Source: Nitrososphaerota archaeon
GTDB lineage: Archaea; Thermoproteota; Nitrososphaeria_A; Caldarchaeales; Calditenuaceae
Reading direction: 5' to 3'
DNA: 64,000 nucleotides
Assembly (NCBI GenBank): GCA_041641295.1
Contig: JBEPYO010000001.1
Coordinates: 896,001 to 960,000 of the forward strand
This document shows, in pieces, positions 1 to 64,000 of the stretch. Below the pieces are notes generated by a model. The model did not search any database and was not told the DNA's origin. It worked only from the letters and a program-made list of their open reading frames with translations. Numbering within the stretch: position 1 is the stretch's first letter; the number at the start of each line of letters is the position of its first letter. Made by a program: the position numbers and the translations under genes.

Positions 1-1
1 G

Positions 2-604
2 AAGTATGAGATAGCCCTCAAGACGAATAGGGATAAGGTGAAGGGTGGGCTGAGGGAGGCTCTGGTGGGAGCTGACGTGCTCATAGCTGCGTCAACCCCG
101 GGGCCGGGAGTTGTTAAGCCCGAGGATGTGGAGTTGATGGAGAAGGACGCGATAGTCTTTGCCCTCGCAAACCCTGTGCCCGAGATATGGCCTTGGGAGG
201 CCAAGAGGGCTGGAGCCGCCATAGTCGCTACTGGGAGAAGCGACCTCCCAAACCAGGTGAACAACAGCCTGATATTCCCCTCAGTCTTCCGAGGAGCCCT
301 CGACTGCAGTGCCCGCCGAATCTCCTATGAAGCGATGATCCGGGGGGCGGAGGAGCTTGCGCGATGTGCAGAAGAGAAGGGTCTCTCACCCGACTACATT
401 ATACCGACTATGGAGGAGTGGACGGTCTATCCGAGGGTGGCGGCCGCTGTCGCGCAAACCCTGTCGAGACAGGGGCTTGCCCGTCGAAAGATTAGCTATG
501 AGGAGGAGCTTGAGCGGGCGAGTGAGATAATATCGAGGTCTAGGCGGATTCTCAGCGCGCTGGTCGATTCGAGGATTGTGGAGGTTCCGGCCTCCGAGGG
601 TTAG
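2..604 (+). CDS. NAD(P)-dependent malic enzyme, C-terminal part (5' end lies outside the window)
   Basis: Frame is open from base 2. Motifs FALANPVPEI, ATGRSDLPNQVNNSLIFP and YIIPT are typical of the malic enzyme NAD(P)-binding domain. Confidence 0.9.
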   Translation, partial: KYEIALKTNRDKVKGGLREALVGADVLIAASTPGPGVVKPEDVELMEKDAIVFALANPVPEIWPWEAKRAGAAIVATGRSDLPNQVNNSLIFPSVFRGALDCSARRISYEAMIRGAEELARCAEEKGLSPDYIIPTMEEWTVYPRVAAAVAQTLSRQGLARRKISYEEELERASEIISRSRRILSALVDSRIVEVPASEG

Positions 605-631
605 TCGGGGGAGACTGGTTAAGGAGATATA

Positions 632-1078
632 TTGTGGCTTCGTGATGAATGGCTGGTGGCTAGGGTTAGTCTTAGCAGGCTTGAGGCAGTCTACCTCGTC
701 GAGCTCCATAAAATGGCTGATGGGGGGCGTACTGGGACTAGCGCTCTTGCTGCTAGGTTTGGTGTAAGGGAGGCGAGTGTGGTGGATGTGGTTAAGAGGC
801 TTGAGGAGAAGGGACTGGTTGTGAGGGAGCCGTGGAGGTCGATATCTCTGACTAGGCGGGGAGAGTCTCTAGCCGAGCAGCTCATACACAACCACCGCGT
901 CATAGAGACATATTTCCACAGGGTCCTCAACCTCCCAGCCCAGCTCGCATGTAGCGAGGCCCAGAAACTCGACAGCATCTTGAGTTGGAGGACAATAGCC
1001 TCGATGTGCCGCGCCCTAAACCACCCAAAAACATGCATACACGGCGAAGAGATAAAACACTATAAGCGGTGTAGGTAG
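632..1078 (+). CDS. DtxR/MntR-family metal-dependent transcriptional regulator
   Basis: wHTH (ASVVDVVKRLEEKGLV...ISLTRRG), dimerisation region HRVIETYF...ACSEA, and C-terminal PKTCIHGEEI. True start may be a few codons downstream. Confidence 0.85.
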   Translation: MWLRDEWLVARVSLSRLEAVYLVELHKMADGGRTGTSALAARFGVREASVVDVVKRLEEKGLVVREPWRSISLTRRGESLAEQLIHNHRVIETYFHRVLNLPAQLACSEAQKLDSILSWRTIASMCRALNHPKTCIHGEEIKHYKRCR

Positions 1079-1084
1079 AGCCGA

Positions 1085-2137
1085 CTATTGTACCACCTTT
1101 CTGAGGCGGCGAGGCCTGTCAGGGTCAAGCCCCTTCTCCAGCGCAGTATAATAGGCGAGGAGCTGGAATGGGACAACCTCGACCGCCGTCGCAAACACAT
1201 GGGCTATCTTCGGAAGAGAAAGGTCGGCACCCAGCCCCCCACCCTCATGAGAGAGCATCAAGGTCTGTGAATCCGCCGACACAGCCTCGGCGGCCACCTT
1301 CTCGAAGACCTCCAAATAGTCGCCGGGCTCCGGCGGTGCTATGAATATGCAGGCGGCATCGCTGTCGAGTAGGGAGATGGGGCCGTGCCTGAACTCGCCT
1401 ATTGAGTAGGCCTCCGCATGTATTCCGCAGGTCTCCTTAAGTTTGAGCGATGCCTCGAGGGCCGCTATGTAGGAGGGGCCGTAGCCGAGGATAAAAGCGT
1501 GCCTAACATTCGCCAGCCTCTTGGCCTGCCTCTGCATAAGCCCTTCGGAGCGGTCTATTGTCTGTTCTAGGAGGATGGGAAGCATGGTCAAGTCCTCCCT
1601 AACCGAGCCCGTCCTCCCCGCTCCATGCTTGGCAGAGGCTAGGCCGAGGGCGAGGGAATAGACCGCCGCCAGCTGGGCCATGAAGCTCTTAGTTGCCGGA
1701 ACAGCCCTCTCCACCCCACACCTAGCCTCTACAACGTAGCGGGCCAGAGACCCAAGCGTGCTAGCCGGAACACTCGTCAAAGCTAGAACGTCAACATTCT
1801 TCGACGAGGCGAGCCTAGCGGCTCTAACCGTATCCACGGACTCGCCTGACTGCGAGATGGCAACTAGGAGGTGATCCCTCTGGAGAAAGTTGTGGATGTG
1901 CTCCGAATACTCTGAGGCCTGGACCGAGTAGGCCTCAATTCCTGCGAGCCTCGAGGCGGCGTAGCTGAGGCAGAGGCCTGCGTGATGTGAAGAACCACTA
2001 CTGCATGTTACGAGACACCTATACCTTGAACTTATCTCGCCCCAGAGACCATCTATCGCGCTGAGAGCCTCAAGTGTCTCACGAAAGACAGCAGGCCCCT
2101 CGCGGATCTCTCGTATCATGTGGTGGCTGGCCGTCAA
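1085..2137 (-). CDS. Double SIS-domain sugar-phosphate isomerase/deaminase (GlmS isomerase-like, no glutaminase domain; GlmD/FrlB-like)
   Basis: SGSSHHA, ISQSGESVD, ATKSF, LKLKET, EFRHGP and C-terminal GLDPDRPRRLRKVV. No N-terminal Cys GATase domain. Confidence 0.85.
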   Translation of the reverse strand: MTASHHMIREIREGPAVFRETLEALSAIDGLWGEISSRYRCLVTCSSGSSHHAGLCLSYAASRLAGIEAYSVQASEYSEHIHNFLQRDHLLVAISQSGESVDTVRAARLASSKNVDVLALTSVPASTLGSLARYVVEARCGVERAVPATKSFMAQLAAVYSLALGLASAKHGAGRTGSVREDLTMLPILLEQTIDRSEGLMQRQAKRLANVRHAFILGYGPSYIAALEASLKLKETCGIHAEAYSIGEFRHGPISLLDSDAACIFIAPPEPGDYLEVFEKVAAEAVSADSQTLMLSHEGGGLGADLSLPKIAHVFATAVEVVPFQLLAYYTALEKGLDPDRPRRLRKVVQ

Positions 2138-2184
2138 CCCCTCCTCACTACCAGCGCCTCACCCTGCCCTTAAAGGGTTGTTGG

Positions 2185-3309
2185 TCATCGCCGCGTCTTC
2201 CGGAACTTCTCGAGGTCCTCCTCTCTAATCGATATGCCGAGTCCGGGCCTTGTGGGAGGCTCGAACTCCCCATTAGAGTGTTTAATCGCATCTCCAGCCA
2301 ACGCCTCCCTGAGCGGATTAGGCCTGAGGTGGAACTCGATGATTGGCGAGTCGATTGTGAGGGCCGTGTGAAGGCTTGCGACGAATCCTATCCCACCCGC
2401 CGAGTAGTGGGGTATCAGCGGGAGACCATAGCTCCTCGCGAGAACACCTATCCTCAACATCTCCGTTATCCCACCATTCCAGGCCGCGTCAGCTTGGACA
2501 ATATCGACGGCATATCTCGAGATAAGCTCCCTGAACTCGTGTATCGTGAAGGCGGTCTCGTAGCCTGCTATCGGCACGTCCAGCTGCGCCGCTAGCCTCG
2601 CACTTAGCTCGGGATAATCAGTGGATATCGGCTCCTCGAAGAAAAGTATACCCAGCTTCTCCAATCCCCTCCCCATCCTCAAGGCCTGGTTGAAGTCGTA
2701 GACATTGTTGGCGTCCACCGCGATCCCCAGCCCCTCGCCGAATCTTTCCCTCAGAGCTGAGAGGCGTTTAAGGTCTTCCTCGATGCTGAGGCCACCCACC
2801 TTAATCTTGACGGTCTTGAAGCCGCTTCTAACATATCCCTCAACCTCCTCAATAAGCCTTGGAATATCCTTGTCAGGCCTGTAGTATCCTCCCGTTATGT
2901 ATCCCTTCATCTTTCTAGAGTTACCGCCGAGAAGCCTGTGAATCGGCGCCCCGAACTCCTTCCCCGCCAAGTCCCAGAGGGCTATGTCAACCCCACTCAT
3001 CGCCGAGACCACTATCCCCCTCCTCCCAAGCCTGAAGGTGGCCTTGTACATCTTGTCCCAGAGATACCAGATGTTCGTCGACTCCTCACCCCTAACTATC
3101 CGGCTCAAAACACTGTTGACAGTAACCGCCACACTCTCGGGAGAGCCATAGCCTATCGCCTCGCCGAAACCCACACCCCCATCAGAGGTCTCAACGCGTA
3201 CGAGGCAAACCTCCATCGGATGCTCAGCACCACCGACGACCGCCAGAGCATCCCTCTCATAAAACTCCGTAAACTCCAAAACCTCACAACCCACACTAGC
3301 GATCTTCAA
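2185..3309 (-). CDS. araD: Mandelate racemase/enolase-superfamily sugar-acid dehydratase resembling Sulfolobales D-arabinonate dehydratase
   Basis: ERDALA..AEHPME, LWDKMYKAT.R.GRRG, YITGGYY, KIKVG, VDANN, FFEEPI, IAGYET and LIPHYSAGGI match my recollection of Sulfolobus AraD. Substrate is inferred. Confidence 0.75.
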   Translation of the reverse strand: MKIASVGCEVLEFTEFYERDALAVVGGAEHPMEVCLVRVETSDGGVGFGEAIGYGSPESVAVTVNSVLSRIVRGEESTNIWYLWDKMYKATFRLGRRGIVVSAMSGVDIALWDLAGKEFGAPIHRLLGGNSRKMKGYITGGYYRPDKDIPRLIEEVEGYVRSGFKTVKIKVGGLSIEEDLKRLSALRERFGEGLGIAVDANNVYDFNQALRMGRGLEKLGILFFEEPISTDYPELSARLAAQLDVPIAGYETAFTIHEFRELISRYAVDIVQADAAWNGGITEMLRIGVLARSYGLPLIPHYSAGGIGFVASLHTALTIDSPIIEFHLRPNPLREALAGDAIKHSNGEFEPPTRPGLGISIREEDLEKFRKTRR

Positions 3310-3529
3310 GACAAAGAGAGAGGTAGCACAGAGAAATTAAACATTTTCACAATCGAGTGTAACAAGCTGGTGTGTGCTTAATCCGCGTAATCAGAAGGGG
3401 TAAGAAACTTCAACATATTCTACCAGATGATAAGAACAAGAGGTGGCAGCTAGCCATGCTTAGCCAGACACTATCGGCGGTACTTAGGAAAGGCTTAAAT
3501 AGGTTAAACCTCCTCCTAATGCGATAAAC

Positions 3530-4198
3530 ATGAAGTTATCAACAGCCTCAAGCCTGCTCGTAGCCTTATTACTCCTATTCGCCCTCACTACAGCATCTGT
3601 CCAAGCCGCAACATCTAGCATAGACCTGATAGGCAGGTGGAGCACCCCCAAAGCGCTCACTTTCAAAATTGTGGCGAAGGGTGGTGTACCACAGTCAACC
3701 ATCGATGCAGCAGTAAATGTCATAACTAGCACGCTAAGCGGATACCAGCAAGTAGGTGATGGGAGATTCGGCTATTTGGGTGTGAAAGGTGCTTTGGATG
3801 CAGTCGGTGGTGGCATTTCAGTAGGTGATATTGTTACAGGCAAAACACAAGCCGACATCATCGTGGAGCTCAAAAACGGCGCTGGCTCTGTCTTGGGTCA
3901 AGCCTTCCTAAAAAGGGATAGGGTCAACTCCTTCGTAATAGTGGGCTGCACAGTGAGGATGAGTGGAAACTTGGTTTTCGGCAGCCCGCAAGAGGTTGAT
4001 TTCTTCAAAACAGTCCTAAGACATGAGCTGATACACTGCCTAGGCCTCGGCCACGCGAATGATTCCAATGACCTCATGTACGGAACCCTCAACGCCTATC
4101 CTAAGCTCATCTCAGAATGCTTGGATGTGGAAGCTCTGAAGGCGCTTTATGTCGGCGGAGTAAGTTCCCCCCAGACGATAAATTCTAGCTGTCCGTAG
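3530..4198 (+). CDS. Secreted matrixin-like (metzincin) zinc metalloprotease
   Basis: N-terminal signal peptide (ASVQA), zinc motif HELIHCLGLGH and Met-turn DLMYG. Confidence 0.85.
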   Translation: MKLSTASSLLVALLLLFALTTASVQAATSSIDLIGRWSTPKALTFKIVAKGGVPQSTIDAAVNVITSTLSGYQQVGDGRFGYLGVKGALDAVGGGISVGDIVTGKTQADIIVELKNGAGSVLGQAFLKRDRVNSFVIVGCTVRMSGNLVFGSPQEVDFFKTVLRHELIHCLGLGHANDSNDLMYGTLNAYPKLISECLDVEALKALYVGGVSSPQTINSSCP

Positions 4199-4299
4199 GT
4201 ATCGGCTCGCTTAGCCCTGTCTCCATATTAATGATGTTTGAGCAACCCATTTTTAGGTACCCTAGTGTAGTTTAATACAATAACTGACATCATAATACC

Positions 4300-4725
4300 A
4301 TGACTGACAATATATCAGCTAGTGAAATGGAAAGAGCTGTACGTAAAGTGAAAGATTCGTTCAACCGTGGCGACCTGAGTGTGATAGATGAAATCTATGA
4401 CAAGGAGTTTGTCTATCATGGTAGTGGTGAGACGGCTCATTTGACGAGAGATGGGTGGACACAATTTGTCCGTGGAATGTTGACAGCTTTTCCAGACATG
4501 CATATACAACTGGATGAGTTCTTCACCTCGGGTGATAGGCTATGCTATCGTATAACAATATCTGGAACACATAAAGGTGAGCTGTTAGGGCTGCCTCCTA
4601 CAAACAGGAAGGTATCTATAAGGGCTATTGGCATCATGAAGTTTAGAGATGGGAAGATTATAGAACAGTGGGACGTCGCAGATGATCTGGGGATGCTACG
4701 CCAAGTCGGCGCAATACAAGACTAG
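4300..4725 (+). CDS. SnoaL-like ester cyclase (NTF2 fold)
   Basis: AFPDMHI, SGDR, GTHKGELLGLPPTNRKV, FRDGKIIEQW and D.LGMLRQVG. Confidence 0.9.
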   Translation: MTDNISASEMERAVRKVKDSFNRGDLSVIDEIYDKEFVYHGSGETAHLTRDGWTQFVRGMLTAFPDMHIQLDEFFTSGDRLCYRITISGTHKGELLGLPPTNRKVSIRAIGIMKFRDGKIIEQWDVADDLGMLRQVGAIQD

Positions 4726-5039
4726 CTCCCACCAATTATTCCGTCCAGCCGAATCTATCTTGACAAGCTATCCGCCGCACAGATCCAAAGAAGGCTGCTG
4801 AGAGAACCTACCAGCTGGCCCTGACAGTAGCGGAGACAGAATAATTCGCCCCACGCGGCGATATACAGTCGAGATAGAAGGTTTTACGACATGTAAATAC
4901 TCTTGGAAGATTTGTGGCTCCTCAAACACCAGCTATCGACATAAAACCCTACAAGCCCTGCTATCCCCCCGCCAGCCAGCAGGTCCGAGTTATCCAAAAA
5001 TACCCCCAACCCCCACCAATCTACGCGGGAGACAGGGAC

Positions 5040-5114
5040 GCTCCGGTAGTATAGCCCGGTCAAGTATGCGGGCCTCTCGAGCCCGAGACCCGGGTTCAAA
5101 TCCCGGCCGGAGCA
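5040..5114 (+). tRNA. tRNA-Glu (anticodon CTC), intron-less, CCA not encoded
   Basis: Acceptor stem GCTCCGG/CCGGAGC+A, anticodon arm CGGGC-CT-CTC-GA-GCCCG, T-arm CCGGG-TTCAAAT-CCCGG. Confidence 0.97.
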
Positions 5115-5204
5115 TACCTCCTGATTCTCATCGTTTGGCGATTTTTGCATTGCTTACGGTCTATTGGACAATACTTAACTAGGAGGCTGTAGCTTGGTTG
5201 GGAT

Positions 5205-6086
5205 ATGTGTAGGATGGTTGCGCTGAGTTTTCGCAGCGAGGCATCCGGGATTGCACTGGATGTTCTCGGACATCTCGTGGAGGCTTCGCGGAGCGATCCT
5301 TATCTACGGGAGATTGCCGGTGATGGCAGGCACTGTCACGGCTACGGATACGTTGCTGCTCTCAGGAGGAGGGGCCTCTGGAGAGTTGTGTATGAGAGGT
5401 TTGACGCTGAGCCCTCCCTGAGCGGCGAGGAGGCATGCGAAGCTAACCTCGAGGCGCTAGGCGACTGTGTTAAGCGGCTCTCACACATGATTGGCAACGT
5501 GGAGGAGGCGATGGTGATGGTTCACTCTAGGAGGACGCGGGGCGAGCCACGTGGAGTGCCGGCAGCACACCCCTTCAGAGAGGAGCTAATAATAACGGCT
5601 GAGGGAGGCCCCGAACTAGCCGAGCTCTACCTCTCACACAACGGAGGCGTCAAGAAGGAAGTTCTGGCAGCACACCTAGGCATCGAAAACTACAGGCTCT
5701 ACACAGACTCACACCTCTATCTCAAATACTTGGCAAAACACCTCGAGGGCGCCAGATACGAGGAGACACCTCAACTAATCGCCCGGATAGTCTCAGAGTC
5801 CAAACCACTCACAAAATCCGCACTAGACCTCTGCATACTACTATACTCGCCAACCAAAGGCCCCATGCTTGCCGCAGCATCATACGTTGCAGAGAAGAAT
5901 GACGAAAAACGCTGGCGATACTACGAGCCCGTACTCATAGAGTCCAAGGGCATCACAGGATATGTCTCAAGCACAGTAAGAGACCTAATGAGAGACAGAG
6001 AGCCCGCGACGAGGTTCATGGATGGCAGAGACGGCTTCGTCGCCGTCCTGAACCCAAACATGTTGCAGATAATAGATTTGCAGTAG
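5205..6086 (+). CDS. Class II glutamine amidotransferase-like Ntn hydrolase (YafJ/EgtC-like)
   Basis: N-terminal MCRM (nucleophilic Cys2), H.HGYG, HSRR, HPF, HNG and TDS motifs. Confidence 0.8.
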   Translation: MCRMVALSFRSEASGIALDVLGHLVEASRSDPYLREIAGDGRHCHGYGYVAALRRRGLWRVVYERFDAEPSLSGEEACEANLEALGDCVKRLSHMIGNVEEAMVMVHSRRTRGEPRGVPAAHPFREELIITAEGGPELAELYLSHNGGVKKEVLAAHLGIENYRLYTDSHLYLKYLAKHLEGARYEETPQLIARIVSESKPLTKSALDLCILLYSPTKGPMLAAASYVAEKNDEKRWRYYEPVLIESKGITGYVSSTVRDLMRDREPATRFMDGRDGFVAVLNPNMLQIIDLQ

Positions 6087-6152
6087 GCATTTTTGGGTTT
6101 TGTGTGGGGGAATATTTAGGTAGCGGCTATTTTGTTGGCTTGGTAAAGGCGG

Positions 6153-7280
6153 GTGGTGTTGTCGAGGGGTCTTCGCGTTGTTTTGATGTTGGGTGTCGTA
6201 AGCCTTCTCGGCGATTTTGTCTATGAGGGTGGGCGGTCTGTATTGCCCGATTATATGAGGCAGCTGGGGATGAGTGCCCTCTTGGTTGGGAGCGTTTTGG
6301 GGTTTGCCGAGCTTGCGGGCTGGCTGGCAAGGCCGCTGGGAGGCCTAGTCGCCGATAGGACGGGGAGGTTCAGCGCCATAGTCAGGGTGGGGTATGCGGG
6401 TGTGATCGTTGTGCCATTGATGGCATTCGCCCGCGACTGGCTGGTACTCGCGCTCTTAGTCTTTGCTGAGCGCATGCTTCGGGGATTGAGGGTGCCTGCG
6501 AGGGATGCTATGCTGGCTAGGATGAGGGGGAGTGTGGGTCTTGGGACTGCGTTCGGGCTTCACGAGCTCCTCGACCAGTTTGGCGCCACTGCGGGGCCGC
6601 TGCTCGCGGCGTTAGTTCTAGTCCTCTACAGGGATACGGGGCTCGCCCTCCTATCCCTGCTCATCCCATACCTCTTCCTGCTAATCGCCCTTCTAAGAGT
6701 CCCAGAATATTCTGAGCCGCCCCAAAAGCTGTCCCACGCTAAGCCGACCAGGCAGGTATACCTCTTCTCACTTGTTGTGGGGCTGAACGCGGCAGGCCTC
6801 CTCCCCCTACCCATAATCCTGTACCTCGTCTCGCTCAGCGTGGATCAGGGCTCTTGGCTGGTCCCATTAACCTATACCCTCGCAATGATTGTTGACGCCG
6901 TCGCGGCAATGGTGCTGGGAAGAATCTTTGACAGGGCTGGACCCCGGGTCTTGGCCTCCATACTGGTCCTTGCCGTGACACCATGCCTTTTTGTCGGGGG
7001 GAGGATTGACCTTCTGCTGCTGGCTGCGGGGCTGGTTGGGGTTGTAGTCGGAGCGCAGGAGTCGGTCTTCAGGGCGATGGTGGCGCGCCTCGCGGTAGCG
7101 GGCGGTATAGGCGGCTCCTACGCGGTCTACGGCCTCGCAATAGGCGCGGGGAGCGCCGCAGCAGGCTTCACGTATGGATTGATGGTGGACTTGGGCCTCG
7201 GCCTCCCCTACCTCCTCGCATATTCCATAGCCGCAGAGGCCCTAGCACTCATAATATTCGCCAAGGCGATAAGCTCGTAA
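6153..7280 (+). CDS. MFS transporter
   Basis: About 12 hydrophobic segments, motif A GLVADRTGR and GRIFDRAG, R.PARDAML, G.AFGLHE.LDQ.GA..GP. Confidence 0.9.
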   Translation: MVLSRGLRVVLMLGVVSLLGDFVYEGGRSVLPDYMRQLGMSALLVGSVLGFAELAGWLARPLGGLVADRTGRFSAIVRVGYAGVIVVPLMAFARDWLVLALLVFAERMLRGLRVPARDAMLARMRGSVGLGTAFGLHELLDQFGATAGPLLAALVLVLYRDTGLALLSLLIPYLFLLIALLRVPEYSEPPQKLSHAKPTRQVYLFSLVVGLNAAGLLPLPIILYLVSLSVDQGSWLVPLTYTLAMIVDAVAAMVLGRIFDRAGPRVLASILVLAVTPCLFVGGRIDLLLLAAGLVGVVVGAQESVFRAMVARLAVAGGIGGSYAVYGLAIGAGSAAAGFTYGLMVDLGLGLPYLLAYSIAAEALALIIFAKAISS

Positions 7281-7284
7281 TCTC

Positions 7285-7357
7285 TGGGGCCGGCCGGATT
7301 CGAACCGGCGACCTCCGCCGTGTAAGGGCGGCGTCATGGCCGCTAGACCACGGCCCC
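7285..7357 (-). tRNA. tRNA-Val (anticodon TAC), intron-less, CCA not encoded
   Basis: Reverse complement GGGGCCGTGGTCTAGCGGCCATGACGCCGCCCTTACACGGCGGAGGTCGCCGGTTCGAATCCGGCCGGCCCCA; anticodon arm CCGCC-CT-TAC-AC-GGCGG. Confidence 0.97.
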
Positions 7358-7383
7358 TATCTATGCCAGTCTCCCGCGGCGAA

Positions 7384-7944
7384 TTAATTAATCTCTTCTC
7401 GAGGGTCTTCCTTCTTTCTCAGTTTTCCGAGCCTGCTTGGCTTTATGGTGATTTTTGCGTCTGGGTAGATTATGGTTAGTTCCTTTCCTTGGTGTATCCG
7501 GTCTAGGGCTATTGCGAGGGCGGCTATCTCGCTGTGTGGCTGGTTAGTGACTGCGACGTTGATGTCTGCGAGCTCGTAGACCTCGATGGGCACCTTGGAG
7601 GAGCCGACAACCAGTACGATGCCCCGAGTGGCGTAGGCCTCTCGAAGCTCCTCTTCCACATCCTGGATGCCGATTCCGTACATTGTGAGGTGGGCTATGT
7701 ATTCGCCCTGAGCCTTCCTCTCTGCTAGGAATTTTCTCCAGTCTGGTGTGTAGCTGGCCTTGAAGCCTCCTCCCCACCTCTCGACGACCTTGGATATGCT
7801 CTCTAGGAGTGCGGGGTCATGTTCTCCGGCGAATACTACCTCGTCAGCCCCCAGTGCCCTTGCTGTGAGGGCGACATGGCTCGAGACCCTCTGGTCCCTC
7901 ACAATTCTATGACCCAGCCTTAGGACTGTTATCCTCCGGGCCAA
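7384..7944 (-). CDS. trm56: tRNA (cytidine56-2'-O)-methyltransferase aTrm56 (SPOUT)
   Basis: VLRLGHR..RD.RVSSHVALTARALGA, HLTMYG, VVGSSKVP and NQPHSEIAALA. Confidence 0.95.
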   Translation of the reverse strand: MARRITVLRLGHRIVRDQRVSSHVALTARALGADEVVFAGEHDPALLESISKVVERWGGGFKASYTPDWRKFLAERKAQGEYIAHLTMYGIGIQDVEEELREAYATRGIVLVVGSSKVPIEVYELADINVAVTNQPHSEIAALAIALDRIHQGKELTIIYPDAKITIKPSRLGKLRKKEDPREEIN

Positions 7945-7948
7945 CCCG

Positions 7949-8455
7949 TCACTCTAGGAGCTTGTTTATCTCTGCCAGCGTATCGTCGACTGCTTTGAGG
8001 AGTTTGGAGTGGTCGTAGACCATTAATTTGCCTCCGCAGCTTGGGCATTTGAAGAATTTGTCGAGGGCCTCGTCGAAGGTGTATTTTCTGCATCCTTCGC
8101 TTCCGCACCAGTAGAGCTGGTTGGACTCGTAGTGTTTCTTCAGAATCTGGAGCCTCTCTGCAATCCTCTTTAACTGTGTTTTTACAACCCCTTGGACCTG
8201 CTCCTGCTGAAGCCTCCAGCGGAAGACCCTCTTGTTCAACTCCTTGTCAACTACTATGTCGTAGGCGACGAGTGAGAACTCGCTGAGCTGGTGTAGGAGC
8301 TTTCTAACCCTCTTCACGTCCATCTGCAGCGCTGCTGCAAGCTCATCCTCCCTCATCCCAGGCTTCGCCAAGAGTAGTTTGGCTAGCTCCTCCGCCTCCA
8401 CACCACCTATAAGCCTGAAGACTGATAACAGCCCCTCCGTATCGATGTAAAACAT
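7949..8455 (-). CDS. tfe: Transcription factor E (TFIIE-alpha homologue)
   Basis: wHTH (EDELA...VRKLLHQL) followed by a Zn ribbon (C...C..YTFDEA...FKCPSCGGKL). Lies next to trm56, a common archaeal linkage. Confidence 0.9.
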   Translation of the reverse strand: MFYIDTEGLLSVFRLIGGVEAEELAKLLLAKPGMREDELAAALQMDVKRVRKLLHQLSEFSLVAYDIVVDKELNKRVFRWRLQQEQVQGVVKTQLKRIAERLQILKKHYESNQLYWCGSEGCRKYTFDEALDKFFKCPSCGGKLMVYDHSKLLKAVDDTLAEINKLLE

Positions 8456-8539
8456 TCGATGCCTCCTGTATACAGAAGGCGACGGCCTGAATTATATCTA
8501 TCTCTGACAACCTAATCAAGGTTAGGTGTTGTAGGGGAG

Positions 8540-9478
8540 TTGGCTGGTATATTGGCGGCGGAGGCGAGGAGTGTGCGATACTCTGTGGGCGGGGCGGAGA
8601 TTCTCGTCGATGTAAGCCTAATGGTGTTTAAGGGTGAGGTTACGGCGCTTCTCGGGGGCTCGGAGGGTGAGGCGCTGCTGGGCCTATGGGCTGGGATTTG
8701 GCAGCCTGTAGGCGGAGGTGTCATGGCTCTGGGCCTCGACCCGTACCGAGCGGTGGGAGAAGTTGCCCGGCGGATAGGCTATCTGCCCCCCGAGCCTTGG
8801 CTGCCGCCGGAGCTGAAGCCTGAGGTAGTAGCTGGGCTCGTTGGAAGGGGTCGTGGATTGGTTCCCCGCGAGGCTGTGGAGCGTCTGAGGAATCTTCTCA
8901 AGCGTCTGGGGAAGGAGGGTGTGATGGGGCGTAGGATTGGGCGGCTCACTGCAGAGGAGAGGCAGGCCGTGGCGGTGGCCCTAACTATGCTCCACGACCC
9001 TGAACTACTGCTCCTCTCAAACCCGTTGAGGATGCTGGGGCCCCTTGCGAGGCTTGAACTCGCATCACTTTTGAGGGAGTATGTAGAGCCGGGGCGGGCT
9101 GCTGTCTTGACTGTGGATTCTGTGGAGGAGGCTGGCTTCGCGGATAGGCTTGTTGTCTTCCGGGAGGGGAGGATAGCTGCTGCCGGGCCTCTTGACGAGC
9201 TCTCCAAGACGATAGGCGCTGAGAACTACCTGGTTATCCAAGCCATAAACACTCAGCGGGCCGTTGACTATCTTGGGAAGATGCCTCAGGTTAAGAGGTT
9301 CTCCGTCGCTAGGGACGGCTCGATAAAGGTGTGGCTGCGAGAGTTTGAATCCGACCTGCCCCTGGTACTAGACCTCCTGCTTTCACTAGGGCTGGGCGTG
9401 AAGCTAGTTGATGTGAGGAGGGTTGAGTATCACGTTGCCCTCCTCAACTATCTCCGGAGGGGGGCTGGAGGTAGGTGA
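8540..9478 (+). CDS. ABC-2-type ATP-binding domain protein with degenerate catalytic motifs (probable pseudo-ATPase)
   Basis: Overall NBD layout (DVSLMV..GEV.ALLG, RIGYLP, HDPELLLL, ADRLVVF.EGRIAA.G), but Walker A, Q-loop, signature, Walker B, D-loop and H-loop are all substituted. Confidence 0.8.
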   Translation: MAGILAAEARSVRYSVGGAEILVDVSLMVFKGEVTALLGGSEGEALLGLWAGIWQPVGGGVMALGLDPYRAVGEVARRIGYLPPEPWLPPELKPEVVAGLVGRGRGLVPREAVERLRNLLKRLGKEGVMGRRIGRLTAEERQAVAVALTMLHDPELLLLSNPLRMLGPLARLELASLLREYVEPGRAAVLTVDSVEEAGFADRLVVFREGRIAAAGPLDELSKTIGAENYLVIQAINTQRAVDYLGKMPQVKRFSVARDGSIKVWLREFESDLPLVLDLLLSLGLGVKLVDVRRVEYHVALLNYLRRGAGGR

Positions 9479-10161
9479 GCCGGCATCTATTATTAGAGCT
9501 TAGACTTCTCCTCGCCTCACCACTCAGAATATCTGTGCCCCTAATCGCCCCGCTGGCACCGCTCCTACTCAGATATGCGGGGCTGCTGGGCCTAGACCTT
9601 GTCGAGCCCCTATTCCTCCTGATGTACCAGTTTCTGGCGATGGCTTATCTTCCATGGATGTTGGGGCTGCTCAGGGGAGGTTGGAGGCTGGTCTGGCTGC
9701 TGGGGCCGCCGGGCTCCGCCTTATCCCTCACCCCTTCATACTTGGGGTTCTTCGCACTGACATCAGCCCTGCCGCTGGCGCCCTACAGGCTCCTACACCA
9801 TCTACCCGCCTCCACACCGTTTGATAGCCTTGCAGCATCGCTAACCATCTTCACACTATCAGTAGGAATGCTTCACCAGTCCCTCGCAGCACTGCTCCTC
9901 TCTAGGTCGCGAGACATGACAATTGGATGGGCGGCCGTTCTCACATACCAGTCCCTACTCATAGTCCTCGCCGCATCCCTACTCTCCCAGGGCTGGTCTG
10001 ACGCCTACGCCGCCGCGGCGTTCCTCTTCCCAGTCCTCCTAGCCGTGAAGCCCCAAGCCTCCTTAGAGATACTCCTCATAGCCGCGGGCCTCTGCCTAAT
10101 CTTCTCAATAATCTTCACGTACTTGACTGTTCGCGGAGCTGTGAGGCCGGCCCCGTCTTGA
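9475..10161 (+). CDS. Polytopic membrane protein, probable ABC-2-type permease partner
   Basis: Leu-rich, about 6 hydrophobic segments, GTGA overlap with the upstream NBD gene. Confidence 0.65.
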   Translation: MSRHLLLELRLLLASPLRISVPLIAPLAPLLLRYAGLLGLDLVEPLFLLMYQFLAMAYLPWMLGLLRGGWRLVWLLGPPGSALSLTPSYLGFFALTSALPLAPYRLLHHLPASTPFDSLAASLTIFTLSVGMLHQSLAALLLSRSRDMTIGWAAVLTYQSLLIVLAASLLSQGWSDAYAAAAFLFPVLLAVKPQASLEILLIAAGLCLIFSIIFTYLTVRGAVRPAPS

Positions 10162-10186
10162 AACGAGCCTCAATTTAATAACAGGA

Positions 10187-11095
10187 TTGTTTGCGAGGTA
10201 TAGCGGGTTGGCGATACTCGTCGACCGCAATACGCGGGTCTTGGTTCAGGGGATAACTGGGAGGCAGGGGAGCTTCCACACGGCCGAGATGCTGAAGTAC
10301 GGGACGAGAGTTGTTGCCGGTGTTACGCCCGGTAGAGGCGGGTCTGAGGTGCATGGTGTCCCGGTCTATGACTCGGTGGAAGATGCTGTTAGGGCTCATC
10401 CGGAGATAGACGCGTCCATCATTTTTGTCCCAGCGGCGGCTGCTGTAGATGCGTGCTATGAGGCCATAGAGGCTGGGATACGTCTGATCGTACTGATTAC
10501 GGAGGGGATACCGACCCACTGGACAATGCAGCTTGTCAGATACGCCTCTCTGAGGGGTGTTACGATAATTGGGCCCAACACGCCGGGAGTAATCACACCG
10601 GGGGAGTGTAAGCTGGGAATAATGCCCGGGAGCGTCTTCACGCGCGGCCCAGTCGGGATAGTATCGAGGAGTGGGACCCTAACCTACGAGATAGCCCAGA
10701 ACCTCACTGAGAGGGGGATAGGCCAGAGCACGTGCGTTGGGATAGGTGGAGACGCAGTCGTGGGGACAGGCTTCATAGAGATACTCGACTTGATGGGCAG
10801 GGACCCCCAGACCAAGTGCGTGGTCTTGGTTGGCGAGATAGGTGGGGACGCCGAGGAGAGGGTTGCAGAATACATAGTGAGGGAGAATTATCCTAAGCCG
10901 CTGGTGGCATATGTCGCTGGTAGGACTGCTCCGCCGGGTAAGAGGATGGGGCACGCAGGGGCGATAATCTCGCTGGGCATGGGTGATGCCTTGACCAAGA
11001 TGAAGAGGCTGAGGGAGGCGGGTGCGAGGGTTGCCGAGACGCCGGGCGAGGTTGCAAACCTAGTAGAAGAGGCTCTGAGAACCCCTAAGAGATAG
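10187..11095 (+). CDS. sucD: Succinyl-CoA synthetase alpha subunit
   Basis: VLVQGITG, GVTPG, ITEGIP, IGPNTPG, SRSGTLTYE, GIGGD, GEIGG and RMGHAGA (phospho-His). Confidence 0.95.
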   Translation: MFARYSGLAILVDRNTRVLVQGITGRQGSFHTAEMLKYGTRVVAGVTPGRGGSEVHGVPVYDSVEDAVRAHPEIDASIIFVPAAAAVDACYEAIEAGIRLIVLITEGIPTHWTMQLVRYASLRGVTIIGPNTPGVITPGECKLGIMPGSVFTRGPVGIVSRSGTLTYEIAQNLTERGIGQSTCVGIGGDAVVGTGFIEILDLMGRDPQTKCVVLVGEIGGDAEERVAEYIVRENYPKPLVAYVAGRTAPPGKRMGHAGAIISLGMGDALTKMKRLREAGARVAETPGEVANLVEEALRTPKR

Positions 11096-11096
11096 G

Positions 11097-12254
11097 CTAT
11101 CTCGAGAAGCTCTCCTCAACTATACCCTCAACATAGCTGTAGTCGAGGCCCATCCCATACTCGTTAAGCGCGCCGCACAGCGCCTTGAGCGTGGCCTTAA
11201 CCCTCTCAGGAGTCACTTGCCCCATGCTCCCGATCCTGATCATCCTGCCCTTCTCCTTGGAGACGCCGACGCCCACGTGAACCCCATACTTCTCGGCCAT
11301 GATTTTTGCGACATCGGTGTCGCGGATGTGTTGGGGTAGTTGGATGGCTATGAGTGTTGGAGACCTGAACTGTGGCTGGGGGTATATCTCGAGCCCCAGC
11401 TCGCCTAGCGATCTGTAAAAGGCCTCTGCCCCCCTCCTATGCCTATCAATCCACTCGTCTAGGCCGGTCTCAAAAATCTTGTCCAGTGAGGCGTCGAGGC
11501 CGTAGAAGAGCGTTATGGCGGGGGTGTAGGGCGTCTCTCGGCGGGACATAAACTCTCTGTGAAGGACTAGGTCGAAGTAGGCGGGCCTCCTCTTGAGCGA
11601 CTCAATCTTCTCCCAAGCCCTCTGGGAGACGGCGACGATGGCGAGGCCAGGCGGCCCGGCAAGACACTTCTGAGTCCCAGCAACCAGAACATCTATGCCC
11701 GCGCCGTCAAAGCTGAACGGCACCCCTCCCAGAGAGGTGACAGCATCCACTACGAGCAACGCCCCGGCACGCCTGCAGGCGCCCGCAATCTCTTCAATGT
11801 TGGGGGCCAAGGCCCCTGTGGAGGTCTCGTTATGGACCAGCAGGACCACATCGACGTCGCTATTCTCCTCAAGCCCCCTCTTCACGTCCTCCACCGTCGG
11901 CGCCCTGTTCCATGGAACCTCTATAATGGTTGTATTCGCCGAGTAGTATCTCGCCGCCGCGGCCATCCGCTCGCCGAACTGGCCGCCCACAAAGGCTAAG
12001 ACCTTGTCGCCGCTCTCTATTGTGTTGGAGACAGCTGCCTCTACTCCGCCGGTTGCGGAGCAGGTGAGTAGGAAGACATCCTGTCTCGTCCCAACCACCT
12101 TCTTGAGCTTCTCTATGAGCTGGGCGTGAAACTCCTTAAACTCCTCTCCCCTGTGGTTTATCAGCCGCCCACCCATGGCCCTGTAGGACTCCTCAGGAAT
12201 ATCGGTCGGGCCTGGAAGCATCAGGATGTCGCGCCAGCTTCTACGCAGCTCCAC
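11097..12254 (-). CDS. Class V PLP aminotransferase (serine-pyruvate/alanine-glyoxylate or phosphoserine aminotransferase type)
   Basis: MLPGPT, INHRG, HNETSTG, VDAVTS, GTQKCLAGPPGL (PLP Lys), TPYTP and IRIGSMG. Confidence 0.9.
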   Translation of the reverse strand: MELRRSWRDILMLPGPTDIPEESYRAMGGRLINHRGEEFKEFHAQLIEKLKKVVGTRQDVFLLTCSATGGVEAAVSNTIESGDKVLAFVGGQFGERMAAAARYYSANTTIIEVPWNRAPTVEDVKRGLEENSDVDVVLLVHNETSTGALAPNIEEIAGACRRAGALLVVDAVTSLGGVPFSFDGAGIDVLVAGTQKCLAGPPGLAIVAVSQRAWEKIESLKRRPAYFDLVLHREFMSRRETPYTPAITLFYGLDASLDKIFETGLDEWIDRHRRGAEAFYRSLGELGLEIYPQPQFRSPTLIAIQLPQHIRDTDVAKIMAEKYGVHVGVGVSKEKGRMIRIGSMGQVTPERVKATLKALCGALNEYGMGLDYSYVEGIVEESFSR

Positions 12255-12353
12255 TTCCCCACTCCTGCAACGAATCCATTAATAAACCATCATCAAGCCC
12301 AGGTTAATAATAAAAGTAGGAGCATCTCGGCTCGATAGTGGTCGGAGAGTGGT

Positions 12354-13280
12354 GTGGAGAGGGTACTCGTCGCATGCCCCTTCAGCGAGAGGCTTTTAGA
12401 CGCTCTACGCGGGGCTGGGGTTGAGGTTGATTACAGGCCTAAGGCTTCGCAGGAGGAGCTCGACGAGCTGTACACAGGGTACGACGGCCTAGTAGTCAGG
12501 GGGAATCTCCGGGTTAGGCCGGTCAAGGGTCGGGGGCGGCTCAAGGTCATAGTCAGGGCGGGCGCGGGCGTCGATAACATAGCAGTGGAGGAGTTCGCGG
12601 GGCTGGGCGTCAAGGTCTTCAACACTCCTGACGCTGTTGCCGAGTCTGTCGGAGAGCTGGTCATAGGCCTCATGATAAGCCTCTCCCGCGGAATAGTGAG
12701 GGCTGCATCAGCACTCTCCAGAGGCGAGTGGTTGAAGCAGGGTCTCATGGGCCAAGAGCTCGCTGGCAAGACACTAGGCATCATCGGGCTGGGCAGGATA
12801 GGGCGAGTAGTGGCGCGGATAGCCCACGCCATGGGGATGAGAATACTAGTCTATGACGTGGTAAAGTTTGAGCCAGAGACCCTCGCACAATACAAGGCTG
12901 AGCAAGTAGATCTTGAGAAGCTGCTGTCAGAGTCAGACTATATCACAATACACGCGCCGCTCACGGAGGGGACGAGAGATATGATAGGTGAGAGGGAGCT
13001 CAGGATGATGAAGAAGACCGCGTATCTAATCAACACTGCCAGAGGGCAGATCGTTGACCAAGAGGCCTTGAAGCGCGCCTTGAAGGAGGGGTGGATTGCG
13101 GGGGCCGCCCTAGACGTCTTCGCCGAGGAGCCGCCGCGGGACTTAGAGCTTCTGAGCCTCCCAAACCTAATCCCCACACCGCACATAGGGGCTCAGACCA
13201 AGGAGGCGCAGGAGAAGGCCGCTCTCGAGGCCGTGCACATACTGCTGAGGGAGCTTAAGGGGGTACGGGCCGGACCATAG
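12354..13280 (+). CDS. serA: D-2-hydroxyacid dehydrogenase (short D-3-phosphoglycerate dehydrogenase / hydroxypyruvate reductase type, no ACT domain)
   Basis: RAGAGVDNI, GIIGLGRIG, INTARG, LDVF.EEP and TPHIGAQT.EAQ. Substrate is not resolved. Confidence 0.7.
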   Translation: MERVLVACPFSERLLDALRGAGVEVDYRPKASQEELDELYTGYDGLVVRGNLRVRPVKGRGRLKVIVRAGAGVDNIAVEEFAGLGVKVFNTPDAVAESVGELVIGLMISLSRGIVRAASALSRGEWLKQGLMGQELAGKTLGIIGLGRIGRVVARIAHAMGMRILVYDVVKFEPETLAQYKAEQVDLEKLLSESDYITIHAPLTEGTRDMIGERELRMMKKTAYLINTARGQIVDQEALKRALKEGWIAGAALDVFAEEPPRDLELLSLPNLIPTPHIGAQTKEAQEKAALEAVHILLRELKGVRAGP

Positions 13281-13362
13281 GGGCCCGCCTTTGCGGAATT
13301 TGAATGGTATGTAGCGGATACTCGGCTATTGGCTTAAATATGATACGCGCTCCAGTAGAATC

Positions 13363-14865
13363 GTGCCAAGTGCCAGTAGAGTCTCCCTCATCGGGGCTTT
13401 AGGAGTGGTGCTGCTAGCTGTTGCGATGGCCCTACCCGCAGCCTATGCGCAGGCCTACAACATCACGGTCGAGGATGCTAGGATAAAGGTCAGGCTCACA
13501 TACCCTCCCGAAGTCGAGGTAGGCTCCTGCTTCAACGTCCAGATAGAGGTTACAGCCCTCTCGGCACTAGACAGTCTCAACCTCACCCTCAAGATAATCT
13601 ACTTCTACGACAGTCAGAGCCAAACCCTCTACAATCAAGTATTGATAAACGATGTGGACGTGTCGGCCCCCAGTGTAGTATTATTCAAGAACATAGGCCT
13701 CTGCATACCAACACAAGTTGCTGCAGATCCTTGGCTCGAGGCGAGGGTAATCTTCAACTATTTCACAGACAGCACCCCCGTAGAGATAACGAACACATTC
13801 TACATGAGCACCGTGAGGCAGATATCCTATGAGCGGCTATCCGCTAGGCTCGCAGACGCGAACCAAGAAATCTCGAGGCTGAGGTCCGAGGTAGCGGCCC
13901 TGAAGGCTGAACTTGAGGAGGCTGCCGCGAGGGAAGAAGCCCTGAAGGCGAAGATCGATGAGCTGACCCAAGTCAAGGAGGATTTGGAGAAGAGGCTGGC
14001 CGAGCTTCAAACCCTTAAGAGCGAGTTGGAGAAACAGCTGTCAGACCTCACCAGCAGGTATAGCCAGCTGCTGGTGGACAACTCCGCGCTACAGGAGCGA
14101 TACAAGACCCTGATGGACAACTACGCAATCCTCCAGAAGAGCTATGAGGAGTTAAGAAAGGACTATGACGCGGTCTCAAGAGACCTATCATCGACCAGAA
14201 GCCTCTACAGCGAGCTACAGTCTAGGCACGAGTCCTTGAGAGCATCATACGAGGATTCTGTCAAGACTTTGGGCCAGTTGGAGGGGTCCTTGAAGGAGCT
14301 TGAGAGGCAGCGCGAGGTTCTCGAGGCGATGCTGGCCCAGGCCACCGGGGAGAGCGGCTTCTTCAAAAACGTCGCTGTTGGACAGGGTGTCGGGCTGGTC
14401 GCCCTAGGTGGCGGCGTCGCAGCCTGGATGTTGATGAGGAGGAGGGGTAAGGCCGCAGCGGTTGGGGGCCAAACAGCTCCCACGCCCCCTCCACCTTCGC
14501 CACTGCCCACAAACCCAACCACCAACCAGCCACCCTCAACAGCAGCCAACCCCGAACAGCTAAGCGCGGCGGAGCGCGCAGCCAAGGAGCCAGCACACGT
14601 AGAAGAGGCGCCGGAGAGCGAAGTGGTCCAGAAGGTAATCTCAGGCAGAAGGGTCACTATCCCCTCACGTCTGGCCGAGAGGCTAGGCATAGGTATAGGG
14701 GACAGCATAAAGATAGGGCTGCTAGGCGACAGGCTGATTCTCGTCCCGATAAGGGCTAATGGAGCAGCTTATCCGCAGCCTCCTGAGCCTGCCTCACAAC
14801 CTCGACACTCTTCAGAAACTCGCGCCGCTCAGAATCATCAAGATCGAGCTCGATTATTCGCTTAA
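13363..14865 (+). CDS. Secreted beta-domain, long coiled coil, single TM helix, Pro-rich linker and C-terminal AbrB/MazE/SpoVT-type DNA-binding domain
   Basis: Signal peptide ending AYA-Q; heptad-rich aa ~155-330; TM aa ~336-358 followed by RRRGK; C-terminal KVISGRRVTIPSRLAERLGIGIGDSIKIGLLGDRLILVP. Confidence 0.8.
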   Translation: MPSASRVSLIGALGVVLLAVAMALPAAYAQAYNITVEDARIKVRLTYPPEVEVGSCFNVQIEVTALSALDSLNLTLKIIYFYDSQSQTLYNQVLINDVDVSAPSVVLFKNIGLCIPTQVAADPWLEARVIFNYFTDSTPVEITNTFYMSTVRQISYERLSARLADANQEISRLRSEVAALKAELEEAAAREEALKAKIDELTQVKEDLEKRLAELQTLKSELEKQLSDLTSRYSQLLVDNSALQERYKTLMDNYAILQKSYEELRKDYDAVSRDLSSTRSLYSELQSRHESLRASYEDSVKTLGQLEGSLKELERQREVLEAMLAQATGESGFFKNVAVGQGVGLVALGGGVAAWMLMRRRGKAAAVGGQTAPTPPPPSPLPTNPTTNQPPSTAANPEQLSAAERAAKEPAHVEEAPESEVVQKVISGRRVTIPSRLAERLGIGIGDSIKIGLLGDRLILVPIRANGAAYPQPPEPASQPRHSSETRAAQNHQDRARLFA

Positions 14866-15685
14866 CACCGCTGAGCCCCAAAACAGCCGGCACCACGCTG
14901 CATACACCATCCACGCCATACTCGCCCCTCAGGTAGACGCTGGAGGGAATGACTGCGTCAGTATCCTTTAGGATAGCCTCGGCCATAAGCATCACGCCAG
15001 CCCCCGGGGCATGGCTTGCCGACCACCCCTTAAGGGATATCACCTCGGCACCAGCCTTCCTAGTCCTCTCGACCAGTTCACCGATCTTCTCCCGCGACAG
15101 GAGTGAGGTGAGCGGCTTACCGAGTACATGAGTTAGGCGCGGTAGGAGGACCATATTGTCGCCGTGCTCTCCTATTATGGGGCCGACGATAGATGAGCGC
15201 GAGACCCCCAGCTCCTTGGCAACCAAGTATCTGAACCTGCCAAAGTCCAGCAGGCCGCTAAACCCTATAACCCTCTCCCTCCCAAACCCGGTCTTCCTCA
15301 AGGCAACATAGGTCATTACGTCGAGGGGATTTGTTACTACTATGACCTTGGAGTTTGGCGCATATTCCCTAACCTTCTCTGAGACGTCCGCGACTATGGC
15401 AGTGTTCTTCTGGAGGAGGTCCATCCTCGTCATGTCGGCCTTCCGAACTACTCCAGCCGTAATAACCACCAAATCCGCTCCCGCGATATCCTTATAGTCA
15501 TTCGACCCAGTTATCTCCACGTCTATCCCAAGTATCGAGGCCATGTGAGAGAGGTCCAGCGCCTCACCCTGCGGCAGCCCCTGCACAATATCCACTAGGA
15601 CAAGATCTCCCAAACCCTTCAAAGCAATATGTATCGCCGCTGAAACTCCAACCCTTCCACACCCGATAACACCTATCAGAGGCAC
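14756..15685 (-). CDS. mdh: Malate dehydrogenase (LDH-like)
   Basis: GVIGCGRVG, GEALDL, ITAGVVRKADMTRMDL, VTNPLD, LD.GR and GEHGD. Confidence 0.92.
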   Translation of the reverse strand: MPLIGVIGCGRVGVSAAIHIALKGLGDLVLVDIVQGLPQGEALDLSHMASILGIDVEITGSNDYKDIAGADLVVITAGVVRKADMTRMDLLQKNTAIVADVSEKVREYAPNSKVIVVTNPLDVMTYVALRKTGFGRERVIGFSGLLDFGRFRYLVAKELGVSRSSIVGPIIGEHGDNMVLLPRLTHVLGKPLTSLLSREKIGELVERTRKAGAEVISLKGWSASHAPGAGVMLMAEAILKDTDAVIPSSVYLRGEYGVDGVCSVVPAVLGLSGVKRIIELDLDDSERREFLKSVEVVRQAQEAADKLLH

Positions 15686-15749
15686 AAAATACCACTGGAG
15701 AGAGTTCTAAAAAAGGTATTCTACGTGGCTCACCCCCTCTATAGCTTGG

Positions 15750-16649
15750 ATGACCGTGGCGGCGATTTCGAGGGGCGTATACATGGTGGACACTGGCGGC
15801 CTCGGATACAGGAACACTGTTGCAGCATACATTGTGAAGGGGGAGAGGTACGCGGCGGTCGTGGACACTGGTTATGGCTCATCCACGAGACGTATGGCAG
15901 AAGCAATAGCGAAAGCCAACGCCGCGGATAAGCTCAGATACATAATCCCTACACACGCCCACCTAGACCACTGCGGGGCGACGGGAGACTTAGCAAACAT
16001 CTACAAGGGGGCCGAGGTCTACGCCCACGAGCGGGCGCTCCCTCACATCATCAACCCCGCGAGGCTGCTGGAGAGTGTCAAGGCGATCTACCCTGCCTAC
16101 GCACTGGCCGCTATGGGCGGTATGAAACCTGTCGATGAAAACAGGGCGCGAGTCATGGATGATGGTGAGGAAATAGACTTGGGTGGACTCACTCTCCGCT
16201 CAATCTACACGCCAGGCCACGCCCCACACCAATTATCCATCCAGATAGTGGAGCTGGGCTACATAGTGACCGGAGACGCCGTCCCATCCAAATACTCGTT
16301 CGGCGACTACTACATCCCCAACATAGTCCCGCCGAGATACGACCTAGACCAAGCACTTCAGAGCCTCAAGAAGATCTTCGACCTAGAGCCCCGCCTCCTG
16401 CTCACCCCTCATTTCGGGCCAATCCTGCCATCCAAGAGCCTGTATGAGAAATACGTGTCGGTGATTATGGGGGCGGTGGAGGCTGCGAAGGAGTTGATTG
16501 GGAGGGGTGAGGGGTTGGAGGCGTTGAGGTCTAGGCTGGCCGTCGCAATTACGGGTGGAACCGATTTGTCGGGCCTTCACCCCTCCATACAGGTCGGGGT
16601 GATATTCGCGGCGCTCGCACTCTACCAGACCTACAGGTCATCCACGTAG
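15750..16649 (+). CDS. Metallo-beta-lactamase-fold hydrolase
   Basis: VDTG, THAHLDHCG, TPGHAPH, TGDA and PHFG. Confidence 0.9.
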   Translation: MTVAAISRGVYMVDTGGLGYRNTVAAYIVKGERYAAVVDTGYGSSTRRMAEAIAKANAADKLRYIIPTHAHLDHCGATGDLANIYKGAEVYAHERALPHIINPARLLESVKAIYPAYALAAMGGMKPVDENRARVMDDGEEIDLGGLTLRSIYTPGHAPHQLSIQIVELGYIVTGDAVPSKYSFGDYYIPNIVPPRYDLDQALQSLKKIFDLEPRLLLTPHFGPILPSKSLYEKYVSVIMGAVEAAKELIGRGEGLEALRSRLAVAITGGTDLSGLHPSIQVGVIFAALALYQTYRSST

Positions 16650-17431
16650 CGGAAGCTGACGCCCCCCGCACCTATCTCCGCGACCGCGGGCCTGATGCCG
16701 TAGAACCTGCAGGAGAATACCGTGTAGAGCTTTCCTCCGAAGAGGGCCTCATAGCCTGCGGGAACAGGCTCGTGGGCCCTAAACAGCCTCTCACACCCGC
16801 TCGCCTCCAAAAACCTCTCAAGCACCCTACGCCCAAAAACCCTCGCACCTCCTCCACGCGGGCTGGGCCCAAACCCGTCCACACCCTCTCTCGGATCGTT
16901 CCAAAGAACCTGGAACACAACCTCATCCTCCAAATCCTCACCCTGCTTCCCCCGCGAAGCGACATCCCGTATAGAGCTGGCACCCTCCGGAACCCCTCCA
17001 TGCACCAGTATCGAGGACCGGTTGAAAACGCCGCCTATAGGCAAAGTAGAGTAGAGGTTAGCGAAGAGGCCGTAGGCCCCGGGGCCAAGCCTCCTCGACA
17101 CCACCTCATAGAACCCATAGTACATATTCATCTCCCTAGTCTCGTGGTTCCCCCTCAGAAGGTATATTCTCTTGGGCTCGTCCCGCTTAGCTTCGAGCAA
17201 TCTGACAATATTCTCCAACTGGTAGGGGCCCCGGTCCACGTAGTCGCCGAGAAAAATTATGACGCCACTCCCCACCCTCTCTAGGACTCGCTCAGTCGTC
17301 TCCAAGTCGCCGTGAGTATCGCCAACAACAACCGCGCTCTTGGCCTCAATCTCGAGGACTGCGCTCTCGGCAGAGAGAATTGGAGTAGCCTCCTCCACAA
17401 CCTTCTTAACAGCGCCCAAGCCCAGCGACAA
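16631..17431 (-). CDS. PPP-family Ser/Thr protein phosphatase
   Basis: GDTHG, GDYVDRG, LRGNHE, VHGG, LWNDP, SPRG...FG, RAHE and TVFS. Confidence 0.92.
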   Translation of the reverse strand: MSLGLGAVKKVVEEATPILSAESAVLEIEAKSAVVVGDTHGDLETTERVLERVGSGVIIFLGDYVDRGPYQLENIVRLLEAKRDEPKRIYLLRGNHETREMNMYYGFYEVVSRRLGPGAYGLFANLYSTLPIGGVFNRSSILVHGGVPEGASSIRDVASRGKQGEDLEDEVVFQVLWNDPREGVDGFGPSPRGGGARVFGRRVLERFLEASGCERLFRAHEPVPAGYEALFGGKLYTVFSCRFYGIRPAVAEIGAGGVSFRYVDDL

Positions 17432-17598
17432 GACCCAAACAACACTATATCCCCAGTATTTCTAAGTAGCCTTGCAGAAAATAGAAGCGCCAAAACTCTT
17501 GCCTGCAACGTATTTATCCCCAGCCCCCCACTCTTAGGCAGCTACTCGAAACCGCGGAGCAGTTGAGAAATATATAATCACAGTATAGGGGACTGTGA

Positions 17599-18075
17599 TT
17601 GGATAATCTAATATTCTCAAGGCTGGTGTGGTTGTCTGTGAGGCCTAGGAAGCTGGAGCTTGGAGAACTCCTAAATATGCTCGTAGAGGAGCATAGACAG
17701 GTTAAGTCTCTGCTCAACAGGCTCAACACCCTCCTACAGGAGGAAAGATACGCGGAGGTAGCAGAAGAACTCAACAACTTCAAACCATACCTAGACCAGC
17801 ACATAATAGACGAGGAGGCGACAGTCCTCAAGGTGCTCTTGGACGCTTATGGGAGAGAGGGCGCCGAGCGCGCGATAAAAGTCTTCCAAGAACACAAGGA
17901 GATACACCAGCTAATCTCAGAGATGCGGTCTGCAGCCCTGTCTTCACCCGAAGGACTGGCTGAGAAGAGGGATAGGCTTAGAACCGTTCTAGAAAGGCAT
18001 TTTAGGGCTGAGGAGGAAGAGGTTTTCCCATGGGCGCTAGACACCGTGAGAAAGAGGCAGGGGAAGCCCATATGA
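17599..18075 (+). CDS. Hemerythrin/HHE cation-binding domain protein
   Basis: LVEEH, HIIDEE, QEH and HFRAEEEEVFP helical-bundle pattern. True start is probably downstream of 17599. Confidence 0.85.
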   Translation: MDNLIFSRLVWLSVRPRKLELGELLNMLVEEHRQVKSLLNRLNTLLQEERYAEVAEELNNFKPYLDQHIIDEEATVLKVLLDAYGREGAERAIKVFQEHKEIHQLISEMRSAALSSPEGLAEKRDRLRTVLERHFRAEEEEVFPWALDTVRKRQGKPI

Positions 18076-18118
18076 TACTAGAGAACCCTGAAGACGGCTC
18101 CCCTAGGACGAGGCCACA

Positions 18119-18982
18119 TCAGACCCAGACGGCGAAGTCACATACGTCAGCCATGTTTGCTTGGCAGAGCGTCTCAACGCATGAGACGTTCGTCAACCCG
18201 AACGCCTCCTCAAACAGGCCGGAAAGGAAGCCTCTGAAGAAGTGGCTCCTGTTAACACTCACGCCGGGACGCCGCTTTGAGCACTCGAAAAGCTCCTTAA
18301 CACCGATCCTCCAAACCATCTTGCTAGAATCGGCTTGGTAGTTCTCCAACACGCACCAGCCGGCAGCCTGAACCTCAGCCAGGGATAATCTGACCAGCTC
18401 ATCACCCGTCAGTGACGTCTCAGCCCTGAGGTTTTTCGCAAAACTCTCACCATATCTACGCCCCATGTCGTATAATAGCGCGTTAGCCGCGTCGCCTAGC
18501 TTCTCCCTCAGGTGCTCCATCATGTCGCAGAAGTAGTCGACCGTAAATACGACGGCCCTCTTATCGCCCATCATGATGGGGAACATGTGGCTATTTACAG
18601 CGACGCCCTTGACTAGCGCCCCATTCACCGAGACGCTCTCAACCACGCCGAGACCGCCGAGACTATACTCTATCCCCTCAGGGCTCAACCCGGAGTCAGT
18701 ATAGTCCACGAAAAGGGAGACGAGCAGCCCTCCATCGGAAATCTTAACCAGGGAGCCTCCCAAAACGTCGACAGTTTTCTTCGAAGCGATGCTTGAGAGG
18801 AGGACGATAAGGCCCGCCAGGTCGGGCGCTATGGCTGTCACCTCGGCGACGCTTCTACCCTTCCTGACGCACAGAGAAGGTAGAGAAGTTGGGACGCGAA
18901 ATGTCTTGTCGGTGGAGAGATTCCCTGGGTAGTACTCGTGGCTTAGGTCTCGTGGCCTCGCTGCGGCGGGGGTTGCGACCAC
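18119..18982 (-). CDS. ACT-like plus V4R (4-vinyl reductase) domain protein
   Basis: C-terminal V4R: LLYDMGRRYG, AAGW, LFEC, SHFFRGFLSG, VETLCQA...CDF. N-terminal ACT-like APDLAGLI...LFVDY. Start moved to GTG 18982, about 23 nt below a TATA box. Confidence 0.8.
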   Translation of the reverse strand: MVATPAAARPRDLSHEYYPGNLSTDKTFRVPTSLPSLCVRKGRSVAEVTAIAPDLAGLIVLLSSIASKKTVDVLGGSLVKISDGGLLVSLFVDYTDSGLSPEGIEYSLGGLGVVESVSVNGALVKGVAVNSHMFPIMMGDKRAVVFTVDYFCDMMEHLREKLGDAANALLYDMGRRYGESFAKNLRAETSLTGDELVRLSLAEVQAAGWCVLENYQADSSKMVWRIGVKELFECSKRRPGVSVNRSHFFRGFLSGLFEEAFGLTNVSCVETLCQANMADVCDFAVWV

Positions 18983-19004
18983 GTGATTAACACACATGTA
19001 CATG

Positions 19005-19073
19005 CTTATAAATTTTGTCAATCAGTTTGTCTTTAAGTCCGTCAAGACTTAATTTTGTGGAAAACTTTATATA
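19005..19073. promoter_or_regulatory. Divergent promoter pair with a central 7-6-7 palindromic operator candidate
   Basis: Minus-strand TTTATAAG (19005-19012) and plus-strand TTTATATA (19066-19073, after GGAAAAC) flank TTAAGTC-cgtcaa-GACTTAA (19033-19052). Confidence 0.55.
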
Positions 19074-20257
19074 GATGTTACCCCCCTAAATTTAACAGAT
19101 GTTGTTTGACTAACAAAAACTCAGGATTGGCCACTGCGTCAAAAAGTGTAAATCGCAACGACGAGTTCATCGAACTCCTCGACGCCCTTAAAAGATACGG
19201 CCCACGAAACCTCTCACTCATCTCCATGCTGACAGGAATACCAAGGGAAACTGTCCGGTATAAAGTGAAGAAGCAGCTAAAGAACCTCGGATTCGAAATC
19301 CAGATGGTTCCCAATTTCTACAGAATGGGTCTCACAAGACTCTGCGCAAGACTATCATTCACCAAGAACGGATTGAAGATAGCGCGACACATCCTAGACG
19401 AGCTGGGCAGAAACTCATACCTCTCATACTACGGCAAAATAGCATTCAGCAACGACTACCTAGTCCTAATCAACCCTCCATCAAAATGGGCCAGTGTGTT
19501 CGGCGAACTCTTCAACAACCTTCAAGATGAGGGGGTAGTAGAGAGCTTCGAGATGAGCGAGATCAAAGAAGTCGGATACCCACACGTATCATACCGCCTC
19601 TTCGACTTCGAAAAAGGCACTTGGAAAATAGGTGAGGAAGGTGAACCAGCATACGAAGGAGTAGTCTCGATGCAAAAGGCATCTAGTGAAGAAGCGGCCA
19701 ACTACCTTCTGGATTCGACGGATCTAGCAATAATCACGGAGTTGCTGGGTGACGCATTTAGACCGCTTACAAAGATATCGCCGAGTATCGACCGCGACCC
19801 AAGACTACTAAGATACCACTTCCAAGAACATATAGTCAGGAAAGGTCTAATCGCAGGCTACGTATTAAATCGGTTCCCAAGCGGAAATGATGCTCCTAAT
19901 CTTTCTAGAATATGGGTCAAGATAGACGCGCTCCCTACTTCCAAGCTTTGTGATTTCTCAAAAGCAGTTGCTTCATCACCTTTCTGTAAATTTTATCAAG
20001 TCTTAGAGGACAACACGCTGCTCACATACTTGCTTATTGATCAGCAATTTTCATCAGCCATCAGACATCTCTCAAACATATTCACAGAATATGGCGTAAG
20101 AGGTGAGTCGTTCATAATAGAAGACTCTACGTCATTTACATTAACTAAAGAGCTGTTTAAGGATGGTTATGGTTGGTTAAAACCCTTCATAAATCTATCA
20201 TCAATACTAACAAGTAAAGGAATAGGACCAGTGGGGGTGGAGTCTAAGTCAACTTAG
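19055..20257 (+). CDS. Tandem Lrp/AsnC-like HTH transcriptional regulator
   Basis: HTH1 (LLDALKRYGPRNLSLIS..TGIPRETVRYKV) and HTH2 (LDSTDLAIITELLGDAFRPLTKIS...LLRYHF), each followed by an alpha/beta domain. True start is likely TTG 19106 or 19127. Confidence 0.7.
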   Translation: MWKTLYRCYPPKFNRCCLTNKNSGLATASKSVNRNDEFIELLDALKRYGPRNLSLISMLTGIPRETVRYKVKKQLKNLGFEIQMVPNFYRMGLTRLCARLSFTKNGLKIARHILDELGRNSYLSYYGKIAFSNDYLVLINPPSKWASVFGELFNNLQDEGVVESFEMSEIKEVGYPHVSYRLFDFEKGTWKIGEEGEPAYEGVVSMQKASSEEAANYLLDSTDLAIITELLGDAFRPLTKISPSIDRDPRLLRYHFQEHIVRKGLIAGYVLNRFPSGNDAPNLSRIWVKIDALPTSKLCDFSKAVASSPFCKFYQVLEDNTLLTYLLIDQQFSSAIRHLSNIFTEYGVRGESFIIEDSTSFTLTKELFKDGYGWLKPFINLSSILTSKGIGPVGVESKST

Positions 20258-20512
20258 AATGGATCTTTTCCAATTGGTGGGCCCTGCATCACTTAATCAC
20301 CTATGTGTAGCTGTCGGTGTATCGTTTATAAGCTTTTTCCTTTAAAACAATGATTTAGTTTTTTGTTTGGGAATTAGGAAAAGTTGGAGTCTGGGTTTAG
20401 GGGTGGTTTAGGCTTTCTGGGCGTGGTTTTTTCTTATATTTAAACTTATTTGGAGCCGGTTGGCCGTTGAATACTTTTATTGGTGTGCGTTGTGTTAGGC
20501 GGTTAGTCTGCG

Positions 20513-21706
20513 TTGCTGTCAATCAGGTTGACTGGTGGGCTTCCGCGGGACTTTTGGATCCTCTTACTCTCACTTTTCTTAATTAACATGTTTGGGCTTG
20601 GGTTTAGCCCGTTCATGGCCTATTTTCTCCGCGAGATTGGTGGGAGTGTTGGTGAGGTTGCCCTTGTCTTGGCGGTCTCGCGGGTTGCGTATACGTTGTT
20701 TCTCGTGGTTGGCGGGGTGGTTGGTGATTTTGTGGGTAGGCGGCTGCCCCTGGTAGTAGGGCCTATCGTCATCGGATTCTCATACATTGCGTTGTCGGGT
20801 GCCAAGTCTTGGAGTGATGCAGTAATTCCCCTAACCTTCTCGATGCTGCCTGTGGCCTTCACGGCTCCGGCAGTCTTCGCATACATAGCGGATGTGGTTG
20901 ATGAGTCGAGGTATGGTAGGGCGTATGGAGTCTACTTTGCAGTTATCAACCTAAGCGCAGTCCTAGGGTACCTCATAGTCGGCCACATGATTGAAGTGTT
21001 TGGATACGGTGTCAGCCTCATAGCGGTGGGTGTAGCATCGATCTTGACTGCGCTAATCAGGGTCTGGCTCAGAGAGCCTAGGAGGCAGCGTGTGGATCGC
21101 CCAGTTATGGCATATGTGAGAGAGGCCTATGGACAGTTGAGGCGCAGATTCATATCCCTGCTGATCCTGTCGCGTGGGCTTTACCTCGGGCTCGCATCCA
21201 TGATGAGTTCGGTCATAATTCCATTGTGGGCCAGGGAGATCGCCACGCTGGGCGAGGCCCAGCTCTCATTCATATTCGCCATAGAGGCGGCCATCTACTC
21301 CATACTTGCGCCAATAGGTGGTAGGCTAGTTGAGTCTCAGAGATGGTGGCTTCGACTCAGCCTACTCGAGCTTCTGATAAAGATCCCCGCCCTACTCATT
21401 CTTATCTCTGCTTCAACTTTTCTCCAGCTCCTCCTCGTCATGTTGCTGGACTCGGGGCTGGCCATATTTATCATACCTGCTCTTGACTCTCGCCTCTCTT
21501 CCGGTCTTGCAAGCATACACCGGGGCGCCATCTGGGGCCTACAACAGTCCATCACCTCGGCTGCCACAATCGCCCTCATACTGGTTGGCGGGTATGCGTG
21601 GGAGCTGTTAGGCCCCATGAGAACAGTCCTCATGTTCTTGGCCTATCCGGTAGGAATGATGCTGTTGATTCTTGCTTTGGCTAGGGCTGGCGGTGAGGGC
21701 CGGTAG
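20513..21706 (+). CDS. MFS transporter
   Basis: GGVVGDFVGRR motif A, AYIADVV...GRAYG, about 12 TM segments. Confidence 0.9.
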   Translation: MLSIRLTGGLPRDFWILLLSLFLINMFGLGFSPFMAYFLREIGGSVGEVALVLAVSRVAYTLFLVVGGVVGDFVGRRLPLVVGPIVIGFSYIALSGAKSWSDAVIPLTFSMLPVAFTAPAVFAYIADVVDESRYGRAYGVYFAVINLSAVLGYLIVGHMIEVFGYGVSLIAVGVASILTALIRVWLREPRRQRVDRPVMAYVREAYGQLRRRFISLLILSRGLYLGLASMMSSVIIPLWAREIATLGEAQLSFIFAIEAAIYSILAPIGGRLVESQRWWLRLSLLELLIKIPALLILISASTFLQLLLVMLLDSGLAIFIIPALDSRLSSGLASIHRGAIWGLQQSITSAATIALILVGGYAWELLGPMRTVLMFLAYPVGMMLLILALARAGGEGR

Positions 21707-21818
21707 TTTTTCCGGCTCGCTGAATCATCAGGCTAATTGTTTGTGAAAAGGATAATCAGTAAACAGTAAGCTAAATATCCCTTGGAGTCAGCCGGCAGAA
21801 TGGCGATTAACAGAAGAG

Positions 21819-22715
21819 GTGTATGCGTTGGGGCTTGATGTGAAAAGGCAGGAGGCCAGTCTTCTAGCAGGCGTTGACCCCGCCCTTCTAGCAGGCTTCA
21901 TTAGGCGTGTTCTCAACTACCTAGGTGTAACAGTTCTGAGGCCGAGTATCAACAATAGAAATGGTGGCAGCAGGATTGTCTATCCTCAGGCTGACGCGTT
22001 ATTCAGGACTAGCGGGGAGGAGACTGTCAGGATGCTTGAAGCCCTAACATCGATGGGGGTCTTTAGAAGGATGCTCTTGGAGGTTGTCAAGGTCTGCCCG
22101 AACTGTGGCTCACCCTCTATAGAGATGAGGGAAAAATGCCCCTCCTGTGGTGCAGAGACAACGATACAGTTCTTCGCGGGAGCTATGCCTGCCTGCCCCT
22201 CCTGCGGGGAGAGGCTGGACGGGTCAACGGCTCTAATGACTTGTAGGGGCTGTGGATCAAGCTTTACGCTCCAGAGCTGCAGGGATGTCCCGCTCTACAT
22301 GTATGTCCTAGCTAGCCCGTCTGAGGAGCAGCGGAGTGTTTTGGCCGAGTGGGCTGGGCGGGGCCGAAACTCTGAGAGCCTCTCCATAGAGATGGTCAAG
22401 GTTATTGACGCCTTTGCAGAGAGGCTGGACAAGATCCTAGACGAGTACTTCAAGGCGCGGCCGATGTATCAGGTGTCCCAAACCACATCTGTCCAGCCGC
22501 AGGGCGGAGTTACACAGATACAGCTGGCACCACACCTCGCAAAGACTTACCAAGTCGTGAGAAATAAGGGCAAAGTCACCGCCCTCGACGTCTCGATAGA
22601 GACCGGCCGATCTAGGCCCTTAGAGAGTGTATACTTGAACCAGCTCGTGGCTCTTGGATTGGTCGCGAAGCATAGGGTGGGTAGGAAGCTATACTTTACA
22701 CCGAAGGCGCAGTAG
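21819..22715 (+). CDS. TackOD1-like multi-CxxC metal-binding domain fused to a C-terminal winged HTH
   Basis: RIVYP...LEAL..MGVF.R followed by CPNC, CPSC, CPSC and CRGC; C-terminal HLAKTY...VTALDVS.ETGRSRPLESVYLNQLVALGLV.K.RVGRKLYF. Confidence 0.7.
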   Translation: MYALGLDVKRQEASLLAGVDPALLAGFIRRVLNYLGVTVLRPSINNRNGGSRIVYPQADALFRTSGEETVRMLEALTSMGVFRRMLLEVVKVCPNCGSPSIEMREKCPSCGAETTIQFFAGAMPACPSCGERLDGSTALMTCRGCGSSFTLQSCRDVPLYMYVLASPSEEQRSVLAEWAGRGRNSESLSIEMVKVIDAFAERLDKILDEYFKARPMYQVSQTTSVQPQGGVTQIQLAPHLAKTYQVVRNKGKVTALDVSIETGRSRPLESVYLNQLVALGLVAKHRVGRKLYFTPKAQ

Positions 22716-22757
22716 GGTTACAATTATAACGCGGGTTCTCCCGGACTCTACTAAGGA

Positions 22758-23408
22758 ATGCCTCGGCTTGGAGTAATCTTCGACCTCGATGGGACCCTGA
22801 TAAGGTTTCCTGAGCCTTGGATAAGGGAGGCTAGGATGGAGTTTCTAGACTGGCTTGTAAAGACTTTCCCGGTGGATGTCGAGGCTATAGATGAGCTTTC
22901 CATCCCGCAGATAATCGAGAAGGTCGCTAATGGTGACCGCTCGAGGTATAGGCATCTCCGCGAGGTTGCCAACTCGATATATGTTAGGCGGGAGATGGAG
23001 GCTGCTGAGAACGCGGCTGTCAGGGAGGGGGTTGTCGAGCTGTTGGAGGAGCTTAGAAGGATGGGCGTGTCGATGAGCATAGCAACCAACAATTGTAGGG
23101 ATGCTGCCATACTCTCGCTGGACACAGCCGGCATAAGGGAGTACTTCGACTGCGTGGTGAGTAGGAGTGATGTGGAGGAGATGAAGCCGAGCCCCGAGAT
23201 GCTGGTGAAGGCCGCATATGCTACCAACACCCCGCTGAGCATGGGGATGCATGTCGGAGACTCTGTCGTCGACGTCCTAGCCGCCCGCTCCATAGGTATG
23301 ATGGCCATATCCGTCATGGGGGGCGTCCACAGCCTTGAGAAACTACTATCATCCAAGCCACACTTCATCATAGAGCGGCCAATCCAGCTTCTCGAGATAC
23401 TGAGATAG
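22758..23408 (+). CDS. HAD-superfamily phosphatase (phosphoglycolate phosphatase-like)
   Basis: FDLDGTL, ATNN, KPSPE and VGDS..DV. Confidence 0.9.
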   Translation: MPRLGVIFDLDGTLIRFPEPWIREARMEFLDWLVKTFPVDVEAIDELSIPQIIEKVANGDRSRYRHLREVANSIYVRREMEAAENAAVREGVVELLEELRRMGVSMSIATNNCRDAAILSLDTAGIREYFDCVVSRSDVEEMKPSPEMLVKAAYATNTPLSMGMHVGDSVVDVLAARSIGMMAISVMGGVHSLEKLLSSKPHFIIERPIQLLEILR

Positions 23409-23447
23409 GCCCAGCCTATAAGCCACCTCTACCGCCGGTATCGTGGG

Positions 23448-24827
23448 TTGGCGGCAGGGCATTCTATCGTCAAGAACTTGGCTGAGCTGGAGGACCTATT
23501 CAGGGGTAGGGAGAAAGCTCTCGCTGACCTGCTCAGAGTGATAGAGTCTGCCCTAGCTGCAGTCGAGCCTAGGAGGCTGATCCGGCGAAAGGTGAGGGTG
23601 AGGGGAGATGAGCTGATTGTTGGTGGAGAGTCTCTACGCCTAGACGGGTTTAGGGAGGTGTGGGTGGTCTCTGTGGGTAAGGCTGCCCCACTTATGGCGC
23701 GGGGAATGCTTGACGTCTTGGACAGGCCTGTTGGAAAATGTATCGTGATAGCTCCGGCCGGGTCTGACACATCGATCATCGAGGACGATGCGGAGGTTCA
23801 CCTAGCCTCACATCCTATACCGGACGAGTCGGGGCTAAGGGCCACGGCCCGGCTCCTCGAAGAGCTGCGCAAAGCATCCCGCGACACGCTGATAATCCTC
23901 CTGCTCTCGGGAGGGTCGTCAGCCCTCCTCCCCGCACCCGCAGCCGGACTCACACTAGAGGATGAGGCCGAGGTCTCTAGGCGTCTCATGAATGCTGGGG
24001 CCACGATTGAGGAATTGAACATCGTGAGGAAGCACATATCGTCTATCAAGGGCGGGCAGCTTGCCAAGGCGATGATGCTCGCAAGGGTGCTTTGCCTCAT
24101 ACTCTCGGACGTCCCCGGCGACAGGCTTGACGTGGTGGGCTCGGGCCCAACCCTCCCAGACCCCTCGACCTTCAGGGACGCCTACAACGTCCTAGTCCGG
24201 AGAAATGTCTGGAAAGACGCGCCGCCGAGGGTTAGGGAGAGGATTGAGGCGGGGATGACGGGTGCTATTGATGAGACACCTAAGCCCGGAGACCCTGTCT
24301 TCCAGCGGGTCACCAACATCTTGATAGGCGGTGTGGGGGATGCCTGTGAGGCTGCTGCCCAGGCGGCTAGAGAGATGGGGTATGATGCCGTGATACTTTC
24401 GCGGAGTTTTGAGGGTGAGGCATCATCACTGGGTCTACTCTTAGGTTCTGTGGCGCTGGAGCTTGGGGGGAGGCCCGGAACCCTCTATGTTCTCGGAGGG
24501 GAGTCGACTGTGAGGGTTAGGGGAGGTGGCGTTGGTGGTAGGAACCAGGAGCTAGCGCTGGCCGCCCTCACCAAGCTGAGGAGAGATAGTAGATGCGTGT
24601 TGGCCTCGGTTGGGACTGACGGTGTGGACGGGCCCACAGACGCCGCAGGCGCGGTCGCCTGCTCCGAGCAAGTGGCGAGGGCGGAGAGCCTCGGACTAGA
24701 CCCCCGAGACTACCTAGGAAGGAACGACTCCTACACATTCTTCAAAAAAGTCGGAGGCCACATAGTCACAGGCCCCACGGGAACAAACGTAGGCGACATA
24801 GTGCTGGTTCTATCGCCCAAGGATTGA
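23448..24827 (+). CDS. gck: Glycerate 2-kinase (MOFRL family)
   Basis: GKAA..MA, SHPIPD, LSGGSSAL, RKHISSIKGGQL, SDVPGD, GSGPT, GGE.TV, GGRNQE, TDGVDGPT and TGPTGTNVGD. Confidence 0.92.
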   Translation: MAAGHSIVKNLAELEDLFRGREKALADLLRVIESALAAVEPRRLIRRKVRVRGDELIVGGESLRLDGFREVWVVSVGKAAPLMARGMLDVLDRPVGKCIVIAPAGSDTSIIEDDAEVHLASHPIPDESGLRATARLLEELRKASRDTLIILLLSGGSSALLPAPAAGLTLEDEAEVSRRLMNAGATIEELNIVRKHISSIKGGQLAKAMMLARVLCLILSDVPGDRLDVVGSGPTLPDPSTFRDAYNVLVRRNVWKDAPPRVRERIEAGMTGAIDETPKPGDPVFQRVTNILIGGVGDACEAAAQAAREMGYDAVILSRSFEGEASSLGLLLGSVALELGGRPGTLYVLGGESTVRVRGGGVGGRNQELALAALTKLRRDSRCVLASVGTDGVDGPTDAAGAVACSEQVARAESLGLDPRDYLGRNDSYTFFKKVGGHIVTGPTGTNVGDIVLVLSPKD

Positions 24828-24862
24828 ACAAGTTTAATAGGCCCGGGAAAAATCAGCAGTCG

Positions 24863-25429
24863 ATGCATCACCATCATGCCCACGGACACGCGCCGGCAGG
24901 ATTGACAGGCTCCCTCATCGCGGATCATGAGACAATTCTCACAGCCCTTGAAAGGCTTGAGCTGAGGCTCGGCGATATGAAGAGAAGAGGGGTGGTTGAT
25001 GTTGAGACTGTTAACAAGTTTCTCGTCTTCGCCCGGTCCTTCATTGATAGGTGTCATCACGGGAAGGAGGAGAGGTGTCTCTTCCCCTGCCTCGAGAGGA
25101 GGGGGATTCCGCGAGAGGGTGGGCCGATAGGAGTCATGCTCTATGAGCACGAGCTGGGGCGTAAACTAGTGAGAGAGCTGGACGGGCTCTTGAAGTCTTA
25201 TAGCGAGGGGAAGACGGGTCCAGAAGCCGTTTTCAACAAATGCGAGGAGTATATCCAGCTCCTCAGGCAACACATAGCGAAGGAGAACAATGTTCTGTTT
25301 CCAGCCGGCGAATCTGTAGCGGAGAGTGAGGATGTCAGAGAGGTTACTGAGTGCTATGAGGCGATCGAGGGAAAAGAGGTTGGGCATGAGGTCCACGAGG
25401 AGCTGGAGAGGCTAGCCAAAGAACTCTAA
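24863..25429 (+). CDS. Hemerythrin HHE domain protein with a His-rich N-terminus
   Basis: DRCHHGKEE..LFP, GGPIGVMLYEHE.GR and HIAKENNVLFP. ATG 24863 (MHHHHAHGH) lies about 25 nt below TTTAATA. Confidence 0.88.
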   Translation: MHHHHAHGHAPAGLTGSLIADHETILTALERLELRLGDMKRRGVVDVETVNKFLVFARSFIDRCHHGKEERCLFPCLERRGIPREGGPIGVMLYEHELGRKLVRELDGLLKSYSEGKTGPEAVFNKCEEYIQLLRQHIAKENNVLFPAGESVAESEDVREVTECYEAIEGKEVGHEVHEELERLAKEL

Positions 25430-25624
25430 AAACCCTAGGGACTTTCACCAGACTTGGGTTAGGTGATACGCTGTTAAACCTCCATCCATCAACAGCAAGT
25501 CCTGATGAATGGTAGAGAAGTCTTTAAGAATCGGTCTGTAGGACACTGAAAGGCGTGGCATAGTGGGCCGTATTAAATTTATTTATGGATGCTGGTTGAA
25601 TAGAGGGAGTGCTGGTAGGCCTTC

Positions 25625-26257
25625 ATGGTGTCGCAGGCTCGAGTAGCTGGGTCTATTATTGCGGCCTTCGGTGGGGCTGTCCTCGCCCCACTGTTAGTGT
25701 ATCTTGGCATCAGCGTGCCCTTCCCGGCTACTGCTCTAGGGCTGGTGGTTGCGGCCCTTGTCCCGGCGATACTCTGCAGGTCGTTCACAACCGCCTCAAT
25801 AGCCTCTATAGCCGGTATCCTAGCGGGCCTGATAGTCTGGCTTACCCTCATTTATAACCCGGTTATTGACGCCCTCGTAGGCGCAGTTGCGGGAAGCCTG
25901 CTCGTAGACCCCACACTGGCCTACATCCTCCTCCTAGCCGCCATGGCCCCCCTCTCAGGTGTTTTGGGCCTCGCCCTCTCACCGCGCGGTGAGGTGATAA
26001 AGGCTACCTTGGAGCGGGGTCCCGAGGAGGCGGCCGCAGCAGAGACGCCAGCCGAGGCGGAAGGTGGTGAGAAGGTGGCGGGAGGCGAGGCCGAGACCGT
26101 GGTAACAACTCGCGAAGAAGCGCCTGCAGAAGCGGCTGAGGTTGAGGCCCCCGCTGCTGGCGAGGAGGTGGTTTATGTCAAGTGTATACACTGTGGCGAG
26201 CCTGTTCCAGAGGAGGCGGTCTACTGCCCCCACTGTGGCAAAAGGGTTAAGACGTGA
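25625..26257 (+). CDS. Membrane protein (about 4 TM) with an acidic Ala/Glu linker and C-terminal zinc ribbon
   Basis: Hydrophobic N-terminal half; C-terminal CIHCG...YCPHCG. Confidence 0.8.
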   Translation: MVSQARVAGSIIAAFGGAVLAPLLVYLGISVPFPATALGLVVAALVPAILCRSFTTASIASIAGILAGLIVWLTLIYNPVIDALVGAVAGSLLVDPTLAYILLLAAMAPLSGVLGLALSPRGEVIKATLERGPEEAAAAETPAEAEGGEKVAGGEAETVVTTREEAPAEAAEVEAPAAGEEVVYVKCIHCGEPVPEEAVYCPHCGKRVKT

Positions 26258-26265
26258 GCATCACG

Positions 26266-26499
26266 CTAAGAGGGTTTACGCCTCTGTTGGAGGAGCGCTA
26301 CACCCATCCAAGCTATGAAGACCACCATCCCCGAGACCGAGGCCAGGACTAGGAGCCTAACGTGCAGGGGCCTCCACACCTCACTCGGCGGCTCGAAAAA
26401 GATTAAGAGGTAGGCCACCGCCAGCGCTAGGGCCAGCCCTATCAGCGAGTATCCGACAATGCCCAGCATCCTTCCCTCCCCGGCCAACCCCTCTAACAC
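26266..26499 (-). CDS. Small two-TM membrane protein
   Basis: Two hydrophobic segments and a basic tail; fills the gap between neighbouring genes. Confidence 0.55.
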   Translation of the reverse strand: MLEGLAGEGRMLGIVGYSLIGLALALAVAYLLIFFEPPSEVWRPLHVRLLVLASVSGMVVFIAWMGVALLQQRRKPS

Positions 26500-26556
26500 A
26501 ATCTCCCAAGCTAGGTATTACGAATAGGTTATGAGTCTGGACGTGGCGGATAGTGT

Positions 26557-29385
26557 GTGGAGGGCTTGTCTGAGGACGTGGAAGGGCTTCTCTGCCGCCC
26601 GGTGATTGAGGCGGTTAGGGAGAGGTTTGGGGGGCTGGCCGAGACGCAGAGGCGTGCTATCCCCCACATACTCAGGGGTGAGAATGTCTTAATAGTATCG
26701 CCGACCGGCACGGGGAAGACCGAGGCCGCCCTCCTACCAATACTCAGCACGATACTAACCGACCCCTCAGTCAAGCCCATCTCAACGCTCTACATTACGC
26801 CTCTGAGGGCCCTGAACAGGGATCTTCTCGACAGGCTTGAGTGGTGGTCGCGCCGCCTCGACATCTCCGTTTCGGTCAGGCATGGTGATACATCTCAGCG
26901 TGAGAGGAGAATTCAAGCACTCAGCCCTCCACAGATAATGATAGTCACTCCCGAGGCTCTCCAGTCTCTCCTGATAGGCCGCGTAATTAGAAGGAGCTTT
27001 GCGAACTTAAGATGGGTAGTGGTGGATGAGGTCCACGAACTCGCGACGGATAAGCGTGGGGCGCAGCTCGCAGTGGCGCTCCAGAGGCTGAGGAAGATTT
27101 CGGGCAGGCCGTTCCAGCTGATCGGCCTCTCGGCGACTGTGGGCGAGCCTGAGGAGGTTGCGCGCTTCCTTGTGGGGCCCAAGGGGAGGTTTGTGGTTGT
27201 GGAGACGAGGATGCCGAGGGCTCTCGAGGTGGATGTTGTATTCCCCGAGCCTAGCAGGGCTGACGTGGAGATGGGTGAGGCGATAGGTGTTGCACCAGAC
27301 GTCGCCGCCAGGATGAGGACCATAGTAGAGCTCATATCAAACCACTCCTCCACACTCATCTTCACCAACACGAGACCCCTCGCAGAGGCCCTCGCAAACA
27401 GGTTCAAGGCATGGGACGAGACACTCCCAGTCTCAATCCACCACGGCTCGCTCTCCAGAGACCACAGAGTAAGGGCTGAGAAAGACCTGAAGTATGGAGA
27501 GGTACAGGGGCTAATCTGCACCTCAAGCCTCGAGATGGGCATAGACGTGGGGAGGATCGACCTATGCATCCAGTATAACTCGCCGAGGGAGGTGACTAGG
27601 CTGATACAGAGGATTGGGCGCAGCGGCCATAGAATTGGGGGGACTGCCCGCGGCGTCGTCATAGTGATGGACTCGGATGATGCTCTCGAGGCGGTTGTCA
27701 TAGCCAGAAAGGCCAAGGAGGGGGAGCTTGAGCCAGTCAGAGTTGTGAAGAACAGCCTAGACGTCGCAATGCACCAGATAGCCGGCCTCCTCCTCGAATA
27801 CGGCCGCCTCTCAAGAGAAGAGATCGCATCACTCCTCAGAGAGACATACAACTTCGCAAGCCTCGAAGACTCAGACCTCGACATGCTGCTCAAATACATG
27901 GAGACGCTCGGAGTTGCCAGAATAATCGACGGGACAGTTACAAAACCCATCAAGGCTAGACGACTAATCGAATACTACTTCGACAACCTCTCAATGATCC
28001 CAGAGGAGAAGCAGTACCTAGTCGTGGAGGAGGCGAGCGGAGAGCCTGTGGGCATCTTGGACGAGGCGTTCGTCGCGGAGTATGGTGAGGTGGGAACACG
28101 CTTCATCCTCGCTGGGAGGGCATGGGTGATACTGAACCTCTCCGGAAATAGGATCTACGTTGCTAGGCTGAAGGAGGGTGAGGGCGCGGTGCCGTCCTGG
28201 GTGGGCGACGAGATTCCTGTTCCTCTCGAGGTTGCGATGGAGGTGGGCTCCATCAGGAGGAGGTACTTGGAGGCGAGGATGAGGGGTGTGGGGCCAAGTG
28301 AGGCGGCGGCCTCGCTAGCGTCGGCTTATGGTGTCTCGCAGCATTTCATAGAGAGGTCTCTCAGAGAGGTTGAGCAGCACATCGAGATGGGTATCCCAGT
28401 CCCCACCGACAAGCTCGCAGTGGTTGAGGAGACGGGCGAGTACGTCGTCCTCCACATAACGGGAGGTCTGAGAATCAACAGAACCCTAGCCCGCCTCCTC
28501 TCAGTATATTTGGCAGAGCGTATAGGGGCGCCGGTCTCAGCCCAGTCAGACCCCTACAGGGTGGTGCTCAAGTCCAAGAACCTAGACGCCTCAGACGTGG
28601 AGAAGGCCCTCACACAAATTTTGGACGAGGAGCTGCTCAGGAGGGCTGTAGAGTCCTCCGGCGTCTTCAGGAGAAGGCTAGTCCACGTGGCTAGGAAGAT
28701 GGGCGTCGTGGGTAAGGACGTCAGCCTCCTCGACGTGAGCGCCCAGATGCTTGTGGAGTCTCTTAGGGGGACACCGGCCTACTTGGAGGCCCTCAGATTC
28801 ACCATCTTCACAGACTATGACTGGGATGGTGTAAAGACGCTTCTGGGAAAGATAAGGAGCGGGGAGATAGGTGTGGTAGCCTGTATACTGGAAAAGCCAA
28901 GCCCCCTAGCCTCCCTAACGATCAACAAATACCAGTACGAATACGAGACCTACACCCCTGAGAGGATGCACAAACTCATCATAAACGCCGTCCGCGGAAG
29001 AATAAACAGAGAGCTAGTGGTCCTAGCCTGCCTAGACTGTAGGAAATACGTGGAGACGGTTGAGGTCGGTGAAATGGACAACAAACCCGTTTGCCCAAAT
29101 TGCGGCTCAAGCCGTATAGGATTTGTGAGCGTCGGAGGGCGCGAGGATGTGGAGAAGGCTATGCGGGGAAAGACAGCAGAGTCGCGGAGATTCTGGAGGG
29201 AAGCTGAGAAAACAGCACCACTGGTCGAGAAGTATGGGAAGGCCGCCGCCTTCGTACTCTCAGCCCGAGGAGTGGGTCTCAAGGAGGCGGAGCAGCTCCT
29301 CAGCGAGGAGCCTCGAATATCGCCCAAACTAATCGAGAAGCTAATAGAACTAGAGAAAAAAGCCCTCCTAAGAGAGTTTAGCTAG
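26557..29385 (+). CDS. lhr: Lhr-family SF2 (DEVH) helicase with C-terminal Cys4 zinc ribbon
   Basis: PTGTGKT, TPLRAL, RHGDT, DEVH, SAT, HHGSLS, TSSLEMGIDVG, QRIGRSGH, SMIP, PSWVG and CLDC...CPNC. Confidence 0.92.
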   Translation: MEGLSEDVEGLLCRPVIEAVRERFGGLAETQRRAIPHILRGENVLIVSPTGTGKTEAALLPILSTILTDPSVKPISTLYITPLRALNRDLLDRLEWWSRRLDISVSVRHGDTSQRERRIQALSPPQIMIVTPEALQSLLIGRVIRRSFANLRWVVVDEVHELATDKRGAQLAVALQRLRKISGRPFQLIGLSATVGEPEEVARFLVGPKGRFVVVETRMPRALEVDVVFPEPSRADVEMGEAIGVAPDVAARMRTIVELISNHSSTLIFTNTRPLAEALANRFKAWDETLPVSIHHGSLSRDHRVRAEKDLKYGEVQGLICTSSLEMGIDVGRIDLCIQYNSPREVTRLIQRIGRSGHRIGGTARGVVIVMDSDDALEAVVIARKAKEGELEPVRVVKNSLDVAMHQIAGLLLEYGRLSREEIASLLRETYNFASLEDSDLDMLLKYMETLGVARIIDGTVTKPIKARRLIEYYFDNLSMIPEEKQYLVVEEASGEPVGILDEAFVAEYGEVGTRFILAGRAWVILNLSGNRIYVARLKEGEGAVPSWVGDEIPVPLEVAMEVGSIRRRYLEARMRGVGPSEAAASLASAYGVSQHFIERSLREVEQHIEMGIPVPTDKLAVVEETGEYVVLHITGGLRINRTLARLLSVYLAERIGAPVSAQSDPYRVVLKSKNLDASDVEKALTQILDEELLRRAVESSGVFRRRLVHVARKMGVVGKDVSLLDVSAQMLVESLRGTPAYLEALRFTIFTDYDWDGVKTLLGKIRSGEIGVVACILEKPSPLASLTINKYQYEYETYTPERMHKLIINAVRGRINRELVVLACLDCRKYVETVEVGEMDNKPVCPNCGSSRIGFVSVGGREDVEKAMRGKTAESRRFWREAEKTAPLVEKYGKAAAFVLSARGVGLKEAEQLLSEEPRISPKLIEKLIELEKKALLREFS

Positions 29386-29986
29386 GCTTCGCCTCTTCAC
29401 CTGTGCCGGTCTCCTCGGACTCCTGTCCTACAGTCTCCCCTGTGCTGAGTGAGGCGAAGGCTTTGAGCAGCTCCTGTTTATCCACTTCGACGAGTGTCCT
29501 CCACCCAATAGACACCACACCCTCCTCTGTCCTGTTGAGATAACCTCTCCTAGCGAGCCTCTCTAGGGCGGCCTCCACCCGCCACTTCGGATACTTCGTC
29601 TCCAGCATCTCTACGACCTCCTTCTCTGAGGCGCTGCCATTCTTCGCGAGCAAGTATGCAAGGGTCGCTGAGAGTATTGCGAGCTCGTCTAGGCTGTAGC
29701 CGAGTGTCTGCACGTCTGAGAGGGTGAGTGGGTCTGAGAGGACGATGTAGAAGCGGGCCCTATCTAGGTCATCTGGCCCCGCCTCGGGGTCTGGGACAAT
29801 CTTAACCCGCAAGCCTATCTGCTTCAGCCTCGAGTCCAAGGAGTTTATTATCTTGGGGAAGTTTTTGCCGAGCCTCCTCCTCAGCTCCCAGCCCCGCACA
29901 CCCGGAAGCCTATGCCCCGATGCGAGAATCAGGGCTACCGCCTGCGCCATCTTCTTCTCCAGCTTACCCAGCTCCTCACCGCTCAC
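29378..29986 (-). CDS. Tandem winged-helix KITE protein (Nse1/Nse3-like or ScpB-like)
   Basis: Two wHTH units; GYSLDELAIL...LERLARRGYL...GVVSIGWRTLVE resembles the Nse1/MAGE WH-B. Last gene of the SMC operon. Confidence 0.7.
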   Translation of the reverse strand: MSGEELGKLEKKMAQAVALILASGHRLPGVRGWELRRRLGKNFPKIINSLDSRLKQIGLRVKIVPDPEAGPDDLDRARFYIVLSDPLTLSDVQTLGYSLDELAILSATLAYLLAKNGSASEKEVVEMLETKYPKWRVEAALERLARRGYLNRTEEGVVSIGWRTLVEVDKQELLKAFASLSTGETVGQESEETGTGEEAKPS

Positions 29987-29993
29987 TTCTCCA

Positions 29994-30719
29994 TCATCTG
30001 CCGATGGTTAGCGCTAGGGATGTAGTTCTAGGCTCGTCTGAAACCTTTTCCGCCACCTTTATCCATATCTCGCCGCTTAAAGTGTTAACCCTCACTTCAA
30101 CCTCGCCCCTCGAGATGAGGTAGCTCAGAAGATATGCCCTATTCTTCCTATCCCCCCTCATGTTGACGAAGTCCCAATACCTCACCCAGCCGCCGATCGA
30201 TGAGAGCTCGGCTAAAAGCTCCCCGAGCTCGCGGCTTATCTGGCTCTCAATAGCCTCGTAGGCGCTGGGACTCCCCACAGCGAGCTGTACAGCCTCTAGA
30301 CCGGCTGAGCCCCTGGTCGGCCTTGAGAGGAAGTGCTGATACCCCCTCAATAGCAGGTCTATCGAGATCTGCTCAAGCCTAACTATCGGCCTCCAAGCCT
30401 GGAGAAGGGCTGCAACGAGGGACTTGGGGTCCGCACCCACTATCTTGGAGTAGATCATGCCCGCGTCGATGAAGAGCGAGGAGGCCCTCTCCCTAATCCA
30501 CCTCTGCTGGAGCCCCAGCACCACCGAGACCCTGTAGAGCGTCTCAGCGTCGAGGCTAATCGTCTCAACATCCCTCTCCCTCTCAATTATCTCGCGGAGC
30601 CTCGAGAGGAGTGAGGAGACATCGACGCTGAAGGGGTCAAGCCTCCTCGACTCGATCTCGCCGAGGATAGAGATCATCCGGAGGAGTTCCTCCCTTGGGA
30701 TCCTGACTACCTTGCTCAT
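29994..30719 (-). CDS. Kleisin (ScpA/Nse4-like)
   Basis: N-terminal LDPFSVDV (compare archaeal ScpA IDPWDIDI) and C-terminal wHTH AYLLSYLISRGEVEV...GEIWI. ATGA overlap with the SMC gene. Confidence 0.72.
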   Translation of the reverse strand: MSKVVRIPREELLRMISILGEIESRRLDPFSVDVSSLLSRLREIIERERDVETISLDAETLYRVSVVLGLQQRWIRERASSLFIDAGMIYSKIVGADPKSLVAALLQAWRPIVRLEQISIDLLLRGYQHFLSRPTRGSAGLEAVQLAVGSPSAYEAIESQISRELGELLAELSSIGGWVRYWDFVNMRGDRKNRAYLLSYLISRGEVEVRVNTLSGEIWIKVAEKVSDEPRTTSLALTIGR

Positions 30720-32488
30720 CCAACCTCCACCGAGCTGGTAACGAAGGAGGACCCGGCCACGTTCTGGACGATTATGAGGTTGAAGCCGTCTGTGATTGGT
30801 AGCCTCCCGGGTGTGATGAATAGGAACTGGGTTGAGGGGTAGGAGCGGGCGATCTCGACAAGCATTTTGGTAACCATCTCCCTGTTCAGGGGGTCTAGGT
30901 GTACGTCGAACTCGTCTACGGCTCTTATGGGAGACTTGACGTAGCTCTGGAGGGCTAGGAGGAATGCGATGGTTGCCACAACCCTCTCGCCACCGCTGTG
31001 CGTGTGTGCGTCAACTATCATCGGCTCCATCCCCCTGAACCCGGCCATCAGCTCCAAGCTAGCAGTGACAGGGTCGTCGAGGCCCCTGATCCTGATATAC
31101 CCTCTCCCGCCTACCGCCTCCAAGAGCCTCTGATAAACCGGGTTAATATCATCGATAATCTCCTTAAGCTTGTCCCTCCAGATCTGCCTCCTCTTCTCAA
31201 CTTCTTCAATCGCCTTCTTCACGTTCTCCTCAACTTGTCTAGCCTTCAGCTCAACCTCCCTGAACCTTGAGTCTGCTAGGAAATACATGGTCTCTGCGTC
31301 GGGGATTACTTTGCCGAGGGAGGCAATCTCGAGGGTGGTTAGCTTCAGGTCCTCAAGCACCGCTGAGGGCTCCCTCTCGGTCGCGACCTCCTCTCCCTTC
31401 TCGGAGGCTGCCGCCCTCCTCTCCTCAAACTCCCTCAAGAGGCTGTTGATCTCCGACTGGGTCTCAGAGACCTCCCTCTCTAGGCTCGAGACCCTATACC
31501 GCCTCACACCCTCCTCAACAGCGGCCTTCACCAAGAGGTCGACGGCTTCCAAGACCTCTTCTGGACGCCCGGAGGCGTAAAGGCTCTCCCGAATCCTCTC
31601 CCTTAAGGAGGCCGCCTCGGCACCGTAGGCTGCAGCCTCCTCCTCAAGCCTCGCCTTCTCCTTCAACATCCTCTCAAGGACCAGCCGCCTCCTCTCGAGG
31701 CTCCTCCCAACCTGGTGGACTAGGCTCCACGCATACTCTAGCTCTAGGCTCTTCCTCCTCTCCTCGAGCTCCTTTAGGTGTTGGAGCTTCTGGAGCTCCT
31801 TCCGCCAGTACTCTACGGCCTCTTCTGCCTCTGAGAGGAGACGCTTGACGGACGCTTCCTCTGATCTGAGGCTGTTTAGCCTGCTCTCGGCCTCGAGCAG
31901 TCTCTCCCTGAGATGTGAAAGTCCTACTGCGTCCTCCATCGCCCTGAGCTTCTCGACGTTATCCCTGGAGGCGAAGTTCTCTATCATGTTCTGGTGCATT
32001 ATTATGAGGGCGTTGTTGGGGTTGATTCCAAGCCTCCTTAAGAGCTCCTCAAGCTCGGCCTTGGGCGTGAACCTGTTGTTGACATAGTGCCAGTATTCGC
32101 CGCTCTTCTTGATGTAGCGGGTGACAGTTATCTCGTCCGACTTGATGGAGGAGACTGGCCGCTCCCCATCTACTGGAGAATTGTCTAGGACTACTGTGAG
32201 CCTTGCGGCCTCTTTCCCCCTCCTTATAAGGTCGCTCAGCCTCTGCCCCCTCTCAGTATAGGTCTGGCCCAGCGCTACAGAGAGGCCGAGCAGGATTGAG
32301 GACTTGCCCGAGCCGTTGGGCCCGGTGATGACGTTAAGCCCGGGCTCAAGCCTTATTCGGGAATACTCGTGGGACATGAAGTTCTCGAGTATGACTTCGC
32401 GTATGTGAGTTGGTCTCGCCTCGACCCCCACCTGCCCCAACCGAGCCCTAGCCAACCTCTCCAACCCTTCAGAGAAGGCCAGCCACAA
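30716..32488 (-). CDS. Short SMC-family ATPase, SMC5/6-like or coalescin-like, with no recognisable hinge or zinc hook
   Basis: LENFMSH, Walker A GPNGSGKSS, Q-loop MHQN, coiled coil, signature HSGGER, Walker B/D-loop PIRAVDEFDVHLDP.NR and QFLFITP. Confidence 0.9.
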   Translation of the reverse strand: MWLAFSEGLERLARARLGQVGVEARPTHIREVILENFMSHEYSRIRLEPGLNVITGPNGSGKSSILLGLSVALGQTYTERGQRLSDLIRRGKEAARLTVVLDNSPVDGERPVSSIKSDEITVTRYIKKSGEYWHYVNNRFTPKAELEELLRRLGINPNNALIIMHQNMIENFASRDNVEKLRAMEDAVGLSHLRERLLEAESRLNSLRSEEASVKRLLSEAEEAVEYWRKELQKLQHLKELEERRKSLELEYAWSLVHQVGRSLERRRLVLERMLKEKARLEEEAAAYGAEAASLRERIRESLYASGRPEEVLEAVDLLVKAAVEEGVRRYRVSSLEREVSETQSEINSLLREFEERRAAASEKGEEVATEREPSAVLEDLKLTTLEIASLGKVIPDAETMYFLADSRFREVELKARQVEENVKKAIEEVEKRRQIWRDKLKEIIDDINPVYQRLLEAVGGRGYIRIRGLDDPVTASLELMAGFRGMEPMIVDAHTHSGGERVVATIAFLLALQSYVKSPIRAVDEFDVHLDPLNREMVTKMLVEIARSYPSTQFLFITPGRLPITDGFNLIIVQNVAGSSFVTSSVEVG

Positions 32489-32618
32489 TAAAGAGTATCT
32501 CCAGTAGAGTGAAAGTGTAATACACGATGTGGCACCCCCTGGGGGGGTGTTAAAAGGGCTATGAGCTGAACGTTTAAGGGCTGCGGGCTCCTGTTATATA
32601 GGCTGGAGAGGGGCTGGC

Positions 32619-33056
32619 ATGGAGCTTGACGTTAAGACGGCGCTGGAGCGCTTCAGGATGTTCATCATCTATAACACCTGCCTTAGCCTCATTCCGAGAG
32701 GGTATCTGAAGGACCCGACAATCTTCCCGGAGAGGGACCCGGATAAGGGCGAGATCTATGTGGAGGCGGCCAGCAAGATCGAGTTGGCCAAGATCAGGGA
32801 TATCAGGTTTGTGAAGGCAGCAGATATACTAGGCGTGATATACAGGTCTAAGACGGGGAACACCTACCTCAAGTGGAGGCAGATCCGGGGGAATATAGGG
32901 AGGCTGACAGGCGTAGCCTCCCCAAACTCCATAGTCAACCTGCTAGAGGCAAAGGTCCTGACCAGAGAATACCTAGAGGAATATCTGAAGCAGAGGGGCG
33001 AGACAGCCAAGACGGAGGACCAGGGCCAGCCAAGCACCACAACCACACCCCAATAA
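32619..33056 (+). CDS. Hypothetical globular protein, divergent from the SMC operon
   Basis: ATG start with host-like codon usage. No family recognised. Confidence 0.75.
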   Translation: MELDVKTALERFRMFIIYNTCLSLIPRGYLKDPTIFPERDPDKGEIYVEAASKIELAKIRDIRFVKAADILGVIYRSKTGNTYLKWRQIRGNIGRLTGVASPNSIVNLLEAKVLTREYLEEYLKQRGETAKTEDQGQPSTTTTPQ

Positions 33057-33159
33057 ACAGCCGATAGCACCCACACACCACTCAAAGCATGGGAATATTC
33101 GCCAGGCGGCCTGATGCTACTCTCCCCACACCAGTTATTCCTGCTTTTTGCTTGGGTGG

Positions 33160-33660
33160 CTATTTATTGAGTAGGGCTCGGCATTTGGGGCAGGGTTCCA
33201 TGCCTTTTAGGTCTGTGTCGAGGATGCTGTTGCTGAAGAACATGACGCATCGGGGGCTGGGGCAGTGTTTTAGGCCGAGCATGTGGCCTACCTCGTGGGC
33301 GACCTCCTTCCTAAGCCTCTCAAAGAACTTCTCGGCGTTTGGGTGTTTTAGCCTGTAGGTTGAGACGACGGCGGAGCGGCTTGATGCGAGGCCGAAGCAG
33401 AAGTTGAACCTGTCGAAGTATATGTCGAGCCCTGTGATGTGTAGGTGGTAGTGGTTTCCGCTGTACTCTCTTGCGAGGGCTTCTACCAGCCTCAGGGCTT
33501 CCACCTGCCTCCGGATCGGGTTGACATGGTTTAGGGCGGGGTCCCTCTCAAGCTCCAGCTCCTCTGTGGTGAGCCCATAGACGATTGCCGCAGTCTCCGC
33601 CGCTATGCCCCTCTCACGGCTGAGACTCCTCGGCGAAGAGACGACAAGTCTCGCCGGCAA
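33160..33660 (-). CDS. amzA: Archaemetzincin-family Zn metalloprotease
   Basis: FNFCFGLA, VVSTYRL, HEVGHMLGLKHC...CVMFFSNS...D.K...C..C. Confidence 0.9.
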   Translation of the reverse strand: MPARLVVSSPRSLSRERGIAAETAAIVYGLTTEELELERDPALNHVNPIRRQVEALRLVEALAREYSGNHYHLHITGLDIYFDRFNFCFGLASSRSAVVSTYRLKHPNAEKFFERLRKEVAHEVGHMLGLKHCPSPRCVMFFSNSILDTDLKGMEPCPKCRALLNK

Positions 33661-33957
33661 GCCAAGATAAATCCCTGCGCGGGCTCTGATAAATGTGAAA
33701 TGGTCGGGTGTGATTGCCTCCGAGCTCGCCCCATGTAAGCCTCTCTCTAAATCTGGTCTTCCCCCGGCGTTGGATGGTGTAGGGGCTTCTGGGTGGGCTT
33801 TCCAAGGCCTCGGGGGTTGGATAGGTTAGGTGGGTCTATGCGGGATGGGCTCCGTTTATTTTTGGAGATAGTGTCTTCAGAGACGTAATTGGTGCTGGTT
33901 TTGGGGGTTGCCTGCTCTCTCATGTTCTAAGGCTTTTATATCCTTTTTTCAAACAAT

Positions 33958-35874
33958 TTGGCTAGCGTGGATGTAGGGGGGATGGAGGGGCTTAGTAGAA
34001 GAAAGTTTTTAGCATTAACGGCCTCTCAGTCGGCTGGCATAGCTGTTGGTGCTGCTCTAGCTGGTGGGATAGGGGGATATTTGCTTGGCCTTAGAAGCGG
34101 AGGAGAAGGAACCGTAACTAAAACAGAAACCGTGACACAGGAAAAAACTATCGTCTCAACCACAACCATCACTCAGAAAGAAGTATACACCACAACCCAA
34201 ATAATACCAACCACAAAAATCATCTACGGCCCCAAACTAGATACAGCCGAATTTCTCAAGGTATATTCAGGAAACAATTTAGAAGTTTCTGCCAAGCTAA
34301 CATTTAACCCCAGAAGTGAAGTTATTACTGCAGATTTAGCTTTTATTTATCCCCAAGAAGCTACTTTCAAATTAGAAAGAAAAGAACCAAATGTTTATGT
34401 AGGTAGAATTTCCATATACAATCCAAAACCTGTGTATTATTTAGCAGTATGGGATGCTACTACAAAAGAGGGTGTAAAGGCTTCTAATGGATTAAGGGAA
34501 AATGATAGAACTGTAAAAATGCAGATGCCTTTAAGAAGGGAAGAGTATGAACCTTTTAAAGAATTGGCTGATTCATTGTTTGAATATACTCTCGGTTTAG
34601 ATAGACTAAATCCTGAAAAGACTTTTAAAATAAGTTTTGATGCGTTAGTTCAAACTAATAATACTAATGTTGATCAAAAAATCAGGGAAGCTGTAGTAAA
34701 ATATGCGTTAAATGTGACAAAATATAATTTGCAGCCCTATGAATTAAGTGCTTTAGCAGCTTTTACTTCAAATTTTCAAAATCTGCTAACACAATATCCA
34801 ACTATATTGGATTCAGAAAGATCAGCCCTTCAGCAATTAAATGAACAACAAGAATATTTGGAAAAATACTACTTTTATCCTTATTTAATAAGCAATATAC
34901 CTGAATTACAGAAATATCGATTTTTTGCTAATGCCGCAGCTTTACATTCAGCTAGAATAATTAAAGATTATCTATCCTTAAATTTGGCTAATTCTAATGA
35001 TAGAGAAAAAGCTTTCTTAGTTTTAGATAAAGTTATTATTCCTAGAGTAAAAGCTAGAATAGATTGGTTTGAAAAAGGAGAAACTGTATTACCAATTACT
35101 GGGAACGATTTAATAGATTTAATGGGAAGTGAAAAAGTTGCTTTAGTAAAACTTGCTGATATAGTAACACATGCAGATTTTCAATTTTATTCATTTAGAG
35201 ATATAAATAAAGATAATGTTTTAATGCCAATTAAACCCCAATCTACAACTGAACAAGATGATTTTATCAAAAATGCAATTTACAATACAGAAAATATGTT
35301 AAATGGAAATACTACTATAAGCCATAAAAAAGTGTGGCGAGATATACACGATCCAGAAAAAATTAAAATTTATTTAGAGGGTAATGCTTCAATTCCTGAT
35401 CCATCACATCCGTATTATGAACTTTATAAATTTTGGGCAGAAGTTTATATGCCATTTATTTTGCAAAATGGAACAAATAGCGACAGAATTGCTTTATTAT
35501 GGTTTAGGTACGGTCCGCTAAATTTATTAAAAAAATCTAATGGTGAATATATTCACGAAGAAAATAGAAAATATATATCACAAATGGCAGCAGAATCTGT
35601 TGGTGAGTCGGTTTATGTCACCGATCAGACTCTTCCATTCAGACCTACTCTTCATGGTGATATAATGATTTCCTTATCTGAAAAAATATGGAAGAGCATT
35701 CTAAACAATAAAGAGAAATTTTTAACTCCTTTTTATGTTGAAATAGTTAATGGTATTCCAAATGCGTATGGAATAAAAGAGAAATGGCTTGAGCCATTTA
35801 GAAAATATGGTACTAAACCCTGGTTTGTTTGGTATACTTCTCCTGCAACTCAGTTAGTCATATATCAAGAGTAG
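33958..35874 (+). CDS. Tat-signal (SRRKFL) exported or anchored protein with a Thr-rich linker and an AT-rich body of unknown function
   Basis: GLSRRKFL plus a hydrophobic helix, then TVTKTETVTQEKTIVSTTTIT. A 638-codon ORF in AT-rich DNA is very unlikely by chance. TATA-like CTTTTATA upstream. Confidence 0.85.
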   Translation: MASVDVGGMEGLSRRKFLALTASQSAGIAVGAALAGGIGGYLLGLRSGGEGTVTKTETVTQEKTIVSTTTITQKEVYTTTQIIPTTKIIYGPKLDTAEFLKVYSGNNLEVSAKLTFNPRSEVITADLAFIYPQEATFKLERKEPNVYVGRISIYNPKPVYYLAVWDATTKEGVKASNGLRENDRTVKMQMPLRREEYEPFKELADSLFEYTLGLDRLNPEKTFKISFDALVQTNNTNVDQKIREAVVKYALNVTKYNLQPYELSALAAFTSNFQNLLTQYPTILDSERSALQQLNEQQEYLEKYYFYPYLISNIPELQKYRFFANAAALHSARIIKDYLSLNLANSNDREKAFLVLDKVIIPRVKARIDWFEKGETVLPITGNDLIDLMGSEKVALVKLADIVTHADFQFYSFRDINKDNVLMPIKPQSTTEQDDFIKNAIYNTENMLNGNTTISHKKVWRDIHDPEKIKIYLEGNASIPDPSHPYYELYKFWAEVYMPFILQNGTNSDRIALLWFRYGPLNLLKKSNGEYIHEENRKYISQMAAESVGESVYVTDQTLPFRPTLHGDIMISLSEKIWKSILNNKEKFLTPFYVEIVNGIPNAYGIKEKWLEPFRKYGTKPWFVWYTSPATQLVIYQE

Positions 35875-36200
35875 AAAACATTTTTTATATATTAATTCCC
35901 TCAAATAATAATTAATGAGAAAAGGGCAAAAGGAGTTTAAAATTAAAATAAATATCTTTTATTTTGTTTTGCCCATAACTTTTTATTTAATTTACATTTT
36001 TAATTTTCACTTAGTACTTTTTCAATCTTTGCTATCAAAAACTTCAGTTTTAATTTTAATTCCAATATGGAGTTTTACATTTTTAGCATTAACAAAAGGA
36101 AAGTTTGTTTTATTCTATAATGTGAGAAAATAGTACTGACCTAGTGTGAAATATTGCGCGTTAAATTTAAGATTTCTGGGGTATGAAATTAGTGTATAGT
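34250..36200. other. Low-GC island (probable horizontal acquisition)
   Basis: Hand counts of 60-nt lines give about 28-32% GC (13% at 35941-36000), against GC-rich flanking genes. Boundaries are approximate. Confidence 0.8.
35915..36133 (+). CDS. Small hydrophobic ORF in the AT-rich island (possibly a truncated membrane protein)
   Basis: ATG start and two hydrophobic stretches, but T-rich DNA gives such ORFs by chance. Confidence 0.35.
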   Translation: MRKGQKEFKIKINIFYFVLPITFYLIYIFNFHLVLFQSLLSKTSVLILIPIWSFTFLALTKGKFVLFYNVRK

Positions 36201-36493
36201 TTTTGTGTGTTTGTATGGCTCTTGAGATGTTTTCGGAGGATTATATTCCGTGGTTTGTGGTAGATGGGGGGAGGTGTAGAGGGTCTATTGGTCTTCTCGA
36301 GGATGTTTAGGTTTTTCTCGTCTCCTCGGATATGACCACCGCAGAATAGGTGTGTCGTCAAACTATCTCTATATAAGCCTCCCCCACTTCTTAGATGGGA
36401 TGAAGTCAGACTCGTTAAACACCAACAGGACTAGATTGTCAACCACACCCACCCGTCACAGATAGTGTCAGGATAAGGAGGGTATCGGAAGGC

Positions 36494-37057
36494 TTGATGA
36501 AGGCATACCTCGTGGCTGGGACGCCCGGCGTGGGCAAGTCCACCGTAGCATCAGGGCTAGCGGAGAGGATAGGTGCGCTTATGCTTGAGCTTAGAGAGCT
36601 GGCAGACCCCGGCGAGCTTGAAGTCCACCCCGCAAAGCTGTCTGCGAGGGCGGGCGCCAGGATTAGGAGGGCGGGCAGGGACGCGGTGATAGCCACACAC
36701 ATTATCTTCAAGCCACGCGGCATTCCTATTGGTGCTGTTATTGTTTTGAGGCGGAGCCCACTGAAGCTCTTGGAGGAGCTGAGGCTTCGAGGATACCCGG
36801 AGGAGAAGGTGCTTGAGAATGTTGAGGCAGAGCTGCTGGGCGTCGTGTATGTTGATGCGCTCCGAAAGATGGGTGAGGGGCGCGTATTCCAGATAGATAC
36901 TACTGTGAGAGGGGTTGCGGAGACTGTGGACCTAGCCTACCGGGTGCTGCGGGGTGAGTGGGGTGGTGAGGAGGTTGACTGGGTCTCGCAGCTGGAGAGG
37001 GATGGTAGCCTTCAGGGGCTCCTGTCCAAGCTCTCAGCCAGAGGTGCGAGGGCCTAG
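36494..37057 (+). CDS. AK6/Fap7-type adenylate kinase
   Basis: GTPGVGKST, His-containing Walker B (VIATH), LRLRGYPEEKVLENVEAE and VDW. Confidence 0.88.
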   Translation: MMKAYLVAGTPGVGKSTVASGLAERIGALMLELRELADPGELEVHPAKLSARAGARIRRAGRDAVIATHIIFKPRGIPIGAVIVLRRSPLKLLEELRLRGYPEEKVLENVEAELLGVVYVDALRKMGEGRVFQIDTTVRGVAETVDLAYRVLRGEWGGEEVDWVSQLERDGSLQGLLSKLSARGARA

Positions 37058-38100
37058 AGGCTGTCGAATATCTTCACGGCCTCCCTCGCAATGGCGTCGG
37101 CCATCTCCAGCGTGCTTGCGTTGCCGTTAAGGTCGTAGGTTACAGTCTTCCCCTCCTCAATCACCTTCTCCGTCGCGGCGAAGATGCTCTTAGCGTATCT
37201 ATGGTAGCCGAGGTAGTCTAGCATCCAGGCAGCCGAGAGGATTGTTGCTGTGGGGTTGACCTTGTAGAGGCCCTTATACTTGGGAGCGCTCCCATGTGCA
37301 GGCTCAAACATCGCGTATCTATCCCCAATGTTCGCTGAGTATACGAGGCCTATGTTCCCTATCAGTGAGGAGGAGAGCTCCGAGATAACGTCCATGAAGA
37401 GGTTCGTGCTTAGGAGAACAGTCTGGTTAAACCTCTGGGGATTCTTGACCAGCTGCTGAGCCATATTATCTATGTAGTATTCCTCGAGCTCGATTCCCGG
37501 GAACTCTTTAGACACCGCCTCGACGCTGTTCCAGAAGACCGAGTCCGTCAGCCTCAGTATGTTACGCTTCGTGATGGCGATGACCTTCTTGTATCCTCGG
37601 TTGACAGCCTCTCTGAACGCGACCCGCGCAATCCTCTCCGAGCCCCTCCTCGTTATCTTCCTGATGGCTATCGCCGTGTCCTGGTCAAGCATGACCTCAG
37701 CCCCTATGTAGAGGCCCTCAGTCGCCTCCCTGACGCATAGAAAGTCCACCTCCCCGAGCGGGCCAACCCTCCCCTTGAACGTCTTAATCGGTCTCAGGTT
37801 GGCGTAGAGATCCATCCTCCTCCTAATGTTTACTGCCACGCTTCCAGGTGCGTTGGGGTCTGGAGGGGTCGTGGTCGGGGCCTTGAGACACGCGTCACTG
37901 TTCATAATGGCCTCCCAAGTCTCAGGCGGTATAAGGTTAGGGAGGTTGGGCTTCCCGGCTGAGAGCCACCACTCATACCCCGCCTCACACCGCACAACCT
38001 CAATATCAGGGCGGAGAGCATCTATGACACGAAGCGCAGCCTCGGCAAGCTCTGGACCAGTCCCATCACCATTAATAACAACAACCCGCTTCCTGGCCAT
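37054..38100 (-). CDS. Isocitrate/isopropylmalate dehydrogenase family protein
   Basis: GDGTGPE, DLYANLRP, REATEGLY, KRNIL, NLFMDVISE and FEPAHGSAP. Confidence 0.92.
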   Translation of the reverse strand: MARKRVVVINGDGTGPELAEAALRVIDALRPDIEVVRCEAGYEWWLSAGKPNLPNLIPPETWEAIMNSDACLKAPTTTPPDPNAPGSVAVNIRRRMDLYANLRPIKTFKGRVGPLGEVDFLCVREATEGLYIGAEVMLDQDTAIAIRKITRRGSERIARVAFREAVNRGYKKVIAITKRNILRLTDSVFWNSVEAVSKEFPGIELEEYYIDNMAQQLVKNPQRFNQTVLLSTNLFMDVISELSSSLIGNIGLVYSANIGDRYAMFEPAHGSAPKYKGLYKVNPTATILSAAWMLDYLGYHRYAKSIFAATEKVIEEGKTVTYDLNGNASTLEMADAIAREAVKIFDSL

Positions 38101-38144
38101 TCAGCTCAACATTAGAACCCTTCTTAACTAATTTTTCTCCGCGG

Positions 38145-39425
38145 CTAGGCCTTCGGCTTTAGAACGGTCCTCCCCCTCATGTAGGGCTGGAGGACCTCAG
38201 GAATCTCAACCGAGCCATCCCTCCTCTGATAATTCTCCAATATCGCAACAATAGTCCTCTCCGTGGCTATGGCCGTGCTGTTGAGTGTGTGGACATATTT
38301 AGTCTCCTCGACGTGGGGTGCCTCCCTATACCTGATCCTAAGCCTCCTAGCCTGGTAGTCCGTGCAGTTGCTGCAGGAGACAACCTCGCGGTATCTCCCC
38401 TGAGCAGGCATCCAAACCTCCAAGTCATACTTCTTGGCCGCTATGGGTCCCAGCTCCCCGACACAGATGTTAACAACCCTGTAGGGCAGGCCGAGCGACC
38501 TGTAGAGCTCCTCAGCATTACTGATCAAGAACTCATGCTCCTCCCAGGACTGGTCCTCCCTGCAGAAGCTGAACTGCTCTACCTTCTCAAACTGGTGAAC
38601 CCTGAATATACCCTTAGTATCCTTGCCGTGGGCACCCGCCTCCTTCCTGAAGCACGGGCTCACACCAGCGTACCTCAAGGGAAGGATCCTTCCGTCGAGT
38701 ATTTCATCGGCGTGTAGGCCCGCTATTGCGTGCTCAGCGGTGCCTATGAGGTAGAGGTCCTCCCCCTCAATCTTGTAAATCATGTCCTCAAAGTCCTTCA
38801 GCGAAATTGCACCCGCTAGTATATCCCTCCTGATCATGTAGGGTGGTTGGATGATCCTGAAGCCCTTGGCGGCTAGGAAGTCGAGTGCGTAGTTTATGAG
38901 TGCTAGGTTCAGGAGGACGATATCGTCGAGAAGGTAGTAGAATCTGGCCCCCGCCACCTTTGCAGCACGCTCCAGATCGGCCATGGCTAAAATGTTGAGG
39001 AGGTCGACGTGGTCTCGCAGATAGTCATCCGAGCGCGGCTCCCCCCAACTCCTAACCACGACATTATCCTCCTCAGAGGTCCCATCTGGTACAGACTCGT
39101 GGGGGATGTTAGGCAGGTTGAAGAGAGTGTCTCTCAGGAAGCCCTCCACCTCCTCCAACTCCTTCTCCAGCCTCTCAATCTCGACGCCGATCTGGCTGCT
39201 CCTCGCCCTCAACTCTTCAACCCTAGCCTCGTCGCCTCTAGCCTTCCCTATCTCGGCCGCGATCCTGTTCCTCTCATGTCTCAGCTCCTGCAGGCGCTTT
39301 ATCAAAGCCCTCCTAGCCGCATCCCTCTCAATGATAGTATCCACTATCGAGGGGTCGATGCCCCTCCTCGCCAGTCCGGCCTTGAAATAATCAGGTCTCT
39401 GCCGGATCTGCTTAATGTCTAGCAA
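38145..39425 (-). CDS. serS: Seryl-tRNA synthetase
   Basis: LDIK..R, LPN.PH, LIGTAE, CFRKEAG, RVHQFEKVE, EVVSCSNCTDYQ and HTLNST. Start reset to TTG 39425, about 26 nt below TTAAATA. Confidence 0.96.
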   Translation of the reverse strand: MLDIKQIRQRPDYFKAGLARRGIDPSIVDTIIERDAARRALIKRLQELRHERNRIAAEIGKARGDEARVEELRARSSQIGVEIERLEKELEEVEGFLRDTLFNLPNIPHESVPDGTSEEDNVVVRSWGEPRSDDYLRDHVDLLNILAMADLERAAKVAGARFYYLLDDIVLLNLALINYALDFLAAKGFRIIQPPYMIRRDILAGAISLKDFEDMIYKIEGEDLYLIGTAEHAIAGLHADEILDGRILPLRYAGVSPCFRKEAGAHGKDTKGIFRVHQFEKVEQFSFCREDQSWEEHEFLISNAEELYRSLGLPYRVVNICVGELGPIAAKKYDLEVWMPAQGRYREVVSCSNCTDYQARRLRIRYREAPHVEETKYVHTLNSTAIATERTIVAILENYQRRDGSVEIPEVLQPYMRGRTVLKPKA

Positions 39426-39453
39426 CCCTAAGAGACTGTCGGTCCAGCTGTAT

Positions 39454-39996
39454 TTAACATAGTTCCGCCTCTCCGCGGAGTAGGCTCCTGAGGCCTGGGT
39501 CTCTGATCTCTTGGAGTGCTGACCGGGTAAACTCCTCTGCCAAGCCCTTCGCAGCCCTCCCCTCTCTCTCATAGGCTATGGCCTGAAGCGCCATCTCCAG
39601 CTTGTCCAGCTGTTTGACAAGCCTCGCCTCCTCGCTCGACTGAAAAGCATACTCGTTGTATAGCTGAAGTATGAGGGCGCCGACTCCCGATGGGACTTTC
39701 TCAGCTATCCTCTTCATGGCTTCCTTTTCTGCTTCCACGTAGTCCATGTTCGACCTCTTCTCGCTGGGGGGTATGTCCCCTGTCACAGCCTCTGCGAGGT
39801 CGTGAACTATTGCTATCGCGGCTGTTTTGAACGGGTCTAGGCCCCGCTCCGCTGCGAGGAGCATCGAGAGTAGTGCGAGGCTGTAGGAGTGGTCGGCTAC
39901 GGATTCAGGCTCCCTGACACCCCTCCTAACCCAGCCCTCCCTCCTCAACCCCTTAAGCGCCGCAGCCAGCCCAAAGATGGTGGCTACCCAGCTCAC
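39454..39996 (-). CDS. HD-domain hydrolase (5'-deoxynucleotidase YfbR/HDDC2-like)
   Basis: R.GW, ESVADHS, VHDLAEA.TGDI and VKQLDKLEM. Confidence 0.9.
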   Translation of the reverse strand: MSWVATIFGLAAALKGLRREGWVRRGVREPESVADHSYSLALLSMLLAAERGLDPFKTAAIAIVHDLAEAVTGDIPPSEKRSNMDYVEAEKEAMKRIAEKVPSGVGALILQLYNEYAFQSSEEARLVKQLDKLEMALQAIAYEREGRAAKGLAEEFTRSALQEIRDPGLRSLLRGEAELC

Positions 39997-40002
39997 TCCA
40001 CA

Positions 40003-40155
40003 TTAACCTCTCTCCACACCCTCACTGGCTCTCAGCTCACTCTCGCTCAGCATTCTGGAGGGCGGGTGTGGATTGACTAGGTCTCCGCCGCATACTGGGC
40101 ACTTGTCTGTCCGTAACGTGTAGCGCCAGCAGACCGCGCATCTCCGAAGCCTCAT
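40003..40155 (-). CDS. nop10: Nop10 H/ACA RNP protein, 50 aa (not in the ORF track)
   Basis: Hand translation MRLRRCAVCWRYTLRTDKCPVCGGDLVNPHPPSRMLSESELRASEGVERG*. Cys4 ribbon, YTL and HPP motifs; ATGA overlap with aIF2-alpha, the canonical synteny. Confidence 0.9.
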   Translation of the reverse strand: MRLRRCAVCWRYTLRTDKCPVCGGDLVNPHPPSRMLSESELRASEGVERG

Positions 40156-40955
40156 TTCTTCTCCTCTTCAATTGCTGCTACGCCGCCGTGTTCCGACATG
40201 ATCTGCGCCATCCTGTTCAGCGCCTGTTGTTTAAGCTCTTCCACCCGCTCAGGTGTTGCAGCCTCGACCCTCAAGAGATACCTCGGCGGGCCTACCACCG
40301 TTATTGATAGCTTCTCGCCGCTCCCTGCAAGGTTCATCGCCTCTTGGGCCGCCCTCCTGATAACTTCAACACCACTCCTCCCGGCATAGAGCCTGACAAA
40401 TACTTTCGAGACGCTCACTGTCTTCTTGATCTCTTTCCTACAGAGCTCGACTAGGGCGTCCTTAACCTCTTTTGGAAGGTTCACCCACTGGGGCACCTCG
40501 TCCCCAGAGGCTATGTCCTCCATAAGCCCATACAGGTCTACGTGCCTCTCGGCCGCGGGCTTGACCAGCCCCTCCTCTATCACCGTCTTGTCAACACCTG
40601 TCTTCTCTGCCAGGATTGAGAGCATCTTAGAGACCTTCACGACCCTGTTCCACTCAGCCATCTTCTCAGCCCTCTCCTTCAGCGTAACCCGCCTCAGCGA
40701 AACATCGACCTGGAGGTTCTCAGGCGAGCTCCTAACCACCCTGAAGACCGTCCTCTGACCCTCCCTCAGATAGTCCCTGATGTTTCGCACCCACTTCATC
40801 GAGATCTCCGAGAGTGGGACGAATGCCTCTAGCCCATCATACTCCTCGAGTCTAACATTAACCCCATGCCTCATCACCCTAGTGACCGTCCCTATGACCA
40901 GCTCTCCCTGTTGAGGAAACCTCTTAACGCTCACTCCCTCAACACCACCCTTCAA
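40152..40955 (-). CDS. eif2a: Translation initiation factor aIF2 alpha subunit
   Basis: FP..GELVIGTV S1 domain, SEISMKWVRNIRD, VDVSLRRV and GPPRY. Confidence 0.95.
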   Translation of the reverse strand: MKGGVEGVSVKRFPQQGELVIGTVTRVMRHGVNVRLEEYDGLEAFVPLSEISMKWVRNIRDYLREGQRTVFRVVRSSPENLQVDVSLRRVTLKERAEKMAEWNRVVKVSKMLSILAEKTGVDKTVIEEGLVKPAAERHVDLYGLMEDIASGDEVPQWVNLPKEVKDALVELCRKEIKKTVSVSKVFVRLYAGRSGVEVIRRAAQEAMNLAGSGEKLSITVVGPPRYLLRVEAATPERVEELKQQALNRMAQIMSEHGGVAAIEEEKK

Positions 40956-40973
40956 TTAGGAGACCCTAGGCTT

Positions 40974-42209
40974 TTAGCCCTTCGACCCCAGGCCGCGCCC
41001 CAGCCTCATGTGTGCCTTGACGAGGTGGTGTGCTGCAAGTGCAGCGACGAGTGATACCTCACCAGCCAAGACGGTTGCAGCCACTATTTCCGCCATCTTC
41101 AGCGCGTTGGCTCCCACAGGGTCGCCCGGCCCCGCCACACCCATCAACTCCAAGGCCGCTCTCTGTGCCGGCAGCCAAGTCCCTCCGCCGACCGTCCCAA
41201 GCTCTAGGCTGGGAAGCGTGACTGAGACGTAGACCCCCTCCTCGAGAGCCTCAACCATCGTGAGGCAGAAGCTTGACTCGACGACTTGGGCCGGATCTTG
41301 GCCGGTTGCGAGGAATATCGCTGCGATTACGTTTGCAGCATGGGCGTTGAAGCCTCCGAGCACCCCAGCCCTAGCCGAGCCCAGGTAAAACTTTGTCATC
41401 GCAACCTTCTCCATCGCCTCGGGTGTCGTCTTGAGTCTTTCTTCAACAATCCTCCGCGGAATCGTGACCTCAGCCGTTACCGTCTTCCCCCGACCCAGTA
41501 TCCAGTTGACCGCCGCCGCCTTCTTATCCGTGCAGAGGTTCCCGCTCAGGGCTATGTGTCTGGCCCAAGGGTTGGCCTCCACTATTTTCTCGGCCACGCG
41601 CTCCGCCCCCCGGGTTACCATGTTCATGCCCATGGCGTCGCCTGTCCTAGCCTCTATCCTGAGAAAGAGGTATCTTCCTACGACGAATGGCTTTAGGTCG
41701 AGCATCTCGCCGTGGCGCGTTGTCTCGCCGAACGCCTCCTTGAGCCTCTCCTGCTCCCTCCTCACCCAGCCTGCAAGCTCCACACTATGCTTCACGCTGG
41801 GCGTCTCGAAGACGGGCGCTCTGGTCATCGCGTCGGCGACGACAGCTGCACTGGCGCCCCCAGCCTCCCTCACAGCGGCGCAACCTCTGTTCACACTGGC
41901 GACCAGAGCGCCCTCGGTCGTGGCGAGGGGGACATAGTATTCGCCGCGAGCGTATGTGCCCTCGACCTTTATGGGCCCAGCAACGCCTACAGGAATGCTC
42001 ACAGCGCCGATCGTGTTCTCGCAGTTCCTCCCTACTATCTGGTCGAAGGGAAGGTCTGACTTGAGTGCCGAGAGGTCCTTACCCAGCCTCTTCTCTAGAA
42101 ACCTCCTCCTAGCCTCCGTCGCCTTCACACTGCTTCCGAGAAGCTCGTCCAGCTTGTAGAGGGCGATCTCCCCCCTCTCAAGCGCTTCCTCTACATCCAT
42201 ACCCCACAC
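40974..42209 (-). CDS. hmgA: Class I (NADPH) HMG-CoA reductase
   Basis: CENTIG, PLATTEGALVAS, TGDAMGMNM, SGNLCTDKK, TGQD, GTVGGGT and LVKAH. Confidence 0.96.
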   Translation of the reverse strand: MWGMDVEEALERGEIALYKLDELLGSSVKATEARRRFLEKRLGKDLSALKSDLPFDQIVGRNCENTIGAVSIPVGVAGPIKVEGTYARGEYYVPLATTEGALVASVNRGCAAVREAGGASAAVVADAMTRAPVFETPSVKHSVELAGWVRREQERLKEAFGETTRHGEMLDLKPFVVGRYLFLRIEARTGDAMGMNMVTRGAERVAEKIVEANPWARHIALSGNLCTDKKAAAVNWILGRGKTVTAEVTIPRRIVEERLKTTPEAMEKVAMTKFYLGSARAGVLGGFNAHAANVIAAIFLATGQDPAQVVESSFCLTMVEALEEGVYVSVTLPSLELGTVGGGTWLPAQRAALELMGVAGPGDPVGANALKMAEIVAATVLAGEVSLVAALAAHHLVKAHMRLGRGLGSKG

Positions 42210-42232
42210 ATCCTGCCCGGCGCGGCTTATAG

Positions 42233-43831
42233 TTATGCCGGGTCAACGTCGTCTATGGGCCGCCCCTTCTTCTCAAACTGCCTCTGATACAGGGTCCTGA
42301 GGCGTTGGAGTGTGTCGACCTCTAGTGGACCTTTGTCGCTCCTTATTCTGACTATCCTGGCGAACCTGAGGGCGAGGCCACTCTCGTAGTGTGGGCTCTT
42401 CTGAATCTCGTTGTAGGCGACCTCGACGACTATCTCGGGCCTAACCGTGACTCCCCACTCTGTCTCACCCGTCTTTATCGAGAGGAGCCGCTCAGTCATT
42501 TGTTGGAATTCCTCATCTGTCAGACCCTTAAACGTCTTCCCCACGACGGCGAAGCTGCCTGTCTCCTCGTCGAGGACGGCGAGGTGGTAGTTGCTCAGCC
42601 ACCCCTTCCTCCTGCCATGCCCCCACTCCGCCGCGACTATCACCACGTCGAGCCTATCGGCTGGCTTCAGCTTAAGCCACTTAGCCCCCCTCCTCCCCGG
42701 TGTGTAGATGCTCCTAAGATCCTTCGCAACGACTCCCTCATGCCCCTGCTCCAAAACCCGTTTCAGGAACTCTTCTGCGGTGGCCGGGTCTCTAACCACG
42801 AGGCGGGGAGCGAGTATGTCCTGCTTGACGATTGACTCAAGCCTCCTACGCCTCTCCTCGTAGGGCTTGTCTATCAGGACCTCGCCGTCGATGTATAGCG
42901 CGTCGAATATCCAGAGCTTCAGTGGCAGCCTCCTAACTGCCTCCAGCACATCCCTCTCCCTGCCAACCCTCCGCATGGTCTCTTGGAATGGCATGGCCCT
43001 GCCTGTCTCGTCTACGGCTACAACCTCGCCGTCAAGAACAGCTGAGCCCGCAGACACAGCCCCGCGGACAATCTCCACAACGTCCGGAACCCTCTCGGTA
43101 ATATCGGTTAGGCGCCGGGTATAGATCCTGACCCTCTGGCCCTCCAAGTGTATCTGCACCCTAACGCCGTCGTATTTCGGCTCTAAGCTAGTTACGCCCC
43201 CGTGAATTGTAATAGCATCCTCGACCCTGTCGCACATCTCCGCGAGCATCGGTCTCACCGGCTGGAAGAGACGGAGCTCGACGCCCCTTAGCTCACCGGC
43301 GACGGCCAGCCTCACGAGCTCGCCGATATCGTTCACAAGCATGTCCACCCTCCTCACAAACTCTGGGTCCGCCCCGGTCATGAATGCGACAGCCTCGAGC
43401 ATCAAGCCGTGGTTAACGCCGTGCCTCATCTCGCCTGAGAGAATTCTCAAAACCCATTCAAGCTCATCCCTACTACACCTCTGGAAGATGGACTGTAGGA
43501 CAGCCACCCTCCTAGCCCGCGAGCCAGACCCCTCCATCGAGGCTATGGCCCTGAGCGAGGACCACAGGTCTTGGAGCGTGAGAGGCTCCTGAACGAGGGT
43601 CGAGGTTGGCCTCTGGTTGAGCGCCTCACTGATGGTTGACCAGCCGACACTCAGCGGCCTCCTCCCCCTGACATCTGGCGGCAGACCAAGCAGGAGATAC
43701 GTAGCTATCTTCGCGTCCCCTGGCGACAGCCTCCTCAGATACTCAGAGAGAAGCCTAACCTTTGCATTCCTACTACTCGTCGCCTCGAGAGACCTGCAAA
43801 GCTCCGCAAGCTCGCTGAAACTGGAGCCCAC
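42233..43831 (-). CDS. lig: ATP-dependent DNA ligase
   Basis: PMLA, motif I EPKYDG, LDGE, FDAL, EGVVAK, WLKLK and LRFAR. Confidence 0.95.
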   Translation of the reverse strand: MGSSFSELAELCRSLEATSSRNAKVRLLSEYLRRLSPGDAKIATYLLLGLPPDVRGRRPLSVGWSTISEALNQRPTSTLVQEPLTLQDLWSSLRAIASMEGSGSRARRVAVLQSIFQRCSRDELEWVLRILSGEMRHGVNHGLMLEAVAFMTGADPEFVRRVDMLVNDIGELVRLAVAGELRGVELRLFQPVRPMLAEMCDRVEDAITIHGGVTSLEPKYDGVRVQIHLEGQRVRIYTRRLTDITERVPDVVEIVRGAVSAGSAVLDGEVVAVDETGRAMPFQETMRRVGRERDVLEAVRRLPLKLWIFDALYIDGEVLIDKPYEERRRRLESIVKQDILAPRLVVRDPATAEEFLKRVLEQGHEGVVAKDLRSIYTPGRRGAKWLKLKPADRLDVVIVAAEWGHGRRKGWLSNYHLAVLDEETGSFAVVGKTFKGLTDEEFQQMTERLLSIKTGETEWGVTVRPEIVVEVAYNEIQKSPHYESGLALRFARIVRIRSDKGPLEVDTLQRLRTLYQRQFEKKGRPIDDVDPA

Positions 43832-43966
43832 CAGCCACTAGAATGGGCCCCGCCGCTATTATACAGGCTCTCCCCTCCAGCCCCCACCCCATCCCCCAGG
43901 TGATACCCGCCGTGGATGGGAAGGGATAGTCTTTTATCACCCCGTGATGCGGGTTTATGGCAGTGG

Positions 43967-44470
43967 TTGGTTAGACCAGAGACGGCCCCGCGCGATATAG
44001 GCGTCGTCATCAGGCCAGTTAGGGAGGAGGAGATTCTAACAATCATGAACATCAACAGGATATGCCTCCCAGAGAACTACTCTTACTCCTTCTTCTACTC
44101 CATCTTCAAGAGTAATCCTGAGAGCTTCCTAGTAGCGGATGTGGAAGGAGTAATCGCGGGTTATGTCATGTGTAGGGTCGAGTGGGGAGGCTCCAAGATA
44201 GATACGCTGAGGCTTCGCAAGCTGGGGCACATAGTCTCGATTGCAGTGTTGCCAGAGTTTCGCAGGAGAGGTATTGGGAGGGCGCTTATGCTGGAGGCGC
44301 TCAACGTGTTGAGAAACGTCTACGGGTGCGACGAGGTCTACCTAGAGGTGCGGGTAACCAACACCCAGGCAATAAACCTCTACTACTCTCTCGGATTCAA
44401 AGTAACGCGGGTCGCCAAAAACTACTATATCGATGGAGAAGACGCATATGTCATGGCCCTCAAATTCTAG
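43967..44470 (+). CDS. rimI: N-terminal acetyltransferase (RimI/Ard1-type GNAT)
   Basis: INRICLPENY, GHIVSIAV..E.RRRGIG, LEVRVTN..A..LY and YY.DGEDAY. Start assigned to TTG 43967. Confidence 0.92.
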   Translation: MVRPETAPRDIGVVIRPVREEEILTIMNINRICLPENYSYSFFYSIFKSNPESFLVADVEGVIAGYVMCRVEWGGSKIDTLRLRKLGHIVSIAVLPEFRRRGIGRALMLEALNVLRNVYGCDEVYLEVRVTNTQAINLYYSLGFKVTRVAKNYYIDGEDAYVMALKF

Positions 44471-44790
44471 AAAGGCCCGAGCCCATGCTCCTTAACCCTG
44501 AGGACAAGCACGCTCACATGGTTGGGCTCAAGCGACACACTGTCCCCGAATGAATACTTCCCCGACACTCTGTCAACATGAATGTACCGTCCACCGGGTG
44601 GCGCCGCATCCTTCACGTAGTAGACTATGAAGCCCCCTAGCACACCCCCCGTTACAATGAAATAAGCCCTATCAGATTCCGAGTAGTTCAGGAGGGAGAG
44701 AGGAAGAGATGATGCCAGAAGAACAATATCCGTCAGGCTCTCCAGCAATACCTTGATGACGGTCGGCCGCGGCTCTCCAGCTCCTGCCAT
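44467..44790 (-). CDS. Small hypothetical protein resembling uncharacterised crenarchaeal-type proteins
   Basis: ATG 44790, beta-rich globular sequence, fills the gap between genes. Family resemblance is from memory only. Confidence 0.65.
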   Translation of the reverse strand: MAGAGEPRPTVIKVLLESLTDIVLLASSLPLSLLNYSESDRAYFIVTGGVLGGFIVYYVKDAAPPGGRYIHVDRVSGKYSFGDSVSLEPNHVSVLVLRVKEHGLGPF

Positions 44791-44839
44791 ACTTAGACTC
44801 GTCCCCTCTCCAGATAAAAACGTTGAGCCGCTAGCGGAT

Positions 44840-45565
44840 TCAACCCTTAGCCCCGGCTCCACCAATGCTGGTCAGAAACTTCTCAACCTCTTCTAAATCT
44901 TTGTGGGTCTCTATGCTCTTCCAGAAGACATTACTGAATGGAACCGCCCTCAGCCTGCCCAGAGATGAGAGCTTGGGCAGGACGTCTATCTCGAGAGAGC
45001 CGCGCTCAGGCAGAAAATCGAAGATCTCACCAGTAAACCCGTAGACCCCAGCGTTTATCCAGTAGTCCTGAATTACCGGCTTCTCCCTAAACTCTTGCAC
45101 CAGATGTGTCTTTGGGTCGAACTTGACTATGCCGTAAATGGAGGGCAGGGGGACGAGGCTTATGGCGCCAACCGCGTCTCCAAGAGCCTCCATGGTCATC
45201 ACTGGGTTGATATTGGTTATTATGTCGCCGTTAATCACGAGTATCCTATCCTCACCGCTGCAAAGCCTCTCAGCATTCTTCAACCCGCCGGCCGTGCCTA
45301 GCAGCTCCTTCTCAATGGAGTAGTGTATCTCGACCCCCATGCTGGAGCCGTCTCCGAACTTCTCAACAAACTTCTCGGCAAGATAGCCCACGCAGAAGAC
45401 TATCCGCTTAAACCCATGCCTGATGAGCCACTCGAGCTGCCACTCAGCAATCACCTTCCCACCAACCTCTATGAGGGGTTTAGGAGTCTTGTCAGTCAAG
45501 GGTCTTAAACGCTTCCCCAAACCACCTGCGAGGATGAGAGCTATCAACCGCTCATCAACCTTCAA
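44840..45565 (-). CDS. Sugar-1-phosphate nucleotidyltransferase (NTP_transferase domain only)
   Basis: LAGGLGKRLRPLT..PKPL, LGTAG, NGDI, EKP and INAGVY. Confidence 0.9.
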   Translation of the reverse strand: MKVDERLIALILAGGLGKRLRPLTDKTPKPLIEVGGKVIAEWQLEWLIRHGFKRIVFCVGYLAEKFVEKFGDGSSMGVEIHYSIEKELLGTAGGLKNAERLCSGEDRILVINGDIITNINPVMTMEALGDAVGAISLVPLPSIYGIVKFDPKTHLVQEFREKPVIQDYWINAGVYGFTGEIFDFLPERGSLEIDVLPKLSSLGRLRAVPFSNVFWKSIETHKDLEEVEKFLTSIGGAGAKG

Positions 45566-45595
45566 AAGCCCTATGGGCCTCGTCGTAAAGAATCT

Positions 45596-47041
45596 TTATC
45601 TCAAAACCCTGAACCGGGGGCCGCTCGCCGTATCCTCCACTTGGATGCCAGCCTCCCTCAACGCCTCCCTTATCATGTCCGCCACCTTGAACTCCCCCGC
45701 CCTCCTAAACTCCTCCCTCAGCCTCAAAATCCTATCAACCACGAGATAGAGCCTCTCTCCATCACCCTTCAGCTCAGGCGGCTTAAGGCCTAGGACCTCG
45801 AACACGTCTGCGAGGGCTTGTTTAGCCTTTTCCAAGTCTCCGCTGGTTGGAGTCTTTGTCGAGTCTAGGAGTGCGTTCACTGTTTTGACGAGTTCCATCA
45901 GGTATGCGGAGGCGTGGGGGGTGTTGAGGTCCTCGCTGAGGCTGGCCATGAAACCCTCAAAGATGCTGTCAACCCTGCCGGCAAACTCTCCGCTCGGCTT
46001 ACCCTCCACACCACCCTCCACTAGGGCCTCGAGAACCCTCGCATAGCACCCCTCCACCCTCCTCCTGATCTCCACGAACTGGTCCATAACACCCTCAGAA
46101 TAGTCCAGAGGGGCTCTGTAATGGGCGCTGAGGATGAAGAGCCTGATGTCGTTGGCCGTGTATCTCCTCAAAGCGTCTTTTATCGAGACATAGTTGCCGA
46201 GGCTCTTAGACATCCTCTCACCATTAACGGTCAAGTAGCCCACATGGACCCAATACTTCACGAAGGGCCTCTTACCTGTGATGCACTCCGACTGGGCTAT
46301 CTCGTTCTCGTGGTGTGGGAAGATCAGGTCCTGTCCGCCGCCGTGTATGTCGAGCTGTTCTCCGAGATGTTTTATGCTCATTATGCTGCACTCTATATGC
46401 CAGCCCGGGAACCCCTCGCCCCAGGGACTATTCCATTTCAAGAGGTAGCCGGACTCAGCCTTCTTCCACAGCGCAAAGTCCGCCGGATTTCTCTTCCCCG
46501 GTGCGGGCTCGACCCTATGCTTGACTAGCTCCTCCCTCCTGACCCCCGAGAGCTGCCCATAATTCTCATAACTTGAGACGTCGAAGTAGATGTTCCCGTC
46601 CACGACGTAGGCGTGTCCCTTCTCTATCAGCTTGCTGATTGCCTCCCACATATCTACGATATGCATCGTTGCGCGGGGCTGTATCGTCGGCCTCCTGATG
46701 TTGAGCCTGTCCATGTCGCTGAAGAAGCTGAACATGTATTTGTCGACGAGCTCCATCGGCGCGAGCCTCTCCCTCTCCGCACCCACCAAGATCCTATCAA
46801 CCTGAGTGTCCTCCCTGAGATGCCCCACATCGGTTATATTCCTCACATACTTGACCCGGTAGCCTAGAAATGTTAGAAAGCGGTACAAGACGTCGAAGAC
46901 TATATAGGTCTTAGCGTGGCCCAAGTGGGCGAGGTCCTGCACAGTGGGGCCGCAGACGTACATCTTGACGTGGGGCGGGTCTAGGGGTTCAAAGGCCTCC
47001 ACAGACCGGCTGAGAGTATTGTAGATTCTCAGAGACCGCAT
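45596..47041 (-). CDS. cysS: Cysteinyl-tRNA synthetase
   Basis: YVCGPTV, HLGH, NITD, DFALWK, GWHIEC, HGGG.DL.FPHHENE and RMSKS. Start assigned to ATG 47041. Confidence 0.97.
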
Positions 47042-47181
47042 CCTCGAGCATCCCTCCCCTACCCATCCACCCCACTCCTTCAAATAATCCTTTACACCCA
47101 CATACTCGATTAGCGGTAGCTAGGCACTTAACCCACACTGGCCTACGCAATGATTTAAAATCTGACCGGCTCCACCATCAG

Positions 47182-47709
47182 TTGGGTGGATGCGTGAGGG
47201 CGCGGAGTGCTGGAATACTCCTCTACCGGCGGAATGGCGCCCGTATTGAGGTGTTGCTCGTCCATCCTGGGGGGCCGTTCTGGTCGGGGAAGGATGAGGG
47301 TGCATGGTCCATACCTAAGGGTCTCGTAGAGGAGGGTGAGGACCCGTTAGAAACCGCTAAGAGGGAGTTCAAGGAGGAGACGGGCTTCGAGGTGGATGGC
47401 GAATTCATAAGCCTAGGGGAGGTGCGCCTCGCCAGCGGAAAGATAATCCAAGCATGGGCCCTTGAAGGCAACATCGACGCCGAAAAAGTCACAAGCAACA
47501 AATTCGCGATGGAGTGGCCCAAAGGCTCGGGGAAGACTCAAGAGTTCCCCGAGGTAGACAAGGCGGCCTGGTTCAGCCTGGAGGAGGCAGCCAAGAAAAT
47601 CCATAAGGGTCAGCTCGAACTCCTAAACCGACTCAAAAAACACCTCCAAGAGATGGGAGACGGAGAGAAGGTAGCTGAAGGACAACAGCCACTCGACAGA
47701 TTCTTCTAA
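47182..47709 (+). CDS. NUDIX hydrolase, bacterial-type predicted NTP pyrophosphohydrolase
   Basis: SAGILLYR, LVHPGGPFW, WSIPKG, AKREFKEETG and EWP..SG...FPEVD. Confidence 0.88.
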   Translation: MGGCVRARSAGILLYRRNGARIEVLLVHPGGPFWSGKDEGAWSIPKGLVEEGEDPLETAKREFKEETGFEVDGEFISLGEVRLASGKIIQAWALEGNIDAEKVTSNKFAMEWPKGSGKTQEFPEVDKAAWFSLEEAAKKIHKGQLELLNRLKKHLQEMGDGEKVAEGQQPLDRFF

Positions 47710-47836
47710 AATCACTTGAAAAGAGCCTGCTAAATCGTCTCAAGGGTCTTCCCCGGTTAGACGTATAGTATTTATCACACCCCTCTTTATTGATGGCTTT
47801 GCGGGTTCCAACTCTCACTGGAGGACTGCATATCAG

Positions 47837-48715
47837 TTGGATGACATGAAACTCCCAGAATACTGGGACTGGGTTGCAGAGCACTCATTCCATCTAAGGC
47901 AGCCTAACCCCTCTATAACCGACATCTACTACAGAAAACTCGTACTCACACTAATCAACCAGCTAGGCTCAGGGAACTGGAGGAGAATCCTCAAGCTTGA
48001 TGCCTATAACGAGGCCACCAACACGCAATACGGGCTTTACTTCATAAAAGATGGCGGCGACCTCATACTTGTCGACATCTCCTACGGAATAGCTAGGAAG
48101 GCTCTTGTGAAGGCTGCAGAAAAGAGGCTCAGCCACCGCATCCACCTCATAGTGGCCGATTTTCGAAGAATGCCCCTGCGCCCTGAATGTGTTGACATGT
48201 CATGCAGCTTCGGCAGTATAGAACATGTCCCTGAATACAGCCTAGCCTTCTATGAGCAGGTCCGCGTGGTCAGGGAGGGCGGCGAAGTATTTGTAGGAGT
48301 ACCAAACCTTCTCAACTTCTCGCTGAGAGCTCTTTCAGCGAAGATACTCCATATAATGGGTCTTATGACGAGGATGACTAATCCGGAAAGACACTTCCTC
48401 GGATCTCAGCTAATATCCCTCGCCAGAAGCCTAAACTTAGATGATATAGCCCTCACAGGATACCACCTCTTCCCTAAACAGCTGAGATGGCTAGACTTGT
48501 GGATGGCGTACCGAGGTGTAGATACGTTGAAGAGAAGCCGCCTCTTCCGCTGGCTCCTGAAGACATTCACATTGATGGAGCTGAAATACTCGTTTGCGAG
48601 GGTCTTCGCAGAGATGATTATTGTTAAAGGTGTTAAAAGATGGGGACGGGGTACAGCGCTACGAAGTTTATCAGGTGAAGCAATAGATATAGACCAGCAG
48701 CCCCAGTCCACCTGA
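47837..48715 (+). CDS. Class I SAM-dependent methyltransferase-like protein
   Basis: VDIS, VADFRRMP, SIEHV, RVV..GG and GVPN. Motif I is atypical (LKLDAYNEA). Confidence 0.75.
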   Translation: MDDMKLPEYWDWVAEHSFHLRQPNPSITDIYYRKLVLTLINQLGSGNWRRILKLDAYNEATNTQYGLYFIKDGGDLILVDISYGIARKALVKAAEKRLSHRIHLIVADFRRMPLRPECVDMSCSFGSIEHVPEYSLAFYEQVRVVREGGEVFVGVPNLLNFSLRALSAKILHIMGLMTRMTNPERHFLGSQLISLARSLNLDDIALTGYHLFPKQLRWLDLWMAYRGVDTLKRSRLFRWLLKTFTLMELKYSFARVFAEMIIVKGVKRWGRGTALRSLSGEAIDIDQQPQST

Positions 48716-49904
48716 CCTTTTGCGTTGCCCACTCCTCCTGTAGGCGGGCTCCAAGATACTGTGAAATAGCTATGATGACAGGGGGGAGGAGTGGCAGTAA
48801 ATAGAAGAGGTAGACAAGGCCCCTGAAGACAGAGTTAACTACTATCCACCCAAACAACCCACCAAACCAGTAGAAAACTAGGAACATTGCGGCCTGGTCA
48901 CGCGTTGACCTAAGAAGCGAATAGACCATTACGGGGAGCATGAAGATGATTATCGTCCAACTAACTTGGACGAAGTAGGCATATAATACACCTGGGGTTA
49001 AGAGTGGGCCTGTAGCTACGTTGGACGGGCTTAGACCTGAGCCTGGCTGCACCCCCACTGCTTTTGTCACGGGGTAGTTGAAGAACCATTGCCAGATCTC
49101 GCTTCGACCGACTGCTCTAGGATTACTTATGCTCAGCCGCGAAACCATCAACATTATCCTCTCAACGATATTGGACGCCCTGGGAACCAGTATAACCCAC
49201 TCAAGGAAATACCACAGTGCAACAATAGATCCTCCAGTAGCTGCAAACAATAAAAGGACTGTCTTCCAATCATATCTCAGTGTCTGTCCACCCCTTCTCT
49301 TCTTAACCACTTTTAAACCCGTGTAAAGCAACAGAGGAACGACCACCACCAGTACAGCCTCTTTTGCGAGGAATGAAGCAGCGAAAAAAGGCGCTGAAAA
49401 TATCTTTCTACGAGGCCGCTCATCGAGTAGGAAGTAGATTCCCGCCAGCAAGAATACGAGCATAAATATGTCTATGCGCGCAACCCTCGAGAAGTAAAAG
49501 GTCAGCGCCTCGAAGGCGAATAGAAAAGAGGCTATAATAGTGGCGAACTCCACCTCTTTTCTGCCGCTGAATAAACGCTTGACTGTGAGATAGAATAAAG
49601 GAATGGCCGCCGTTCCCGCTATGGCAGACATAATGCGCCAGCCGAATGGTTGATCACCGAATAGAAAGATTCCAAGCGCAATCAGCATCTTGCCCAAGGG
49701 CGGGTGGGCAGGTCGCGGGTCCATTGGGACTCCTTCCTCACCCCATCCAAGTATGCTTCTCGCAGCGGGCACATAGTATACCTCGTCACCAATCAGTCTA
49801 TCAGGTATGTCGAGCCTATGCACCCTTAAGAGTAAGGAGAGGGTGGTCAAAGCGATAATGTAGATAGTGGTGCGCTTCAAATCCTGCGTAGGGATTGGTA
49901 CCAT
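48633..49904 (-). CDS. GT-C glycosyltransferase (GT39/PMT-like, lipid-phosphate-sugar dependent)
   Basis: GDEVYYV, HPPLGK.LIALG..LFG..PFGWR and SRVARIDI, with multiple TM segments. Confidence 0.88.
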   Translation of the reverse strand: MVPIPTQDLKRTTIYIIALTTLSLLLRVHRLDIPDRLIGDEVYYVPAARSILGWGEEGVPMDPRPAHPPLGKMLIALGIFLFGDQPFGWRIMSAIAGTAAIPLFYLTVKRLFSGRKEVEFATIIASFLFAFEALTFYFSRVARIDIFMLVFLLAGIYFLLDERPRRKIFSAPFFAASFLAKEAVLVVVVPLLLYTGLKVVKKRRGGQTLRYDWKTVLLLFAATGGSIVALWYFLEWVILVPRASNIVERIMLMVSRLSISNPRAVGRSEIWQWFFNYPVTKAVGVQPGSGLSPSNVATGPLLTPGVLYAYFVQVSWTIIIFMLPVMVYSLLRSTRDQAAMFLVFYWFGGLFGWIVVNSVFRGLVYLFYLLPLLPPVIIAISQYLGARLQEEWATQKVRWTGAAGLYLLLHLINFVALYPVPIF

Positions 49905-50001
49905 ATCCTTAAAAATCTAATTATTCGGCAGCGCCCCTTTACATGCAATCCAAGCCAACTGACAGCAGCGGTGGTGTCAGATTTCATTCAAATAGAGTTT
50001 C

Positions 50002-50232
50002 TTAAGGCTTTTGAGAAGGTCTGAAAGTAATCTTGGCGCCGCCTATCGGTATTCCAGCTAGCGCCGACTTTAAGGTCATGCATCGAGCCAGCAGCTCTAT
50101 TTCCGCTCGCGTGACGTCGCTCTGTATCCTAATTCCACCCCAGCATAGGCCCATTATAAAACAGTCTGCTACGAACCATCCGCGAGCGTCTCCGAGATTC
50201 AGCTCGAGTACTCTGCCATTAGAGACCAGCAA
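50002..50232 (-). pseudogene. Truncated Glu/Leu/Phe/Val dehydrogenase (N-terminal fragment)
   Basis: GGIR...VT..E...LAR.MTLKSALAGIPIGGAK is the family signature. The ORF stops nine codons after GGAK and no continuation is visible before the GT39 gene. Confidence 0.8.
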
Positions 50233-50279
50233 ATCCCTCGTTTACACGACGGCCAATACACATATGAGTTTGTCGGGGT

Positions 50280-50675
50280 TTACTTGAGTGGGACGTACAT
50301 GCTCGACTTTGTTGCGCCTACGCCGGGTCTGCCGTGCTGTACTCGCTTGTTTGTGATTGCGAACTCGCCCAGCCTGTGGCCTATCATTTCGGGCTGAATC
50401 TCTACGGGTATGAATTCTTTACCGTTGTGTACCCAGATTGTGAGGCCGACCATCTCTGGGAGTATGATCATGTCCCTTGCATGTGTTCTGATGGGTTTGT
50501 TGATGTTGTTTTGCTTGTATTTTCTTATTTTTATTAGGAGTTTTCGCTGGGCCTCTGTGAGGCCGCGTTTGAGGCTTCTTCTCTGACGGCTGGGGAGGAG
50601 GTTGATGAGCTGGTCTGTAGGCATCTCGAGTAGCTGCTGTAGCGTGTAGCCGCGGTAGGTGAATTCCCTGACCAT
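50280..50675 (-). CDS. rps19p: 30S ribosomal protein uS19
   Basis: [44 protein letters not shown] and GATKSS.YVPLK. Confidence 0.97.
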
Positions 50676-50736
50676 CCCTCCTTAACCAAGAAATACTACT
50701 CGGTGTCGATATATATTTGTGAGCCGCCTTCCACAG

Positions 50737-51240
50737 CTATTGCCGCGCCCTTACACGGGCTTGTCTCGGAGGCCAGGCGGTCTCCTCGAGCCTAGAGAGT
50801 GGTAGCTTGGTGGTCTCCTTAATGGTTCTAAGTATCAGCTTTGTGTCAGTGGATACGACGCCGTCGAGCCTGCCGATCTTGTCCAGTAGGGCTGCGAGTT
50901 CTTCCTTGGACCGTGTCTTGACCTTTAGTATGGCGTAGTAGTCTCCTGTAACGTCGTGTATCTCGGTTACTTCTGGGAAGTTGGCGAGCTGGCTTAAGAC
51001 CTCGGCGTATTTCGAGGGTGTAGCCCTCAGGCCTATGAAGGCTCCTATGCCGAGGTTGAGCTTAGACTCGTCGAGTATTGCGGTAAACCCTTTGATTACT
51101 CCCTCCTTCACTAGCTTGTTGACGCGGGCGTATACTGCCGCCTCGCTTATATTCAGCTGCTTTGCAATGCTGGAGTAAGATGCCCTACCGTCCTCCTGTA
51201 GAATACTTAAAATCTTGACATCCCTCTTATCAAGCTTCAT
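50737..51240 (-). CDS. Lrp/AsnC transcriptional regulator
   Basis: LDKRDVKIL..LQEDGR.SY..IA HTH plus a RAM domain (VTGDY). Confidence 0.93.
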   Translation of the reverse strand: MKLDKRDVKILSILQEDGRASYSSIAKQLNISEAAVYARVNKLVKEGVIKGFTAILDESKLNLGIGAFIGLRATPSKYAEVLSQLANFPEVTEIHDVTGDYYAILKVKTRSKEELAALLDKIGRLDGVVSTDTKLILRTIKETTKLPLSRLEETAWPPRQARVRARQ

Positions 51241-51330
51241 GCCAGACTATAACAGCTAGGCCCCCCACTAATTAAGATTCTGCAGAAAACCTCCAATATT
51301 CCTAGAAATCCCTATGAAAGTGAGGCTATA

Positions 51331-52176
51331 CTACCTCCATACACTTGACAATAGTTCATAGTCTTTGGGCGAGAGGCGCCAGCCGCAGGCCCCCGCATTC
51401 TCCTCTAAATGCTCCCTCTTAGAAGCTTTCGGTATTGTTATGACATTCTCCCTCCAGATGACCCAGTTGAGGGAGATTTGTATTGGGGTCTTCCCGTACC
51501 GCTCCGCGAGCTCCTGTAGTATCTCGGTCCTCCTCGTCTTGGCCTTGAGCTCCATAACGATTCTCCCCTGTCCCAAGGGGCTGTAGGCCGTCACGGTTAT
51601 TCCATTTCTCTCACAGTATGGGAGAAGGTCATTCTCTATTGACCTGTCGTGGAGGCCGTACTCGACCTGGTTCGCAACGATCTCTGTGATTGAGAGGTTG
51701 CTCTGCGCCTCCTCGATGAGCCGGGGAGAGAAATTGCTTACGCCTATGTATCTAATCTTCCCTTCCTTGTAGAGCCTCTCCATGGCCTTCATCGTCTCTG
51801 AGAGGGGTATTCTCTCGTTTGGCCAGTGGATCATGTAGAGGTCCACGTACTTCACACCGAGCCTCTTGAGGCTTCTCTCACACGCCCGTAGCACGTCGTC
51901 GTAGCGTAGATTTGTGTACCAGACCTTCGTGGCTATGAAGACCTCGTCGCGTGGAAAAACCTTGATCGCCCTCCCCACAAGCTCTTCAGAGTGCCCGGCC
52001 CCATACATCTCGGCGGTGTCTATGTGGTTCATGCCCAGCTCCACCGCATGTCTGATGACCTCGACGGCTTCTAGGTCGTGAGAGTAGTCCGGCGACATTG
52101 AGCCTCCAAGCTTCCAGGTACCTAGGCCTATCGCGGCTATCTTCTCATCTGTCTTTCCGAGGCGCTTGTACTCCAT
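51331..52176 (-). CDS. Aldo/keto reductase
   Basis: GLGTW, IDTAEMYG, IATKV, DLY.IHWP, IGVSNF, AYSPLG and IPKAS. Confidence 0.95.
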   Translation of the reverse strand: MEYKRLGKTDEKIAAIGLGTWKLGGSMSPDYSHDLEAVEVIRHAVELGMNHIDTAEMYGAGHSEELVGRAIKVFPRDEVFIATKVWYTNLRYDDVLRACERSLKRLGVKYVDLYMIHWPNERIPLSETMKAMERLYKEGKIRYIGVSNFSPRLIEEAQSNLSITEIVANQVEYGLHDRSIENDLLPYCERNGITVTAYSPLGQGRIVMELKAKTRRTEILQELAERYGKTPIQISLNWVIWRENVITIPKASKREHLEENAGACGWRLSPKDYELLSSVWR

Positions 52177-52274
52177 TTTATCACCACATAATCCATGCCT
52201 CTGAGAGGCTTATATTACTGACGTGGTCTGAAGGAGACATGTTTTTATCCCCTATGCGCAGGTGATGTCTTGGG

Positions 52275-53198
52275 ATGCTATATATTGCTCGTGGAGAGGA
52301 GCTGCTGAGATACAGCTTCAGCGGGGCTCATCCCATGAATAAGACTAGGCTCGAGTCCTTCTACAGGGCTCTTGACGAGTCAGGCGTGAAATACAGCGTA
52401 TTCAAGCCGGTGATGGCCAGCTTAGAAGAGCTCCGCCTCTTCCATGATGAAGACTACATCAAGTTTGTCCAGTATGCCTCGTGGCAGGGCTACGGATACC
52501 TCGATTACGGAGACACGCCCGCCTACCCCGGCGTCTTCGAGGCAGCATCATACGTTGTCGGCACAACACTTGGCCTAGTAAAGCTCGTATTGAGGGAGGG
52601 TTGCAGGGGCTTCAACCCGATGGGTGGGCTCCACCACGCCATGAGCAGCAAGGCTGGAGGGTTCTGCGTCTTCAACGACGCCGCCGTAGCCATCAAGTAT
52701 CTCTTAGAGAGGGAGGGGGTTAGGGCGGTGGCCTATGTTGACATAGACGCCCACCACGGCGACGGAGTTTACTATGAGTTTGAGGAGGACCCGCGCGTCA
52801 TCTTCTTCGACATTCACCAGGACGGTAGGACGCTCTATCCAGGGACCGGATTCAGGTATGAGGATGGGCGCGGAGCGGGGAAGGGGAAGAAGCTCAACAT
52901 CCCACTACCCCCGGGTGCGGGCGACGTCGAGTTTAAGAACGCATTTGACGAGGGCCTAGCCTTTCTTGAGAAGCATGACTTCGACTTTGTTCTCCTGCAG
53001 TGTGGGGCCGATGGTATCGAGGGCGATCCTTTAACACGGCTCGAGTACTCCCCCGCGTCTCACAGGTATGCTGCGACGGCTCTGAGGAAGCTGGCTGCTG
53101 AGAAGTGTGGCGGCAGGATAGTGGCTATGGGCGGTGGAGGATATAATCCCGAGAATGTGGCGAGGGCTTGGATGGAGGTGGTCCTGTCGCTGGCTTGA
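52275..53198 (+). CDS. Zn-dependent deacetylase (HDAC/AcuC family)
   Basis: HPM, DTP, GGLHHA, GFCVFND, DIDAHHGDG, YPGTG, GAD...DPL and GGGGY. Confidence 0.93.
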   Translation: MLYIARGEELLRYSFSGAHPMNKTRLESFYRALDESGVKYSVFKPVMASLEELRLFHDEDYIKFVQYASWQGYGYLDYGDTPAYPGVFEAASYVVGTTLGLVKLVLREGCRGFNPMGGLHHAMSSKAGGFCVFNDAAVAIKYLLEREGVRAVAYVDIDAHHGDGVYYEFEEDPRVIFFDIHQDGRTLYPGTGFRYEDGRGAGKGKKLNIPLPPGAGDVEFKNAFDEGLAFLEKHDFDFVLLQCGADGIEGDPLTRLEYSPASHRYAATALRKLAAEKCGGRIVAMGGGGYNPENVARAWMEVVLSLA

Positions 53199-53803
53199 GC
53201 CTTAGAGAGTTCTCCGCCTTTAAGCCCGGATTCAGGGTCTTCGGAGTGGCTGAGAGCTTCAGGCCGGTTTTAGGCGATAAGTCCTTCCTTGCAGGGGTTG
53301 TGATGCGGGCAGACTTTCTCCTCGACGGGTTCGCTGTGGGAAGATGCACTGTGGGAGGGATGGACGCGACAGACAGCATAATCGAGATGTACAAGATTCT
53401 CGATAGAAGTGATATCAACCTCATAATGCTTGGAGGCTGCATCATAAGCCTCTTCAACATAGTCGACCTCGGCCGGGTCGCGTCTGAGACAGGCGTCCCA
53501 CTCCTCTGCGTAACATACAACCCCTCCGAGGGGCTCTCCGAGATCATAAAGTCCAGATTTCCCAGCGACTGGGAGGAGAGGCTCAGGGTCTATGAGTCCA
53601 ACGGAGCGAGAGAGGAGTATGTCCTCAAGACAGGCTACACAGTCCACGTAAGAAGGATCGGAATCTCCCGAAGGTCTGCCGAGGTAGTCTTGAACAGGAT
53701 GACTGTTAGTGGACGAGTCCCAGAGCCCATAAGAGTTGCGAGGCTGCTTGCACGCTCCTTATTGAGGAGTGAGGCTAAAGCACGTCTCCAGGCTCCGCAG
53801 TAA
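53195..53803 (+). CDS. DUF99/UPF0215 endonuclease V-like protein
   Basis: GVAESF, GVVMR.D, VGG.DAT, FNIVD and VPEPIRVA. TTGA overlap with the deacetylase gene. Confidence 0.85.
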   Translation: MSLREFSAFKPGFRVFGVAESFRPVLGDKSFLAGVVMRADFLLDGFAVGRCTVGGMDATDSIIEMYKILDRSDINLIMLGGCIISLFNIVDLGRVASETGVPLLCVTYNPSEGLSEIIKSRFPSDWEERLRVYESNGAREEYVLKTGYTVHVRRIGISRRSAEVVLNRMTVSGRVPEPIRVARLLARSLLRSEAKARLQAPQ

Positions 53804-54824
53804 GATAGGGTGGAATAGTGGCGCCGGGAGAGACGATCACTGGCTTCTCGCGGAGGCCCTTTAGCTGGCATCCAGCGCCAGTCCTGCCTCCCTCGCCTAC
53901 GATTGTGTAGGAGAGTCGAGAGCCAGCCTCGACGACTGCTCCCTCAAGCAATACTACTGAATCTAGGGCCACGTCCTCGCCAACCTCGACGCCATCCATC
54001 AGGACTGAAGACCTCACCTCGACGCGGCTACCCAGCCTAACTCCTCCGCCGAAGTATGAGCCTCGTAGGTTTAGCTCCTGGAGCGCGAGTAGGTTTGCCT
54101 CGAGGTAGCTCGCAGGGGTTCCCACGTCAAGCCAGTATCCATGTGGATGTCTGTAGACCGCGATCCGCCGTCCTTTCTTCACGAGCCTGGTTATCGCGTC
54201 TGTGAGCTCGTATTCACCCCTAGGTGATGGCTCGATCTCTTCGGCTGCCTCTATTATCTCACCTGGCAGTATGTAGACTCCGGAGTTTATCAGGGCTGGA
54301 CCAGATATGTTTTCGGGCTTCTCGACTATGCCTTTCAACAGTCCACCTTCTTCATGCAGCACGCCGAACCTCCTCGCATCCTCCAGCTGAATGGCCAAGA
54401 CTCCTCCGTCAAACTCTATTCCAACATGCTCAACCAGTCCCAGGAGCATCCCAGCCTCAAAGAATAGGTCGCCATAAACTAGGAGAAACTTCTCCTCTCC
54501 TTCGACGAAATTCTTGGCGGCGAGGAGTGCGTGTGCCGTGCCCAGCGGCCTCTCCTGTATTCCGCGTCTTAGGATTGGTCTTTCCACCCCTTTTAGGGCG
54601 TCAATGATGCGGTCGCCTGTGGGGCTGGTGATGATGCAGGCCTCGCTCACGCCGGCCCTTTGAAGTGCTCTGACTGTTCTAAGAATTAGTGGGGTGCCTG
54701 CGACGGGTAGGAGGGGCTTGGGCCTATTCCTAGTCAGTGGGTCAAGCCTTCTGCCCTCACCCGCAGCAAGCACTACAGCCTTCAACCTTTCGCCTATCCG
54801 GCCTCCTGTGGGAAGATTTTCCAC
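53775..54824 (-). CDS. Sugar-phosphate nucleotidyltransferase with C-terminal hexapeptide repeats
   Basis: LAAGEGRRL.PLT..RPKPL, LGTAHA, YGD, EKP, SPRGEYELTD and WLDVG. Confidence 0.9.
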   Translation of the reverse strand: MENLPTGGRIGERLKAVVLAAGEGRRLDPLTRNRPKPLLPVAGTPLILRTVRALQRAGVSEACIITSPTGDRIIDALKGVERPILRRGIQERPLGTAHALLAAKNFVEGEEKFLLVYGDLFFEAGMLLGLVEHVGIEFDGGVLAIQLEDARRFGVLHEEGGLLKGIVEKPENISGPALINSGVYILPGEIIEAAEEIEPSPRGEYELTDAITRLVKKGRRIAVYRHPHGYWLDVGTPASYLEANLLALQELNLRGSYFGGGVRLGSRVEVRSSVLMDGVEVGEDVALDSVVLLEGAVVEAGSRLSYTIVGEGGRTGAGCQLKGLREKPVIVSPGATIPPYLTAEPGDVL

Positions 54825-54894
54825 ACCCCTCTATATGTCCTTCACCCCCTCTTTTCAGAAGATGCGTTTATCACCTCGCCGATAGGTTGCATTC

Positions 54895-55926
54895 GTGGTG
54901 CTGAGGCTAGTAGGGCTTGGGCTCGGTCCTCCTGAATATATGACGCTAAAGGCCATCAAGGTGCTTGAGGAGTCGGATATAGTCTATCTGGACACCTACA
55001 CAAGCCCCCTGCCCAGCGAGCTGGTGGAGTTTCTGAGGTCGAGGCTGGGGGAGAGGTTGAGGCTGGCTGATAGGTCGGACCTCGAGGATAGGGTTACTGA
55101 GCTGGTGGAGAAGGCTGCATCCATGAGCGTCGCAGTAGCCGTCCCCGGAGACCCGCTAATCGCCACAACCCACATCGCAGTCCTGGTGGAGGCGGCAGTC
55201 AGGGGTGTTGGTTTCGAAGTAGTCTACGGCGTGTCCTCCGTCTCGGCAGCCATCGGATCATCCTGCCTCTCCTCCTACAGGTTTGGCCGCACAGTAACAG
55301 TTCCCAGAGACGCCAGCGGCGAGAATCTCAAGACCATCTATAGGAGCATAGAAGAGAATATCGAGGCCGGCCTCCACACATTAGTCCTCCTAGACGTGGC
55401 TGGGGGAGGGCTCACCGCATCCGAGGCCGTGAGGAAGCTGCTTGACGTGGGTGCCGAGATGGGGGGCAGGCTTGGCCCTGACAGCATCGTAATAGTCTTG
55501 GCTAGGCTGGGCTACAGGGACGAGATTAGGGCCCTGTGTAGGGCCTCTGAGGTCTCAAACCTCCAGCTCCCACCGCCGCCACACATAGTTATTATTCCGG
55601 CCGAACTCCGCTCCTATGAGAGGGATGCAATCAAGAAATTGATGCAAGTAGATGAAGAACTTCTCAAACCCCATAAGCCTGCAAGCCAGCGCAGGGCTCG
55701 GGCCGAGAGATATGTGGCCAAGGCCAGCGGCGCCCTCAACCGACTCCAAATACTCACCAGCGACGCCGAGACACTAAAAGTCCTAGAACTCGCCAAGTCA
55801 TACATCGAAGACGCTAGATTCTTCCTCAACTCAGACATGATTGACGACTCCCTCATAGCCGTATCATATGCGGAGGGGCTGCTGGACTGTCTTAGAGCAC
55901 TGGGGAAGGTTGAGTTCACTTGGTGA
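54895..55926 (+). CDS. dph5: Diphthine synthase with a C-terminal DUF357-like domain
   Basis: VGLGL, YTS, GDPLIATTH, YRFGRTVT, GLHTLVLLD and PPH. C-terminal AKSYIEDARFF...SYAEGLLD.L is DUF357-like. Confidence 0.9.
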   Translation: MVLRLVGLGLGPPEYMTLKAIKVLEESDIVYLDTYTSPLPSELVEFLRSRLGERLRLADRSDLEDRVTELVEKAASMSVAVAVPGDPLIATTHIAVLVEAAVRGVGFEVVYGVSSVSAAIGSSCLSSYRFGRTVTVPRDASGENLKTIYRSIEENIEAGLHTLVLLDVAGGGLTASEAVRKLLDVGAEMGGRLGPDSIVIVLARLGYRDEIRALCRASEVSNLQLPPPPHIVIIPAELRSYERDAIKKLMQVDEELLKPHKPASQRRARAERYVAKASGALNRLQILTSDAETLKVLELAKSYIEDARFFLNSDMIDDSLIAVSYAEGLLDCLRALGKVEFTW

Positions 55927-56390
55927 GAAAGGTTAAGACTGTGCTCACCACTGGCGTCTTCGACATCCTACACCCAGGCCACATATATCTGCTCCGGTAT
56001 GCGAGCAGGCTGAAGGGAAAGAATGGCCGCCTAGTCGTGATAATAGCGAGGGACGAGACTGTGAGGAGGAGGAAGAAGAGACCGCCGATCTTCAGCGAGA
56101 AGGAGAGACTGATTCTCGTCAGGAGCTTGAAATTCGTCGACGAAGCCCACCTAGGCTACAGGCCTTTCAGCTTCAGAAAAGTGATTGAACGGTTCCACCC
56201 AGACATTGTAGTCTTCGGCTACGACCAGGACAAGATCCGCAACGAGTTTATAGGGGAGGCTGAGAGGGAGGGGTGGAGGGTTAGAGTAGTTAAGGCGCCT
56301 AAAATGTCCTCCGCGAAGCTGAACAGCTCCACCAAAGTCCTCGCAAGAATAGCCAGACTAGTCTCTAGCAGGAAGCTTAAGCCCCCGTAA
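55920..56390 (+). CDS. ribL: FAD synthetase / cytidylyltransferase family
   Basis: GVFDILHPGH, IARD, ER...V.SLKFVD, PDIVVFGYDQ and SST. Confidence 0.85.
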   Translation: MVRKVKTVLTTGVFDILHPGHIYLLRYASRLKGKNGRLVVIIARDETVRRRKKRPPIFSEKERLILVRSLKFVDEAHLGYRPFSFRKVIERFHPDIVVFGYDQDKIRNEFIGEAEREGWRVRVVKAPKMSSAKLNSSTKVLARIARLVSSRKLKPP

Positions 56391-56456
56391 GATTCAACAC
56401 CACTTAATTGAGCGGGATAATGAGGGGGTTATACAGAGGTCTAAGTTGTGGCTGGC

Positions 56457-57308
56457 CTACACACCACTCTCATACTTCCTCCCCCTTATCAACGACGCGA
56501 CTCTCACCGCCTCAAGGCTTTCACGGACGTTATGCGTTCTAATCACGTCGGCGCCGTTGTAGACCACTAAGGCTTCTGCAGCGACTGAGCCTATCAGCCT
56601 CTCCTCCGGATCCTCTTTCCCAGTCGCTCTGCCTATGAAGCTCTTCCTAGAGACACCTACGCAGATCGGCCTTCCCAAAACCTCTAACTCTCTCAACCGC
56701 CTCAATATCTCTGCATCCACTAAATACCACTCTTCTCGAAGGTTGCGGTGGAAGCCGATTCCCGGGTCTACTATGATATGCTCTTGTTCTATTCCCGCTG
56801 ACAGGGCTTTCTCAACCGCCCACCTCAGCTGGTCGATTATGCCTAAAATTACGTCTTCCGTCCTCTCAACATTGTTGGCCATGACGATGAGCGAGGCTGA
56901 GTAGTCTTTTACAACCTCTACCATGTCGGGTGAGTGTCTCAGGCCTGATACGTCGTTTATCATCTCGGCGCCTAGCCGGAGAGCCAGTCTTGCTACACTG
57001 CTTCTTGTAGTATCAGCTGATATGGGTATATCGGCAACATTCTTCACAGCCTGCACAGCCATAGCCATTCTCTCCATCTCTACTTCTTCGCTCACCCACG
57101 TCTGTTTATAGGGGGCGCTAGACATCGCCCCAATATCGATGATGTCTGCACCCTCCTCGACCATCCTCAAAGCTTTCTTCTCGACCTCGCCCTGCGTCAA
57201 GCAGACGGAGCCTGGGTAGAAGGACTCCGGGCTCACGTTAATGACGCCCATCAAGCGGACCGGCTGCCCCTCGCCTACCCACAACTCCCCAACCCGTGCA
57301 AGCCGCAA
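56457..57308 (-). CDS. folP: Dihydropteroate synthase
   Basis: MGVINVSPESF, IDIG, ISADT, INDVSG, DPGIGF, SRKSF and IRTHNV. Confidence 0.93.
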   Translation of the reverse strand: MRLARVGELWVGEGQPVRLMGVINVSPESFYPGSVCLTQGEVEKKALRMVEEGADIIDIGAMSSAPYKQTWVSEEVEMERMAMAVQAVKNVADIPISADTTRSSVARLALRLGAEMINDVSGLRHSPDMVEVVKDYSASLIVMANNVERTEDVILGIIDQLRWAVEKALSAGIEQEHIIVDPGIGFHRNLREEWYLVDAEILRRLRELEVLGRPICVGVSRKSFIGRATGKEDPEERLIGSVAAEALVVYNGADVIRTHNVRESLEAVRVASLIRGRKYESGV

Positions 57309-57417
57309 TGATACCCCCCTCCTAGAAGGTGCTCTATTATTTGCCCGCTATTTGTAATATCAGTGTTGGGCAGAAGGGGAGGCCACCACAAGGGTGAAGG
57401 GCTGGTGTTGACGAGCG

Positions 57418-58668
57418 TTAGGGGCGCAATCCAAAGACGCTCTTCTCGAGGCTTATTGACTCGAATGCGAGCCCCAGCTTTTTCGCATACCTGTAGGCCT
57501 CGAGTATCTCCTCCTTTGTCGGTCTCCGAGCTATCTCGCTGTAGCGGGGGTCGAATTCGGGGCTTAGGGGGTCTGCGAAACAGTCGGGGTGGTACTGGTC
57601 CATCACGTTGACTGGAGTGCCGGGCATATTCTCCGCTATCCATGAGAGGACCTTCTTGGTGCAGCACTCGACGTGGTTGGGCATGACCAAGTGCCTAATC
57701 ACTATGTCCTCGCCCCAGTCGTAGATTGTCTTGTGGTTGGATGATACGGTCTCCCAGTACCACGGGGTCCTCGCCAACTTTATGGAGCAGGCGTTACTTC
57801 CAAACTTGAAGTCTGGGAGCCAGATGTCTACTAGCTCCCTCAATATCAGGAGGGTCTCCATGCTCATGTACATGTTTGAGTTCCAGAGAATGGGTGTGTT
57901 TAGTTCTCCGTCGTAGAGGTACTGGGATGGCTCTAGCCTCCGCCACCTGAGGGCGTCGGGCTTCATCATCCACAGGTAGGTCAGCTTATCCCGCGTGGGC
58001 TGGACACTGCCTAGCAGGGATATGGCCTCGACTATTGTGTGGAGGTGGATTGTCGGCTCGCCGCCTACCAAGTTTATGTTGTGACACCCCTCCACCCTTA
58101 ACTCCCACATCATCATAGCGAGCTGGCTCGGGTCAACTATCAATCCATTATCCTTGTCCTTGCTTATGTCGCCGTTCTGGCAGAAGCCACACCTCATGTT
58201 GCAGGAGGTGAAGAATATCGTCCCAGAGCCCCTAACTCCACGTATCGGAAGCTCCTCGCCTAGGTGGTGAAAGTATGAGCTTACACGAGAGATATGGTCT
58301 AGCATGCAGGCCCCCTTCTTCGAGCCTTCACTCCTATCGACCCTGCACCCCCACCTGCAGAAGTTGCAGTGCCTCAGCATCCTCTTCACCAGCTCAACCT
58401 TCAGGTCCATGAAGCTCTTGCCCGGTCTCTCAAGCTCCCGGAGGGTTAGCTCGCCCTTCTTGATGCCTGTGTGAATCTGCTGGAATGTCTTTGCCGCCTC
58501 CCTATGAGCATCCCAGAGCTCCTCCTCGCTCGCACTGAAATCCACATCAACAGGTATCCTCCGACATATCAGATACTTTGCAGGCATCTTGTTAGTCGAG
58601 ACCGCGAGATACCACGACAGCCTCTTTACGACCTGCTCATCACGCCAAATCCAGAGTGTCTCAAGCAT
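57418..58668 (-). CDS. Radical SAM protein, PflX-like
   Basis: H.GEE, GSGTIFF.SCNMRCGFCQN, INLVGGEP, LPDFK, RHLVMP.H..CC and MDQY.P. Confidence 0.9.
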   Translation of the reverse strand: MLETLWIWRDEQVVKRLSWYLAVSTNKMPAKYLICRRIPVDVDFSASEEELWDAHREAAKTFQQIHTGIKKGELTLRELERPGKSFMDLKVELVKRMLRHCNFCRWGCRVDRSEGSKKGACMLDHISRVSSYFHHLGEELPIRGVRGSGTIFFTSCNMRCGFCQNGDISKDKDNGLIVDPSQLAMMMWELRVEGCHNINLVGGEPTIHLHTIVEAISLLGSVQPTRDKLTYLWMMKPDALRWRRLEPSQYLYDGELNTPILWNSNMYMSMETLLILRELVDIWLPDFKFGSNACSIKLARTPWYWETVSSNHKTIYDWGEDIVIRHLVMPNHVECCTKKVLSWIAENMPGTPVNVMDQYHPDCFADPLSPEFDPRYSEIARRPTKEEILEAYRYAKKLGLAFESISLEKSVFGLRP

Positions 58669-58789
58669 TCCTCTACCGATTCTGTCCTGAGAGGGGCTTA
58701 AAAGATTTGTTTAGCTACAAAAACCCAATCACGGACGTCTTTCCGTGGGGCCGTAGCTTTAAATCAGCTTGCCCAGCTATTCCGAGGAC

Positions 58790-60214
58790 ATGAGGGTGCG
58801 GGGGTTCGGGGGTGTGGGCGAGGTTGGGGGGAATAAATTCTACATCGAGGCCCGGGGAGAAGGCATATTCATCGACTTCGGCATAAGCTATGCCTGTAGG
58901 AGACGCTATTTCGGATTCTTTCTGAGGCCCAAAAAGTTCTCGCTACTTGCCTCGCTAATTGCATCTGGCTCTGTTCCTCTTATCAGAAACCTCTACGACG
59001 GAGAACTCTTCGACCCCACCGGCCTCACAGGCGAGGTCCTTCGCAAGGCCCCAGAACTGAACGTACAGGGCATAGTTGTCAGCCACCCCCACACAGACCA
59101 CATAGGCCACATCTCGCTACTGCGTAAAGACATCCCCGTCTATCTCGGTGAAGGGAGCTATGAGATAGCCAAGACGAGGGAGATGACCAAGACAGCGAAG
59201 ACGATAGAAGATAAAATATTCGTTGATGGAGAGAGGCCGGTCCACCTCTTCAGGACGGGCAGCAAGATTAAGATAGGCTCGTTCGAAGTGATTCCAATAC
59301 ATGTGGACCACTCGGTTCCAGGCTCTTACGGCCTTATAGTACACTCGCCGGAGGGGAGTGTAGCATATTCGGGTGATCTGAGGCTTCATGGGCCTAAGAG
59401 CGAGTTTACAGAGGAGTTTGCAGAGGCCATCGCTTCACAGGGCGTTGACGTGGTGATGATGGAGGGGACCCGGATAGGCGAGGAGGACCAGGCGACGGAG
59501 GCGGATGTGGAGAGGAGTCTAACCCGCAACATTGCGGAGAGGAGGGGATTAGTAGCGGTGCTCACAGGTCTCCTAGACTACGACCGCTTCCGCTCAATCG
59601 TCTCAGCCTCCGAGGCAGCGGGAAGAATAGTCCTCGTCTCACCTAGAATGGCCATGATGCTCAACACCTTTAGAAATCTCAGAGTCATGCCTGAGGACTT
59701 CCTCCCGGGCAAGGGGAAGGTTGAAGTTCTGGTCGAGAGGAAGGGGAGCGGTCTGCTTGACAAGCATGACTACCATGGCTGGGAGAGAGAATACTTGGAT
59801 AAACTCCTAGACAAGGGTTTGCCGTTGCTGACAGACTTGGACGTCGCGGCCTATCAGAACAAGTACACAGTAGTCCTAAACTCGCCTGACGACGTCTTAG
59901 ACCTACTACTGATGAGGCCCGTCGAAGACTCCATTTTCATCTACTCGACTAGCGAGCCTCACAACGAAGAGCAGGAAATAGACAGGGAGCGGATAGACAA
60001 CTGGCTCTCAATACTTGGCATGAAGAGCGTACAGGCCCATGCCTCAGGCCACGCCGGCAGGGGGGAGCTGGAACACATAATACAGACTGCCCGCCCCAAG
60101 AGGGTAATACCGATACACACCGAGACCCCAGAGCTATTCCAGCCCCTTCTAAGCCGGGCCGCCCCCGGCTCAACGCTTATAAACCTCCACCCCAAGACCC
60201 CAACCACAATATAA
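58790..60214 (+). CDS. MBL/beta-CASP ribonuclease (RNase J-like)
   Basis: GGVGEVGGN, DFG, SHPHTDH, VDHSVPG, SGDLRLHG, MEGT, HASGH and PIHT. Start assigned to ATG 58790. Confidence 0.88.
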   Translation: MRVRGFGGVGEVGGNKFYIEARGEGIFIDFGISYACRRRYFGFFLRPKKFSLLASLIASGSVPLIRNLYDGELFDPTGLTGEVLRKAPELNVQGIVVSHPHTDHIGHISLLRKDIPVYLGEGSYEIAKTREMTKTAKTIEDKIFVDGERPVHLFRTGSKIKIGSFEVIPIHVDHSVPGSYGLIVHSPEGSVAYSGDLRLHGPKSEFTEEFAEAIASQGVDVVMMEGTRIGEEDQATEADVERSLTRNIAERRGLVAVLTGLLDYDRFRSIVSASEAAGRIVLVSPRMAMMLNTFRNLRVMPEDFLPGKGKVEVLVERKGSGLLDKHDYHGWEREYLDKLLDKGLPLLTDLDVAAYQNKYTVVLNSPDDVLDLLLMRPVEDSIFIYSTSEPHNEEQEIDRERIDNWLSILGMKSVQAHASGHAGRGELEHIIQTARPKRVIPIHTETPELFQPLLSRAAPGSTLINLHPKTPTTI

Positions 60215-60305
60215 ATAGGGAACGACGCAGGTAATACCCTCTGCATGGCGGCTAATAGCGCCAGATAAACCTAAAAAGCATCCTTTAGCAGTTTTTACCG
60301 AAACC

Positions 60306-60482
60306 ATGCCACGGGAGTTTGTCGTTGTAGAGTCAAAGGTTAGGGAGCTGCTGCCGGAGGGTATTAGACTGAGCAGTGACGCACTCCAGGGACTCGACGC
60401 CGTCGTCAGGCAGGCGATCCAAAAAGCCGTAGAACGCTGCAAGGCAAACAACAGGAAGACAATAATCAAGGAAGACTTCTAA
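60306..60482 (+). CDS. Short prokaryotic histone-fold protein, 58 aa (not in the ORF track)
   Basis: Hand translation MPREFVVVESKVRELLPEGIRLSSDALQGLDAVVRQAIQKAVERCKANNRKTIIKEDF*. R.S.DA loop, long central helix and RKT...D signature. Confidence 0.9.
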   Translation: MPREFVVVESKVRELLPEGIRLSSDALQGLDAVVRQAIQKAVERCKANNRKTIIKEDF

Positions 60483-60538
60483 ACAGCCCAACAGGCCAAG
60501 AGACACCAACATTTATCTCCCAAATTTTTAGGCTATAC

Positions 60539-60597
60539 TGTGGGTGATGATAGCGGGTATTTCTGAGCTGTGATGAGGATACCCGCTCTGACCCATA
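60539..60597 (+). ncRNA. Box C/D sRNA
   Basis: C GTGATGA 60544-50, D' CTGA 60563-66, C' GTGATGA 60570-76, D CTGA 60588-91, with a terminal inverted repeat TGTGGG/CCCATA. Intergenic. Confidence 0.88.
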
Positions 60598-60737
60598 ATC
60601 AGGCCGCCTATCCTATCCAAACAGAGAGCTATTCAGCCAGCTTATCACTATATTCTGGGTAAAAACTTCATCGAGATATTCCTGGAGTCCGTCGCAAAAC
60701 AATCAAAAGAATCTATGTGGTCGTCAATAGGTTTGTC

Positions 60738-61061
60738 TTACGGGTATATTGTTGGGACTCTGTCTATATCCTTTACGAGGTCAGCTATTGGTGTGACGAG
60801 GTAGATCTCCATGTCAAGGAAGTGGAAGAAACCTGCCTGCATAAGAAAATCTCTGACTGCCTCGGCGCTTGGTGCTTCAAGCAACATAAGGCCCTTGTGA
60901 GCAGGGTCGAGATGAATGTATGGCACAACAAGTTTAACACCAAATTTCTTAGCTACGTTTTCCACCTCTGGAAATATTTTCTTGAACCATTCTCTTGCAC
61001 CTTTACTCGCAACTGGGCAATTCCCGGGAGGATGTTCCTGCAGTATAACGTATTGTGGCAT
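60738..61061 (-). CDS. Small GYD/DUF3303-like (dimeric alpha-beta barrel) protein
   Basis: H.P..CP, GVKL, H....LLEA.S.EAV..F and VTP pattern. TATA (TTATATA) upstream. Confidence 0.65.
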   Translation of the reverse strand: MPQYVILQEHPPGNCPVASKGAREWFKKIFPEVENVAKKFGVKLVVPYIHLDPAHKGLMLLEAPSAEAVRDFLMQAGFFHFLDMEIYLVTPIADLVKDIDRVPTIYP

Positions 61062-61286
61062 GTGGAGCTTTGTGGCGCATCATATATAAGCCTTGATTAG
61101 AGGGACATTTGGGTGTAGGTTAAAAAGTATTATTAACGTCTCCAATTTAGACAGGTTGCGATTCTTGGAAACTGTATTATCATTTTGAACTCTGCACGAA
61201 GGTTCTTCAGAGTTTTCATACAGCTGGATTTTCTAGCCACAAAATCGTGTCCAGTTAATGGGGTGGTGATGTCCTTCGCGTTTAAC

Positions 61287-61640
61287 TCATACTTCAATCT
61301 CGACGCATACGTCGAGCTTAGAGTAGTACCTCTTAATCGAGGATTCGCCATACTTACTCTTGAACAGCTTAACCACCTTCTCTACACTATCCTTATCGCT
61401 TAACGGTCTCGCCACCACTGTGAGCCGTTTACCGCCAGCTGCCAGCTCCATAGATGGGTTTGCCAAGAGATTCCTATACCAGTTAGTATCCGAGCCCTTC
61501 ACGGGCAGGAGATAGATCTTTCTATCCTCGTTAACGAACCAAACGGGCAGGCTGATACGCCTCCCACTTCTCCTACCCACCGTGGTAATCTCCAGCTCAT
61601 ATGTGCTGCGGAGGGCCTTGAGAAATTCTTCAGCGGCCAT
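61287..61640 (-). CDS. Deazaflavin (F420)-dependent nitroreductase family protein (DDN/FDOR-A-like)
   Basis: ITTVGRRSG...PVWF and WYRNLLANP signatures. Confidence 0.8.
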   Translation of the reverse strand: MAAEEFLKALRSTYELEITTVGRRSGRRISLPVWFVNEDRKIYLLPVKGSDTNWYRNLLANPSMELAAGGKRLTVVARPLSDKDSVEKVVKLFKSKYGESSIKRYYSKLDVCVEIEV

Positions 61641-61738
61641 GTCAGCTAGCCTTACTCGTAGCCGATAAAAAGTCTTTCCTATGGATACGGCTTGGGAGTA
61701 ATGCGTATTTAGGTGTGTGGTAACTAGATGTCCTTGAA

Positions 61739-62989
61739 TTGGATGCAGATGTCATTATTGTTGGTGGAGGCTTCGTCGGCCTGCACACAGCATATCGGCT
61801 GCATAAAGATGGGTTCAGAGTAGTTGTTGTCGGCGGTGAGGCGCCGCGTAGGGGGGCCTCTTGGGGTAATGCGGGTCTGATACATCAGGGCTCGACGACC
61901 ACTGTGCCGGAGATAATGGGCTTCTGGCGCGTGGTGAGGCTGGCCCTGAGACGTGGATCCTACATATCGTCGAATCCTTGGGTAGCTTTGCGGGAATCCC
62001 TTCCCGGCGGATGGATCTGGAGGTATGCGCGCCTCCTCAAAAAGGAGCAGCTAATCGAGCGCGCGGCGCTGTTGTCTAGTCTAGTCCGTGAGAGTAAGAG
62101 GCTGTGGCTTGAGATAATCAGGGGCGAGGGGCTTGATGCGGAGTTGTTGGAGCGTGGCTCTATTGAGGCATATTTCTCCGAGGAGCTTTTCCGTCTTGAG
62201 TCCCGCGTTGTCTCGGAGGAGGCGTCTAGGCTGGGATACCGTGTCCAAGTTCTCGACGGCGAGAAGTGCAGGGAGATGGAGCCCCTCCTGAGAGAAGGAG
62301 TCGCAGGTGGGATCTACTATCTAGACGACGCTTGGGTAAACCCCTCCAAGACGCTGAACTCCTTCATCTCCGCCCTCCAGCGGCTAGGAGTGAAGATAAT
62401 GTGGGAGAGGGTTAGAGGGGTTAGAGAGGAGGGAGATGGTGTGAGGGTTGAGGCGGAGAGCGGCGGTCTGAAGGCGGCGCATGTAGTTTTGGCAGCAGGG
62501 GCTTGGACCAGAAACCTACTTAGGAGCATCGGAGCCAAGATACCTCTGATCGCTGGTCGTGGATATCTCGCAATATCAGAGCCGGTTAGAGAGAGGCTGG
62601 CTAGGCCACTATTCTACGCTGACGAGAAGATAGTTGTCGGCCAGACAGCAGACGGCAATTTACGGCTCACAAGCTATTTCGAACTCAACAACCCGGACGC
62701 GCCTCTCGACCGGTCCAAGATAATCCAGATGGTGAGAAAAGTGAAAGAGGCCCTCAAGCTCGAGGGCGAACTGCGAATAATTGATGAGTGGGTGGGCTCA
62801 AGGCCCTGCATACCAGATGGATTGCCAGTAGTTGGTAGGGTCGGAGGTAGGGGGCGGGTCCTAGTTGCTACGGGTCTTTGCAGGCTCGGCCTTACCCTAA
62901 GCCCAGCAACCGCTGTGCTCGTCGAGGATATTATAACGGGGCGCGAAAACCCGCTGCTACAACACTTCTCACCCGCGAGATTTTCATAA
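61739..62989 (+). CDS. FAD-dependent D-amino acid dehydrogenase/oxidase (DadA-like)
   Basis: VGGGFVG, ASWGNAG, VLAAGAW, GRGY, W.G.RP..PDGLP.VG, ATG..RLG.TL and FSP.RF. Confidence 0.9.
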   Translation: MDADVIIVGGGFVGLHTAYRLHKDGFRVVVVGGEAPRRGASWGNAGLIHQGSTTTVPEIMGFWRVVRLALRRGSYISSNPWVALRESLPGGWIWRYARLLKKEQLIERAALLSSLVRESKRLWLEIIRGEGLDAELLERGSIEAYFSEELFRLESRVVSEEASRLGYRVQVLDGEKCREMEPLLREGVAGGIYYLDDAWVNPSKTLNSFISALQRLGVKIMWERVRGVREEGDGVRVEAESGGLKAAHVVLAAGAWTRNLLRSIGAKIPLIAGRGYLAISEPVRERLARPLFYADEKIVVGQTADGNLRLTSYFELNNPDAPLDRSKIIQMVRKVKEALKLEGELRIIDEWVGSRPCIPDGLPVVGRVGGRGRVLVATGLCRLGLTLSPATAVLVEDIITGRENPLLQHFSPARFS

Positions 62990-63141
62990 GTAGCGGAGGC
63001 ACAGTGAATCAACGCTAGGCTTTTTAAACTTTGCACGCTGTGTCAGGCGCGATATATATGCCAGACTCTGTCTCAGGAGGACTCGAAGACAGGTTTTCAA
63101 AAATAGCTTATATCCCACACTCCGAATACTGATTATGGCTC

Positions 63142-63912
63142 TTGCCTAGGCGCCATGAGTTACTGGTCATGTCGCTTGCAGTGATTCTAGCTTTATTATT
63201 CATCCTCTTTAACTCGCCACCCCTATCACTCTCATCATCGAGCGCCATCGCCTATGTATCCAACATAGCCTCTCCAGTTCAGGGTGGGATCACAGTAAAG
63301 GTTAGAGTGACACACCAGATAGGAAATGAGACTCCCAAGCCGCCAATCAACGGGCTGGTTTTCGTCGTCTTAGGAGGTAATATTGCAGACGTAGACGCTA
63401 AAGGTGAGGCGATTTTCAGCTTACCCCCAGGGAACTATAGCCTCATAGTCTCATGGCGCGACGGGATACTCTACCCGTTCAGAACAATCGTGAAGGTTGA
63501 GAAGCCGTTATTGATTCTGGTCTCGTTTAGGGAAGAGAAGATTATCCCCGACTCCTTGGTATTGATGGTAAACTACACCACAGACTCCAGCAGGGTTGAA
63601 ATGCAGTATATGCCGCCATCAGATAAGATTATATACGCTTCAACCCCAATCATAACCACTATAGATCAAATGGGTAGAAAGCTTGTCTACCCCACACACG
63701 AGACCGTGGCATGGCACATAACCCCCCGCCCCTACTATATCAGTCTACAACCGTCGGCTGTCTACGTCTTGTACGACGTAGTAGTACCAGTCCTCTCGAG
63801 CACAAATACGTTAGTCCCATGGAGCATTTTATCCGTGGTAAGTGACGAGACCTTTATCCCCATCCAGATCACCAACGCTACTATAGTTGAAGGAGATATA
63901 GAATGGAGCTAG
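63142..63912 (+). CDS. Hypothetical N-terminally anchored or secreted beta-rich protein
   Basis: N-terminal hydrophobic helix; D.KGEA.F.LPPGNY is typical of prealbumin/carboxypeptidase-regulatory-like domains. Confidence 0.7.
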   Translation: MPRRHELLVMSLAVILALLFILFNSPPLSLSSSSAIAYVSNIASPVQGGITVKVRVTHQIGNETPKPPINGLVFVVLGGNIADVDAKGEAIFSLPPGNYSLIVSWRDGILYPFRTIVKVEKPLLILVSFREEKIIPDSLVLMVNYTTDSSRVEMQYMPPSDKIIYASTPIITTIDQMGRKLVYPTHETVAWHITPRPYYISLQPSAVYVLYDVVVPVLSSTNTLVPWSILSVVSDETFIPIQITNATIVEGDIEWS

Positions 63913-64000
63913 ACATAATTTATAGTCCTATATTCTGGCTGGTACTCAACATTCTTGTGGCATTCGGGATATTAAAGCTGAGGAAAAGCTTGAGCACTGT

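Follow-up and report, generated by a model that had tools for sequence, protein, structure and literature searches.

The analyzed stretch of archaeal DNA, referred to here as the window, is 64 kb long and carries two overlapping genes on the forward strand, of which the first codes for a homologue of ABC nucleotide-binding domains (NBDs) that has lost the ATP-site motifs (hereafter pseudo-NBD) and the second for a small membrane protein. Both reading frames are open throughout, and the TTG start of the first gene is invariant in all eight loci of genus g1. A GGAGG element followed by an overlap of stop and start codons suggests that the two genes are translationally coupled; the 4-base overlap was also present in two loci of genus g4, and in a third the genes directly abut. 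The 84-bp gap that separates the pseudo-NBD gene from the divergent tfe gene contains a TATA-box-like element, identical or nearly so in 7 of the 8 genus-g1 loci, which judging by its sequence is a possible shared or divergent promoter. The coordinates of all features are collected in Table 1.

Table 1. Genes, regulatory elements and domain features at the pseudo-NBD locus (window coordinates).
Feature	Position	Strand	Description
tRNA-Val	7285-7357	-	upstream, divergent
aTrm56	7384-7944	-	upstream, divergent
TFIIE_alpha (tfe)	7949-8455	-	upstream, divergent
TATA-box-like element	8490..8500	.	AATTATATCTA; in the 84-bp tfe/pseudo-NBD gap
Pseudo-NBD gene	8540..9478	+	312 aa, TTG start; ABC nucleotide-binding-domain homologue without ATP-site motifs
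Walker A / P-loop remnant	8645..8677	+	residues 36-46, ALLGGSEGEAL
Former Q-loop stretch	8780..8815	+	residues 81-92, YLPPEPWLPPEL
C-terminal beta-alpha-beta-beta-alpha-beta-alpha domain	9215..9475	+	residues 226-312; secondary structure as predicted by the model
GGAGG, 4 bases, then GTGA stop/start overlap	9466..9478	+	GGAGG at 9466-9470; GTGA at 9475-9478, where the stop of the 312-aa ORF overlaps the start of the 228-aa ORF
Membrane partner gene	9475..10161	+	228 aa, GTG start; sequence orphan, modelled with the transmembrane fold of type V (ABC-2) ABC exporters
Predicted cytoplasmic coupling helix	9664..9714	+	residues 64-80 of the membrane protein, invariant G68-G69-W70 (LRGGWR); helix 69-76 in the model

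No ABC transporter NBD was found elsewhere in the window. The sole other PF00005-like signal (16.7 bits, 32018-32332) lies inside a 590-aa protein of the SMC_N/RecF type, and the nearest strong ABC domains of the genome are located more than 100 kb from the locus. The initial annotation had described an intact frame of 312 codons joined by a GTGA overlap to a gene for about six transmembrane segments, divergent from tfe-trm56-tRNA-Val and with no active NBD nearby, and our analysis agrees with it in each of these points, six long helices having been modelled for the second product. A defence system was considered as well and rejected, as PADLOC returned for the pseudo-NBD only a match of 15.6 bits (E 0.0022) to mad3 and for the membrane protein no match. 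The search of sequencing runs for the locus returned five DNA runs from four studies, three of which may have been the origin of this DNA, and no RNA runs, which is no evidence either way on expression.

Homology of the 312-aa protein to the NBDs of ABC ATPases is not in doubt, since the PF00005 (ABC_tran) profile recognizes it at 30.1 bits, above the cut-off of 25, with residues 24-162 aligned to positions 3-135 of 137, and its structural model matches many solved NBDs at Z 25-27.5. The score to TIGR01188 (drrA) was 72 bits with a cut-off of 312, and genome-wide the pseudo-NBD was the weakest full-length match among the 61 to PF00005 (32.2 bits; next full-length 53.5, best 131.5). The AF2 model (pLDDT 87.1) comprises a full ABC NBD together with a C-terminal domain, and its matches include NosF (7o0y_C; Z 27.1, rmsd 3.3, 294 residues aligned), TM_1403 (4yer_B; Z 27.5) and ABCA4 (TMq 0.82). 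In these full-length structural matches the predicted C-terminal domain corresponds to the regulatory domain at the C-terminus of NosF, TM_1403 and ABCA transporters. Invariant residues of the pseudo-NBD family cluster at positions 245-286. Routine annotation labels the protein 'ABC transporter ATP-binding protein NatA' or 'ABC-2 type transport system ATP-binding protein'.

The best paralogue in the same genome, as detected by phmmer, was a 566-aa tandem ATPase of the ECF type (E 5.9e-29; each of its halves is 26-29% identical to the pseudo-NBD). In a quick tree, a branch (SH-aLRT 99, stem 0.87) separated the 16 pseudo-NBD rows from all others; their sister group was not resolved because the clade sits on a midpoint-rooted long branch. 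The pseudo-NBD probably descends from an ABC-2 ATPase.

The ATP-site motifs were compared by means of a HMMER alignment with NBD1 of ABCA7 and a MAFFT alignment with three canonical ABC-2 NBDs, and each of the replacements listed here was seen in both. Walker A reads LLGGSEGEALL in place of LGHNGAGKTT; compared with GxxGxGK[ST] it is short by 2-3 residues and has acidic residues instead of the Lys and Thr, and in the AF2 model its remnant has only a 2-residue loop joining strand 34-38 to helix 41-51. The Q-loop reads YLPPEP (CPQYN in the reference), the signature LTAEER (LSGGMQ), Walker B LLLLSNP (ILDEP), the D-loop MLGP within RMLGP (GVDP) and the H-loop LTVDS (STHH). None of the 15 aligned family members keeps the Lys of Walker A, the Gln of the Q-loop, LSGGQ or the His of the H-loop: Gln is replaced by Pro, Ser, Gly or Arg, LSGGQ by LTAEE and its variants, and His by Asp, Ala, Ser, Asn or Thr. 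The D-E pair of Walker B is missing in 14 of the 15, the genus-g3 member having IEEP and, at the signature, LSEGE. Pro83 and Pro89 of the former Q-loop are invariant in all 15, and the A-loop aromatic residue is Leu in the three g4 members. Walker A was found by regular expression in 32 of the 34 NBD-like ORFs of the same genome, and a 33rd has GPNAAGKT. As the aligned sequences indicate, loss of the motifs is old and uniform across the family. Given this short, acidic P-loop and the replacement of all catalytic and ATP-sandwich residues, the pseudo-NBD would not be expected to bind or hydrolyze ATP in the canonical way.

Orthologues were collected from 12 genomes of hot-spring archaea, with no internal stop; judging by the names of the hits, the three genera represented belong to a single family, the Calditenuaceae; the 15 that were aligned share 27-93% identity. 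Family members occupy the same place beside tfe-trm56, and synteny and coupling are kept across genera at about 29% identity, with the membrane gene directly coupled in 11 of the 12 genomes holding the pseudo-NBD. In the single genus-g3 genome, which is 88% complete, the membrane partner was found neither adjacent to the pseudo-NBD gene nor anywhere by the family profile (0/1), so the pseudo-NBD may have a role independent of the membrane protein. Genus g2 yielded no copy of the pair with the queries used: in its seven genomes, which are 66-91% complete, neither the single protein (E <= 1e-20) nor the membrane profile had a match (0 of 7 each), and in the two loci examined the neighbour of tfe differs. 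Small as it is (12 clusters at 90% identity) and restricted to a few genera of one archaeal family, whose members are for the most part known from metagenome assemblies only, the pseudo-NBD family gives these findings a limited reach.

Both genes are under purifying selection. For the pseudo-NBD, dN/dS lay at 0.09-0.29 in 28 pairs; the membrane gene gave 0.18-0.44 in 25 pairs, with a further 3 pairs saturated, and TFE 0.03-0.11. The gene used for comparison, an active NBD paralogue of the ABC-2 type from the same genus (C1:595783-596724 in the present genome), keeps Walker A in 7 of 7 sequences and gave 0.10-0.23 (21 pairs), and the pseudo-NBD is thus selected about as strongly as its active counterpart. 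Within the protein, constraint is strongest on the C-terminal domain (0.04-0.14 versus 0.12-0.29 for the core); the former motif positions gave 0.08-0.26, and the predicted interface stretch (residues 81-104 and 145-149) gave 0.14-0.56 (7 pairs) and was not more constrained than the remaining protein. The initial annotation had seen all six catalytic motifs erased on a retained scaffold with its C-terminal accessory domain, and had taken the product for a pseudo-ATPase maintained by selection, not for a pseudogene in decay. This is borne out by the alignments, by the AF2 model and by the orthologues, none of which has a broken frame and all of which share the loss (14 of 15 for the Walker B D-E), by dN/dS below 1 in the same range as the active paralogue, and by the coupling to the membrane gene, conserved in genus g4 too.

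The AF2 model of the 228-aa membrane protein (pLDDT 85.2) contains six long helices and several short amphipathic ones. An exhaustive VIA-align search placed membrane domains of type V exporters at all of the best 17 positions among 48,161 chains (Z 9.1-15.4), with ABCG2 at Z 15.4 (rmsd 3.3, 221 of 228 residues aligned), NosY at 13.9, CcmB at 12.2 and Wzm at 11.1, over a background of about 9 for the type VI LptF/G and from about 7 for unrelated folds. Foldseek alone gave a weak result, its best match being NosY at E 0.013. As modelled, the protein has the elements of the type V fold, i.e., an N-terminal amphipathic helix, six transmembrane helices, a coupling helix that follows TM2 and re-entrant helices that follow TM5. 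Its sequence matched no family in Pfam or NCBIfam, 0 of 14 members match the ABC2_membrane Pfam models at E <= 1, a profile search of the PDB returned 0 chains at E <= 10, and hhalign against one canonical neighbour permease gave a probability of 0.4%; an atlas entry for ABC2_membrane_5 (0.93, on 51% of that cluster) serves as a lead only. No sequence-level link was found, and the ABC-2 assignment of this protein is drawn solely from its predicted fold. The invariant columns of the family are F47, Q52, G68, G69, W70, L162 and P186, none of them charged.

Modelling of the pseudo-NBD in complex with the membrane protein, a check that the initial annotation had pointed to, gave an ipSAE of 0.81 (0.79, 0.81 and 0.81 in the individual runs) against 0.00 for the best of three controls, a score that may reflect likeness to solved ABC-2 complexes rather than binding of these particular copies. 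At least 97% of contacts are shared among the three runs, and the pLDDT of the partner is at least 83. Of 157 solved complexes, 116 attained the ipSAE mark, as did 2 of 215 mismatched pairs; these counts are only approximate because our own alignments were used. The modelled interface brings residues 81-92, 96-104 and 145-149 of the NBD against residues 3-15, 64-80 and 224-228 of the membrane protein, so that the helix with the invariant GGW sits in the usual groove of the NBD and the former Q-loop lies against the coupling helix. Docking of the pseudo-NBD on the GGW coupling helix of its partner is supported by these predictions.

In our judgment the two genes probably encode an ABC-2 (type V) half-transporter that gave up ATP. 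The most likely reading of the pair is a constitutive ABC-2-like membrane complex that makes no use of ATP and in which the dead NBD is a structural or regulatory module; the absence of ATP use, the stoichiometry of a dimer of pairs and the role of the complex are what we infer. The 312-aa subunit would be derived from an ABC-2 ATPase with the whole fold and the regulatory-type C-terminal domain retained, and would still dock through the usual groove on the GGW coupling helix. By analogy with ABC-2 systems, two such pairs would probably be joined into a dimer through their C-terminal domains, and the complex would act without nucleotide. Such a complex could let hydrophobic or lipid-like cargo pass, either passively or gated by a ligand, or could be a membrane-anchored scaffold or sensor, and under either option the strongly constrained C-terminal domain would be its working cytoplasmic part. 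A more specific form of this proposal, which we put forward tentatively, is an ABC transporter turned nucleotide-independent, with the NBD as a pseudoenzyme clamped to the type V domain and an ACT-like C-terminal domain setting the state of the membrane part. This device might be a ligand-gated or passive pathway, e.g., a scramblase for lipids or lipid-linked glycans of the archaeal membrane.

Several other explanations were weighed against the nucleotide-independent complex. The pseudo-NBD might be mainly soluble, with its C-terminal domain doing the work by binding a small molecule or a protein and the membrane protein being an optional anchor rather than a transport device. The strong constraint on the C-terminal domain, the cluster of invariant residues and the genus-g3 orthologue with no detectable membrane partner would all fit such a role, which we regard as unlikely nonetheless, given that the membrane gene is coupled to the pseudo-NBD in all but one of the genomes, that purifying selection also acts on the membrane protein, whose invariant GGW helix is modelled in the NBD groove, and that the g3 case is a single, incomplete genome.

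Similarly improbable is an ATP-driven heteromeric transporter, in which the dead half-transporter would be joined by a partner from another locus, either an active half-transporter of the ABC-2 type or a lone NBD, in the manner of ABCG5/G8 or TM287/288. In favour of this, 61 PF00005 matches occur in the genome, several NBD ORFs have no neighbour with at least 4 predicted transmembrane segments within 2.5 kb (e.g. C1:655990-656754), and heterodimers with one degenerate site are well known (PMC7756269). However, these NBDs are not established as orphans, since the scan was crude and its threshold too strict to score even the membrane protein of the present locus at 4 or more segments. Furthermore, the conserved locus consists of one NBD gene and one membrane gene with no second of either, the window contains no other ABC transporter NBD, and neither a second, different NBD or half-transporter in the operon nor at least one consensus composite site was found. 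In the known heterodimers there is one active site, to which each NBD contributes either Walker A/B or the signature in its consensus form. All 15 members of the pseudo-NBD family have lost the Walker A/B side and the signature/D-loop side alike. With both sides gone, the protein would be unable to complete either composite ATP site and would form no consensus site with any partner. Hence, of the roles of scaffold, sensor or heterodimer partner that the initial annotation had suggested, judging by the motifs, partnership with an active NBD appears the least likely.

We assign a still smaller probability to a regulatory switch, not an ATPase, whose non-canonical pocket would sense a nucleotide or another phosphorylated ligand. 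Within genus g1 the former motif positions are under constraint and conserved in a new form (PEG[ED], LLLLSNP), which suggests a new use of the site rather than none, but the phosphate loop is shortened and carries Glu/Asp in place of Lys and Thr, the aromatic residue of the A-loop has been replaced by Leu in the g4 members mentioned above, and the new motif sequences differ among g1, g4 and g3, a poor fit to one conserved ligand pocket. A decaying pseudogene or a chance open frame, of which the very low Pfam score might be a sign, has a negligible probability, being refuted by the frame intact in 12 genomes, dN/dS at the level of the active paralogue, a confident AF2 model, and synteny and translational coupling kept across genera.

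ABC transporters are defined by ATP-driven dimerization of their NBDs, and to our knowledge every 'degenerate' site described so far is a partial one that has an active site as its partner. The pseudo-NBD family is a natural experiment on the contributions that NBDs make besides ATP hydrolysis, such as assembly, gating and regulation through the C-terminal domain, in a protein to which routine annotation gives an ATPase function unsupported by its sequence. If the nucleotide-independent reading is true, this would be the first case, as far as our searches reach, in which both ATP sites were abolished by evolution with the NBD-membrane coupling apparatus retained. In the literature search, whose reach left out most subscription journals, no stand-alone, fully motif-less NBD was described, and only partially degenerate sites were returned, i.e., those of type I exporters, of RbsA/NupO in B. 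subtilis and of ABCB5-beta.

Among known systems, the pseudo-NBD shares its fold of an NBD plus C-terminal domain with the exporters NosFY, TM_1403, the DrrAB/NatAB type, ABCA and ABCG (294 residues aligned with NosF at Z 27.1). As in other ABC-2 or type V exporters, an NBD gene is followed by a gene for a membrane protein with six transmembrane helices, the modelled membrane fold is the same (Z 15.4 to ABCG2 and 13.9 to NosY), and docking is predicted to occur through the coupling helix. Unlike these exporters, the pseudo-NBD family has lost the ATP-site motifs (the Walker B D-E in 14 of 15 members), and the membrane protein matches no ABC2_membrane Pfam family (0/14) and no solved chain by sequence.

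In degenerate-site heterodimers one composite site is lost, usually still binding ATP, and one consensus site is kept. As in heterodimers of this kind (TM287/288, TAP, ABCG5/G8 and CFTR; review PMC7756269), catalytic residues of the pseudo-NBD were lost and the domain was kept and selected. Unlike in those heterodimers, here a single NBD gene has lost the Walker A/B as well as the signature/D-loop side, and a homodimer would have no site at all.

A further comparison is offered by the SbmA/BacA (SLiPT) peptide transporters, the fold of SbmA being type IV-like rather than type V. According to PMC13316013, these proteins consist of an ABC-type membrane domain that operates without ATP as a proton-driven secondary transporter, and they provide a precedent for such a domain working without ATP. 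Proton coupling has no obvious handle in the membrane protein described here, because none of its invariant residues is charged. Unlike SbmA, which shed the NBD altogether, the present system retains its NBD-fold subunit as a pseudoenzyme.

The 312-aa product of the first gene of the pair (the pseudo-NBD) is an ABC nucleotide-binding domain (NBD) by homology, scoring 30.1 bits against PF00005 (cut-off 25), with drrA as its best NCBIfam model (72 bits vs a cut-off of 312). The 1.56-Mb genome, in which the window spans G000:C1:896001-960000, has 61 PF00005 matches; this protein is the lowest-scoring full-length one, at 32.2 bits, while the next full-length match scored 53.5 bits and the top one 131.5. 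The initial annotation had described all six catalytic motifs as erased, and each listed substitution was borne out by HMMER residue alignment to ABCA7 NBD1 and MAFFT alignment with canonical ABC-2 NBDs: the P-loop reads GGSEGEA, 2-3 residues short and without Lys or Thr, the Q-loop carries Pro in place of Gln, the signature is LTAEE in place of LSGGQ, Walker B has S-N in place of D-E, the D-loop is MLGP and the H-loop has Asp in place of His. Its claim that no active NBD lies nearby also held, as the PF00005 search found no ABC transporter NBD elsewhere in the 64-kb window and the sole other faint signal belonged to an SMC_N/RecF-type protein (30716-32488). Outside the window, the genome encodes a 404-aa ABC NBD whose Walker A motif is the variant GPNAAGKT (G000:C1:638519-639733, minus strand); it is extended at the C-terminus by about 150 residues of unassigned kind and adjoins a membrane ORF of 355 aa, for which 9 transmembrane (TM) segments are predicted.

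The pseudo-NBD and its membrane partner are encoded by two real genes that are translationally coupled, co-inherited and under purifying selection. The pseudo-NBD gene has an equivalent position, divergent from tfe-trm56, in three genera designated g1 (the own genus), g4 and g3; by the names of close database hits their family is the Calditenuaceae ('Aigarchaeota'; Nitrososphaerota). AATTATATCTA at 8490-8500, within the 84-bp gap between tfe and the pseudo-NBD gene and about 35-45 bases from each of their start codons, is conserved in 7/8 g1 loci and might serve both genes as an archaeal TATA element. The succinyl-CoA-ligase-alpha-like gene, which may be co-transcribed with the pair, has an equivalent position in g4 (L010:3197-3862, L011:1-723); it is followed by class-V aminotransferase and 2-hydroxyacid dehydrogenase genes, so the beta subunit is not adjacent. 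A 293-aa ORF at 5205-6086 (plus strand) showed no Pfam family at E <= 0.001.

Features of the pseudo-NBD locus and related copies (window coordinates unless a genome and contig are named)
Feature	Coordinates	Strand	Remarks
tRNA-Val	7285-7357	-	upstream, divergent from pseudo-NBD gene
aTrm56 gene	7384-7944	-	upstream, divergent from pseudo-NBD gene
TFIIE-alpha (TFE) gene	7949-8455	-	upstream, divergent from pseudo-NBD gene
Pseudo-NBD gene	8540-9478	+	312 aa, TTG start
GGAGG	9466-9470	+	ahead of GTGA overlap
GTGA stop/start overlap of pseudo-NBD and membrane genes	9475-9478	+	4 bases, read in sequence
Membrane-protein gene	9475-10161	+	228 aa, GTG start
Succinyl-CoA-ligase-alpha-like gene	10187-11095	+	CoA_binding and Ligase_CoA domains; 26 bases 3' of membrane gene
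Partial membrane-gene copies	G003:C18:22692-22898, G003:C6:44507-44683		proteins P0133, P0135

Searching 5.8 billion proteins with the one sequence returned ten pseudo-NBD clusters at 55-93% identity, below which stood ordinary ABC proteins at no more than 35%. The profile built from 15 aligned members recovered 12 clusters at E <= 1.5e-109, followed by a gap to canonical ABC proteins at 4.3e-34. Across 61 related genomes, the own genome included, the gene was present in 7/7 other g1 genomes and, at 28-30% identity, in 3/3 g4 genomes and the single g3 genome, with no internal stops in these orthologues; it was found in 0/7 genomes of g2, another genus of the family. Five more matches, from other families, were ordinary transporters: GPNGAGKT was read in four, and the fifth (locus L013) grouped with those of them included in the tree. 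The Walker A Lys, Q-loop Gln, LSGGQ and H-loop His were each absent from all 15 aligned members, and Walker B D-E from 14, the exception being the g3 protein with IEEP and also LSEGE. A quick, unrooted maximum-likelihood tree was built from 39 chosen rows: 16 pseudo-NBDs, 4/5 canonical loci with L015 omitted, 8 database proteins and, from the own genome, 11/33 other NBD-like ORFs. In it the pseudo-NBDs formed one side of a branch (SH-aLRT 99, stem 0.87), as would be expected if they arose once.

The membrane gene was detected in 7/7 g1 and 3/3 g4 genomes and not found in g2 (0/7), g3 (0/1) or three other families of the order (0/57). One g1 genome, G003, carries two additional partial copies, which look like fragmentary duplications of the 3' end of the gene; they cover only the last ~65-70 residues, and in P0133 (132 aa) this piece is fused to an unrelated N-terminus. 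At the g2 tfe loci (L020, L021) the tfe-trm56 pair is retained and another gene is divergent from tfe, namely, in G008, an SMC/Rad50-like ORF whose P-loop reads GPNGAGKS and a 327-aa ORF in G011 resembling, by eye from the translation, a 2-oxoacid:ferredoxin oxidoreductase beta subunit. The g3 orthologue (P0139; L012:1507-2442, plus strand, on G009:C6) has a P-loop remnant that exceeds those of g1 and g4 by one residue, and its 3' neighbour is not a membrane gene but a 235-aa ORF in convergent orientation whose sequence resembles hexapeptide repeats. It may represent an intermediate of motif erosion or a copy working without a membrane partner.

Among the eight g1 loci, Nei-Gojobori dN/dS was 0.09-0.29 for the pseudo-NBD gene (28 pairs), 0.18-0.44 for the membrane gene (25 pairs; 3 further pairs saturated) and 0.03-0.11 for the TFE gene. 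The control, a paralogous active ABC-2 NBD present in 7/8 g1 genomes with GPNGSGKT in 7/7, gave 0.10-0.23 (21 pairs), so the pseudo-NBD is constrained as tightly as a live NBD. Within the protein, 8 chosen pairs revealed the strongest constraint in the C-terminal 80 residues (0.04-0.14), compared with 0.12-0.29 in the NBD core; the 39 former motif positions, at 0.08-0.26, are thus fixed in their new form and do not drift. The proposal of a selected pseudo-ATPase rather than a decaying pseudogene is thereby supported, the suggested check for conserved motif loss at dN/dS below 1 in orthologues having come out in its favour. The pseudo-NBDs are well supported as a conserved, selected family free of decay, but one small in range.

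The AF2 model of the pseudo-NBD (pLDDT 87.1) resembles ABC-2-type ATPases over their entire length, C-terminal domain included (NosF 7o0y_C, Z 27.1, rmsd 3.3, 294 residues aligned; TM_1403 4yer_B, Z 27.5; ABCA4, TMq 0.82), showing a complete predicted NBD and regulatory-domain fold devoid of ATP-site motifs. In the model, just two residues (39-40) stand for the expected phosphate-binding loop between strand 34-38 and helix 41-51. The membrane protein had no Pfam family in any of 14 orthologues, no NCBIfam match and no PDB chain matching by sequence, and hhalign gave a probability of 0.4% against a neighbouring canonical permease. Out of 1.84 billion representatives its profile retrieved no more than 11 at E <= 0.001, of which 6 reached E <= 1e-30; by alignment these are g1-like and g4-like. 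Its AF2 model (pLDDT 85.2) has the fold of a type V ABC exporter membrane domain: when it was compared exhaustively with 48,161 chains, the top 17 were all type V, followed by type VI LptF/G at Z ~9 and unrelated folds from ~7. Matches included ABCG2 (Z 15.4, rmsd 3.3, 221/228 residues aligned), ABCG1 (15.2), ABCH (14.9), ABCA4 (14.0), NosY (13.9), CcmB (12.2) and Wzm (11.1); for helical bundles Z below ~13 can reflect a common arrangement, and the top rows stand above that and cover the whole protein. The (nearly) invariant residues lie in TM2 (F47, Q52, L54) and TM5 (Y158, L162, L170), whose ABCG2 equivalents line the dimer interface and central cavity. No charged membrane-protein residue is invariant in the orthologue alignment, which disfavours proton coupling.

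Modelling of the two proteins together, a check proposed in the initial annotation, supports binding, with an ipSAE of 0.81 (runs 0.79, 0.81, 0.81; best of 3 controls 0.00) that may partly reflect likeness to solved structures, since ABC-2 complexes have already been solved. By rough counts using own alignments, this mark is reached by 116/157 solved complexes and 2/215 mismatched pairs. The runs shared at least 97% of contacts, with a partner pLDDT of at least 83. The modelled interface is the canonical ABC one, formed by NBD residues 81-92, 96-104 and 145-149 and, on the membrane side, by the N-terminal helix 3-15, residues 64-80 (containing the invariant G68-G69-W70) and the C-terminus. NBD residues 81-92 correspond to what was once the Q-loop region (YLPPEPWLPP), in which neither Pro83 nor Pro89 varies; the predicted interface stretch was under no special constraint (dN/dS 0.14-0.56, 7 pairs).

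The pair probably forms an ATP-independent, ABC-2-like membrane complex, serving as a passive or ligand-gated pathway or as a scaffold or sensor. ATP would not be bound at the acidic, shortened P-loop, and the pseudo-NBD would offer neither signature nor D-loop to the ATP of a partner. With P-loop, signature and D-loop lost, neither a homodimer nor a heterodimer would form a consensus ATP site, so that the complex would be constitutive and nucleotide-independent. Its working cytoplasmic element may be the C-terminal beta-alpha-beta-beta-alpha-beta-alpha domain, which could keep the dimer together or serve as a ligand sensor; in ABCA and NosF-type proteins this type of domain is ACT-like and forms dimers.

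Alternatively, the C-terminal domain might act mainly in soluble form, the membrane protein being an optional anchor. This is unlikely; it draws on the partnerless pseudo-NBD of g3, represented by a single genome that is 88% complete. Rather unlikely, too, is heteromer formation with an active NBD from another locus, as both halves of the ATP site are lost and the locus holds no second NBD. We give little credence to a non-canonical sensor of a nucleotide or other ligand at the old site, and intact frames and a dN/dS like that of an active paralogue make a pseudogene exceedingly improbable.

NosFY, DrrAB and other ABC-2/type V systems appear to be what the pair descends from and works like. 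The pseudo-NBD has none of the catalytic motifs that mark ABC ATPases. Known degenerate ABC sites are described as partial and paired with a consensus site (PMC7756269), among them those of RbsA and NupO (PMC11466899) and of ABCB5-beta. A stand-alone, fully motif-less NBD conserved with a membrane partner was not found in full-text literature searches, which left most subscription journals uncovered. The available portion of a study naming five genera of Calditenuaceae discusses BCAA ABC importers and not this pair (PMC12979851). SbmA sets a precedent for an ABC-type membrane domain functioning independently of ATP, although its NBD has been lost entirely (PMC13316013). Here the NBD fold is retained, and the pair is probably an ABC-2 module turned pseudoenzyme complex.

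Follow-up and report, generated by a model that had tools for sequence, protein, structure and literature searches.

The window analysed here is a stretch of 64,000 nt from the genome of a hot-spring-type archaeon. The genes considered are the following:

30716..32488, minus strand: SMC5/6-related SMC ATPase, predicted short hinge-less form (590 aa if started at TTG 32488, or perhaps 579 aa if at TTG 32455)
29994..30719, minus strand: probable Nse4-type kleisin (241 aa, ATG start, the start overlapping the SMC stop)
29378..29986, minus strand: putative Nse1/Nse3(MAGE)-type kite (202 aa; homologues support its GTG start)
26557..29385, plus strand: Lhr-type helicase (942 aa), a conserved convergent neighbour outside the operon

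An earlier note on this DNA had described the first three genes as tightly packed and co-directional. The list of open reading frames confirms it: all three lie on the minus strand, the SMC and kleisin genes overlap by 4 nt (ATGA, 30716-30719) and the kleisin and kite genes are separated by 7 nt (29987-29993). The SMC frame of 590 aa given in the same note is present, but its start is uncertain. In fact, the annotated proteins of close relatives lack the first 11 residues (579 aa), which points to a start at TTG 32455 and not at TTG 32488. The Lhr gene, which at its 3′ end shares 8 nt with the kite gene, is convergent and hence not co-transcribed with the operon. Among the best 30 loci, our own included, the kleisin gene follows the SMC gene in 30/30 and a kite gene is present in 28/30, while the contiguous trio was found in 13 of 16 wider loci. 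Since other genomes have orthologues of all three genes, arranged in the same order, the trio is not a product of chance. No counterpart of Nse2, Nse5 or Nse6 was seen in the operon. By homology and synteny, the three genes encode a predicted archaeal SMC5/6-related complex, composed of an SMC, a kleisin of Nse4 type and a kite of Nse1/Nse3 type, in one tightly coupled predicted operon.

The SMC protein is matched by Pfam SMC_N (4.6e-33, residues 29-559), and the head motifs quoted from it beforehand are all present in the translation (ENFMSH, GPNGSGKS, HSGGERVVAT, AVDEFDVHLD and QFLFITP). The ATPase motifs are all intact, namely GPNGSGKS, HQ, SGGE and DEFD (the Walker A, Q-loop, signature and Walker B set). 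In a phmmer search of the solved structures (PDB), the protein scored best with Smc5 (2.3e-37, 132 bits) and Smc6 (6.6e-26, 94 bits), and lower with Pyrococcus Smc (81 bits), Smc3 (66), Smc2 (59) and Rad50 (30). We considered as a control the canonical Smc of the same genome, which in the same search scored 277 bits with Pyrococcus Smc and about 145 bits with SMC1-4, and had no Smc5/6 match at E<=1e-10. The first-strand motif reads NFMS[YH] in the short forms, NFMCH in SMC5/6 and GFKSF in canonical Smc; the H-loop position reads ITPG, ITP[QK] and ISLKD, respectively, and ITHD in Rad50.

Head-domain trees were built from 75 rows and 323 columns, with Rad50 as the outgroup and 14 canonical archaeal Smc included; SMC1-4 and bacterial Smc were absent from the set. 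The short forms and eukaryotic SMC5 and SMC6 formed one clade both in a quick tree (C20 model, SH-aLRT 96) and in a careful one (LG+G4, support 99/96), where the tree label 'euk56' was name-checked for 4 rows only and one row so labelled sits among canonical Smc. Canonical Smc split off at 100/99, and Rad50 was the outgroup in both trees. A head-domain phylogeny had been suggested as a check; with the groups sampled here, it places the SMC with SMC5 and SMC6, away from canonical Smc and Rad50. Together, scores, motifs and trees bear out the claim that the head resembles Smc5/Smc6 rather than condensin-type Smc or Rad50, and they support the assignment of the protein to the Smc5/6 lineage.

It is extremely improbable that the protein is a member of the ASRP family (ClsN/coalescin, Sph) or a Rad50 substitute, and no SMC5/6 relative. 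ASRPs (ClsN/coalescin, Sph1/2) and Rad50 also belong to the ATPases of the SMC superfamily, have coiled coils of short or medium length and lack the SMC hinge; in size the protein resembles the ASRP model, which has 593 positions, and neither Rad50 (NF003034, NF041034 or PF04423) nor NurA (PF09376) was found in the genome, whose completeness is 93.8%. However, both NCBIfam cut-offs are missed widely: the ASRP model NF045487 scored 52.3 bits where its cut-off is 300, and the Rad50 models 63 bits where theirs are 700-1000. Rad50, moreover, remains outside the clade in both trees, and a kleisin and a kite are present here, partners with which, to our knowledge, ASRPs have not been reported. The SMC also contains 0 cysteines and so no CxxC zinc hook, through which ASRPs dimerise and which 'the vast majority' of them carry, according to the cited part of PMC9389158. 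The comparison with ClsN made in the earlier note was thus loose, ClsN belonging to the zinc-hook ASRP family, which the SMC does not match. Rad50 itself was rejected as a separate candidate on its score under the cut-off, the lack of cysteines and the lack of a phosphoesterase gene in the operon.

The structure of the SMC was modelled with AlphaFold2 as a single chain (46-sequence alignment, pLDDT 89.0, pTM 0.70). The modelled arm consists of a helix (191-304), a turn (305-308) and further helices (309-364, 374-390 and 398-458), which adds up to about 250 residues of helical arm; no globular domain sits at the apex. According to this model, the protein is predicted to have a head, a neck, a joint and an arm of ~114 residues that folds back at a four-residue turn, and to be a natural short form. 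The dimerising globular hinge that defines an SMC in the strict sense does not appear at its apex, and its top structural match was the Pyrococcus entry 5xei, a Smc 'head with coiled coil and joint' construct (E 1.7e-25, TMq 0.60). Pfam SMC_hinge (PF06470) did not match the SMC either, a result that is weak evidence alone as this model also misses a named SMC6 protein (P0389). The turn, the lack of a PF06470 match and the lack of cysteines agree with the initial observation that neither a hinge nor a CxxC hook is visible. The apex is the least conserved stretch of the family alignment (consensus all 'x'). Its hydrophobic content among 46 family members was 0.31-0.36 versus 0.27-0.36 along the arm, that is no peak in what is a weak test, which leaves a four-helix tip bundle unsupported. 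A tip-to-tip contact of a non-globular kind would be invisible in a single-chain model.

The kleisin has no Pfam match of its own, while Nse4_C was found in 18 of the 32 members of its family (alignment A1; best 2.7e-5). Its profile matched EID3, the human NSE4 paralogue (9lwi_D, E 0.002). By hhalign, it also matched an alignment (A4) of the ScpA-like proteins of canonical operons (prob 71.7%, E 3.5e-5, 185 columns); the comparison with the single ScpA-like sequence of the genome was uninformative (prob 4.9%). These three matches agree with the earlier identification of gene 2 as a kleisin. The AlphaFold2 model (pLDDT 71) shows the arrangement expected of a kleisin, with N-terminal helices (3-108), a low-confidence linker (109-151) and a C-terminal winged helix (H153-175, H181-185, H191-204, E207-211, E218-222). 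When this model was searched with Foldseek, kleisins were at the top of the list with weak E values (0.02-0.04) and nothing was found at E<=0.001. The ScpA C-terminal winged-helix domain 4i99_C aligned with TMt 0.70 and Z 8.7, a value at which the C-terminal domain of the kleisin ties with generic winged helices (Z 8-9). Among the VIA matches listed, only the Nse4 chains 7qcd_F and 7tve_G align across both ends of the protein (1..235). Overall, the assignment of gene 2 as an Nse4-type kleisin is supported.

For the kite, the Pfam matches with SMC_Nse1 (4.2e-4, residues 135-167) and MAGE (5.3e-4, residues 101-170) are both under the Pfam cut-offs. Each model matches 13 of 41 relatives (best 2.6e-6 for SMC_Nse1 and 7.9e-6 for MAGE), and some relatives carry the source name 'MAGE domain-containing protein'. 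The proposed likeness of the second half of the protein to Nse1/MAGE is thus borne out, weakly. For the first half, where the earlier note placed the first of two tandem winged helices, the kite profile gave in the PDB only a weak match with the MAGE-domain chain 7dg2_C (E 0.24). An Atlas search with residues 1-100 gave nothing usable, and for the whole protein the leads were a MAGE cluster (0.87) and DUF4194/MksE (0.79). The hhalign comparison with a ScpB alignment was not significant (prob 2%, E 0.024) and that with the single ScpB of the genome was uninformative (prob 0.5%). There is no cysteine among the 202 residues and hence no RING, so that the C-terminal variant RING of Nse1 proper is missing. 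Gene 3 can be assigned, weakly, as an Nse1/Nse3-type kite.

The short SMC form is the norm in the phylum: we found it in 108 of 201 sampled genomes, with an all-or-none presence by family (f1 7/7, f2 8/8, f3 9/9, f10 16/17 and f12 16/17, versus f5 0/26 and f14 0/15). This family-wise presence and the conserved gene order indicate a housekeeping rather than a mobile operon. Canonical Smc, at E<=1e-60, was found in only 19 of 61 sampled genomes. The genome studied here carries both SMC operons, at separate loci, the second one being:

C1:127656-132310: canonical operon, with Smc (1153 aa), ScpA-like protein (225 aa) and ScpB (PF04079, 8.5e-35)

Family f12 includes five genomes, two of them single-contig, in which the only large SMC_N frames above the cut-off are the short SMC of ~593 aa and, in one genome, a Rad50-type frame of 907 aa. 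In the two complete f12 genomes the short SMC is the sole large SMC_N frame, which is easier to reconcile with a role across the whole chromosome than with a clamp devoted purely to repair.

These counts bear on the possibility that the complex is a condensin-like chromosome organiser, whose short arms would meet along their sides or at their tips, so that the dimer would still close a small ring able to translocate or to extrude loops, and which would be the main organiser where canonical Smc is missing. We consider this unlikely. It would account for the f12 genomes, for the wider occurrence of the short form than of canonical Smc and for the MIT-AAA (Vps4/CdvC-like) division ATPase gene that lies upstream of the operon in 2 of 17 loci. 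In addition, an engineered B. subtilis Mini-Smc of the right arm length is functional and its dimerisation domain 'surprisingly uncritical' in the cited part of Buermann et al. 2017 (PMC5344682), but this short-armed protein keeps a hinge or a transplanted zinc hook. For the archaeal SMC, instead, AlphaFold2 predicts no dimerisation element at the apex, and the apex is poorly conserved with no hydrophobic rise; besides, a full canonical Smc-ScpAB operon is kept in the genome.

A role in SMC-based defence against plasmids or viruses, like that of Lamassu or Wadjet or the restriction of extrachromosomal DNA by human Smc5/6, appears very unlikely. LmuB-type proteins are short SMC-like ATPases, and the SMC matches both PADLOC mad3 (103 bits) and LmuB (85.5 bits, residues 28-520), but the LmuB score is lower than those with Smc5 and with SMC_prok_A (172 bits). 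The SMC gene is single-copy, lineage-wide and not patchy, has conserved housekeeping neighbours and a GC content (0.57) like that of the surrounding genome; the operon contains no effector gene, and the kleisin and the kite have no PADLOC match. Our best guess is a genome-maintenance clamp over a defence system. Membership of Lamassu in particular, that is LmuB with an effector and LmuC, was rejected: PADLOC matches neither partner, and the operon holds no ORF that looks like an effector. SMC-based immunity has been treated in a review (PMC10586767).

The earlier note rightly said that the family is not new. SMC5/6-related SMC-kleisin-kite operons that stand beside canonical Smc-ScpAB have been published for TACK and Asgard archaea, in the portion cited of van Hooff et al. 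(bioRxiv 10.1101/2024.01.07.573240), and SMC5/6-related archaeal SMCs of this type appear also in the cited portion of Yoshinaga & Inagaki 2021 (PMC8665677). The published operons have, as here, the three gene families, the second canonical operon and a tree place beside eukaryotic SMC5 and SMC6, so that our locus differs from them in nothing of kind. In the portion cited they are drawn with a hinge and their length is unmentioned, whereas the SMC described here is about half-length with a modelled hairpin apex. In the literature searched we found no statement of a hinge-less archaeal SMC5/6 form, which the supplements of van Hooff et al. may cover; the missing hinge and the conserved convergent Lhr neighbour seem, within these sources, to be undescribed so far. 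Another natural case of hinge loss is on record: the 'hinge-less' SMC variants of ocean Actinobacteria (PMC12153180) are bacterial and of the canonical Smc lineage in the cited part of that work, in whose main text the words kleisin and SMC5 are absent.

The eukaryotic Smc5/6 core provides the best sequence matches among solved structures, and the complex shares with it the head motifs NFM.H, DEFDV.MD and ITP, a kleisin with an Nse4_C-type C-terminal domain and a kite of MAGE/Nse1 type. In contrast to it, the operon has a single SMC gene and a single kite gene, from which homodimers are expected; no hinge is predicted, the kite is without the Nse1 RING and the arm measures about 114 residues versus roughly 300 or more. 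Prokaryotic Smc-ScpAB has the same SMC-kleisin-kite architecture, its ScpA-like proteins are remotely homologous to the kleisin (the hhalign match above) and the SMC model superposes best on a Pyrococcus Smc. The short form, however, is a separate paralogous lineage with no predicted hinge, and its kite has no detectable profile relation to ScpB.

The Lhr gene has the Pfam domains DEAD, Helicase_C, WH_Lhr and DEAD_assoc and is the only WH_Lhr match of the genome. It adjoins the operon in 11 of 17 loci (our own and 10 of 16 others, from six GTDB families) and is absent from 6 of the 16. Topoisomerase genes lie near the operon in 3/17 loci and a Rad50-like and Mre11-like pair adjoins it in 1/17; with Lhr, these neighbours give the operon a repair context.

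We consider it probable that the complex serves genome maintenance as an ATP-gated DNA clamp, is related to SMC5/6 and is vertically inherited as a housekeeping system. Precisely, ATP-driven head engagement would join two SMC molecules, and a single kleisin would bridge the pair with its N-terminal helices on one neck and its C-terminal winged helix on the other cap, carrying a homodimer of the kite. DNA would be clamped on the engaged heads and kept in the kleisin compartment, and the sites of action of the complex would be forks, junctions or damage, with the Lhr helicase encoded next to the operon as its probable helper. If the apex dimerisation domain is absent, there is no closed SMC lumen, and this makes an ATP-gated clamp likelier than a long-range loop extruder.

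A more specific version of the clamp joins several further proposals and is, taken as a whole, rather unlikely: a working head-only clamp, with Lhr as its partner, which covers part of the missing Rad50-Mre11-HerA-NurA role and whose apex was rebuilt in at least three ways. In this version the hinge-less form would not be degenerate, DNA would be held solely in the kleisin compartment and the cooperation with Lhr would take place at stalled forks or breaks. The takeover of the Rad50-Mre11-HerA-NurA role is proposed for Caldarchaeales-type archaea, where no Rad50 or NurA was found. The apex would be a bare hairpin in one type; in a second, it would carry a central CxxC insert that resembles a zinc hook, as in the ~1030-aa proteins of Bathyarchaeia that sit among the short forms; in the third, found in eukaryotes and in an Asgard protein, it would be a true hinge. 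If true, the lineage would be a natural series for asking what the SMC apex is for.

Among the SMC complexes of eukaryotes Smc5/6 is the one least understood, and the obvious place to look for simple models of it is among its archaeal relatives. The conserved Lhr neighbour is a concrete candidate partner. If the common archaeal form truly works hinge-less, with arms a third of the normal length, a thermostable, homo-oligomeric complex of three proteins would lend itself well to structural and single-molecule studies. A closed SMC lumen would then be inessential for the ancestral Smc5/6-type activity, and so would hinge-mediated DNA binding, the folding of the arms at an elbow and the docking of Nse2 on the arm.

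The ORF listing gave, at positions identical to those of the earlier note, a three-gene operon lying entirely on the minus strand:

30716-32488, minus strand: short SMC gene (protein P0001), 590 aa, TTG start
29994-30719, minus strand: kleisin gene, 241 aa, ATG start
29378-29986, minus strand: putative kite gene, 202 aa, GTG start

The SMC stop and the kleisin start overlap in an ATGA (30716-30719), the kleisin and kite genes are separated by 7 nt, and the GC content of the operon (0.57) is the same as that of its surroundings. The GTG start of the kite gene is supported by its homologues, which start at the same place. The start of the SMC gene is uncertain: annotations of close relatives lack 11 residues (579 aa), which matches a TTG at 32455. 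The nearest named relatives belong to Calditenuaceae/Caldarchaeales ('Aigarchaeota', Nitrososphaerota). The order SMC to kleisin is kept in all the 30 best loci, 28 of which also have the kite, and the trio is contiguous in 13 of 16 wider loci, all in other genomes. About 1.5 kb upstream of the operon, a 638-aa ORF (33958-35874, plus strand) without match in Pfam or NCBIfam lies in a sharply low-GC island (0.31 versus ~0.55 around), which may be foreign DNA.

The SMC protein matched Pfam SMC_N (4.6e-33, residues 29-559) and, always below the cut-off, the NCBIfam models SMC_prok_A (172 bits, cut-off 729), Rad50 (63 bits, cut-off 700) and ASRP (52 bits, cut-off 300). Among solved structures the ranking was Smc5 (2.3e-37, 132 bits), Smc6 (94 bits), Pyrococcus Smc (81), Smc3 (66), Smc2 (59) and Rad50 (30). 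As a control, the canonical Smc of the same genome ranked Pyrococcus Smc at 277 bits and SMC1-4 at ~145 bits; at E<=1e-10 it matched none of the Smc5/6 chains. The head-domain phylogeny was inferred from 75 rows and 323 kept columns: the query with 30 short relatives, three long Bathyarchaeota forms, two other long forms, one Asgard protein, 18 long rows treated as eukaryotic SMC5/6 (names confirm only four of them: SMC6, SMC5, a yeast protein and a EukProt entry), 14 canonical Smc encoded in genomes of the phylum and six Rad50 as outgroup, two further Rad50 rows being left out for having no C-head match; SMC1-4 and bacterial Smc were not sampled. In a quick C20 tree, 16 SMC5/SMC6 rows formed one clade with the short forms and the long archaeal forms (SH-aLRT 96), separate from canonical Smc (98). 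In a careful LG+G4 tree, P0001 grouped with SMC5/SMC6 (99/96), and not with Rad50 or with canonical Smc, which stood apart (100/99). Of the rows labelled eukaryotic SMC5/6, the mislabelled P0393 fell among canonical Smc, and a second one, P0394, lay outside the 99/96 clade and joined it one node deeper (93/88).

The SMC5/6-like head motifs described in the earlier note agreed with a column-by-group comparison:

First strand: short forms NFMS[YH]; SMC5/6 NFMCH; canonical Smc GFKSF
Walker B / D-loop: short forms RAVDEFDVHMD; SMC5/6 LDEFDVFMD; canonical Smc FDEIDAHLD
H-loop: short forms ITPG; SMC5/6 ITP[QK]; canonical Smc ISLKD; Rad50 ITHD

Taken alone, the gene 2 protein matched nothing in Pfam or NCBIfam. 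Its reading as a kleisin was borne out by the family alignment of 32 sequences, 18 of which matched Nse4_C (best 2.7e-5), by a profile match over the C-terminal domain to EID3, a subunit in a solved human SMC5/6 entry (E 0.002), and by the alignment over 185 columns with the ScpA-like proteins of canonical operons (probability 71.7%, E 3.5e-5). In the AF2 model (pLDDT 71), a disordered linker joins N-terminal helices to a C-terminal winged helix; Foldseek returned nothing for it at E<=0.001, with kleisins at the top of the list (RAD21 0.022, Nse4 0.033, ScpA C-domain 0.041 with TMt 0.70), and in the VIA re-alignment the C-domain scored on a par with numerous generic winged helices (Z 8-9). For the kite, the proposed Nse1/MAGE-like second half gave sub-threshold Pfam matches to SMC_Nse1 (4.2e-4) and MAGE (5.3e-4), each model being matched by 13 of 41 relatives, some of which carry the source name MAGE-domain protein. 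The kite protein contains no cysteine and hence has no RING.

Assignment of the three genes to the archaeal SMC5/6-related complex is well supported. The operon type has already been published and this locus is a further member of it; the SMC clade itself was described by Yoshinaga & Inagaki 2021.

The AF2 model of the SMC protein, built from a 46-sequence alignment (pLDDT 89.0, pTM 0.70), places a helix at 191-304, a turn of only four residues at the arm apex (305-308) and helices at 309-364, 374-390 and 398-458, so that the absence of a hinge is also predicted by the model; the two helix breaks match the SMC 'joint'. Structurally the model came closest to 5xei, an Smc construct of head, coiled coil and joint (E 1.7e-25, TMq 0.60), and next to the heads of Smc5/6, cohesin and condensin. 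Cysteine is absent from the protein, which excludes a zinc hook of the Rad50/ASRP type and agrees with the lack of a CxxC hook noticed before. The apex is the least conserved stretch of the family alignment, and the search for hydrophobic enrichment there showed none. In the literature searched on archaeal SMC5/6-related proteins, supplements aside, we found no mention of an absent hinge or short arms; hinge-less SMC variants have been described in ocean Actinobacteria (PMC12153180).

When 1.84 billion representatives were searched exhaustively without a profile, the best 55 matches (E<=7e-73) comprised 51 proteins of 541-685 aa, three of 1016-1047 aa and one of 477 aa. Of 201 genomes sampled from the GTDB phylum, 108 had a short SMC match at E<=1e-40 (87 of the 174 high-quality ones), all-or-none by family, and nearly all the open frames listed were ~580-770 aa. 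The short form is therefore the rule for the archaeal SMC5/6-related SMC of this phylum. The three long relatives (P0320, P0324 and P0326, Bathyarchaeota) have ~420 extra residues within the distal arm and a central CxxC whose conserved surroundings ('PQI[KR]CDKCGS'-like) recall the zinc hook of Rad50. They nest within the short-form clade beside a 646-aa protein (100/99, LG+G4 tree), which suggests that an SMC5/6-type head secondarily gained a longer arm with a hook. An Asgard protein of 835 aa with arms of intermediate length (P0371) matched Pfam SMC_hinge (4.6e-11, residues 341-452) and joined the SMC5/6 clade (98/74, LG+G4 tree).

The source genome (G000, completeness 93.8%) also encodes a canonical operon:

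G000:C1:127656-132310 (locus L009): Smc of 1153 aa, 225-aa ScpA-like protein and ScpB (PF04079, 8.5e-35)

This is the situation of two complexes that van Hooff et al. report for TACK and Asgard archaea. The canonical Smc had no Pfam SMC_hinge at E<=0.01 and the ScpA-like protein no match in Pfam or NCBIfam, while ScpB was clear; this lineage has a strongly diverged canonical kleisin. Neither Rad50 (NF003034, NF041034, PF04423) nor NurA (PF09376) was found in this 93.8%-complete genome, whose best 'Rad50' matches were its two SMCs; the seven other genomes sampled from the order likewise lacked Rad50 at E<=1e-80. In five genomes of family f12 (G008, G016, G024, G032, G040), the large SMC_N frames were the ~593-aa short SMC only, plus a Rad50-type frame in G040, and PF02463 at 1e-8 yielded no canonical Smc.

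The kite gene is convergent, with an 8-nt overlap, with a 942-aa Lhr helicase, the sole WH_Lhr match in the genome. Of the 16 wider loci, which cover six GTDB families, 10 had Lhr next to the operon, and in six of those it directly abutted the kite gene. The Pfam scan of neighbours (65 of 128 ORFs, plus 8 more) also gave a eukaryote-type topoisomerase IB divergently upstream in two loci, both from family f12, a type IA topoisomerase in one locus, a MIT-AAA (Vps4/CdvC-like) gene just upstream in two genomes and a Rad50-like and Mre11-like pair just downstream in one:

L076:10166-11395, L088:6860-8002 and L086:11980-15516: MIT-AAA and Rad50-like/Mre11-like neighbour genes in loci of relatives

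In PADLOC the SMC hit generic defence ATPases of SMC-like type (mad3 103 bits, LmuB 85 bits), and neither the kleisin nor the kite had a match. The lineage-wide, single-copy and syntenic distribution argues against a defence island and favours a housekeeping role. The main rival to the mechanism that we prefer is a small chromosome-organising ring that arm or tip contacts would close, and it is strengthened by two single-contig f12 genomes with no large SMC_N frame other than the short SMC. Since no apex dimerisation element is seen, two SMCs would be held together only by their ATP-engaged heads and the kleisin bridge, and we therefore prefer an ATP-gated DNA clamp that would use the kleisin compartment and may work in genome maintenance together with Lhr.
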